A DNA stretch of 63,830 bases, filler included, from Reclinomonas americana ATCC 50394 (taxonomy: Eukaryota), in the NCBI GenBank assembly GCA_048213135.1. It is 5 parts of 2 records of this genome, joined end to end, with 100 filler letters (N's around TTAATTAATTAA, not from the genome) between each part and the next. Parts side by side here need not be neighbours in the genome. Positions count along the whole stretch, not along the records: positions 62,146 to 63,830 come from PS015070.1; 4 more parts are not named here. The stretch is one strand, 5' to 3'. The position numbers and the translations under genes were made by a program. This document shows positions 1 through 63,830 of the stretch, one piece after another. Within the stretch, counting starts at the first letter, position 1. Each line of letters begins with the position of its first letter. The notes below the pieces were generated by a model that did no database searches, had not been told where the DNA came from, and saw only the letters and a program-made list of their open reading frames with translations.

Positions 1-13664: not shown

Positions 13665-13701
13665 CCTGATCAAAAAACAAAAAAGGGAATGAGGGGAATT
13701 T

Positions 13702-16700
13702 TCATTCGTCTTCTTCTCCTTCTTCCGATGCGCGATTTCGTTTTGTCGGCGGCATCTCATCGACGGCCACTGGACTTCCGGGCCGTTTGCTGCCGACTGA
13801 TGGTAGTGGCGGTGCAAACGAAGGCAGCGCGACGGAGTCTGCAGATGGCACAAAGGACGGCAATCGGAAGGTGCCGGCTGGAGGCTCGTACGATGCAGCT
13901 GCTGCTGCTGCTGCTGGAGGTGCTGGTGGTGGTGGTGGTGGTGGTGGAGGCACGTATGCTGAATATACAACTGGGTTTGACGACGGTGATCGCGGTGGTG
14001 CGTCGCGCGAGGCCTGCACGACGAGACGCGTAAAGTCCTCGGGCCGGATGCGCTCCGCTGTGGACTCCAGCACCCGATAAATGTGCTGAGGCATGTCCGG
14101 CTGCGCAGTTCATGGTCAGCAACAAGCAACCGCACCCTTCCAATCGGCGAGCACCACGCAACGTGATTGATCCACGAGGGCGCCTGCCTCTCGCACCGGA
14201 ATTCGCCCGTGCCGGTATCGTAGGAGAACTCGAAAATCACCGAGCCGCCCGACTCGGCCGCCATAATGTCTCGCGCACGCCTCGCCAGTTTCGTCAGTCG
14301 GTACGTTTGTGGGCCTGTCTCGGTCTGGTAGTGCAGCTGGTACATGAATTCCGTCTGCAATCGAGACGAGTGGTGAGCAAAACACAAAAAAAACATCGAT
14401 CTTTTTTCCCGAGAGGCCTGCTCAACTTCGGAAGGGGTGACCGCAAAGCACAGCGTCCGATTGCGCGGCCATTTCCACTCCAAAACACCCTTGGTGCGAT
14501 CCACGAGACCGTGAGAGACCGGCGCCACGCAATCCTCCCGCCTCAGCAGCACCGACTGCGACGTGAATTGAGCATGCCATTGGTTTCACGCACAACGCGC
14601 ACAGACATGCACGCCCAACCTGCACGCGCACAGACAGCTCCGGCTCATCCTCAATGTACCCGGTCACCACATTGGTGTTCAATTCGCCCGTGGTATCACG
14701 CTTCACCGCCCGCATCAACTCCTCCAGCGAATCGTCCGTGGTCGACAGCAGCTTCTTGAACCGCAACCGGAAGCCGTGCGCCATCAACGATTGCAGAGAG
14801 AATGGCGTGTTGTCCATGGGTGGCTTGGCCGGCTGTCCGGGGCGCGGTGGGAACAACTGACGCACGCACGCACACACCGGTCAGAAGTGGGAGTGGGGAA
14901 TAACAACCATACAAGCGCGCTGATACCTTTTCAATCTCCTCCACAATCGGCCGCAGATATTCGCGGGCCTTGCGTATCCGCTCGCTGTACGCGGGTTCGC
15001 TGACAGCCAAAACTTCGTCACGCAGCAGCAGCACATCGTCGAGCTGGAGGCACACCAACATGCGTGTGGGCGATCAACAAACACCGCACAGACTGAACGG
15101 CCGACTCACCAAGAACACCCACACCCCGGCCGTCGTGTCTTGCGTTATTTGGCCAGTGATGAGTGTGTTATTCAGCAGCTTGCACACGGCCCAGTTCCAG
15201 AAACGCGCACGCAGAATACGCCGGTTCGGCAGCACAAGGAACGCCTGGTTGTGACAGACACAGATGTGGCACGACAGTCCATCGGCTCCGATCGTCGCCG
15301 TGTAAGCGTCTGCGTGCACCCGATCCCCGTCAGCTACTGGCAGCAAGGAGGAACTCACACACAAAAAATGACGCACGTGAAGAGAGATAGTTCGAGCAGA
15401 CTTTGGTAAAGGTGACGGGGTCGGCGAATGCCGGCGCGCGCATTGTCAGCACCGACACTTCGTCCGGGCCAAACGAACTGCAGCGGCGAAGAATGAGAAA
15501 GTGTACCCGCGCACAACCAGCGCAGAGCACCAGCGGAAAAGCAACCGACCCGACGGGCATGTGGGCCGGATACTCGCGAACCAGCATGTCGATCAGTTCC
15601 GAGAACGCCCGGTAGCACTGTTCGGTGGCATCAGCACAACAGCGACCGATCAAACAATGCACAATCAATTCTTCTCTCTCTCTCTTTTCCCACTCACATG
15701 TTGATACACGGGATGATGCTCTTGCATCGCCAGCAAGTGACCCGGTGCGTTGCTCATGATTTGCCGATCTTCGATCTCCGCCTGCACACAGCATGTCAGC
15801 GAGTGCGTGTGAGAAAGAGAAGGAGCGAGACTCGACAACAAGCCACGCACGTCTTCCACTGGAACATCCCATCGCAGCAAGCATCGCAGTCGCACGTACT
15901 CTTGATCGGCCGGTGGAATTGACCTGTGTGGTGTGCGGAGGAGGAGGAACGGATCAGTGCTTGCTTGGCATTGCGACTGGAGAAGCGATCGGTCATGAAC
16001 GCAACGGATTGCGGACGTATCGCACTGCCTCCTTCAAGTACACGATTTGCCGACGTGCAAACTCTGCGCTCCGCACCGCACGTGATGAGCAACGCGTTCA
16101 CGGAGAGAGAAACGAACAATTGACACTTAACTCTCATTCTGCTGGCGGACATACTTGCAAAAAGCCTCATCCTGCTGAATCATTTCGGGCGGAAAGATGT
16201 GCTGTATATCGGTGCCCGTGCTCTCCACCTCTCCCAGGCGCTCGTTCACGCGCAACAAGTAGTCGCTGACTGCGGGAAGACGCTCCCGCAATCCAACGCC
16301 GACCACGTAGCGCTCCGAGTTGGCCGGACGACTGGTCACTGGCTTCACGAGAGCGATGCGATCGAACGCATGGTACAGGGCAAAGACGACACCCACGGTG
16401 AAATGCGTGTACGTGTCAAAGAGCTTCAATGCAAAGCATCCGCCTGGTACTATACGGTGAGGAACCGCATCGCATCGTGGCGGGTGACACATGCGACAAT
16501 GGTACCTTTCCGCAGCAACCGCAATGCCAGTGTGGCCTGACAGAGCACGAGTCGCTTCATCAACACCTCCTGATTGTTTTCGTCGCCCTCGACACTGCTA
16601 CCCTGTTCCCGGCACGATACAGTCAGCCAATCAATCACCCAGTCATTGCTCTCGGTACAGGGAAGACACAAAACTCCATCGCCCGTCACCAGCGCCACAC

Positions 16701-18674
16701 CGCGGCCGTTGGTCTCCTGCGCCACATGTGCCGCAAATGCCAACATGTTCTCGTTCTTGTAAATGTCGCCCGTGTCGTCGACGCCGTAGTGCGGCACGAA
16801 GACGCCATTGAAGGGTCGTGCATCCCGTCGGAACTTGTGCAACTTGAAATCACAATCACCTGGCCACGCACTGTGTGTGTGAGTACTCTGGCGATGGTGG
16901 TGACAACAACAGCAGCAGCTCCGCACCGCGCAGCGTAAAACCGAATCCGCGACTCCGTTNNNNNNNNNNNNNNNNNNNNNNNNNNNNNNNNNNNNNNNNN
17001 NNNNNNNNNNNNNNNNNNNNNNNNNNNNNNNNNNNNNNNNNNNNNNNNNNNNNNNNNNNNNNNNNNNNNNNNNNNNNNNNNNNNNNNNNNNNNNNNNNNN
17101 NNNNNNNNNNNNNNNNNNNNNNNNNNNNNNNNGCGGTGTCATGCGCCAGATGAGGTACTCGGAGAAGCCACCGGGTCCCGCACAAATGTCGGCCCACCAC
17201 AGACAACCACCCTGCGCCAGCAGTGGAGTGAGTGCCATCACCTCCATTCGCAAAAGCGGTACGCTGCATGTATGCAACACACACCTCTTCGTTGACTTGG
17301 CGTGGCAACGTACGAGTGAACGAGTACATGCGATCCAGGTTGGCCATTTTGAGGGCGGCACGATTAATAAAGATGGCCCTCCCGATGGACTCCCACGGAT
17401 TGCTGAGGCGACGGCCCTCCATGAACCGCTGCTTGTCAATGCCATCCAACTCGGACTGCACAATCGCCCCTGGTCAGCATCCAGAAAAGAGACAGAGAGA
17501 AGGAACGAGTGTGTGCACTGCTTGCCTTCCAGCGATTCACTTGTCGCACCACCTCCGCATCGCAAAAGCCATTCCAGTCCACAGGTGTGTCAAGCTGTGC
17601 AAGCTGAGTCAGACAGCTGCCTGCCTGCCTGAAAACGAGACCAGCACACAACAAGCGCAACTGGCACAAGGAGGAGCTCAGCATGCGTGGCCACCAGACT
17701 CCGCACAGCGTCGGGACACGAAATCTGCAGAATCTCCTCCTGTCGCCCGNNNNNNNNNNNNNNNNNNNNNNNNNNNNNNNNNNNNNNNNNNNNNNNNNNN
17801 NNNNNNNNNNNNNNNNNNNNNNNNNNNNNNNNNNNNNNNNNNNNNNNNNNNNNNNNNNNNNNNNNNNNNNNNNNNNNNNNNNNNNNNNNNNNNNNNNNNN
17901 NNNNNNNNNNNNNNNNNNNNNNNNNNNNNNNNNNNNNNNNNNNNNNNNNNNNNNNNNNNNNNNNNNNNNNNNNNNNNNNNNNNNNNNNNNNNNNNNNNNN
18001 NNNNNNNNNNNNNNNNNNNNNNNNNNNNNNNNNNNNNNNNNNNNNNNNNNNNNNNNNNNNNNNNNNNNNNNNNNNNNNNNNNNNNNNNNNNNNNNNNNNN
18101 NNNNNNNNNNNNNNNNNNNNNNNNNNNNNNNNNNNNNNNNNNNNNNNNNNNNNNNNNNNNNNNNNNNNNNNNNNNNNNNNNNNNNNNNNNNNNNNNNNNN
18201 NNNNNNNNNNNNNNNNNNNNNNNNNCCAGCCGAGTATGATGAGCGCAAGCCACACAACACTCTGCAGCACAACAATTACAACAGCACATGCCTTGATCTC
18301 AATGTTTTCGCGCTCTTGCGCCGGTGAGCGCGCCGAACTCGCAAATGCAGCATCGGTCTCCACCGCCTCCGCAGCCGCCGTCGATGCACTGAAGCCGAGA
18401 CCTGCAGCACACTCAGTCTCCCATGCACACACACACACACTCTCTCACATGCACTCACCTGCTCTTCCCTGCCCGGCATTCGTCTCAATCACTTTGCCCA
18501 GCTTCGACGGGTCAAAGTTGCCCTGCAACAGGAAAATGCGCGCCAAACCCCGTTCATTATCACTGCATGCGTCTCTCTCTCTTTCTTTCTCTCTCTGTGC
18601 GAGTACGCAACAAGCAGACGCCATGCACGACTGGAGCCCACAGAGCCACTGCCGCTGGCCTCGCTCCCGTCCAT
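13702..18674 (-). CDS. CMTR1: Cap-specific mRNA 2'-O-methyltransferase with G-patch-like N-terminus and degenerate guanylyltransferase/OB C-terminus (two gaps inside)
   Basis: SNPWESIGRAIFINRAALKMANLD, ADICAGPGGFSEY, VTGDGGSSVEGDENNQE, KLFD and KPVTSRPANSERY are hallmark CMTR1 motifs. The start exon is tentative. Confidence 0.9.
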
Positions 18675-18954
18675 GAGAAGTAAAGGGACAGTGATGCACC
18701 AGCGAGCCTTTGTCCGTCCTCTTTTTGTCATAACACCAACAAAGGTCTGTCTCCCGCTAGCACCATCGTCCCTCCCTGCACATCTCCCTCTCCTCTGCAT
18801 CATCCCCGCCATCACGGCATACCCGTCTGCCCTCCTTTTTGTGTGTGTGTTTTTGTGTTTCTGCGCGTGTGTTTGGCCATGATGTGAATGTGCACATAGC
18901 CTCACACGCACGCGCGCCCCCTTCCCTCTCCTTCTGTCGCCTGCCTGCAGCTCG

Positions 18955-20730
18955 ATGGTGAAGCGGAAGAAGGCGTCACAGAAGAAGCGGACCGACTTGC
19001 GCGTCAAGGACGTGCTGAGCCGGTTGCCGGAGCATGAGGCGCGAGAGGCGGCACTGACAGCTGCACGCACGCTGGCCGACTCGGCGCTCTTCACCGTGTC
19101 GAAGAAGCCACCAAAGGTGAAGCACAGTGTGGACGACTTGATCGAGGAGGACGAGGATGGGCGACCGATGATCAATGGTCAGTGTGTGTGTTCAGATTGC
19201 ACAAGATTGTGTGCTGACTGACTGACTGTCTCGGTGTGGTGACAGGCAAGGTGGTGCGGTCGGCGGCCAAGGCGCGCCGGTTGGCCATGGCCGAGAGAAT
19301 ACGTGCGCAGCGCGAGGCGCGACTGAATTCACACTCGGATCAGTCGATTCCTGCCGTGCCGCCGGTCAGGGACACACTGGCGGCGGTGAAGAAGCACCGT
19401 GAGCAGGTGCAGGAGAAGGCGCGTCTGCTGCGGAAACGACGACGTGGCGAGAAGGAGGAGGAGGAGGATGGCGACGAAAGAGTGGATGACTCGAGCGAGG
19501 GGGAGAAGCGCTACGTGATTGAGTCGTCGTCGGACGACGATGATTACTACGGGCGGGAGCCACAGTGGAAGAAGATGCGGAGGGAGTTGGTGAAGAAGAT
19601 CCCGCGCCGGCTGACACAACGGCCTGTGACGGAGGATGTGTGGGAGGCGGGCAAGAATGCTGCTCCGGAGCTGGGATACGGACTGAAGCCGCAGCCAGAT
19701 GTGGATCTCTCGTTGGTCGCCATTCCTGCGTCGATTGTGCCGCCCAAGAAGCGGCCACACAGCATGGAGACGTACAAGCCGAGCTATCGGAAAGCCACAC
19801 CAGTGCCGGACCCGGCGCAGTCGTACAACCCGGTGCCGATCGACCACAAGAAGCTTCTCGACCATGTGTACAAGCGTGAGCTCGGACGCCAACGCAAGGA
19901 GAGGAAATACGAAAAGATTCTGGCACGGGTGCGTCTCTCTCATTTGTTGAGTCGCACGCTGATGGTGGTGGGTTGCTGAGAAACAATCGTGTGTCTGGTG
20001 TGCACAGCCCAAGGGATTCGAGGATGTCGAGGCGAACGATGCCGTGGCCGGAATGCTCATCGATCAGGCCTACGAAGAGCAGCCGGAGCTGTACGAGGAG
20101 CTGGTTCGCGCCCCCCTCCACACACGCACACACAAAACTGCCTCGTTTTTTTCACGCTCATTGTGCATTTCTTGTTTTCGTGGCAGTCAGCTCCGACGGG
20201 CGCCGAGCCGCTGGTTCTCAAGCCGACCGAGAAGAAGACCAAGGCGCAGCGCAACCGCGAACAGCGACACAAGGAACGCTTGCTGGAGGAGCAGGCGCGC
20301 AGAGAGAAGAAGCGAGCCGAATCTACCATGCCCGCCGTCAAGACAATTGCGAGGGAGGTCGACCAGGAACTCAGCAAGGCGAAGCAGATTCTCGAGAAAC
20401 GGCGCCGTCGTCGCGAGGCATTCGAACGAGTACGCATCAAGATCCTCGGCAGTGGACGATATGTGCGCGACGACCCCGCATACTTGCTGCCAGAGCAGCT
20501 GGCAGCCTCACTCCGCCAGACCCCCGTCAGTGTGCGTGACGAAAAAGTGATGCAGAGGGAGGAAAAAACTATTGTGCTGACTGATTGATTTTTTCATGCA
20601 GACGGTGGGCGCGACGCTACTCAAGGAGCGCTACAGCAGCTTCATGGAGCGCAATATGGTGGCACCGAGGGGCACCAAGAGGCAGAAGAAGAAGAAGCAC
20701 CGTTTCCGCTACTCGGAAAGACCCGAATGA
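18955..20730 (+). CDS. NOP53: Ribosome biogenesis protein Nop53/GLTSCR2
   Basis: LFTVSK, DVW, PDPAQSYNPVPIDHKKLL, KKTKAQRNRE, LPEQLAASLR, LLKERYSSFMERNMVAPR. Confidence 0.85.
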
Positions 20731-20938
20731 ATGCATGTCGACGCGTCGACATCACCAATGCGCAAAATTGAACGCATGCAGTCAAAAACACGACATTTGA
20801 CCCCCGCCCATTCCTTTTTCCTTTACACGCGTGTGGAGCCGTTGTTAACCACTGCACCAAAGAAAAGTTACGCGTGTTATCTGCAAACCACCTTTTGCAC
20901 TCACACTGACACTCACACTCACTCAGCTCCCAAGAAGA

Positions 20939-22377
20939 ATGTCTCGCTTCTTTACTCTTCTCGCCCTCATGTCTGTGGTGGCCGTTTTGGTCGCCACGAG
21001 CAGCGCTGAGCCGCTTCTGCGCGGTGGTGCAGTGGCTGTCACGGAGGTGCGTGCTGTGTGTTTGAGCACACACACACACACACACACAATACTCCGAACT
21101 CACATGCATGCGTGAGATGCGCAGCTCGTCGACAAGGTGGATCCGGTCACTGAGCTGCAGGCGCTGCGCGACTTTTACAACAGCACCAATGGCCCCAACT
21201 GGACCAGCAACCAAGGGTGTGTGTGTGATTTTGTGGCATTTCTGATGACGCGCGTGCATTGCATCACTCACTCTCTATTGTGTGATTAGCTGGACTGACC
21301 CCGATGCCACCGACGTGTGTGACTGGTTCGGCGTGTCGTGCCGCGACGGAACGCACGTCACCAACCTCATCCTGCCCAACAACAACCTGCGCGTTGCGTC
21401 CATGAAGAAACCAAGACGAGAGAAATGCGTGTCATGCTCACTGTTGTTGTTGTTGGCGTTGCAGGGTTCCATCGTGAGCTCGTTTGGTGCGCTGGTCAAC
21501 CTGGAGGTGAGTCGTGTACAATGCGTCGCTCCGCTTTTTGCGCTCGTGGCTGACGTTTCTGTTTTCTGTGCGCAGTACCTCGATCTGTCGCAGTGCGTCA
21601 GGACTCCCGTTATTGTTTTGCTTCTTTGAATGTACTCATTCGATTGTCGCTCAGGAACCAGTACCTTGCCGGCAACCTCCCGTCCGTCAACTTCACCAAG
21701 CTGCTGCACGTTGACCTGAGCGTGAGTGATTTGTTCTGTGTTTGCTGCGCATTTTTCCGGTGCATTTCACTCACACACACGCGGCTCTCTCGTTCACAAC
21801 AGATGGGCCCCAACTCGTTCTACCGCGGTTTGTGGCCGCGGCCATTGTCACTCTTTTTTTGCATCTCGTCTGTTCCTCTGACATGCTCCCCTTCGGCCGC
21901 AGGCGCTCTCACTGGCCCTGTGCCCGCTGGCCTGCTGCCGAGCACCCTGCTCTTCTTCGTGCGTGTGTGCTCTCCGTCCCCTCTGTCACTCGTGTGCACT
22001 GCTGACACTTCGCAAAACAGGACCTGAGCAGCCAGCAGTTCTCCCGCATGCCGAACGCCGTCCTGAACCTGCCCAACGTGACCCGCTTCACCGTGCACAA
22101 TAACGGAATGGTGCGTGATGCTTGCTATCTTTGCTTGTGTTTCGTTCACACGGACTGATTGTCTGGTGCTGTGTAGGGCGGCTACTTCCCGTCATGGATG
22201 TCAACGACGTCGCTGACCTACTTCGACATTGGCAACAACCAGTTCGTGGGCTTCGGCACCCCGACCATGGCTGCGCCGCCGAAGAGCGCCACCTGCATCA
22301 CCTCGTACAACAACTTCTTCTGCCCCTTCACTCCCGACTGGGTCAGCTCGCAGTGCCAGGGCACGTGCCACAACTAA
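20939..22377 (+). CDS. Small secreted plant-type LRR protein (LRRNT_2 cap); 10 exons
   Basis: Signal peptide; ELQALRDFYNSTNGPNW..W..DVCDWFGVSC..VTNLILPNNNLRGSI; LEYLDLSQNQ.LAGNLP; Cys-rich C-terminal cap; no TM segment. Confidence 0.88.
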
Positions 22378-22492
22378 ACGTGTGATCGTGTGGCCACCTC
22401 TCTCCACTCCAACCTCCCCCCTTCCCCCTCTTCATCGTCACCCGCACAGACAATGACCCAATGAAATGCGCGACGTAGAACTGTGGCACGTT

Positions 22493-25400
22493 TCATGAGA
22501 AGAAATGTCGTGCAGATGATGCCAGTTGATGCAGTCGCTCGCGAGTGTCAGCATCACAACACGCGGTGGCTGCCGTCGATCGCAGTGCCACCAGCAGGTA
22601 TTGTCGCGCTGCAACCTGTTCGTCGGCCACCCACGCCTGCACAGCCGTGCGTACAGTCGCCTGCATGCGCTCCAGTGGTGTCACACGCTGTGTGCGTTCA
22701 GCTGCCATGAGTCTCACAATGCGAAAAAGGGCACGCCACCACAACACCACACCAACCGCTTCAGTATTATCGTCGTCGCCATCGTCTCCGAACAGCGGCA
22801 ACTCAGAGGCACCACTGGATGTCTTTTCGTGACCGAGAGCATAGTGCACCGCCCACCACAGTCGCTCCTTGTCGAGCAAAGCGCACCGCGCAGCGGCCGC
22901 AGAGATCTGTGCCATGCGATGAAACACAGTGGCGATGGAAGCAGTGATGGAAACAGCACCGCACCTGACTCGCGACCGCCACCAACTCGACCACTCGGTC
23001 GAGTACGACCTGCAAGCGCTGCTGCAACATACGCCGTCGCTGTGACATGGAAGACGCAAGTTAGTGAACTACACAGTTGTAACTGGGGAGAAAAACGCAA
23101 CTTTGTGTGGCACCACCGCAGAGCGACAAATGGCGCGCAAGCAGCTCAGCGCGCCATCACAAACGCCTGCTCGACTGTCGACAACAGCACCGAGAATAAC
23201 AGTGGTGGCGTCGAGCACCATCTCGCTGCGTGTCTCCACCTCTATTACTGCCGCGGCAGGTGGTGGTGGCAGAATACCACTCATGGTGGACAAAAAGGCA
23301 GCAAAGTTGCCGGTTCCGAGTGAGGCCACCCGGGGCATGCTCTGCGGCTTGCGCGGCAACACCACCAACGGCGGTTCGTCGGTGACCAGCTGCGGAGAGC
23401 GGAAAGGAATGAGAAACAGAGAATACTGTGCGCTCTTCCTCCACAAACACAAACCATGCCGACAACCGTCGCTTGCAATCGTGGGTCGAGACACAGTGAG
23501 CCCAACACGCGCCACAGCTGGCGACAAGCGCGAGTCAGCGTGAGTAAGAGTGCACGTTGGCGCACGGCAGAAGCGACGCAACTGTAAAACCGTCAGTCTG
23601 CTGCCCTTGCTGCTGGTGCAGTGCGCACACGGAGAGGCAAGTGGAGAGGAGTTGTCGCAGTGGTACGGGCGACGGCGAGTCGAACCACGCGGACCATTCA
23701 GGGGCCAGTGCGGCCATTGATTCCACCTGACCCAGACCCACGGCGATGCACACCTCCACGCAGCGCAACACATGAGTCATGGCTGCGGCACGCCGACTGT
23801 TGGTGACTGTGCACGGAGGTATGACATGCAGTGAGCAGTGTGCACTGCCATTGTGTGCAGTACGTGGCTTGGATGAAAACCTTGCAAAAGACGCAGTTGT
23901 GGCAAGGTCTTGCACAGCCACAGGCTAGCGACACATGCCCGCTCGACCACACCGCGCCACATTCGCATTTCCTCGCCCGCACTGCAAACGTGTTTTTAAG
24001 GAGACATGCACGGCGCGAGAGAAGCAATGTATCACAACGCACCACGCTTGACGCACACCACTGTCGGAGAGCACTGCGACCAGACACTCGGCTGCCACAC
24101 TGGATTCGACAGCATCCTCGTCACGTGTGCGCAGCGCAAGCACCGACAGCGTTACAATCGCAGGTTTCCACCACGCCCCAACTGTCAAGCTATGAGTGAT
24201 GGGGACGGGCAGCACCAAGACCTGCACTCACCAATGTGTGCGACGGATGCCGACTGCTGCAGGGTCGACAGCAACGCCGACGCCGCGTCTAGCAGCCCAT
24301 CTTCGAGATGTGACTTGACGTGTGTGGCAGCCGGCGTCGATCGACCCAGACTGAGTACCACGAATGCGACAGCGGCTGGCGTGCGGGCCACGAACGGATG
24401 TTTGGCGAGTGCCAGCAACACTCGCCGCTCGCGATCACTCCACGACTCCACATGCTCAAACAGCCCATCGCTCACCGACCACGGGTCGCCTCCTTCAAGC
24501 AATATCAGTGCATCCACAAGACGGTTGCGAAAAACACGCGTGCAGTGAACGCACCATATGCCGTCATCGCGCGATAGATGAGTTGCAGCGCCCGTACTGC
24601 ACCGCCACCTCTGCAGCGCACAGCCCTGCTTGCCGTGTCGCGCACCAGCGGACCCATGACACGCAAGACGCAGGCTCGACTCTGTCGAGGAGACAATAAG
24701 CACACGACACGGTGTAATCGAGGAAGCAGCAGTCACGAAGTCGCACCCATTCGTCGCCTCGAGCAAGACAAGCCTGCGTGCATTCGGCAAGTGTTTCAGC
24801 ATGTTTGTATACAAGGAGCGAGACAGACACATGGTTCTCACTTTCAACACACAGGCGAGTGCACGTTGCCGCGTCGAGGCTTCTTCCACCAGCTGCGATT
24901 CCCCAGCAAAGCACGCCAGCAGTGACCACACAATCTCGCGACATTGCAGCACCGTCCCGGCAGCATGCACAAGACGACACAGACTGCCGACGAGGAGTGA
25001 CGAGTGTGGCGACACTGCCGTGGCACGTCGACACATGACAGCCATCAGCTGCGGCCACAACTGGCACCGACGGCCATCGACCAAACACTCGTCCACAAAG
25101 CCCACCAACGCCTCATCCACACAAGACTTGTCGCTGGCATCGCTCGATCGCATGCACAGGCGAACCACCACCGCCACCGCGTCGTCGACAACAGCCGAAG
25201 AACGACAACCAAACACCACCAACGCGCGACACAAGCGAACAAGAACCGTCACATCGCAGTCATTGACAACGCCCATTGTCGCCAGTCCACGCGACAGCGC
25301 CATCAGCAGCCGTCGCGCCTCGTACACAGAGCCCGGCAACACGGGCAAACGCAGCAACGAGGCCGCGAGCTGCACCACCGACGAAACATGAGTGTTGTGC

Positions 25401-25684
25401 ATTGTCTGCAGCGCCTTCTCCAGTCGCGGCAACAAGTCCCGGCGAACGTGCTGCTGCCGTCGCCACGCCCATGTCCACGATACACACTGTTCTGCAACCT
25501 GCTGTGCACGCACTTTGTTCCGCACCGATCTGCACGCAGGGGGAGGTGAGAGCAGTGGCGAGGGAGGGACGACACGACTGCAGTTATGCACGAAACGAGA
25601 CAAGTCGCTCCTGCTGCCACTCACGCAGCATGTCGGTGGGAACCAGAATGCCCAGTCGACGTCGTGAGGGAGACGACGTGTCAT
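22493..25684 (-). CDS. Hypothetical Leu/Val/Cys-rich helical protein (multi-exon; could be two genes)
   Basis: Long overlapping minus-strand ORFs (24185-26065, 23535-23921, 22493-23059) with intron-like breaks; no family recognised. Confidence 0.45.
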
Positions 25685-25880
25685 CGGCGAGCTGCAGCAC
25701 AAAGCGACACAGACGACGTGGTCGCATGAGGGAGAAGTAGCAGGCAAGGTAAGGATTCGGCGTTTGTTTCGTCGACTGACATCTTCTTTTTCGTGGAACA
25801 AGTGAGTGCACAAGCCCTTTCTTATCACAGTTATGTGGTAGCTGACCGCGGTGTGTTGCACAGGTGACGCGATCGACAAC

Positions 25881-26717
25881 ATGGTCCGTGTGCATATGTG
25901 CAGTTGTCTCTCTCTCATCGCGCGCGCTTGTGTGTGACGCATGTGTGTGTGCATGCAGGCGCGCGGCAGCAAAGTGTACAACCGAGTCAAGGACAACGAG
26001 AAGCATGTGGACCTGCTGAGCAAGATCGGCATGGGCGTCAATGTTCTGTGCATGCATGAATGCATTCATCTCATCATCATCAACTCACTCTCACTCGTCG
26101 ACGTGCAGGCGGTGTACGTGCTGGTGTGGTTCATGTTCTACTGGAATCGCATGACGTGGATGGGCTTTGGTCTGCCCTTCACCACCTTTGCTGGTGTGAC
26201 AGTGATGGTGGTGCGGTACTTTGGCTCGCACACGGGTCGTGACATGCTGGAGTCGGGCGACGACGACGATCTGACGCTGGTCAACGACCTGCGTAACACG
26301 AGCGAGTGGAATCACTTTTTGGAGTTGTGTGCTAGTGCACGACTGCACACCGTCTGTGCGCGCGTGTGGGCTGAAGAACGAAGGGTTTGTGCAGGATTGC
26401 CCGCGACGCACTGTACACGACGTGGGGTGTGCAGATTCTGAGCCTGATCTCCAACTGGTTCCTGCTGCTGGCGTTGTGGGTGCGTGCGTGCGTGTGTCGT
26501 GTGTGGGTGATGATGTTTGCGTGGGCGGTGGTTGTTGAACGTGCTGCAGCTGCCGGGCTGGGGCGTCTATAAGCTGTTTGGTCTGTGCGGATCGCGCGGT
26601 GGTGCCGAGAAGGAGTACGTGGAGAGCAAGGACGAGGAGAAGCGACGGCTGAAGAAGGAGAAGAAGATGGAGCGCATGGAGCGTCAGGGTCTCATCTACC
26701 GCGGCAGTGGTCGTTAG
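25881..26717 (+). CDS. TMEM208: TMEM208/SND2 SRP-independent ER-targeting protein; 5 exons, first coding exon is ATG only
   Basis: M|ARGSK..RVKDNEK, DDLTLVNDL, ARDALYTTWGVQILSLISNWFLLLALWLPGWGVYKLF, basic tail KKEKKMER. Confidence 0.85.
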
Positions 26718-26994
26718 AGAGAAAGCGGGTGCGACGAGATGGGAGGCATCGCAGAACTGCAAAGATGAACCACGAGCAAAAAAGTTCTGGGGTTTGTTTT
26801 TTTCTGCGTCTCACACCGCCGACATCTCTCTCACACACTGCGTCGAAATAGCCGAAGACAGGTGAAAGAGAGTCGCAGCGAGTGAAACACGCACACATTG
26901 ACACACACACACGTTGAAAGCATTAACAGCAACATGCACAGACAAAATAGAGAAGAAGGGGGTTGGTTGCAGAGGGGGAGAAATGGAGGCAACG

Positions 26995-26995
<1 letters not shown>

Positions 26996-27074
<79 letters not shown>
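26996..27074. repeat. (CA)n microsatellite flanking gap
   Basis: Long CA run; a second at ~27786-27865 on the other side of the gap. Confidence 0.95.
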
Positions 27075-27075
<1 letters not shown>

Positions 27076-27783
27076 CAACAACGAACGTAAGTACGTAGGT
27101 ACGGTACGGTACGNNNNNNNNNNNNNNNNNNNNNNNNNNNNNNNNNNNNNNNNNNNNNNNNNNNNNNNNNNNNNNNNNNNNNNNNNNNNNNNNNNNNNNN
27201 NNNNNNNNNNNNNNNNNNNNNNNNNNNNNNNNNNNNNNNNNNNNNNNNNNNNNNNNNNNNNNNNNNNNNNNNNNNNNNNNNNNNNNNNNNNNNNNNNNNN
27301 NNNNNNNNNNNNNNNNNNNNNNNNNNNNNNNNNNNNNNNNNNNNNNNNNNNNNNNNNNNNNNNNNNNNNNNNNNNNNNNNNNNNNNNNNNNNNNNNNNNN
27401 NNNNNNNNNNNNNNNNNNNNNNNNNNNNNNNNNNNNNNNNNNNNNNNNNNNNNNNNNNNNNNNNNNNNNNNNNNNNNNNNNNNNNNNNNNNNNNNNNNNN
27501 NNNNNNNNNNNNNNNNNNNNNNNNNNNNNNNNNNNNNNNNNNNNNNNNNNNNNNNNNNNNNNNNNNNNNNNNNNNNNNNNNNNNNNNNNNNNNNNNNNNN
27601 NNNNNNNNNNNNNNNNNNNNNNNNNNNNNNNNNNNNNNNNNNNNNNNNNNNNNNNNNNNNNNNNNNNNNNNNNNNNNNNNNNNNNNNNNNNNNNNNNNNN
27701 NNNNNNNNNNNNNNNNNNNNNNNNNNNNNNNNNNNNNNNNNNNNNNNNNNNNNNNNNNNNNNNNNNNNNNNNNAGGAGACGAC

Positions 27784-27869
<86 letters not shown>

Positions 27870-27892
27870 AGCAAGGAAATGATTTAGGGAGG

Positions 27893-28508
27893 TCACCGAC
27901 GCCTCGGCAACTCGAGACTCGGCCGCCGTAGTGCACCAGCTGCAGCACCGGCAGTGGACTGCGCCACTGACGGTGGCGTGCTCGTACCGCGGGCGGAGGC
28001 GGCGCCGAGGCTCGGTTGCGGTCCGACTGACGAGTTCGAGCGCGGACTCTGTGCCGGCACTCCGAAGCTCAGGTTCGCACGCATCGGAGCACCGAGTGCG
28101 GCCACCGCCATCGACGTCGTGCTACCGAGCCGTGGTGGCCCCGACATGTGACCGGTGGTGTTGTGTCGCAACAGGAATGGATCGGCGGCGGCAGCAGCGG
28201 CGGCCGCCGATGCCGAGCTGCCCGACTCGCCATCTTCGTCCCTAGAGAGATGCCACGACTGTGAGCAACAAGGAAGCGACACGGCGAGGCTCGTCGCCTG
28301 CCACGCAACTCGTCCACATGGGAGAGCAAGTGCAGTCGATGAGACGACTGCGTCGAGTCGCCTGACGAACGACTGCCATGACTGTTGGTGACGAGCAGAT
28401 CGGCGACTGGCGGCGCCTGTGTGCCCATGGGGAAGTCGTGCATGGGGAAGGCGACCACTGTCGGCGCCTCGCCGAGCAGGTCACGTGAAGGCATGTCGCG
28501 CGCAATAC
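27893..28508 (-). CDS. Hypothetical low-complexity protein, internal exons only
   Basis: Two spliceable Ser/Ala/Pro-rich exons (GIARDMPSRDLL..., DEDGESGSS...) bounded by gaps. Confidence 0.4.
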
Positions 28509-28974
28509 CTGACAGAACAAGAGAGAAAAGCGTAAATTCATCTGCGCCAAGACACCAAACCTCTCTCTCTCTCTCTCNNNNNNNNNNNNNNNNNNNNNNN
28601 NNNNNNNNNNNNNNNNNNNNNNNNNNNNNNNNNNNNNNNNNNNNCGAGTGTGTGTGAGAGAGTGTTGTGTTCGCATGTGTGTGAGAAATAGCACGCACAA
28701 TGCATCACATGCGTGTGAGAGGCGCATTCACAGCACACACACACTAGCACACACGCAAGAAGCACACAGCGCATGCGCGCGCAAGAGACAGACAGACGCA
28801 AACTGAAACCCACTCTCTCTCACACTCTCTCTCCTCACGCACGCACACACACGCACACACACATGTACGCACATCACTCGCAGCACACACGCGGACGCTG
28901 TGACGGGGGAAGCTTGAGAACGAAGCTCGCGTGTCCTCCACAATCAGTCACAGTCACGCACTTTTGTCACGCGA

Positions 28975-30682
28975 ATGGGATGCCCTGCGTCGAAACGCGG
29001 TCAAGGCAGTGACGATGACATAGGCGCGCACCGCTCACCCGCCTACGGTGCTGTGTCGTCGTCCACTGCAGCAGCAGCAGCAGCAGCACAGAACCGAAAG
29101 AGTTCTTCTTCGTCGTCCTCGGGCACTGGGAATAGCAGCAACAAGAAGAAGGGCGGCGGCAGTGGATATGTGTACTCGCAGCCGCCACCGCATCCTGCTG
29201 CTGGCAGTGTGCGATCGCTTTGTTGCGTGTGTGTGTGTGTGTTGGGGGGAGAGGGAGAGTGCGATGGCAATGGCCACGCCAGCACACTTGCTGCTGGCGT
29301 GCCTCAGTCTCTCTCGCACTTCGTGAGTGCGTGCGTGAGAGATCTGTGTGTGTGAGAGTCGCATTGCATTCTTGTGTATATTGCATGCATGTTTCTCCGT
29401 CTCTGTATTGCGTTTCCTCGTCCTCTCACTCGCCTGCGTCAGTCGCTTTCCATTGGTGCCTTGCTGCTTCCGTTGCCTTGCTCCCTGCATGCTTCGGCAC
29501 TCTTGTTTCTCTGCTCGTGGCGTGGCCTCGCGCTCATGTTTCTCTGCTCTTCTCTGCGTTTGCCAGTCGCTTTCCACTGCTGGCTGCCTTGGCGCTTCCT
29601 TTGCCGTGCTCCCTACACTCTTGCCTCTACGCTGCATCACCCGTGGCGTCGCCTGTTTCTCTGCGTTCTAATCACGTTCCATTTCTGTCTCCGTGCACCT
29701 CAATCGTTCTGCTCTTCGCTCACCTTCTTTTCCTACCTTCTCATCCACTCTCCCCCCCCTTTACCTCTCCCGCAGTACTGGAGGGCGGCGTGTCGCTGGA
29801 ATCGTGCTACACTTACGTCGGCGCGCTGGACGCACTGACCAAGATCGACGCGCTGCACGCCATTTCGCGTTGTGGTGGATCCATGATGGGTGGCGCAGTG
29901 GTGGCCACATTGTACGCACTGGGATGCACCGTGTCGGATATGAATCGTTTCTTGGAGAGCGTGCAAGCGTCACTGGACGACATTCAGCCGGCGCCACCGA
30001 CGGCGCTGGTGGCACCTGCCGATCTGGGCACGCTGCGCGTGGACAAAGCGCTGGGAGCAGAGGAGATGTGGGCCGTGTATGAGGCGCTCGGCATCATTCT
30101 CAATGTGCGCGCCTACTCACCAGACGCCACCTTTCGACAAGTTGCGTGTGGCGCTGCCCGCCCATTTCTCATTCTCCGCGGTGCACTGACATGTAGCTCG
30201 CAGCTCAAAGATCGCTTCGGCATGACGCTCCTCATTGGTGCATACAATTTGACGCAGTCGGCACCGCACGTGTTTGGACCCGACAGTCATCCGAGTTTCG
30301 TTCGTCTCTTCCGATTCGTGGATCTCTTGGAAGTGACACTGCCTCACTTGTTTCCCCGACAGACATGCCGGTGAGGCTGGCCGTGCGGATTGCCATGTCG
30401 TATCCGCTTCTCTTTGCGCCCGTTGTGTGGAACGATGCTGTGTGGGTGGCTGCCGACTTTCACGTGGCCACGTTGCGTGCATGTCGAACGACTGACGCAC
30501 ACTGGTGTGGGCGCTCACCGTCCTCCCACAGTCTGTGCCAGCTGGAGTCCATGTTGACAGACAAAAAGTCGCTGCGACTGGCGATGGAGCCACCAAAGCT
30601 CGGAGTGCCCGCCGACTGTCGCGTCTCTGCATCCTTTCTGGAGCAATTACGGGTGCTCACAAATCGCGCTTCCCACCCGAAG
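28975..30682 (+). CDS. Patatin-like phospholipase-fold protein, probably inactive, with N-terminal MGC acylation motif (3' partial)
   Basis: VRSLLLEGG....YVGALDAL, GAVVATLYALGCT, TFRQL, FGPDSHPNMPVRLAVRIAMSYPLLFAP. Confidence 0.8.
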
Positions 30683-30753
30683 GTACGCTTGCCCAGGCAC
30701 ACTTTCTTCCTCGTCCTCCTCCCCCCTCACNNNNNNNNNNNNNNNNNNNNNNN

Positions 30754-33675
30754 CGCCGGTGCTGGTGCTGGTGCTGGCGCAGCGGCAGCCGGTGGCTTGA
30801 AGCTGGTGACGGCGGGCTTGGCGGGCGCCGCCGCAGGTGCTGGCGCAGCAGCTGCCGGCGGTTTGAAGCCAGTGAGTGCAGGCTTGGGTGGCGCCGCTCC
30901 CGCCGCAGTTCCGGTCGTCGTCGTGGTGGTGGTGGCGGTGGCGGTCGTCGTCGTCGCGGCCGCCGGTGGCTTGAAACTAAGTGGCGGTTTGGCCGCAGCA
31001 GGAGCAGGAGCAGCAGCAGCAGCAGCAGCATCGGCCGGCTTGGGTGGCGCGACCGCCGTCGATGACGAAGATGCCGGGGCGAGTGGTGGCTTGCTGGCAC
31101 TGGTCGCGGTGGTAGATGTCGTCGACTTGAGGCCACTGAAAGGCGACGCCTTGGCCGCGGGCGGTGTGGACGACACCGCGGGAGCAGCAGCAGTGGTATC
31201 TCGAGTGAGCGGTGTCGGCTTCTCGCCGTCTTCTGGCAGCCTCAGATCCTTGGGCAGCGTTCGCTTCAGCTCCGGCAGCGGGGTCGACAGGCGCTCCAAG
31301 TGCTCCATGATGCGTCGCGCGGTATCACTGAAAGGCACCTCGCCACCATTCTGCTCGTGGTGTCGTGCACGCTTGCGCGCATCAAAGCCACCCGAACGGC
31401 CGTCTGCGGAAACCCACAGCAAGAAAATGAGTGGGAGGGGAATGGTCGACACGATTGGTGAAATGAAACACACACCGACACTCTCGCGCACATCCTCTGC
31501 GTCGGCAGCTGCCGACGCCCGACCAGCACGCTCCTCAATCTCCTCGACATCCTCGCCACCCACACGACGCCGCTTGCCGAGTCGCACCGACGACAGATCC
31601 AACTGTGGTGCTGACTGGCGCAGTGCCGACGGCGACGGTCCGCGGACAGACGACTGCAAATGCGAGTACGATTGCGCGGCGTACGGGTTGTTCACCGAGC
31701 GACGCAACGTGTCCGGTCCACGCACCGTTGGTCTGCGTCGAAGTCAGCACACCATCCCCAAAACACGCACGCATGCACCTACAGAGATACCCTACACAGA
31801 CAAACCTCATTGACGAGCGACCGTCGACACCAGGACGAGAAGCGCGGTAAGACGCCACACTCGACACGTAGCGGAACGGTGTCGCCTGCTGCGCGGGCGT
31901 GAGGAACTGCGGGTAGTTTTGCTGGAACGACGAGCGCGCCACTGTCGCCGGCTGGTAGGCGTGCTGCTCATACATGGGTCGCCGGCGGTACGCGGCTCCA
32001 GTGGAGAGCGGTGCGCGTGCACGCACGAGCGGCGGCTGCGCTGGCGTCGTCATGTCGAAGCTGAGCAGGGTTGATATGATTTGAGGTCAACAAGACTCTT
32101 GAATTACTGCCATAACCACCACCACCAAGACAAAGCGCAACTCGTCTTCGTCCTCCTCTCCCTGCATGAATTCTCCGTCGCCCTCGGCAAACGGCGGCAG
32201 GTCACCACCACCCATCGGGCCATTCATCGAACCGTACAACATCTCATCGTCCTCGGTCTCGAACTTGGAGCGTGCGCCTCCCGGTCGAGTTGTCGACATG
32301 CCTCCACGGTACGAGAGACGGCGCTGCACTTGCGCAGTAGCTGGCGTGGCCAGCGAGAACGCCGAGTGCGCAATGCGCGGCGACGTGGCGGAGGCTGTTG
32401 GTGCCGCCGCCGCCGACGATGATCCGCGTTGACGAACAAAGGCTCCCTGCACACACGCACACACACACACACACACAATGAGTCACAGCGTGTATGTATG
32501 TGTGTGTCTCTCTCTCTCTCCGACTCACGCGAATGACATCGTACGTCGTCGGACTGGTGACGCGCTCGGGACGCGGACGAACCAGGCCGCCACCGTTGCC
32601 GGCGTCAGCAGCAGCAGACGACTCTGCCATGGAGTCCAACCGATCTATGCTGCCGTTGCGCGAGAGCTCCTCGCGCGCCTGCGACATGGCCTCCTCCAGC
32701 TCATCCACGGGCCCGGCTGCGGCCGCCGCCGCAGCTGCAGCACCACGTCGTGTCTGCAAGCACATTAAGGCGAAACGCACCAACACAGCAGCAGCAGAGA
32801 TCTTCCCGACAACACACCATCACTGACGATGCTGTTCCTACCGCCGCTGGTCGCCGTGGTGGTGGCGGCAGCGTGCCGAGCTCACGCACAGCAGCCTCTG
32901 CACGAGAGATGCAAAACACGATGGCATTGTGAGTGAGAAGTCCAACTGAGAGTGGCACATTATCACACGTACACACACAAACAGAACACACGACAAGATG
33001 TAGTTGTGTGCACGCCCCGCGGCAGCACTCACCCTTCTCCTCGCGGAACGCACGCGCCTCTGCCAAGTGCTGCTCCACCAGCACTTGCTCCTCCGCGGCC
33101 AATTCCCGCTTCTCATTGCTGCTCTTTCCCGTCGCCGCCACCTCCTCCACTGCCTCCTCCTCTTCCCCCCCATCATCACTACCAGCAGTAGCAGCACCAA
33201 GCTCCGCCTCATCACCGTGCCAGCCATTGGCGCGGTTTCTCGTGGCCATCGCGGGTGCGTACGGTTGACGCGAACGCGTGGCCGCAGCGACCACCCGGCG
33301 ATGACGATGCTCGGCATCTCCTCCCGCCTTCACTGCATCGCTGTAGTGCACCTGTTGCTGCTGCACATCGTCGTCGTCGTCGTCAAAGTGCATCGAGTCA
33401 CTGTCGAGCACACTGCCGGGTGTCACTCGCCCGCCTCCATCCTGATCGCTGTTGCGTCCAAGCAGATGGTTGACACGATCCACCACGTAGCTGGCCATGC
33501 GTGCAAACAAGCCACGCTTGGGCGCCTTCGAGACAGAGAGAGACATGAGCGCGCAATGACGAGACACACTTTTTTCATTCTGCGTGCGTGCAAAAAATGC
33601 GTTGCTCACCCGTGGATACGGTACGCCACTGTTGGCGCGTGCAAGTTGCACACGGCCTCCAGGAACGTAACTCAT
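30754..33675 (-). CDS. Nup153/Nup1-like nuclear basket nucleoporin (3' partial)
   Basis: N-terminal amphipathic RGLFARMASYVVDRV; TARRIMEHLERLSTPL resembles the Nup153 TARRILQSLEKMSSPL motif; repeated FKPPAAAAP units. Confidence 0.65.
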
Positions 33676-34430
33676 TGCGCGCGAGGGGTGAGTGTGTTTG
33701 ATGACGTCAACGTGACAATCACGCCGTCGGCTCGCCCACAGTCTTTGTTCCCCTCACACAAACACACTCAGTCGCGCGCGTAAAATGGAACCGCAAGACA
33801 CATACGAGGGCAACCAGGGCTACATGGTGAGCAGCGAAAAAAGGAGATAAAAAGAGTGAGAAATGAGACAGACAACCCGTGTTTTTTCACTCTCGTGAGA
33901 CTGACTGCTCTTCACGATGCACAGGCTGGCAGGTACGTTTGCGCGCATGTTTCTCTCCTCCTCATGTGTGCGTGCGTGTGTGGTGGCAATTGAGGCGGAG
34001 GGGCGAAAACCGGGATTGATTTGGGAACCTTCTCGCACTCACTCGTGTGTCGTGTGCTGGCGCAGCTGGGCTGCGGAGGCTAACCAGCCGATGCAGGTGC
34101 CGACGGGCGTCTCCCAGAACGTTGCGTTTCTGTGCGTGTGTGCTGCATGTGAAGGCGCTGTGATTGCTTACAGAGTGTGTTCGATATGCAGTACGCCGAA
34201 GGTCTTTCTCGTTGTCGCTGCTGCTTAACTTGGTTGTAACTGTGACTAACGCACAGTGCCCACTGTCAAAGCACAGGCTACGTCTCCGGCTGGGAGTCTG
34301 GTTCGTATCTTTCTCTTGTCATTCACCTGTGTGTTCGAGTTCGAATCCGCGCGCTGCTGTGGTGTGCTCACTGGCAACACTGCTGTATCGTTGTCTCGTG
34401 CAGCCAACGAGTTCGAGAACGACACTTGAA

Positions 34431-35340
34431 ATGGCCGCCGAGAAGGAGACTTCCCGAGGGGAGTACGAGGAACAATCTGACGAGCACGTGGACGGTGAAT
34501 GTACGTTGCTGCTGCTCGTGTGTACGCAGTCCGTCGCCATAGGCAGCACCATTTCCCAGCAGCGGTGTGGAGAGACGTGCACAACTGCGAGTCAACACAA
34601 CCATCAGCACAAGACTGTCATGCAGAATGCTTTTTCATGTTCGGATCTTGCTGAACTCGAATGGCAAAGCTATGCCCTACGCCAAAGCTGTCGTGCCAAG
34701 TGGGGGTGATTAACAAAGGATGCTTCGCAGTTTGACCGTCTGCGTCCTCTGTCTTTTCATCAATCTTCTCGCATGGATCCGTGTGACGGCGATTTTGCAC
34801 CCCTTGGAACCTATGCGCCTCCCATGGGCGGCAATGCGCAGCCACCAATAACAGAAGACGAAGGCTACGAGGTGTGTATGTGTACGTGCAACTCTCTCTT
34901 CTCGCCATCTGTGTCGCTCACACCAACAATCTGCAGGCTGGGTGGTGAGAGAAGTCGTGTGAGAACGTTCGCAGCCAGCGTCACTCACTTGTGTGACTCT
35001 ATGTGTGTGCATGTGTGTACGGCACAACAGGTCCGCGGCAGAGGTACGTGTGAGCCTCCCTTGCGTGTGCGTGCGTTCTGTTTCCTCACTGTCGTCGTCG
35101 TCAGGGTGGCGAATCGATGCAGATCCCAATGGGAGCCACTCCGCAGGTGTGTGCCTGTACATCTTCCCTCCTCCGTGCCCTGCTGACGCCCTCTCTTGCC
35201 ACAGTTCGCGCAAGGCTATTCGATGGGATGGCAATCAGGTTCGAAACAATCAATCATCACTTCTCCCCCCGTCTCCCCCCCCCGTGCCCACCTCTCCACC
35301 CTTGCATGCCACAGGCAACTCCATGAGCATGGACCAATAA
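34431..35340 (+). CDS. Small hypothetical multi-exon protein
   Basis: MAAEKETSRGEYEEQSDEHVD followed by GT-AG bounded exons; no family recognised. Confidence 0.35.
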
Positions 35341-35580
35341 TCACAACGAAATCATTCAACACATCGTACACAAGATAGCGGGCCGCTTCAATACAAGATC
35401 GCGAGACCTGTGCGCGCACATGTGCGTGTGTGCATACAACATACGCCAGAGGCCTATCAAAAAAACGAGGAATGATACGAGCGATACATACCAAATGACG
35501 AGGTTGAACATACAGACAGCAGAGGGACGACGAAGAAGGAGAAGAAGAAGAGAAAAACAGAAGAAGTACCCCTCTCCTCA

Positions 35581-37487
35581 TCAGTGGTACTTGAGCTGAC
35601 CGCGCTCACGGTGCCTCCACCGTCTCCACGACATTATGCAGAAGACGACGCCGGCCGCGAACGACAGCGAGCCCACCACGATAAAGGCGATGCCGAGGAA
35701 GTCGTTCTTGCCACCCACCCACGACGAGGTCGACAGGATGACGTACTTCTTGCCCGAGAAGCGTGACACATCGTAGCGCTCTGTGATTTGCAGATTGTAC
35801 GTGCCGGCATCCAGTGGCGCGTTGTAGATGCGGTACAGCTTGCGGAAATTCGGCAGCGCCGCCGTGCGCATCCACACCATCAAATCCTGCCCAAAAAAGA
35901 AAAAGAGAAATCGTGTCGGCGCACTATCCTTCTGTCTGTGTGCGCGTCACAGCAATCATCTGTCATATGCGCACCTCACTCGTCTGCAGTGGAATCACAT
36001 GCGTGGGCTCGTTGAGGTAGGTGCTGGGGTTGGTAAGGTACTGGCCCGGCGGTGGCGCCTTGAACTTGGTGTCGACATCGGCCGGCCACGCAATGCCTGT
36101 GCCCGTGCATGCTCCCGAGGGGTTGCCACCGTCGCAGAGCGGTGCACCGCCGCCCGGCGGCAGCAGAGAGATGGTGTCGTTGAACATGGACCACGCAATC
36201 AGGCCGCACGGCGAGTACGTCTCCAGCGGTTGCGAGTCGGCACCCTTCAGGCCCGTGACGGGGGAGCACGACGAGTCGAGAGTCGACGCCGTCACCACCG
36301 ATCCTTGCAGCTGCTTATCCGATCGCGATTGTACGTAGCGCCGATGATTCTGGTAGTAGTTGTCCAGCGCGTAGTAAATGTACACCGGTGGCTCCATGCG
36401 CTTCGGCACCGTAATCGTCAGCGAGTTGCCGCCCGTCGGCAGCTGGCACTGCCAGTTGCACGCACAGTTGNNNNNNNNNNNNNNNNNNNNNNNNNNNNNN
36501 NNNNNNNNNNNNNNTTAATTAATTAANNNNNNNNNNNNNNNNNNNNNNNNNNNNNNNNNNNNNNNNNNNNGGGGGAGGAGAGACAGAGAGAGAGGAAAGT
36601 GCAAGCGATCAAGAGACGCGCCAAGACAAGAGGGTTGCAGGCGAGAAGAGAAGCCAATCAGCAATAAAGCACATGCAACACGGACAGCATACCACAGAAC
36701 ACGAAGAAATCAGATAGAAGGCTGCTCGATGGAAACAAGCGAACGACGGCGACACGATGCGTCAGCTGACGAAGAATGAACGCATAGTGACGAGGACAGA
36801 GCAGAACACGAAAGATAAGCCAACTGAGATTGAAGGCTTTGTGCGCAGACACAAGAGTGAAGGCGACACGGGGACAGAGCAGAACGAAAGACAAGCCAAC
36901 TGAGACTGAACGCACAGACACATGAGTGAAGGCGACACAGAAGAGGCATCAAACACGGAGACTGTGGGCACAGTGAAGAGAGCAGAGCAGGTGCAACGCA
37001 GATGGCATGACATCGTTGAATGGAACACGAAAGGCAAGCCAACGGAGACAAAAGGCAGAGCGACAAGGACACGAAGCAGATACATCGCAGGATCCGCGTG
37101 TCACCGTGGACGAGCCAACAGAGACTGATGGCAGAGAACACTGAAGCGGACGACAGTGCATCATCTTCCACGTCTCCCCCCCTGCGCAACTCCTCGACTG
37201 GCCACCAAAATCGCCGCTCCCAGTGGCACGAAAAACACTCCAAAGAACACAAACGTGCCAATCACCCACGCCGGCGACAGCACCGGCTGCCACGCCCACA
37301 GACGCTGTTGCTTGAACTTGGACTCTGTGACACACGCACAACAACAAACAGAATTGAGCATCCCTCAAAACACACCCAAGCAAAGGCACATAACAACGCA
37401 ACTGCTATCGGGCTCTCGTGTCTTTTGCTTCTTCTCGCCATTCTCCTCGGCCGCTGCAGCCGCAGCACCACTTCCACCTGCTGGCAT
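35581..37487 (-). CDS. CDC50: CDC50/LEM3 (TMEM30) flippase beta subunit; spans a spacer gap
   Basis: FKQQRLWAWQP; YYALDNYYQNHRRYVQSRSDKQL; PCGLIAWSMFND; VWMRTAALPNFRKLY; GGKNDFLGIAFIVVG. Confidence 0.95.
36794..36940. repeat. Degenerate ~70-78 bp tandem duplication in CDC50 intron
   Basis: GGACAGAGCAGAAC..GAAAGAYAAGCCAACTGAGAYTGAA..CAGACACAWGAGTGAAGGCGACAC present twice. Confidence 0.75.
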
Positions 37488-37907
37488 TCCCTTGTTGTTG
37501 CTGTTGTTGTTGTTGCTGCGCGCACTTGCTTGCTGACTGCTCACTCCACTGCCAGCGTACGGTAGCTGACGCTCACTTGATTCACTGTGTGTGTGTGTGC
37601 AGGGAAGAGTGTGAGCGGAAAAGAGCGCGACATTTTCACCACTTTTTTCTTTCGCACACGCACACACACACGCACCGCTCAAATCCACCAACCGGGTCCC
37701 TCCACCGGTCTGATTCTGGTGCAGCTGCTGGCCTCACTTGCAGAAGCGCGCACGCAAGACAAACGCGAGATGAAAGTCGTTTCCACGGTCCGTTCCACTC
37801 GGCGGACTTGAGCGTTTTTTGAGGTCAGTGCGCGTGCCTCATCGCTCTCTCTCTCACTCTGTGCGTGTGTGTGTGTTTGCTGACTGTGTGAGGTGTGCAG
37901 AGTGGAA

Positions 37908-38439
37908 ATGGCATCGTCGAGTGGAGCCAACCTGCAGGCCACCAACAATGAGTTGGTCAAGTGTTGCGTCAAACTTTACTCACGAAAGCACGCGTCTGTG
38001 CACTCTGTGTGTGTGTGTGTGTCGTGCGCACTTGCCACTGTGTGTGTATGTGCGCATGTGAGAGCACGCGCGTCTGTGTGTGCGTGTGTGTGCGTGTCAG
38101 GAGTGAAGAGAGTGGCGGTTGTGTGGTGCCATCTCGCACTCTGACTCACTGTGACTCACTCACAGGCATTGAGGACCTCCGCGGAAAGCGGGAAGAGGTG
38201 TCACGGCAGATGGCCAAGGAGCAGGAGGAGAAGCTCAAGGTAATACGATTACACACGAAGAAGCTGCGTTCTAATTTTGTCTCACTTTGTGTGTGTCTCT
38301 CTCTCTGTCACAGATCGAGAACGACATCAAGATCCTGAACGACCGATTGCACCGCATTGTGGACTCGTTGGCGCGGAAAGAGCAGTCGCTGCGCGAGTAC
38401 GACAAGACAATCATTGACACGGAGTCGGCGTACACAAAG
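37908..38439 (+). CDS. SSNA1: SSNA1/DIP13/NA14 centriole-axoneme protein, exons 1-3
   Basis: GANLQATNNELVK|CIEDLRGKREE...EYDKTIIDTESAYTK. Confidence 0.93.
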
Positions 38440-38459
38440 GTGAGGCCCTCACTTTCTTA

Positions 38460-38499
<40 letters not shown>

Positions 38500-38957
38500 T
38501 ACACTCACTCACTCACTCACTCACTGAGGATCGGCACACCTTTAGGCGTGCGTTATCCTTCGCTCTNNNNNNNNNNNNNNNNNNNNNNNNNNNNNNNNNN
38601 NNNNNNNNNNNNNNNNNNNNNNNNNNNNNNNNNNNNNNNNNNNNNNNNNNNNNNNNNNNNNNNNNNNNNNNNNNNNNNNNNNNNNNNNNNNNNNNNNNNN
38701 NNNNNNNNNNNNNNNNNNNNNNNNNNNNNNNNNNNNNNNNNNNNNNNNNNNNNNNNNNNNNNNNNNNNNNNNNNNNNNNNNNNNNNNNNNNNNNNNNNNN
38801 NNNNNNNNNNNNNNNNNNNNNNNNNNNNNNNNNNNNGAAGGGGGGGCAGGGAGAAGAGGGCTGAAGGACAGGGAGAGTGAGAGGGAGAGAAGGAGAGAGA
38901 GAGAGTGAGAGAAGGAGAGAGAGTAAGCAGAGAAGTACATCTCACCTGTGCACGCTA

Positions 38958-39057
38958 CAGTGAGCGACAAGGGGAGCACGCGACAGTGAGCGACAAGGGG
39001 AGCACGCGACAGTGATCGACGAGGGGAGCACACATCAGTGAGCGACAGAGGGGAGCG
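38958..39057. repeat. ~26 bp minisatellite, about 4 copies
   Basis: Unit CAGTGAGCGACAAGGGGAGCACGCGA and variants. Confidence 0.8.
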
Positions 39058-39268
39058 TTTCAGCTGTTGCTGTACAGTGAGTGCAGTCTTCCTCTCTCAC
39101 TGTTATCTCATCCGCTTCTGAGCCCTTTTCTCTCTTTCTCTCCCGACTAGCGAGACTGAGAGGATGAGAGGGAGACGAAAATGAGAGATGAAAGGGAGTG
39201 CAGGACCTCGAGAGAGTGACAGAGAGAGAATGTTGTGTATCATGACTGAACCCATCCTCCGTGCACAG

Positions 39269-39470
39269 ATCAACAGCACTCTTCGCCTTCGCCTACAGCT
39301 TCTTCTTTGTGTCGTTCGAGAGCGACATGGGCGGCGTGGTGCAACTCTCCTTCTACTTTGGCTACAATCTACTCGTATGCTGGGCGTTCTTCCTCATTCT
39401 CGGCACCGTCGGCTTCTACTCGTCGCTGGTGTTTGTACGAAAGATCTACAAGAACGCCAAACCCGACTGA
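39269..39470 (+). CDS. TM9SF1: TM9SF/nonaspanin last exon (on inverted contig)
   Basis: STALFAFAYSFFF...SFYFGYN...FFLILGTVGFYSSLVFVRKIYKNAKPD*. Confidence 0.88.
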
Positions 39471-39613
39471 GCGAGCGCGCCTCATTAAAACTACAGCAAC
39501 GTAAATCTCCATCAGCCACACTTTACACCACACACACACACAAACGAGTCGCCTGCACGCATCAATCGCGACTTGCACAAACAATCAACAACAACAAAAA
39601 ACAAACAACAAGC

Positions 39614-39697
39614 TCATCGGCTGGCCTGCTTCTTCTTGCCGAGACTGACCGTCTCTCTCTTGAGCACTTGCAGAAGCGTGTTGGACGACTCCAAAAT
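39614..39697 (-). CDS. SSNA1: SSNA1 last exon (on inverted contig)
   Basis: CAG|ILESSNTLLQVLKRETVSLGKKKQASR* continues directly from ...ESAYTK. Confidence 0.88.
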   Translation of the reverse strand: MLESSNTLLQVLKRETVSLGKKKQASR

Positions 39698-39890
39698 CTG
39701 CAGCAGCAGAAGCAGAGACAAAGGAGTCAGAGAGTGCGCGGAGGGAGGAAGAAAAGAGAGAGAGAGAAGAGAGACAAGGAATGGAGTGCAGGATAACGTG
39801 CAGAAAAGGTGTGCAGATCCTCAGTGTGCATGTGTGAAGGCGAGAAAGAGAGAGAGAGATGGAGAGAGAGAGAGAGAGAGAGAGGAGGAG

Positions 39891-39921
<31 letters not shown>

Positions 39922-39975
39922 NNNNNNNNNNNNNNNNNNNNNNNNNNNNNNNNNNNNNNNNNNNNNNNNNNNNNN

Positions 39976-40748
39976 CCCAATCCCCCACCGTCGTCACATC
40001 CACCGCCTTGGTGTAATCCGCCGTCACATTGACCTCGACCACATGCGGTCCATTGGCTCCCAGATCAAAGTGCAAGTGTGTGAACAGCAGGAAGCGGAAA
40101 TGCGTGTTGCTGCTGTCGGCCGGCTCCTTGGTGCCCACTAGTCCACGCACCGGTATGTCGTCGTACAAGAAGAGAAACTCGTAGTCATTCGCCACCGCAT
40201 CGCGGAACCGCTCCACGCTCTCGGCCGGGTAGGTGACCTTGCAGAGCGAGGTGAACTCGATGTTGACGCGGAAACGAATGTCGTACAGTGTGCGATGCTG
40301 CGCAGCCGCTATGAGCCAACGCAAACAAAAGGAGAAGGAAAAGAAAGCAAAAGACGAGTGCAACTGCTCTCAGGCCCTCCAGTGTCTCGCCCAGTGGCAA
40401 ACTGCTCACAGCGTCACGATCCGACGGCGCACAAAAGGGCAAGTCGTAGTAACCGTACGTCTCTTGTGGATTCTGATTGAGCGATCGTCAGTGTGTGTGC
40501 GCGCGCACAGACAACGAGGGGACAAGCAGAGTAAGAAAGAGTGGCGCAACATGGAATGGACCTGTATGAGAGTGAGACAAGCATGCACGTCAGCAATGTG
40601 TTTCTTGTTGTCACAAAGGAGGCAACTGACCGATTCTTGCCGCGACTAGTGGCACCTCCTCCAGTCTCTTGTACTCTCTAGCACCGACTGATGCAATGCA
40701 CACCACCAGCAGCACAAGTGCTAAAAGTGCGAGTGTGTGTTGCGGCAT
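39976..40748 (-). CDS. TM9SF1: TM9SF/nonaspanin 5' exons
   Basis: Signal peptide; RIG|PFH|NPQETYGYYDLPFC; LGETLEG; FRDAVANDYEFLFLYDDIPVRGLVG; LFTHLHF. Confidence 0.9.
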
Positions 40749-40970
40749 GCCATGCCGCCGCCGTTCCTCCATTCCTCACACGATTCTATCACCACGCACG
40801 CCAAGCAGATAAACAGCAAGAGAGGAGGCTGCACACACGCGAGGGAAGAGCAAGCTTAAGCGATGCTCGCAAAAGTGTCGAAACACGTGGTTGTCCCCGC
40901 GTCCTCGCGTCCTTCCAATGCAATCCTTGCAAAACACAGCGTTTTTCGCCACTGCCAGACTGCGCGCATT

Positions 40971-42926
40971 ATGCGGCAACTCTTTCTCCGCGCCTTCTCG
41001 TCGTCCACGCCATCACCGGCGCCGGCAGCTGCAGCTGCAGCGGGAAAAGCCGGACGTCGCATCTCTCAAGTCGACTTGGTGCGACAGCTGGTCAACGCGC
41101 GTGGCGAGCAGCCTCCAGGTGCGCCTCAATGGGAGGGGAGAGAAAATGCAGCGATAAAAAATGAGCATCTGAGGGGGGGAATCTCTTACGGATGCATTCG
41201 CAGGTCCGCCTCCGACGCGCTTTGGCGGCAACTCCGCGCAGCTCAACGCCGACTATCACGGCGTGCTGAGCGAGTACGGACATGCGCATCCAGTGACGCT
41301 TTTCCGCGTGGGACGCGCACAACCGTTTGTGCTGGTCACGGGCGAGGCCGCCGTGCGACGTGCCCTCCGCTCGTCGCTCTACCGCAAGCCCTCGTATGTG
41401 GGCTATCAGAACTCGGCAGTCGATGCCACGGTCAGTGCTGCGCAGAAGCAGCAGCTGCATGAGCACCAGCAGCATCACCACCAGAACGATGATGGGACGG
41501 TGGTGGATCACGACAGTCAGATTGAGGAGATGCCGGCGTTGCAGGCGATTGTGCGCTCGCGGTATCCGGTGGTGTGTCGCCACCTGGGCGAGCATGTGCG
41601 TCACTTGCGGGAGCTGGTGGATGGTGGCGGCGGGCAGGCGCTGGTGGATGTGCAGACCGACAATCAGCGGCGTGCTGTGCGCATGAATTTCGAGGTCGCC
41701 CCTCCCTTCTTCCCGGTCTCCTTCCTTCCCTCCGTCGCCCTCGTTGCGCTGATTTGTCTTGCAGGTGTTGTTCAACCTCACCGACAAGGAGTTCAAGCAT
41801 CACTCGGCGGGAGCTTCTGGCTGGTGGCGCTTCATCTCGCCGCCGGCGTCGTTTGACGAAGTGGCCGACGTGATTCGGTCCACAGGTCGCGAGTTCTCGG
41901 CGCGCATGATTGACGAGTGGCGTGGCCTGAAGCATCCTCTCACCAACGTGCCGTTCATTCACGGTGTGGCCAAGGTGAGGTGACGACTGTGACGAGAGAT
42001 GGAGATGGCGTGCATTCATTGATTGTCGCATGCTTGCAGATTGCGCGCACCACCAAAGTCATGGTCGACCACCTCGACAACCTCCACGAGCCGTCGTGGG
42101 TCAGTGCCTGGGTGCAGCGCAAGGGCCTGTCGGCGTTCCGATACTACGGCAAGGTGTTTGGTCTGGTGATGGCGGCGACGCAGACGCTGCCACACACGCT
42201 CTCGTGGGCCATGTATCACTCGGCGTTGGAGCCGGAGTTCCAGGAGGGCATCCGGAGGGAGGCCGAGGCGCTGTATGGGCGTGTGATGGGCGACAACCGC
42301 ACCTGGTCGCCGTCGTCGTCGTCACTCACTGAATTCCTGGAGCGCCTGACGCCCGAGGATCTCAACGAGCTGCCCTTCACCGAACAGATGATCAAGGAGA
42401 CGCTGCGTCACTACCCGCCGTTCCCGCTGATTCAGCGTGCGCCGGTCAAGGACGACGCACTGGAGGGCTATCACGTGCCGCAGAATCTCACCGTGTCGAT
42501 TGTGCCGTGGGTGATTCACCACAACCCGGTGTATTGGGACACGCCGATGGAGTTCCGCCCGAGCCGCTTCGCCGACGACGCCGACCGCATTTCTCCGTTT
42601 GTGTATCTGCCGTTCGGACGCGGCCCCTTCAGCTGGTATGTGTGCACCTCTTTCCCTCCACCCCTGTCGTGCAACACGCTGCTGATGATTGCGTCGACAG
42701 TGCCGGCACACAATTGGCGATGATGGAGCTGAAGACTGGACTGGCGGCTGTGGCGCTGGCCATGGAGTGGCGTGTGCCGGAGGACTTGCGAATTCGATCA
42801 CTCTCACCAACCTACAGCTCGGTGGTGGCCGCCGGCGATCCACGCCGCACGGCCGTGGTGGCCGCGGTGGACATGGGTCCGCCGGGCGACCAGCGCATGA
42901 AAGTCGTCTTCACGAAGCGACAATAG
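40971..42926 (+). CDS. Cytochrome P450 with mitochondrial-type presequence (alternative ATG at 40863)
   Basis: PPG|PP hinge, KETLRHYPP, FRPSRF, PFGRGPFS|CAG heme motif split by an intron. Confidence 0.92.
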
Positions 42927-43079
42927 AGTGTGAGAGGGAGACGGGGAGTGACAAGAATGAATTCTGCGACGAAAAGAAGAAAGCACATGTGTACATGGTG
43001 GGGAGTAATGGAGAGACTGTGGCGCACGAGTCGCCTTGGCTGCGATGGCTGCTGCTGCTGCTGCGATAAAGTCTGCAGA

Positions 43080-44354
43080 TTACACGCGAGCTGGCGGCTC
43101 CGACTCGGCAGTGCGACGGCCACTGCGCTTGAAGAGGCGTGCCACCACATCCAGCGGTGTCACATTCACCGAGAACGCACTACATCGAAGCATGAGAAGA
43201 GAGCACGAGATTACGAACAGGAGGCACACGCAATGAACGTACCGCCAGATGTAGAGCAGGGTGATAATGGTGCCGACCAGCAACTTGGAACGACGAGTGC
43301 CCTGAACACATACAGAATGTGAGTCGCCAAGGTCCGCACATTCAGCAGCACACCGCCGCCACCAACCTGCTTTGTCGGCGTGCCAGACCCAAACGCCATC
43401 AGCATAAAGGCCCACGAGGCCCAGAACGACATCTTCATCACCCTGCACGACAACAATCGATCAGCGCGGGGGTTGGGGGAATAAAACACGGCATCAGCAG
43501 CACTGTGCACGCACCATGTGGGGTTCGACCAGTTGCTGAGGAACTTGGGGTCGCCGCGGAACAGCTTCTCAAAGTCCGACAGCAGCGTGCCACCGCAGCC
43601 TGCACCAAAAACGAGCCATGAGAACAGGAGNNNNNNNNNNNNNNNNNNNNNNNNNNNNNNNNNNNNNNNNNNNNNNNNNNNNNNNNNNNNNNNNNNNNNN
43701 NNNNNNNNNNNNNNNNNNNNNNNNNNNNNNNNNNNNNNNNNNNNNNNNNNNNNNNNNATTGGTGATCGCACGGGCCTTGTAGACGCCCTCCAGCAGCGCA
43801 CCGACGGCCTTGACCGCGGGGAGATTGTAGAGCTTGTAGATGGCATCGTTGGGCACGAGGTACAGCGCCGCCCAGCACGCAGCAATCGTCGGCACAATCT
43901 TGTTGTCTTTGAGGAAGTCGGGCACAGTGCCCGTGAGCAGACCTTTCAGGATCTGACCACCGCATGTGCTGCTCACAGCAGAAACGATTAGAGAGAGGAA
44001 GGAGTGTTGTCTCCATTCTCACTCACTCACTCACCGCACAATGCCCAGTGTAAGTGTCTTGGCCCAGTGCTGATCAGGGCCCAAACCTTGCGCTCGGTTG
44101 CTGTTGATGATGAACAGCGCGTGACCGGCCTGAGAGAGAAAACCAAAGGGAATCGATTACGTATGCAAATACTCAATGATGTTGTCGTCTCTTTTCTCTC
44201 TCACGCACTCTCTTTCTCTCTCTCCTCTCTCTCATTCACTCACCAGCAACACAGGGTATCCGTTCACATCCAACAAATAGTGCCCCAAGAGCGATTCCAG
44301 AGAGGCCAACAAGCCGCCACTTGACGATGCCGCCGCCGCAGACGCAGAGTCCAT
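43080..44354 (-). CDS. TMEM38: TRIC trimeric intracellular cation channel (gap inside)
   Basis: STCGGQILKGLLTG, YLVPNDAIYK..PAVK...LEGVYKARAI, GCGG, SNPTWVMKMSF. Confidence 0.8.
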
Positions 44355-44481
44355 TCTTGCACACTTAGTCACAGTCACAGAGAGAGAGCGTGTGAGAGAA
44401 GGTGTGTGCTAATGCGAGAGCGCGTGTGTTCGTTGATTGGCGATCCATTCGCTTTGCTTCAATCCCGACCAGCTCTCGCGA

Positions 44482-46131
44482 ATGCTGACGGCGATCGCAT
44501 ATCGTCGTGTGCTTGCACGCTGGTTCAGCAGCAGCGGCAGTGGCAACAACAGCGCGGGAGGGAAACGCATCGGGATCAGCAGGTGTGCACACACACACAC
44601 CTGATCGCTTCTTCTGTGCACGATCATCGCCTCGCGCGCACGAGAACCGTCGCACTGCATCGCTCTCTCTCCAACTCTCTCATAACATGCACACACGCAC
44701 GTTGCATGATCATCGCTCCATCGCCACTTGAACCATCGCTCTCGCCCACTTGAACCATCGTCGCAGCACTGTCGGCAATCGACGACCATCGTCCTCCTCA
44801 TGGAACTCTGCCACGGCCGCGGCACCTCCATCGGCCAAGCCCTTTGATCCAGTGCTCCCACGCATCACGGTCAGCCGAGGAAGCTCCTTTTTTTTTTCCC
44901 GCAATCTCTTTGTGCTCACTCTTCGCTGTGTGTAAAAGATTGTGGGCGCAGGTGGCGCCGGTGGCAACGCCGTCAACAACATGATCAGTTCGGGCCTCGA
45001 CAAGGTGCGCTTTGTCGCCTGCAACACCGACGCGCAGGCGCTGGAAATGTCCAAGGCGCCGGTTCGGATTCAACTGGGACCGGGCACGACGCGAGGACTC
45101 GGTGCAGGCGCCGATCCGGAGACCGGTCGCACGGCGGCCGTGCAGTCAATGGACGAGATCGTCAAGGCCATTGAGGGCTCCAACATGCTGTTTTTGACGG
45201 CGGGAATGGGCGGTGGCACGGGCACTGGTGCGGCGCCAGTGATCTGCGAGGAAGCACGTAATATGGTGCGCAACAGCTGCTGCTGCTGCTGCTGCTGCTG
45301 CAGAAGCAACGAGACGTATATATCTTGTGGCGCTGACTTCTTTTTTCCCATCAGGGGATTTTGACGGTGGGAGTGGTGACGAAACCGTTTCACTTTGAGG
45401 GCGCCAATCGGATGCGAGTGGCCGAGCAGGGCATGGCGGTGTTGCGCAAGGCGTGCGACACACTGATTGTTATTCCGAATCAAAACCTCTTTCGTGTCAT
45501 CTCCAAGAAGACGCCACTGAAGGAGGCGTTCCACATGGCCGACGAGGTGTTGTACACGGCCGTAAGGTGCGTTGCAGTGGTGGTGGTGGTGGTGGTGGAA
45601 AGGTTTGTTCACATGTGCACGTGCAGATCGGTGACGGATCTCATGCTGGTGCCCGGCCTGGTCAATCTCGATTTTTCCGATGTGCGTGCCGTCATGATGA
45701 GTGAGTCTGGTCGCGCGCTGATGGGAGTCGGACGCGCCACGGGCGATGATCGTGCCGTGGTCGCCGCGGAAAAGGCCATTACGTTGCGCACCCTTACTCT
45801 TCTTCTTCCTTGCTGTCATGGTCTCACCTCGCGTATGCATGCAGCAACCCGCTGCTGGACGACATTTCACTGCGCGGCGCCAAGGCAGTGCTGGTCAACA
45901 TCACCGGCGGTCCCGATCTCACACTGTTGCGTGTCGTTGTAGTGGTGGTGGTGTTGGTGGTGTTAGCGAAAGAAACTGACCAAACCACGCAACAGCTTCG
46001 AGGTCGAGGCAGCAGCAGAGCGCGTACGTCGCGAAGTCTTTGAGGACGCCAACATTATCTTTGGCAGCGCGTTTGACGACAAGCTGGCCGGCTGGATCAG
46101 TGTCTCTGTGGTCGCCTGTGGCATTCCCTAA
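44482..46131 (+). CDS. ftsZ: Mitochondrial FtsZ, short form without C-terminal tail; 7 exons
   Basis: Presequence [69 protein letters not shown]; stop after VVACGIP. Confidence 0.96.
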
Positions 46132-46244
46132 GCGCACGCACGCACGCCGTCCTCTCTGTCTCGTCGTTTATCATAAAAAACCCACAAACATTTATCAATC
46201 GTGTCCTCCGTCCGTGTGAAAACGGCTCTCGTATCGTATCACGC

Positions 46245-47453
46245 ATGTCGGTCGCACAGCACGGCGCTCGGTTCAGCAAGGCCGCTCAACCGCCACCAGC
46301 GGGTCCTTTCCAGCGACTGCTCGCGCATGTGAGCGTTGTGCACACTTGCATGCATTGCATATCGCTCTCATCATCTCACACACTCTCACTCTCTGCGTCA
46401 AGGCGATTGGCCACGAACTGGCCGCTGAGCTGGCACGACACAGCGCGAATGTTGCGTGAGCTCACTCTCTCATTCTCATCTTTTGTCTCTCACTCTCGTC
46501 GCGGCAGTCGTCGGGGTGGCGGGAGGCCGAGTGGCAGCTGCTCGAGGCCGAGTCGGAACACGCAGCGCATGAGGAGGCGGTGCATCTGGTGCAGGGCCAG
46601 TTGGAGTTGGAACGTGCCAAGCACGAGCACTCGACAGAGCGATTCGGGTTGGAGCTGCAGCGTGTGCAGGTGTGCTGCATGTCGTTTTCCATGTCAGATT
46701 AGAGGCACTCATACGATCGATCGAGTGCAGCTGGAGAGGGAGCGAGCAGTGGCGCAGGTGCAGGATCAACTGGCGGCTGCGCAGGTCGAAAAGGGAGCAT
46801 TGTTGCGCGACATTGAGCGCTTGAGGCAAGAAATGGGCGCGGGCCAGGGACGCATTGGGGAACTGGAGGCCGAGCTGCGGGAACGGTTCGCCCCTGCTTG
46901 CTTGCCTATGTTTGTGTTGTCACTGCGCGTCTTGACAACCCTCTCGCGTTGTGCAGGCAACGGGAGCTCGCGGAGGGCTCGCAAACGCTGCAGGCGGTGC
47001 AGGGTGAGCTGCGAGCGGTGCAATCGCAGCTCGAGCGACTGACGGCCGACGTGCAGCAGCACGATCTGGCGACTGCGGAGGCGCGTGGACGGCTAGAGGC
47101 CACCAACACGCACTTGCACGAGACGCAGAAGCAGCTGAGTCTGGTGGAGTCGAAGCTGGAGCGGGCGCACAGCGAGTTGCGCGAGCGCGACGTGACTGTT
47201 GTGGAGCAGCGACAGCAGATTGCCGAACTGGAGCGGGTGTTGCGAGAGACGCGCACGCAGTTGCAAGAGGCGGCGCAGCGTGGTGACACGCTGGAGAGGC
47301 GACTGGCGGTGTCCGCCGAGGAGAATGAGCAGACGAGATCGCGGTTGGACTCTGCCACACTGGCGTTGAGTGCGCGCGAGGAGTCCCTGTCTGCCACGCA
47401 ACGCGAGCTCGTGGACACCAAGGAGTCACTGGCCACTGTTCGCCAGCAGCTGC

Positions 47454-47487
<34 letters not shown>

Positions 47488-48223
47488 CGACGACGTTCTG
47501 CAGTGGTGTGTGCTCATTGCTTTCTGACGTGCAGGTGACGAGCGTGTCGCTGGAGCGCGACAGTGCGGGACGGGCGACAGCCGAAGCGCGAGTGGCGGAA
47601 CTGGAGAGTGAGAACCACTCGTTGTCGCGGCGGTTGCAAGACGCTGTGGCCGATGCGCAGTCCACTGAGGCGCGTGCACAGCAGCGCGATCAGCTGGCAC
47701 AGGACGAGATCAAGAGACTGGCCTCGGAAATCGAGGTACGCACGATTAATTATTTGCGTGCTCATCATCGTGTACGTGTGAGCTGACGCTGGTAGCTGTG
47801 CAGCGTCAAAAGCAACTGCGTGACACCGAAATTGCCTCGTACCGCGAGCGCCTCCTCGGCAAGGACGACGAACTGAAGGAGATGACACGCAAGGCAGCCG
47901 AAGCGGAGCATGTTTTCGCCGAGCGAGCCAACGCCAGTCGCGAGACACTCAATCAGGTGATGGCCAACCTCCAAGCGGAGCACAAAAACACCGCGCAGGA
48001 GCTGACGAGCGAAGTCGACCGACTGCGCGACTTGCTGCACGAGCGGGAGCGCGAACTCGATCGTGTTCGCGAGCGCATGTCCTCGATCGAGCGATCGTTG
48101 TCGGGCGCCGCACTGCAATACTCGGCCCTCTCACCGGTGGCTCTGTCGCCAGTTCCGCCGGCTGCATCGCCGGCACCGTCGTCGTCGTCGGCCACTACCA
48201 CCACCAATACCACCACAGTGTAA
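46245..48223 (+). CDS. Long coiled-coil protein
   Basis: Successive E/R/Q/L-rich heptad exons; no family recognised. Confidence 0.7.
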
Positions 48224-48562
48224 TGTTGACAACGAAGGAACGGGGGATGGGTCCAGGGGAAGACAACAACAACAACAAATTTACTAATCCAAACAGCAAC
48301 ACAGCTGCATGATGATCACCATCATGAGTGAGCACCAGAAACTCAGACATCACGGAAAAAACGAGAACGGCAAAAAAGGTTGCCGCTCGATGCAAAATTC
48401 ATGCAGCATTTCTTCTCATACTGTTTCTGACGTGTCTCAGTTTCAAATTCTGGGGCCCACTCACGAGGGAGATTATCGCACAGCCGTGTCACTGTTTGAA
48501 TAAGGAATGTTCCTGTAAAGCCGTCCTGTCGTATCCAATCCAATTTCAGTTTTTACACATCC

Positions 48563-49352
48563 ATGGCGAGCGCAAATACACTGCCTCCAAAGACCCTCGG
48601 CACCTCGTTTGTCACTCTGTGCCTCTCCAACGAGAGCATCTACACCTTCCTGCTGCACGGCTGCGTCGGCGAGTGCGGCCAGAGCAGAGGAACTCGAAAT
48701 TGCGACAAGTGCGTTGCACGTGAGCCCAATTGAAGTCAAAACTCGACCAAACTCATCCTCGAGTGCAGGTGGACTTTGGCTCATGCGCTGCTGGTGAGCT
48801 CTTCTCTCTTCCTTGCTGTCCTCTCTCCTGTGCTCGCTCACTCTGTGCGCAGCTGTTGCATCGTGCTGGTGTCACCGCAGAGGATCTGTTGGTTCGTGAG
48901 CGCGCAGTCGAGTTGTTCTTCCAGGCCGTCTACCTCGTCCTTCAAGTCGAGGTAACAACTTCCAGACCTTTGCTCTTGTGCGCATCTCTCACTCTTCACA
49001 CTCGACAAAAGGACGAAGACAAGGTCATTCTGCGCGCAGTGATCGACCACCACTTGCGACACACAGCTGCTGTTGCGCCGCCGCAGCCAGCCGTGATTGC
49101 TCCGGCGATCGCCACCAGCAAGAGCACATCGCGCGAGCGTGCCTTTGTGCGACGCAAAGACGCACTGCTGCGGGCGTGCGACTTTCGCGTGCTGGCCACC
49201 ATCGGTAACCACCTTGTCTGCACTCTGCACGCACACTCTGGATAGACTGACCGCACTATGCAGACGACCTGCACAGCGTAATGCAGCAGACACCGTGCAT
49301 CGCGTTTCTGAGCAGCGAGCGTGTGGATGAGGAAGACGACGTAATGGTGTGA
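48563..49352 (+). CDS. Hypothetical protein
   Basis: MASANTLPPK... with frame-consistent GT-AG exons (WTLAHALL, LLHRAGVTAEDLL, DEDKVILR). Confidence 0.45.
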
Positions 49353-49409
49353 TGGAGCGGGAGGAGGGAAAAAGTTAACGCGGATTGCTTGATTTTTTCT
49401 GCACGTGTC

Positions 49410-49760
49410 TCACACCGAGTCTCCAGGGTCACTCGACCCGCCACCGCCGCCGTCGTGTTGACTGTGTCGTCGCTTGTTCACCACTGTGGCCAGAGGACGC
49501 ACGCGGAAGCAATGAGTCAAAGGAAGAAGAAGAAGAAGGACTGGCAACGTGCGTACCATTGCGATGGCTCCGTCGCAGCTTGTCCATGATCTTGCTGCGC
49601 GCGTCGATCGACAACCGCCCCTCCCTGATGCCCTCCGCCACCGGCGCCTCCAGCTCCAGAATGTCCCACACCTCGCGGGCAAACTCTGCACGCCGCAGCA
49701 TCAGCATCACCCTCACCTCCCCCCTCCTAAAAAACGCACTCACCGTGCGAGTTGTTATGC
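49410..49760 (-). CDS. Hypothetical protein, 3' exons
   Basis: Exon ...FAREVWDILELEAPVAEGIREGRLSIDARSKIMDKL next to a spacer gap. Confidence 0.35.
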
Positions 49761-49874
49761 CTGACGAGAATAGGNNNNNNNNNNNNNNNNNNNNNNNNNN
49801 NNNNNNNNNNNNNNNNNNTTAATTAATTAANNNNNNNNNNNNNNNNNNNNNNNNNNNNNNNNNNNNNNNNNNNN

Positions 49875-49911
<37 letters not shown>

Positions 49912-50075
49912 GCAGGGTGACGGGTGATGGTCGGTGCAAAGCAACGCAACAGCAACTTGATCTGTGCGTACGCCCATGGTTTGTGACAGTGATGACGCGC
50001 TGCGAGCAATCAGCGAATTCACGTTTCGTCCCTCACAAGTGTGCATTTGTTTCTTAAAAAAGGGGAGAGGGGAGA

Positions 50076-50106
<31 letters not shown>

Positions 50107-50188
50107 CACTGCTGTTTCCTTGCTGGACCATTCGGCAGAGCACAAAAAAGAAGACCAAAAAACAGCAGAGAGAGTGGGGGAAACAATC

Positions 50189-50938
50189 TCAGATTGCCGA
50201 GCGGCCGTAGATGCCCTTGGAGGCCAGCAGGTCCTCCACATCGTCGTTGTTCTGCTTCCTCGGCCTTCGTGGGCAGATGATCAGGTAGAGCAACGTCAGG
50301 CCCATGAACGAGACCAAAATGTACAGGTACACCTGCGAGGCGGCATGTGAGACGACGAGTCGCTTGCAATCGGTGCGCGGCCACACACACACAAACGCAA
50401 CATTCCACGCTGGTCCAATGCCCTTCAGATGCTTCACATAGGTCTGGAACAGGGCTGTACAACACAATGGTGAGTGAGTGCAAAGGAAACTGCAGTGGTG
50501 GCTGCGGGAGGGGGAAGCGGCACGCACAGTTGACAGCGGTGCCATTGGTGTAGCCGGAGAAGGTGGTGGCCGTGAACTGGGTGACCACAATCGCAACCAG
50601 CATGACCATGTCGGTGTTGAAGAGGAACGAGCTCATCAGCGTCTTGCCAGGCCTGTGCAAGTGCATGATGAGCCAAAAGAAACTGGAGGGGGGAGGAAAA
50701 CGAGGAGTACGCAACTCCATCGGGTGAATGCGGAAGATGAACGGAATCTGCAGGCCGAAGCGCACGCAGCCCTTGATGGCCGCCCACAGCAGGTAGTACG
50801 CAAAGATGCCGTAGAAGATGATGGCGAAGAGCGCAAAGGTCTTGTCGAGATCAATGAGCAGCGTGTTGATGAAGGGCGACACGTTGGTGAAGTCGTGCAG
50901 AATGATTTGCAGAATCCACGCAATGGACAGGCAGACGC
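50189..50938 (-). CDS. LMBR1-domain (LIMR family) membrane protein, 3' exons
   Basis: SIAWILQIIL..PFIN..YLLWAAIKGCVRFG..IHPME|PGKTLMSSFLFN..VTQFTATTFSGY. Confidence 0.88.
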
Positions 50939-51184
50939 TGCACACACGCGAGGGAAAATGGTCAGTACACACGCATANNNNNNNNNNNNNNNNNNNNNNN
51001 NNNNNNNNNNNNNNNNNNNNNNNNNNNNNNNNNNNNNNNNNNNNNNNNNNNNNNNNNNNNNNNNNNNNNNNNNNNNNNNNNNNNNNNNNNNNNNNNNNNN
51101 NNNNNNNNNNNNNNNNNNNNNNNNNNNNNNNNNNNNNNNNNNNNNNNNNNNNNNNNNNNNNNNNNNACTCACCGTCACCCTCGC

Positions 51185-51222
<38 letters not shown>

Positions 51223-51270
51223 CATACGCTGCGGCAGCCGAATCAAGAGGGCGCAGTTGGTGGCTCACAG

Positions 51271-52544
51271 GTCAGTTGTCGGAAAGCACGCGCCCTCATT
51301 GTCTTACAACTCACTCTCACTCCCTCTCTCAGGTGCATGGTGGTGGCTTGCCTCCGCCTGGCGCCTCTGTGCCTATGCAGCACATGCCGCAACCGGCGGG
51401 AATGCAACCGCCCGGAGCCATGTATCCCGCGCAAGTGAGTGTGATTGTGTCCCATTGCACACACTCTCTCTCTCTCTCTGTCTGTGAGTCTGACTCGTGT
51501 GTGTCACACAGTACGGTGACTATCCTGGAGCGGTTGGTCACTGTTTTCTTGTGCGTGCGCGTGCGTGTCTCACTCTCTCTCACTGCGCACACGTTCCTCC
51601 AGGGCGCACAGTTCCCTCCGGGGTATCAACCGACTGGTGTGTGTGCTTTCCTCGTGATCCCCTCTCCCTCTCTTCTCCTCATTCACCCCGCCCCCGGCAG
51701 TCGTCGTGTTGACACAGACGACAGCGGAGACTCCAGGCTGCCTCGAGCGCTTCAAATTGGCTATTCCGCGTCTCCGACTGGGCTGGGGCGTTGCGTCGTC
51801 GCTGTCCCTCTTCATGCCTCTCATGTGTGTATCTCTCGCTGATGTCGAGTTGATGCGCAGATTGCCTGCTTCATCCTCAACATCATTCCTGGAGCACTCG
51901 GAACTCTGATCGGCGCCATTGTCGGCGGTTGTGATCAGTGCTGCTGCCCGTTGCGTCTCTGCTGCTGCTGCTGCTGCTGCTTCTTCTTCTTTTGCATCGC
52001 TGTGAAGAGTGATCATTGTCAACCATCATAATGGGGGCAGGACTCCACGAGGCGACGGGGCCGTGGTCAAGAGCTGGCCCAACGGCTGTGCGGTGTTTTG
52101 GATCAACTTTTTCGTTGCGCCCCTGTCTCTCCACGGAACTTGTGGTTGCTCTCTCTCTCGTTTGACACACGTCGATGCTGGCAGGTGTTTGCACTCCAAG
52201 CCGGCAGCACATTATTCTTCATCGTTGGTACGCAAAAGGATTCTGCCTTGCAGTTTGTCTGTCTTTTTTCTGACACTAATCACCGAAACACACAGGCTGG
52301 TTCTGGTGCGCGCTGCTCGGTGATCACCTTTTGGTACTTCTCGAGATCTAACTCCTCTCCTCCTGCAGGGCCATTATCTGGGGCTGGCTGATGCTGTCCT
52401 CGGCAATTGATTTGCGCAAGAATGGCAACAAGGAAGGAAGGGTGCGCACGAGACAATCTCTTTCTTTTCTCCGCGCGTCTCTCTGACTTCTCTCGCCTCC
52501 AATCAACGCAGACGATAACCACACAAACTGTAGTAGTCCAATGA
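51271..52544 (+). CDS. Stum/SPEC3 family membrane protein with Pro/Gln-rich N-terminus (5' partial)
   Basis: AIPRLRLGWG|IACFILNIIPGALGTLIGA ... FALQAGSTLFFIVG|WFW|AIIWGWLML assembled from small exons. Confidence 0.75.
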
Positions 52545-52732
52545 CCCCTCGCCGGCGGGTGTGCGGATCGTGTACGGAGGCGTGCTTGTGTACGGAAATT
52601 GTAAGCGCCTCGAAAAATACTGTGTTACTCGCCCTCCTCCCTTGCCTTCAGTGCGAGTGTGTTCTGCTGTATTATTGACGCCAGTCGCTCGAATCCACTC
52701 GTGCACACCCATTCATTCCACAGCCGTCATCG

Positions 52733-55357
52733 TCACTTGGGCATCTCCAGGGACACCACGTGTGCACCACTGGCTGCCGCCTGCTGCAGTAATTGTTGCC
52801 TGGTCTCCTGGTGTCGTGCCTGCGTGGCCTCGAATGATCGCATGAGTTCGTCAAAATCAATAGCCGAGCCGTGTGCGGAGGCACTCGCAGTCGACGCCGA
52901 GCTACTGGGACAACCGCACACGCCGTGAGTATCAATGCCCTCCTCCATCTCTCCCAGCGCGCACACCGCAGCAGACGCAACGGTGGTGTCGCCACGGTGT
53001 GCATTTGTAGAATGGAGAGGGTGGAGACGCTCTTCAGGCGGTTCTTCAGCGTGTCGTAGGCGGAGCTCTGCGGCAGCAGCATGAGGATGCCGTACAGGGT
53101 CTTGAGCAAATGTGGACACTTGGCCGGCTCGAGCAGCTGCAGTCTCAAATCTGCACACGAGAGTGAGGACGGAAACAAGCAGTACGACGGGAGTGAAGAC
53201 GCACAGGAGAAAATCGGCGACTCCAGCAACTGCACCAGCTTGTCGACTTGTACCAGGAAACTGACTGTGATTTCGCACTCGGCAAATCGTGAAATGAGAT
53301 TGCTGGCGTGCTCGTACGACTGCGACAGGAGGCAGAGGCTGAGCGTGGCCACTGGGTTGTTGCACCACGACGGGTACAATGTGGTAAACAGCTTGCGACC
53401 CTGCATACATCGGCCTCGTTAGCAACTCGACGCCAACCACACTACTGCTCTTTCTCTCTCTTTACCTCCTCATCCACTGGTGCTCGTCGAATGGCGTTGC
53501 GCAGTTGACTCAGCTCTTGCGCGGTCAGCAGAATCATATTCAGTGTTTGCACCATGGTGCTGGCAAACTCAATGTCCTGCCCCATGTGCACATGAGAGTG
53601 AGTGGGTCGGCAAGTCATCCTTGCATCCGCACACAACAAAAAAGCGCACCTTTTCTCGCTCCAAATTCTGTGCCAGCGCCGAGTAGATCGAAGGTGGTGA
53701 GAGCATCATGCTCAGCGTGCGAATGATGAAGCCGGCCTTGTTCAGCAGCTCCTGGTCGGTGGAGAACAGCTCCAGCAGCGAGGTCATGAAGCGCTGGAAG
53801 ATATCCTCGTTGGCCGAGAAGCGGGCCAGCACTTCCAAGTCCAGCGAAATGACCTTGTCTGACCGATCCGACAGCGTCTTTAGCAGCAGCGGGAACAGCT
53901 CATCAATGTGCGCCAGCGTGGCATCGGGATCCTTGCGGAACAGCATGATGATCCAGTTGAGGGCGGCCACGCGTGTTGGCACAAAGTGCTTCACCAGTTC
54001 GACGGCCACCACTTGCAGAATGGCGGCCAGATCAAAGGAACTCGAGGCGCCATTCACCAGCGTCTGAATGCTGATGTTGATGCGCGATGCAATCTGCCGG
54101 ATATCTGCATCGCGCGATGTGTGAGTCCACGATCCACAGGGTGACAAAAAGAACAAGTGAACGCAACTCTCTTGCCTGTGTGAGATGCACGGCAACACGG
54201 CACCCAACACGGCGGCCGCGTGGGGCAGCAGCACCTGACCGGCCTCGGCGAGGAATTCGTGCGCCCAGTTGAGGGCGGTGAGGCACGTGAAGTCGTCCTT
54301 GCTGCCTGAATGCACAATCACAATGTCGACCAGGGCCGGATAATTGGTGGTCTCCTGCTTCATCTCCCGCAGGAATTCGCCGAGAGTGGTGTCGGCTTGC
54401 GTGCGGATCTCCTCGTGTGGGTCGCTGAGCATGCGGAACAGACCGTCGAGGAACTCGGGCAGGTACGGCACCAGCGACGTGTCGGGGATCGAATTCAGCA
54501 CCGAGATCCACGACACGAGAAACTGGCGCACAAACGCATTCGTGGCCATGATGCGATCGCGCAGCAGCTGCACAAAGGTGCGAGTGTCGAACTTTTCGCT
54601 CTCCGCCACAATGTCCTTGATGAGGCGATCCAGCAGCTCACACCCGGATTTCACTTGTGCATCGGGATCGGCGCTCAGCTGCGGCGTTGGGAGGAAGGTG
54701 GTGAGCGACGGGAGGAGCAAGAGAAGGGGAGAGAGGACTCAACTCTGCAGAGGCCATCAAAGATCTCGGCAAAGTAGCGCAGCATGCTTCCACGAGCGAC
54801 CTTGGCCACATTGTACAGTGCCTCGGATGCATGAAATCGCACTTTGCTGTCCTGATCGCCCAGGCACTGCAAAATCGGCGGCACCAGTGTATCCAGGAAC
54901 TCGTGCACATCCTGCACACACACGCACACGGGGTGAGCGTGAGTGGTCAGAGAAGAGTGGCCATGTTTGGCAATGCTCGTTCGCTCTCTCTCCTGCCCCC
55001 TTTGCTCTCTCTCCCTCTGCACACCTGCAAGAGTGCCACGGCGACAGCAGCCAGCGCGACCAGACCGCCCTTGCGCGAGTTTGGTTGGACCGAGTTGACA
55101 AACTCTTTGGTGAGTCCCGAGGTCAGCTCGGGAATGCGTCGTTGTTGCTCGTTTCGTTGTCGGATCTGAGTGGATGATGGGGAGAAGGAGCGCAGTGAGT
55201 GGGGTGCGCACAGAGAGAGAGAGAGAGAGACAGACAGAGGAACACGGCAGAGGGTCACCTGTCTGACGAGTTGATCGACCTCGAGAGCGCCCTGCTTGCG
55301 CTTCTCGGGGATCTTTTCCGAGAGGTTTTTGATGGCGTTGGCGCTCAACAGCTCCAT
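52733..55357 (-). CDS. VAC14: PIKfyve complex scaffold VAC14; 9 exons
   Basis: [78 protein letters not shown]. Confidence 0.96.
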
Positions 55358-55894
55358 GGTGCGGGTTGCAACGCGCAGACTCTCAGTCAGGTGCAAGGAT
55401 CTTCCGAGCAGGACATGGTGATCATGCATTGATCACCTCCTCCTCCTCCTCGTCGCTGCAAAGGCTGCAGCACGTTGTACAAGATGAAAGGACAGCTCAT
55501 GTCTCCGGTGGCCAGCATTGCAGCCGCCCTTGCGCGAGCGCATGCATTGTGCATGCCATGTCGACGTCCTGCTCCTCGTTTCTCGCAGGAACAGCTCCCG
55601 TCCGCTGCTGCCAGTCGATGCCACATCTCGAGGTAGATAGTGCATACACGGTCTGTATCATCGCTTGATGCAACACTGCCGCGCATGCTTCATGATCGAC
55701 GTCGCGACGTCGACGTTGGAATGCAGATCTCCCTCTCCATCACCGTCTCCTTCGCAGCCGACGCGTCGATAGGAAGCAAACACAGCGCACTGCACGCCTC
55801 TCCCACAATCGTCGCACAATCGCGATCGGAGCTTCGTTTTTGCCGCGGAGTTCGTCGACGTAACGGTCAACTTTTTTTCGTCTTCTTCGATCAG

Positions 55895-58433
55895 ATGTGG
55901 CAGTGGGCAAGCCGGCGGCTGCAAGCCGGCTCGCTCACTGGCATCCGCCTTGCTGCATCACTGCTGGGCATCGGCGGCCTCGCGACAGGCGCTGTGCTGC
56001 TGAGCGCACCCGACAACTCGGCGCCGCCACCACCAGAGACCGCAATCAACAACAATGGTGGTGGTGGTGGAAATGGTCAAGTGGCGCCCGTGGACGTGAC
56101 CAAGACTGTGCCGCGGAGACTCGAGCAGATCCATCGTTTGCACAGACGCCAGTTCGACATGCTCATCATTGGCGCTGGTGTGTGTGTCTCATCCCTCTTC
56201 CGTCTCTTTGCATGCTCTCACATGTGCGCAATCAGGCTGTGTGGGTGCTGGTGCGGCCGTGGACGCCACTGCACGTGGTCTGTCGGTGGCACTCATTGAG
56301 ATGGATGACTTTGCGTCGGGCACCAGCAGTCGCAGCACCAAGATGATGCAGTTGCGCTTCCTCATCTCACAAATCATCATCGATTAAGTCGGTCCTTGAC
56401 GGATTGTTGTCGCTCAGTGGCGGAGTGCGCTACCTGGAAAAAGCCATCAAGCAGCTGGATCGTGCGCAGTTCAACCTGGTGATGGAGGCGCTGCATGAGC
56501 GCTCCACGTTCTTCAAGATCGCACCGCACCTGTCGCACCAGCTGGCTATTCTCACCCCGCTCTACTCGTGGTGGGAGGTGCCGTACGTGTGGTTTGGCTT
56601 GAAGGTGAGCAGAGTCACCGTGCCACTCTGCATATCTCTCTCTACATCTTTCCTCACCTTCCTTTTGCCAGATGTACGACTGGATCTCTGGCACGCACCG
56701 ACTGCGACCGTCGCGTTTCGTGTCGCGATCCAAGGTGCTGCGCAAGAATCCCATGATCCGTGCCGAGGGGCTGTGTGGTGGCGTGCTGTACTACGACGGC
56801 AGCTTTGACGATGCTCGAATGAATGTGACGCTGGCCGTCACAGCGGCCTCGCTGGGCGCCACAGTGGTCAACCACATGAAGGCGGTGCAGATTCTGCACG
56901 ACGAGAACGGTCGTGTGTGTGGTGCGCGTGTGCGTGATCAGCTGACGGGCGAGGAGTTCAATGTGGCGGCCAAGTCGGTCGTCAACTGCACCGGCGCCAT
57001 GAGCGATCAGGTCAAGCAGCTCGACAATCCCCAGGCCAAGACCTCCACCATGGCGTCGTCGGGTGTGCACCTGGTGTTCGACACACTGTTCTTTGAGTCG
57101 ACGGAGAACCCGTATGATGTTGCGCGCACGCACCATCGTGACTCTCTGCATGAGTTTGAATGCTCATCCCTTTCGTTGCGCAGCTGCCCTCGGTGGGCTT
57201 GCTCATCCCGAAGACCAAGGACGGCCGAGTTGCGTCGCCCGCTCTCTCCGTTCCCTCCTGCAGCGCGCCAACTCACGATCCTGTGTCTCCAATCGCACAA
57301 TAACAGGTCCTGTTCATGCTTCCGTGGCACGGTGCGTTGCTGGCTGGCACCACCGATAATCCAGCCCGAGTAGAGGCGAACCCCACGCCTTCCGAGGAGG
57401 ACATTCAGTACCTCCTCGAGTATCTCAGTCAGTACTTCAATGTCGAGTTCAAGCGCGAAATGGTGTCGGCGGCCTGGGCCGGCATTCGGCCACTGGCAGT
57501 GGTCAGTTCTCTTTTCATGAAAGACTAGTGCGACGGCCCTTTCTCACTGTCTCTCCCTCTCCGCACAGGACCCGAATGTTTCGCAGGATGCCGGCTCGGG
57601 CACGGCGGCCGTGTCGCGTGAGCATCTAATCACCGTCTCGAGCGCCGGCCTGGTGAGCATCCAGGGCGGCAAGTGGACCACGTACCGCACGATGGCGGCC
57701 GAGGTCGTCGGCAAGGCCATTGAGGTGTGCGGCCTCAAGCCGCCACACGCCGACGGCAAGACGCAGGATCTAGTGCTACTCGGCGGCCACACATTCCCTC
57801 GCGACAATCCTCGCTATTTCGCCAAAATCCTCCGCGTGCGACATGCAGTAGACCGAGACCGTGCGTGCCAGAGAAGAGAGAACTCACTTTGCCTTTTTTC
57901 CTTGCTGACAAAACTCTGGCGCAGTCTCGTTCTACTTGACCAACAAGTACGGGGATTTGTCGACTCAGGTGCTGCGCTACGACCGCTCGTTTGTGGAGCA
58001 CAGCATGGAGGAACTGCACCGGAGGCAGAAGCGACCGGGGTCTGCGCGCAAGTGGCGTCAGCCAGTGGTGTACAAGCGACTGCATCCGTCGTACCCGTTC
58101 CTGGTGTGCGAAATCGACTTTACGGTGGAGCACGAGTACGCTCGCACACTGGTGGACGTCGTGGTCAATCGACTGCGTGTGGTCAGTTGTTTCCCGCTGC
58201 TCCCCCCTCTTTTTCCCAATAGTGACTGAGTTTGTTCTCTTTGCAATGTGCAGCCCTTCTTCAACGACCACCTGGCGCACATGATCGCGCCCCGTGTGGC
58301 CGATCGCATGGCGCACTTGTTGGCTTGGTCCGACGAGGAGCGCGCTCGCCAGCTGGACGACTGCCACCAGTACATTTCCAAAATGTCGGGCCGGCCTGTG
58401 CCTCCCATGCCGCCGACGTACCAGTCGAATTAG
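55895..58433 (+). CDS. GPD2: Mitochondrial FAD-dependent glycerol-3-phosphate dehydrogenase; 9 exons
   Basis: [62 protein letters not shown]. Confidence 0.95.
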
Positions 58434-58740
58434 TAGACGCATAACCTAACCTCGCTGTTTTGGTTGCAAGAAAAATATATACTGCTTGCTGCAAACAACG
58501 GGGGATGGGGGTGCATAAATGCCGAGTTCGTGTGTACGTATCAGCAATCGTGATCATCGATAGCTGCCATTCACTCTTGCTCTCCTCCATCAACACTGTA
58601 GGGCCCGAAGGCGACTGTGGTGGTGAATGAAGCGACGAGTCCCGTGACGGACGTATGACGACCGTCGGACGGAGCAAACAGAAAAGTTTTGTTCGGTCTC
58701 NNNNNNNNNNNNNNNNNNNNCGTTGATCTGTCAAATGACA

Positions 58741-59479
58741 TCACTGATGAAGACGATGCGCGCGCGCCCACCCGAAAACTTTATCCTGCGCCACCCTGAA
58801 AACGACTGAAACTCTAACAACCAGCCCTGCTACAAACACACACACACACAAAAGCACACACACAGCGCGCGCGCAGGCAGGATTCCTCACGAGTGCGAGA
58901 AACAGACATCCCTTTCTCCTCCCTCCTCGACAAGCGCACACCAGCGCCGTGTGTGTGTGGGTGTGCATGTACATGTGTGTGCGTGCACTCACCGACTTCG
59001 TAGCGAATCAAACCACCAGCAAACTGCACTGGAGGAGCCGTGAGAGGTCCCGCGGGGGCTGGCTCTGCGGCCGCCACGCTGCCCACGAGGCTGCCCGCCA
59101 CGTGTACGTCAGGAGCGGCAGGTGGCGGGTTCATAGACGTCACCGGAGACGAGGCGTGCGCAGAGGATGGACGCGAACGGCGACCGTAGTGGTGGTGGTG
59201 AGCGTGAGCCTGTGAGTGTGCCTCACTGCCTGTCGAGTCTGTGGCGCCAATGTTGACGAGGTAGCGAGCTGAGCGGTTGTTGTTGCCTGGAGCCCTGGAG
59301 GCGGCCTCTTGTGGCGCCGCCATGTCTGCCAGCTCGACAGTGGTCGGCGCCGGCGCCAGCAAGAGCCGCGGCATGGCCATGATGCGGCCGGCAACAGGTG
59401 AGCTGAGTGTGTAGCCGCCATCAGCTGCTCCGCCGGTGGCAGCCGCGTTGGCAACGGCAGCAGAGGGCGACGAGGTCAT
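58741..59479 (-). CDS. Hypothetical Ala/Pro-rich protein
   Basis: 221-aa low-complexity ORF with a GTGAGT donor near 58992; bounded by small gaps. Confidence 0.35.
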
Positions 59480-59526
59480 GCGTTTTNNNNNNNNNNNNNN
59501 NNNNNNNNNNNNNNNNCATCAGTGTG

Positions 59527-61074
59527 ATGATGCGCTGCGCTCCCATCGACGAGGCTCCTTTTCCTGTTTGTTGACTGGCTCTCTCTCTCGCTCTCTCTCT
59601 CTCTTTGTGTACACGCACAGATCCGGCCACTGTGGCCGCCTCGGCTGTTGACCCCAATTCCTGGGCCGCCCTCCATCCCACCTGGGCCGAGTTTGTGTCT
59701 CCCTCGTGTTGGCGCGCTGCACTGGTACGTGAACGTGTGTACACGCACGCGCGCATGGAATTTATGGGCCTAAAACTCTAAACTCTTCTCGCTGTATTTG
59801 GAAATCACGCAGAGTGAGTTTGTCGGCATGATGATGTACGTCTTCACGTCGATGGCGTCCATCGTGTCGGCCGTGGTCTACGGTTTCAAGGTGGGTGTGC
59901 GCGTCGTCCACCACTGCCACAAGAGCATGCGTGATGACAGAGAGAGTGTGTGTGTGCATGCGCGCAGCCGGCCGCGCCCATTATCGGAGTCATGCATGCC
60001 ATCTTCCTGACGCTGTACATTTTCGCTGTGGCGCCGGCCTCTGGCGCTCACCTCAACACGCCCATCACGCTGGCCACAGTCGGCACCGGCCTCTGCTCCA
60101 TCCCTCGCGGCATTCTCTACCTCATCGCGCAGACAGCTGGCGCCGTCGTCGGCGGTCTCATGCTGCGTGTGTTTGTGTCCACGGACGTGCAGAACCTCAC
60201 GCACCTCGGCGCTTGTGCGGTGGGCGACATGCCGTACGCCACGGCGCTGCTATTCGAGACCTTCTTCACCTTCATCTACCTGTATTTGTCGTTTGGATTG
60301 GCCCTCGATCCGCGGCAGGGCAAGATCTTTGGGCCTGTCGTGGCGCCGGTGCTCGTCGGTGCCACGCTCGGCTTTATCATTTTCGTGTCTGGCGGTCTCG
60401 CCTCGGATCGCGGCTACGGTGGCGCGGGACTGAACTCGGCCCGCTGTCTCGGAACAATGGTTGGCGGCGCCGTGTACAAGGGCTGGTGGATCCACTGGGT
60501 GGGCGATGGTGCGTACAACGTGTTGCTGTTGTTACAGGAGGAAACGAGGAGCGCTCACTGGCAGGGATCACCCTCCACAGTATTCGCCTGCGTGCTCTTC
60601 CTCGGTCTGTACAAGCTCGTGCCCTTCTACCACGACCGCAAGTACAAGAAGAAGAAGAACGAAGACGCCGATGGCGACATGCTGGACAAGGATGTCGCCG
60701 ACCTCGGCTCGCTGTCGGGCGAGAACTCAAACGACGACGAGGACCGCGGCAGCAGCGCGGGATCCTCGTCCGGTCGCCGGCGCATGGCACTGCCCCGCAA
60801 GGCACCCATGTGGTTCAAGCGCATGATGGCCGTCGCCAAGTCTGCCTCGCAGGCATCCATGTCGGCCTCCAAGGCCTCCATGCACGCGGCGACAGCGGCA
60901 GCTGGAGGTGCACTCGGGCAGCAAACAAGAAGTGGCCACGCCTCGCGATCGTCAGGCGCCAGCACACCACGCGGCATGCACATGCACACCCGCCCCACCA
61001 ACACGCCGTCGTCGCCAGGCACGGTGGATGAGTTGGCCTTGGACTCGGACGAGCGCCTGAACGAGGTACTGTAA
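59527..61074 (+). CDS. Aquaporin (MIP), XIP-like, with long disordered C-tail; start uncertain
   Basis: WRAAL|SEFVG, ASGAHLNTPITLA, YLIAQTAGA, FGLALDPRQ, GYGGAGLNSARCLG, WIHWVG. Confidence 0.9.
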
Positions 61075-61250
61075 TGTAAATAATTGTTGTTTTCCAAGCT
61101 TGAAACAGCCAGCGACGAGAAGCAGTGTTTCCCGCGAATGCAAAAGGTTCCGAACAAATCGAACGCGAGAAGTATTCCCACACTCAGCGATTCGTGCATT
61201 GCACTCACGCCTCATCATCATCGTACACAGACACCTCGCTCTCCCTTCCT

Positions 61251-61707
61251 TCAAGTGGAGTTCTGGAACTCGTTGGCCTACGCATCATGACGTGAGAAAG
61301 AAAACAAGACAAAACACGAACACACGCACTCCAGACGCAACGCTCTCGTAGCCGGAGACAAAGCCCTCAGCGTACCTGGTGTGGCACAACAACAGCAAGC
61401 GAGCACGAGGGAGAGACAAAGAGCGTGAGTGCGCGGGCAATCTCACGCCAACAACAAAACACACACACGCAACTGCTGGCCCACGCCGCTCGGCACCTGG
61501 AAGGGCTGTCCACCCTCCGCTGCCACACCACACAAACACGCATAAGAACAGACACACACATGGAGGAGAAGAGCGAGAGAGAGAGACAAACCTGCATACG
61601 AGCCGGCCATGTCGCCCGCCTGCACAGCGTGTGAGGAGGACACAGGGCGGCATAAGAACGACGGGCGCGCATACCTGGTACTCGCTGTTCATGCCAATGT
61701 CGTCCAT
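61251..61707 (-). CDS. Very small multi-exon acidic Gly-rich hypothetical protein (~55-60 aa)
   Basis: MDDIGMNSEYQ|AGDMAGSYA|AEGGQPFQVPSGVGQ|QYAEGFVSGYES..|ANEFQNST* with frame-consistent introns. Confidence 0.45.
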
Positions 61708-61812
61708 AGTGCCTTGTCACGGAGGAAACAATGAAAAGTGCGTGAAAACAGGTGAAAATTCACGTTTGTCGACCGTTACTCTGAAGACTTGATAAAGAGA
61801 GACAGAGAGAAC

Positions 61813-61999
61813 ATGGCAGCGGCCACCTCACAAGCGGCCAAGAACACAATCACACTGCGTGGATCCACTGAGATTGTCACCGAGTTCTTTGGTTCGCTCA
61901 CTGCCATTCATGATGTTGTTGTTGTTGTCACCACTCATGCATGTCTCTCCTCTCTCTCTCTTTCTTTACGTGCGTGTGTGCAGGTTACAGCATCAACAG
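61813..61999 (+). CDS. MAD2: Spindle checkpoint HORMA protein MAD2, exons 1-2 (3' lost in gap)
   Basis: ITLRGSTEIVTEFFG|YSIN. Confidence 0.88.
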
Positions 62000-62264
62000 G
62001 TGTGCATTCTATGCGTCTTGTGTGAGTGCAAGCGTGTGTGTTGACNNNNNNNNNNNNNNNNNNNNNNNNNNNNNNNNNNNNNNNNNNNNTTAATTAATTA
62101 ANNNNNNNNNNNNNNNNNNNNNNNNNNNNNNNNNNNNNNNNNNNNCTCCCTCGTCCCTCTCCCTCTCCCTCTCCCTTTTCCCTCTCCTTCTCCCCTCTCC
62201 CCCTCTCCCCTCTCCCCCCTCTCCCTCTCCCTCCCTCCACTCACTCCCTTTCCCCCCCACGTAG

Positions 62265-62717
62265 GCCCGCTCCCTCGGCTACCCCACCGACTGCGTCTTC
62301 CGCTCATTCTGCATCACCGGCGTGGACCCGTTCCCACAACTGCTGCTCGCCCCCGCGCTGGCCATTCCGCAGGCGCTGGACGACGCCGGCCTCACCATTG
62401 ACGACATTGATGTGTTTGAGATCCACGAGGCCTTTGCGGCGCAAGTGCTGAGCACCATTGAGGTGCTGAAGTCGGAGGAGTTTTGCCGCAAGCGCCTCGG
62501 TCGCTCCAAGCCCGTCGGTACGATTCCGCTCTCCAAGGTCAACCCGCACGGCTCGTCGATTGCCGTCGGCCATCCGTTTGCGGCCACGGGCGGGCGACTG
62601 GTGACGGCGGCCGTCAACGAGCTGCGCCGCACCGGCAAGCGTTTTGCGCTGCTCAGCATCTGTGCGGCGGGAGGTCTCGGCGGAGTGGCCATTATTGAGA
62701 GGAGGGGAACAGCGTGA
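62265..62717 (+). CDS. HADHB: 3-ketoacyl-CoA thiolase (trifunctional-enzyme beta/FadI type), last exon
   Basis: VDPFPQLLLAP, FEIHEAFAAQV, GSSIAVGHPFAATGGR, CAAGG. Confidence 0.88.
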   Translation, partial: ARSLGYPTDCVFRSFCITGVDPFPQLLLAPALAIPQALDDAGLTIDDIDVFEIHEAFAAQVLSTIEVLKSEEFCRKRLGRSKPVGTIPLSKVNPHGSSIAVGHPFAATGGRLVTAAVNELRRTGKRFALLSICAAGGLGGVAIIERRGTA

Positions 62718-63640
62718 GGGGGTGTGGTTGGATAGGAAGTGGGGAGTGGAAGAGGAGAGGCGGAAAAGAAAATGAAGGAGAGAATTGAGTTTTTATGACG
62801 ATGGGGTTTGGTGAAGCATGATGACAATGGAGTGAGCCACATCATGCTGCGCAGATACTGGAGGACAGCGGAGCACCAAACAGCAATGGCGAGCACGGGT
62901 TGATTGCAGGAGTTGGCCAGCAGATTGTAGCAGGACTCGGGGTGCAGCAGGATGCCACGATGGGCGGCGGCCATCAGTTCGCGCAGTGCTCGGATCGAGA
63001 GGCCGACGACATCAAGGCGACGACTCCACCGCTGACAGCGCTGCCGCAAGATGGCCTCCAGCAGGAACGACTCGAATGCGGCGCCACGCAATGACGAACG
63101 CATGCGCTTCAGCAGGCGCAGTGCGGCGGCCTCCTTCGCGTGTGGTCTCCACTGTGTCGTGAACGTCCACTCGGATCCGTCAGCCGCTGACGGAATCAAG
63201 TAGACGTCGTTGCCCATGTCGACAGCAGGCACCAAGTCGCACGACAGCGTCAGCGCGGCGTCAGGCAGTGGCAGCCGCACGACCACAGCCGGGTAGTCCC
63301 ACACCGCACCGCCATCCAGGTGAACAAACGTGTCACAGATGCGCTGCACAATGCCGCCGAGACCAACTCTGGCCACCTGCTCGCCCGACACAAGCACCAG
63401 CACATCCAAGTCGGCCGCGCGACTGACCACAGTGCGCTTGGCGCGACTGCCGGCGAGAACAACAGGAAGCGCGAGTTGACGAGCGAGTGAGGAAACGAGC
63501 ACGCCAACACTCTCATCGTCTCTGTCGCACGCTCCCAGCGCCAGCATCGACCTTGTGTAAAACTCAACAATTATAGAGAGTGAGCGATCAAACGGATGGA
63601 AACTGTCCTCCGAGGCGGGCTGTGAGAGCTGTGCATGCAT
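62279..63640 (-). CDS. CD-NTase/SMODS/OAS-like pol-beta nucleotidyltransferase, intronless (domain ~63547-62835)
   Basis: LAGSRAKRT.....DLDVLV, SCDLVPA, YLIP....W..T, LRLLK, SFLLE, LHP...NL. Confidence 0.75.
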   Translation of the reverse strand: MHAQLSQPASEDSFHPFDRSLSIIVEFYTRSMLALGACDRDDESVGVLVSSLARQLALPVVLAGSRAKRTVVSRAADLDVLVLVSGEQVARVGLGGIVQRICDTFVHLDGGAVWDYPAVVVRLPLPDAALTLSCDLVPAVDMGNDVYLIPSAADGSEWTFTTQWRPHAKEAAALRLLKRMRSSLRGAAFESFLLEAILRQRCQRWSRRLDVVGLSIRALRELMAAAHRGILLHPESCYNLLANSCNQPVLAIAVWCSAVLQYLRSMMWLTPLSSCFTKPHRHKNSILSFIFFSASPLPLPTSYPTTPPHAVPLLSIMATPPRPPAAQMLSSAKRLPVRRSSLTAAVTSRPPVAANGWPTAIDEPCGLTLESGIVPTGLERPRRLRQNSSDFSTSMVLSTCAAKASWISNTSMSSMVRPASSSACGMASAGASSSCGNGSTPVMQNERKTQSVG

Positions 63641-63652
63641 GCATGGGCTGGT

Positions 63653-63829
63653 TCACTTCTTATCGTTAGCGTCGTCGGAGAGCGCAATCCGCCCGACATC
63701 AATCAGCGCCGCCGCCAGGCTTCCGACGGCGCCCGCGAGCACCGCGCGACCCGGCGCCACTGTCAAGTACATGGCGGCGGCGGCGACCGGAAAGGCGACA
63801 GAGCGCGCTGTGATGGCCTGTCCTCCGGC
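63653..63829 (-). CDS. 3' end of a probable membrane protein, truncated by window edge
   Basis: Open frame AGGQAITARSVAFPVAAAAMYLTVAPGRAVLAGAVGSLAAALIDVGRIALSDDANDKK*. Confidence 0.45.
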   Translation of the reverse strand, partial: AGGQAITARSVAFPVAAAAMYLTVAPGRAVLAGAVGSLAAALIDVGRIALSDDANDKK

Positions 63830-63830
63830 C

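What the first reader, a model, noticed from the sequence alone, without database searches (positions are those of the whole stretch)
62835..63640. Intronless cGAS/DncV-like (SMODS/OAS-type) nucleotidyltransferase in an intron-dense protist genome
Seen: GS-R-AK-R-T (G at ~63451), D-L-D (~63412), a third acid in CDLVPA, then YLIP..W..T, RLLK, SFLLE and LHP...NL, with no apparent intron over ~240 codons while most neighbouring genes have many. Established: this motif order is typical of bacterial CBASS CD-NTases (SMODS) and 2'-5' OAS, which make cyclic or 2'-5' oligonucleotide immune messengers; eukaryotic copies outside animals are patchy. Inference: a compact, possibly horizontally acquired second-messenger synthase for antiviral defence, with all three catalytic Asp intact. 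The usual Trp after RLLK is missing and lobes look shortened, so it may be divergent or decaying.
Basis: partly seen in the sequence, partly recalled or inferred. Interest (0 to 1): 0.78.

Follow-up and report, generated by a model that had tools for sequence, protein, structure and literature searches.

The report
Divergent cGAS/DncV-like nucleotidyltransferase in a protist
A small unannotated gene in a draft protist genome encodes a very divergent relative of the bacterial and animal enzymes that make nucleotide alarm signals against viruses, with its catalytic residues intact but no detectable close relatives and no known partner.

Summary
A minus-strand ORF from ATG 63640 runs about 250-270 codons without a stop. 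It carries, in order, G64-S65...T70, D77-x-D79, D135 (CDLVPA), R175-LL-K178 and S191-FLL-E195.

It matches only CD-NTase/SMODS profiles:
- NCBIfam CBASS_cyclase_b, E 1.6e-6
- PADLOC Cyclase, E 6.4e-6
- my own HMM of 16 bacterial CD-NTases, 30.1 bits against 3.6 or less for 2001 controls
- hhalign probability 94%

Pfam SMODS stays below its cut-off (14.4 against 26.5 bits). Codon usage is host-like. The same scaffold holds an intron-bearing thiolase exon, so bacterial contamination is unlikely.

No single-sequence relative turned up in 1.84 billion representative proteins or in three contig collections. Horizontal transfer therefore cannot be tested.

Open points:
- The 3' end is unresolved, because the frame has no stop near the domain end.
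- An in-frame TGA separates the ORF from a coding-like upstream frame.
- The window joins several scaffolds with artificial linkers, so "neighbouring genes" are not physical neighbours.
- No RNA run was listed, no receptor could be searched for, and no product is known.

Eukaryotic SMODS-like CD-NTases (eSMODS) were described in 2023. I read this as a new, unusually divergent and compact member of a known kind.

The parts
62897..63640 (-). Confident coding part of the CD-NTase-like ORF (codons 1-248). It comprises the N-terminal helix, the Pol-beta-type NTase core and the first helices of the C-terminal lobe.
   Evidence: Open frame. GC1/2/3 of 0.67/0.47/0.71 resembles known exons. Codon-usage log-likelihood is +0.23 bits per codon, against 0.01 or less in the five other frames. 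HMM and hhalign alignments cover residues 59-207. AF2 pLDDT by ten-residue block is 72-97 for residues 41-200.
63638..63640 (-). Proposed start codon ATG
   Evidence: It is the first ATG after the in-frame TGA. It leaves 63 residues before G64, inside the 48-66 range of the 16 bacterial comparators.
63446..63451 (-). G64-S65 of the GS-x-A-x-x-T activation loop
   Evidence: Invariant columns G64, S65 and T70 in alignment A1, 17 of 17 sequences.
63404..63412 (-). D77-L-D79, the first two metal-binding acids
   Evidence: Invariant columns D77 and D79 in A1.
63236..63238 (-). D135 in CDLVPA, the third catalytic acid
   Evidence: It aligns with D or E in the h-[DE]-h-VP motif of the bacterial CD-NTases.
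63056..63118 (-). R175-LL-K178 and S191-FLL-E195, the C-lobe motifs shared by CD-NTases and OAS
   Evidence: R175 and K178 are at least 90% conserved in A1. They align to RLxKxW and SxxLE of the profile.
62828..62896 (-). Uncertain 3' end of the coding sequence. It is either read through (VLAIAVWCSAVLQYLRSMMWLTP...) or holds a possible 50-nt intron (62896-62847; donor GTGCTC, acceptor GCGCAG).
   Evidence: AF2 pLDDT is below 50 for residues 232-271. Codon-usage signal is lost after about codon 250. Introns confirmed elsewhere in the window are 60-73 nt, with GTGCGT, GTTGCG or GTGCGC donors and GCAG acceptors. The splice is my inference, not shown.
62793..62795 (-). TAA in the alternative frame, reached after the putative 50-nt intron or a 1-nt indel. 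It would end the protein at about 265 aa.
   Evidence: Frame-0 translation ...HDVAHSIVIMLHQTPSS*. The main frame has no stop until 62279 and there runs antisense through the thiolase exon, with non-coding GC1/2/3 of 0.48/0.64/0.73.
63653..63655 (-). In-frame TGA four codons upstream of the ATG
63656..63829 (-). Upstream open frame (58 codons, Ala/Gly/Val-rich, running off the window) in the same frame as the NTase ORF
   Evidence: Codon-usage log-likelihood is +0.24, against -0.03 or less in the other frames. No Pfam or PHROGs hit. By my own estimate from the local base composition (no call), roughly one random frame in four would stay open over 58 codons, and three of the six frames are open here.
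62295..62717 (+). Convergent neighbour: last exon of a thiolase gene (Thiolase_C), ending in TGA. A CT-rich tract lies upstream where the Thiolase_N domain would otherwise be.
   Evidence: Pfam Thiolase_C, E 2.3e-35. Stop codon. CT-rich repeat at 62150-62257.
62046..62145 (.). Artificial scaffold-joining linker (N44-TTAATTAATTAA-N44). It marks the start of the scaffold that carries the ORF.
   Evidence: Identical linkers lie at 10481-10580, 36471-36570 and 49775-49874.

Best explanation
The ORF is a genuine gene, or a very recently genuine one, of the eukaryotic host. It encodes a compact protein of about 265-271 aa that is a highly divergent member of the cGAS/DncV-like nucleotidyltransferase (CD-NTase, SMODS-type) group. 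Its nearest profile-level relatives are the short bacterial CBASS cyclases of the CdnC/CdnD/CdnE kind.

Shown here: the fold-defining motifs and the catalytic constellation (G64-S65 loop; D77, D79 and D135 for two metal ions; R175 and K178 and S191...E195 in the helical lobe) are all present in the right order and spacing.

Inferred, not shown: the protein binds two NTPs and joins them into a cyclic di- or trinucleotide, or a short linear oligonucleotide, that acts as a second messenger, most plausibly in defence against viruses.

Unknown: what switches it on and what reads its product.
For: Profile matches are specific to CD-NTases:
- Pfam SMODS was the only family listed at E up to 10.
- Seven of the 8 PADLOC hits are 'Cyclase' models, best 6.4e-6.
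- NCBIfam CBASS_cyclase_b gives 1.6e-6.

My own controls:
- An HMM of 13 bacterial CD-NTases scores 24.6 bits, against 1.9 or less for 2001 controls.
- An HMM of 16 scores 30.1 bits, E 3.6e-8, against 3.6 or less.
- Only 1 of the 1374 window ORFs hits that HMM.
- hhalign against the 16-sequence profile gives probability 94.4%, E 8.5e-8, over residues 59-207.

G64, S65, T70, D77 and D79 fall in invariant columns, and R175 and K178 in columns at least 90% conserved.

The atlas ranks SMODS clusters first at 0.95 (23 of 30 hits). With SMODS and NTP_transf_2 left out, CD_NTase_C clusters come next at 0.91 and 0.90, ahead of Mab-21 (0.87) and DZF (0.86).

AF2 with the 17-row alignment gives pLDDT 74.4 and pTM 0.69, with ten-residue block means of 72-97 over residues 41-200. 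Foldseek's best hit is CdnC 6u7b (1.8e-6), followed by cGAS, CdnD and CdnE. In the VIA-align wide search, ranks 1-15 are all CD-NTase, cGLR or OAS chains (Z 12.8-10.9). PAP and TUTase chains start at rank 16 (Z 10.8).

The coding signal is host-like in both halves: +0.22 and +0.24 bits per codon, against 0.25-0.63 for 8 of the 9 known exons left out in turn. The N-terminal length fits the family. The scaffold is eukaryotic, because it holds a thiolase exon preceded by a CT-rich tract rather than by Thiolase_N.
Against: - The curated cut-offs are not reached: Pfam SMODS 14.4 against 26.5 bits and NCBIfam 28 against 200 bits. All 16 bacterial comparators hit SMODS at E of 0.01 or better; the ORF does not.
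- No relative was found by any single-sequence search. Conservation in any other organism, the usual sign of function, is therefore unshown.
- The structure model and its fold matches lean on an alignment made only of CD-NTases. Without it the model fails, with pLDDT 37.5.
- The gap between CD-NTase and PAP/TUTase folds is only about 2 Z units.
- The C-terminal 40 residues are low-confidence, and the frame has no stop near the domain end.
- The segment between the third acid and R175, which in relatives carries the W..T.P...N region, is shorter than in all 16 comparators.
- No expression data, partner gene or product could be examined.
Confidence: 0.55

Rival explanations
1. It is a decaying relic. 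On this reading a CD-NTase gene, native or once transferred, is no longer functional, and the open frame survives only because stops are rare in 63% GC DNA and no indel has yet hit it.
For: - The frame has no stop at the domain end and runs antisense into the thiolase exon.
- An in-frame TGA separates it from a coding-like upstream frame.
- It has no relatives anywhere.
- It is sub-threshold for the curated models.
- The D135-R175 segment is shortened, and the C-terminus is low-confidence.
Against: - All seven family-wide conserved positions and the third acid are retained.
- There is no frameshift over about 750 nt, although the other five frames carry 4-8 stops in the same stretch.
- Codon usage is still host-like in both halves.
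- The missing stop can be explained by a 50-nt intron or a draft-assembly indel that reaches the TAA at 62793-62795.
Confidence: 0.2
2. It is the C-terminal catalytic part of a longer protein. On this reading the hydrophobic N-terminal extension is encoded by the in-frame upstream ORF (63656-63829 and beyond the window), and the TGA at 63653-63655 is a sequencing error or a recent nonsense mutation. The alternative within this rival is that the two are separate genes packed almost end to end, operon-like.
For: The upstream frame is the same frame and has coding-like codon usage, +0.24 against -0.03 or less. Only 4 codons separate the TGA from the ATG. The assembly is a gapped draft made of many short scaffolds.
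Against: - By my own estimate from the local base composition (no call), a 58-codon open frame has roughly a 1 in 4 chance here, and 3 of the 6 frames are open in this stretch.
- The upstream fragment has no family hit.
- The 63 residues before G64 already match the full N-terminal length of the bacterial enzymes, 48-66, so no extension is needed.
- TGA closes the thiolase ORF on the same scaffold.
Confidence: 0.1
3. It is a nucleotidyltransferase of the same fold but another job: RNA tailing (PAP or TUTase), CCA addition, a catalytically silent DZF- or MiD-like scaffold, or nucleotidylation of a protein or small molecule. On this reading it is not a messenger synthase.
For: - The fold search cannot separate the families sharply. 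PAP, TUT7, NF90/NF45, MiD49 and GLD-2 score Z 10.2-10.8, against 10.9-12.8 for CD-NTases.
- An archaeal CCA model hits at E 0.066.
- Atlas DZF clusters score 0.86 once SMODS is left out.
Against: - No PAP_assoc, NTP_transf_2, DZF, Mab-21 or OAS1_C hit appears in Pfam at E up to 10.
- The CCA hit covers only the GS-DxD stretch, residues 54-95.
- Every significant profile hit is a CBASS cyclase.
- The catalytic acids are present, unlike in DZF or MiD scaffolds, whose lack of them I state from recall.
- At about 270 aa there is no room for an RNA-binding or tRNA-binding domain.
Confidence: 0.08
4. It is a chance open frame in GC-rich DNA, or a bacterial contaminant.
For: The window has 90 ORFs of at least 180 aa, many plainly spurious. 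The scaffold is short and sits in a chain of unplaced pieces. No annotated protein corresponds to it.
Against: - 0 of 2001 shuffled or reversed controls, and 0 of the 1373 other window ORFs, come near its HMM score.
- Codon-position GC and codon usage pick out exactly this frame.
- The same 1.7-kb scaffold carries an intron-bearing thiolase exon and the CT-rich repeats typical of the other scaffolds.
- No bacterial genome or metagenome contig holds a relative.
Confidence: 0.05

Closest known systems
Bacterial CBASS CD-NTases of the short type: NCBIfam NF041117 CBASS_cyclase_b, and the solved P. aeruginosa CdnD (6p82), E. coli MS115-1 CdnC (6p80) and CdnE enzymes
   Same: - Same motif order and spacing: GS...T, DxD, h-D-h-VP, RLxK, SxxLE.
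- Same overall size class. The comparators are 253-381 aa and this ORF about 270 aa.
- These are its best and only significant profile matches.
- The profile that includes the ORF finds CdnC (4e-69), CdnD and CdnE first in the PDB.
- The comparator with the highest identity to the ORF in the alignment (L081, 19%) is itself closest to P. aeruginosa CdnD (6e-26).
   Different: - Identity to the comparators is only 13-19%, and it falls below both curated cut-offs.
- It does not match the longer CD-NTases of about 400 aa at all (13-sequence HMM).
- The segment after the third acid is shorter than in all 16 comparators.
- The C-terminal W..FG..F ending of the bacterial enzymes has no convincing counterpart.
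- It sits in a eukaryotic scaffold beside a thiolase. No Cap effector, HORMA or Trip13 gene lies in the 1.7 kb that can be seen.
eSMODS, the eukaryotic SMODS superfamily of Culbertson and Levin, PLoS Biol 2023 (PMC10732462; I read passages of the main text and searched its supplementary tables)
   Same: Both are eukaryotic proteins outside the cGLR and OAS families whose top Pfam domain is SMODS. The paper describes them as nested in bacterial clade D and of unknown function. Some entries in the paper's hmmscan table also have sub-threshold SMODS scores, for example 18.1 bits.
   Different: - The paper reports that all 12 eSMODS have an NTP_transf_2 (PF01909) hit and 8 of 12 a Polbeta hit. This ORF has neither at E up to 10.
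- eSMODS were found in predicted proteomes. This ORF matches no predicted protein in two large protein libraries.
Animal cGAS and cGLRs (Mab-21) and 2'-5' oligoadenylate synthetases
   Same: Same two-lobed NTase fold and catalytic triad. cGLR1 (8gjw, Z 12.8), cGAS and OAS1 (4rwn, Z 10.9) are among the best structural matches. The R..K and S..LE motifs of the helical lobe are shared with OAS, which I state from recall.
   Different: There is no Mab-21, Mab-21_C or OAS1_C profile hit. The ORF is about 80-100 residues shorter than the matched chains, so it has no room for the nucleic-acid-binding platform or zinc ribbon that I recall in cGAS.

Membership tests
CD-NTase / SMODS (PF18144) | Score at or above the curated family cut-off (Pfam gathering score 26.5 bits; NCBIfam NF041117 200 bits) | tested here: not met
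   Pfam SMODS scores 14.4 bits, E 0.046. NF041117 scores 28 bits, E 1.6e-6. All 16 bacterial comparators hit SMODS at E of 0.01 or better, and the ORF does not.
CD-NTase / SMODS (PF18144) | Statistically significant, family-specific profile similarity | tested here: met
   PADLOC Cyclase 6.4e-6, and 7 of 8 PADLOC hits are Cyclase models. My own HMM gives 30.1 bits against 3.6 or less in 2001 controls. hhalign probability is 94.4%. It is the only hit among 1374 window ORFs.
CD-NTase / SMODS (PF18144) | GS activation loop plus the [DE]-h-[DE] ... [DE] catalytic triad | tested here: met
   G64, S65, D77 and D79 fall in invariant alignment columns. D135 aligns with the D or E of h-[DE]-h-VP.
CD-NTase / SMODS (PF18144) | C-terminal helical lobe with the RLxK(W) and SxxLE motifs | tested here: met
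   R175 and K178 are at least 90% conserved, and S191...E195 align. The Trp is replaced by Met, as it is by L or M in 5 of the 16 comparators. The last 40 residues or so are unresolved.
CD-NTase / SMODS (PF18144) | Two-lobed cGAS/DncV-like fold | tested here: inconclusive
   The model built with the CD-NTase alignment has pLDDT 74.4 and its best matches are CdnC, cGLR, CdnE, CdnG and CdnD. The alignment drives the model: the single-sequence model failed. PAP and TUTase chains are within 2 Z units.
CD-NTase / SMODS (PF18144) | Synthesis of a cyclic or linear oligonucleotide messenger, and a cognate effector or receptor | not testable with these tools
   No whole genome is held for this window. 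Only 1.7 kb of the scaffold is visible. No biochemistry was possible.
eSMODS (Culbertson and Levin 2023) | SMODS is the top-scoring Pfam domain | tested here: met
   SMODS is the only Pfam family listed at E up to 10, though sub-threshold. The criterion is quoted from the paper.
eSMODS (Culbertson and Levin 2023) | NTP_transf_2 (PF01909) also predicted, as the paper reports for all 12 members | tested here: not met
   No PF01909 hit at E up to 10.
eSMODS (Culbertson and Levin 2023) | Falls in the eSMODS clade inside bacterial clade D in a phylogeny | not testable with these tools
   [quoted passage not shown] Pairwise similarity of the ORF to any CD-NTase I held is 9.4 bits or less, too low for a reliable tree.
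OAS family | OAS1_C (PF10421) helical domain | tested here: not met
   No hit at E up to 10. OAS1 appears only as a structural match at Z 10.9.
cGLR / Mab-21 | Mab-21 (PF03281) or Mab-21_C profile match | tested here: not met
   No hit at E up to 10. Atlas Mab-21 clusters score 0.87, below the 0.9 lead line.
PAP / TUTase / CCA-adding enzymes / DZF | PAP_assoc, CCA or DZF profile match | tested here: not met
   None appears in Pfam at E up to 10. The archaeal CCA model TIGR03671 reaches E 0.066 over residues 54-95 only, 12 bits against a cut-off of 281.

The most novel reading that the evidence does not exclude
This is the founding, so far single, member of a lineage-specific eukaryotic CD-NTase family. 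On this reading the family arose from a CdnC/CdnD-like CBASS cyclase independently of cGLRs, OAS and the published eSMODS. It has been pared down to a core of about 265 aa with a shortened acceptor-side segment. It works as a stand-alone sensor and synthase of a nucleotide messenger in protist antiviral defence, possibly tethered to a membrane if the in-frame hydrophobic upstream ORF belongs to it.
Probability: 0.25. Interest if true: 0.65.

Novelty: new member of a known kind. Interest (0 to 1): 0.45.

Why it matters
CD-NTases link bacterial CBASS immunity to animal cGAS-STING and OAS-RNase L signalling. How often, and in what form, eukaryotes outside animals kept or acquired such enzymes is an open question. 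The only systematic survey I read (PMC10732462) worked from predicted proteomes and found just 12 eSMODS.

This ORF shows that very divergent, unannotated copies can hide in draft protist assemblies, below the curated family cut-offs. The eukaryotic repertoire is therefore probably under-counted.

If the enzyme is active, its small size and shortened acceptor-side segment would make it a useful minimal model. It could show what determines product identity, and how such an enzyme is regulated without the bacterial partner proteins.

If it is a relic, it documents the loss phase of such a gene.

Tried and rejected
**Single-sequence homology, all blank**
- The search for homologous proteins, near lengths, at E of 1e-3 and then E of 10: none of the 8000 scored candidates passed.
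- phmmer against 1.84 billion representatives: 0 hits at E of 1e-3 or better.
- PDB phmmer: only two unrelated chance hits, E 0.34 and 0.84.
- The search for related loci in genome, viral and metagenome contigs: 0 confirmed of 522, 104 and 597 pattern matches.
- Six-frame search of 401 Pseudomonadota genomes: 4 matches at E 0.001-0.006. Each covers a different part of the query and two contain stops. I read them as chance.
- PHROGs: no hit.

**Expression.** No RNA holder was listed for 62200-63830.

**Whole genome.** None is held. I made no search for paralogues, STING, SAVED, TIR, HORMA or other receptors.

**Structure.** The single-sequence AF2 model was unusable, with pLDDT 37.5.

**Clade assignment.** Pairwise phmmer against 29 bacterial CD-NTases gave 9.4 bits or less. 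I built no tree, since it would not be reliable.

**Search for a lost C-terminal piece in another frame or a paralogue in the window.** Nothing was found.

**Mobile-element boundaries.** No convincing repeats flank the ORF; only low-complexity CT repeats and short chance pairs appeared.

**A very short intron (28 or 37 nt) to remove the upstream TGA.** Rejected. It would break the frame, and it is far shorter than the 60-73 nt introns seen elsewhere.

**Earlier findings of this scan.** Nothing by place, sequence or words.

**Rows dropped**
- From the 15 loci, I dropped L092 (a 129-aa fragment) and L088 (a 615-aa high-GC ORF with an unclear start) before building the HMMs.
- From the 28 loci, I used 16 non-duplicates: 3 in the 'short' set and 13 in the 'long' set. 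L105 and L110 are fragments and were not used.

**Organism.** I did not try to name it.
Full report
**What is there.** On the minus strand an ORF opens at ATG 63640-63638 and has no stop until 62279 (453 codons). Its first 250-270 codons or so read, in order:
- a helical N-terminus
- G64-S65-RAKR-T70
- D77-L-D79
- C134-D135-LVPA
- YLIP, then W158 and T160-162
- R175-LL-K178
- S191-FLL-E195
- H233-P234...N239-L240

**Is it coding, and whose is it?**
- Codon-position GC over codons 1-270 is 0.67/0.47/0.71, like Pfam-supported exons in the window (0.59-0.73 / 0.40-0.49 / 0.66-0.85).
- The tail 62279-62830 shows 0.48/0.64/0.73, which is not coding in this frame. There the frame simply runs antisense through the last exon of a thiolase gene.
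- A codon-usage log-likelihood trained on 2049 codons of known exons gives +0.23 bits per codon for the ORF's frame (+0.22 and +0.24 for its two halves). The five other frames give 0.01 or less. Eight of the nine training exons, left out in turn, give 0.25-0.63.

The window is not one piece of chromosome. Linkers of N44-TTAATTAATTAA-N44 lie at 10481-10580, 36471-36570, 49775-49874 and 62046-62145, and they show that at least five scaffolds were strung together. Only 62146-63830 is physically linked to the ORF.

That short scaffold is eukaryotic. It starts with CT-rich repeats, and CT and GT microsatellite runs also sit at scaffold and gap edges elsewhere in the window. It also carries a Thiolase_C exon (E 2.3e-35) that is preceded by the CT-rich tract rather than by the Thiolase_N domain, so an intron must lie there. 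Bacterial contamination is thus unlikely.

The 'neighbours' lie on other scaffolds, and one of them is a 1007-codon intron-free WD40 ORF.

**What family?** Curated libraries point one way only, but weakly.
- Pfam lists only SMODS (E 0.046, 14.4 bits, cut-off 26.5).
- PADLOC lists 8 families, 7 of them 'Cyclase' models, best 6.4e-6.
- NCBIfam lists CBASS_cyclase_b (1.6e-6, 28 bits, cut-off 200), CBASS_cyclase_a (0.13), and an archaeal CCA model (0.066) that covers only residues 54-95.

To test this independently, I collected bacterial CD-NTases from 401 Pseudomonadota genomes. NF041117 gave 15 of 401 genomes at E of 1e-5 or better, and PF18144 gave 26 of 401.
- An HMM of 13 of them scores the ORF 24.6 bits, against 1.9 or less for 2000 shuffles plus the reversed sequence.
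- An HMM of 16 'short' enzymes scores 30.1 bits (E 3.6e-8), against 3.6 or less for the controls.
- An HMM of 13 'long' enzymes of about 400 aa does not find it at all.
- Among the 1374 six-frame ORFs of the window, only this one hits (27.9 bits, next best 2.6).
- hhalign of the ORF against the 16-sequence profile gives probability 94.4%, E 8.5e-8, over residues 59-207.

In the 17-row alignment, G64, S65, T70, D77 and D79 are invariant, and R175 and K178 are at least 90% conserved.

The protein-language-model atlas ranks SMODS clusters first (0.95; 23 of 30 hits). With SMODS and NTP_transf_2 excluded, CD_NTase_C clusters come next (0.91 and 0.90), ahead of Mab-21 (0.87) and DZF (0.86).

The profile that includes the ORF finds CdnC, CdnD (cAAG synthases), CdnB and CdnE first in the PDB. 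OAS, DncV and cGLRs follow, and CCA enzymes come last. The bacterial comparator with the highest identity to the ORF (L081, 19%) is itself nearest to P. aeruginosa CdnD.

**Structure.** Alone, the sequence does not fold in AF2 (pLDDT 37.5). With the 17-row alignment the model reaches pLDDT 74.4 and pTM 0.69. Ten-residue block means are 72-97 over residues 41-200, and residues 232-271 are below 50.

Foldseek puts CdnC (6u7b, 1.8e-6) first, then cGAS, CdnD and CdnE. The search that does not rely on Foldseek gives CD-NTase, cGLR or OAS chains at ranks 1-15 (Z 12.8-10.9), and PAP, TUTase, NF90 and MiD49 from rank 16 (Z 10.8 and lower).

This agrees with the sequence evidence but is not independent of it, because the alignment consists of CD-NTases. 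The gap of about 2 Z units to the tailing enzymes is small.

**How divergent?** No single-sequence method finds any relative:
- 0 hits in 1.84 billion representatives
- none in the word-indexed library, even at E of 10
- none in bacterial, viral or metagenome contigs
- only chance-level matches in 401 genomes
- 9.4 bits or less against any of the 29 CD-NTases I held

Identity to the comparators is 13-19%. The ORF is small but in range: 271 aa against 253-381. Its N-terminus (63 residues before the GS loop) and its C-terminal segment (39 residues counted from H233; comparators 37-87) fit the family. The stretch between the third acid and R175 is 41 residues, counted from C134 in every row, which is shorter than in all 16 comparators (minimum 47, median 54.5). 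The Met in place of the Trp after RLLK is shared (as L or M) by 5 of the 16 comparators and is no sign of decay.

**Loose ends in the gene model.**
1. *The 3' end.* The frame lacks a stop. Introns confirmed in the window (in the FtsZ and VAC14 genes) are 60-73 nt, with GTGCGT, GTTGCG or GTGCGC donors and GCAG acceptors. A 50-nt candidate (62896-62847; GTGCTC...GCGCAG) after codon 248, or equally a 1-nt assembly error, would lead to 17 more codons and the TAA at 62795-62793. That stop lies about 75 nt from the thiolase stop. This is my inference, not shown.
2. *The 5' end.* The frame is closed by a TGA four codons before the ATG. Upstream of it, the same frame is open to the window's end (58 codons, hydrophobic) and has coding-like codon usage, +0.24. 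By my own estimate from the local base composition (no call), it could be chance at roughly 1 in 4. It could also be the end of a tightly packed upstream gene, or an N-terminal extension cut off by an error or a nonsense mutation. The window ends too soon to tell.

**How it most likely works.** By homology, the protein should hold two divalent cations on D77, D79 and D135. It should position the donor triphosphate with S65 and the R175/K178/S191 lobe, and join NTPs into a cyclic di- or trinucleotide or a short linear oligonucleotide that signals to a receptor.

Shown: the residues and their order, and family-specific similarity. Inferred: activity, product and a defence role. Unknown: the activator and the receptor.

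I put 0.55 on a live CD-NTase-type enzyme. The rivals are 0.2 for a decaying relic, 0.1 for the catalytic end of a longer or interrupted protein, 0.08 for a same-fold enzyme with another job, and 0.05 for chance or contamination.

**Comparison with what is known.** Culbertson and Levin (PMC10732462; I read passages and searched the supplementary tables) defined eSMODS. These are 12 eukaryotic proteins, from Amoebozoa, choanoflagellates, Ancyromonadida and one sponge. Their top Pfam domain is SMODS, all have an NTP_transf_2 hit, and they nest in bacterial clade D.

This ORF shares the first trait but not the second, and the third could not be tested. It works like a CD-NTase by every motif test, yet fails the curated thresholds. 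I therefore file it as a new, unusually divergent member of a known kind, not as a proven eSMODS.

A literature search for newer reports of protist CD-NTases (listing and abstracts only) showed none that bears on it. Supplementary alignments of the 2023 paper, which I could not see, may hold closer relatives.

**Verdict.** The horizontal-transfer and antiviral-function claims remain untested. Interest is moderate.

Noticed in passing
window 10481-10580, 36471-36570, 49775-49874, 62046-62145: Identical 100-nt linkers (44 N, TTAATTAATTAA, 44 N) show that the window is a chain of at least five separate scaffolds. Gene neighbourhood across these points is artificial. Ten further N gaps of 20-660 nt lie inside the scaffolds, several of them flanked by GT or CT microsatellites.
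   Followed up: yes
window 63653-63829 (minus strand): A hydrophobic, Ala/Gly/Val-rich open frame runs off the window end. It is in the same frame as the NTase ORF, is separated from it by a single TGA, and has coding-like codon usage (+0.24 bits per codon). It has no family hit.
   Followed up: partly
window about 45361-45942 (plus strand): An FtsZ gene of alphaproteobacterial (mitochondrial) type. One 70-aa exon is 62-71% identical to the FtsZ of Rhizobiales and other Alphaproteobacteria. The gene is interrupted by 60-nt and 62-nt introns with GTGCGT and GTTGCG donors. This points to a eukaryote that keeps a bacterial-type mitochondrial division protein.
   Followed up: partly
window 7456-10476 (minus strand): A 1007-codon ORF without introns. 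Residues from about 400 to 1000 are WD40 beta-propellers. The N-terminal 400 residues or so were not identified among the 25 families shown.
   Followed up: partly
window 53572-55382 (minus strand), 55637-58226 (plus strand), 59938-61071 (plus strand), 41917-42723 (plus strand): Ordinary housekeeping genes with short introns: VAC14 (Fab1-binding and Fig4-binding regions), an FAD-dependent glycerol-3-phosphate dehydrogenase (DAO and DAO_C), a major intrinsic protein (aquaporin) and a cytochrome P450.
   Followed up: partly
window 62715-62795: The thiolase stop (62715-62717, plus strand) and the nearest usable stop for the NTase ORF (62793-62795, minus strand) lie about 75 nt apart. The two convergent genes would therefore have overlapping or abutting 3' untranslated regions.
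   Followed up: no
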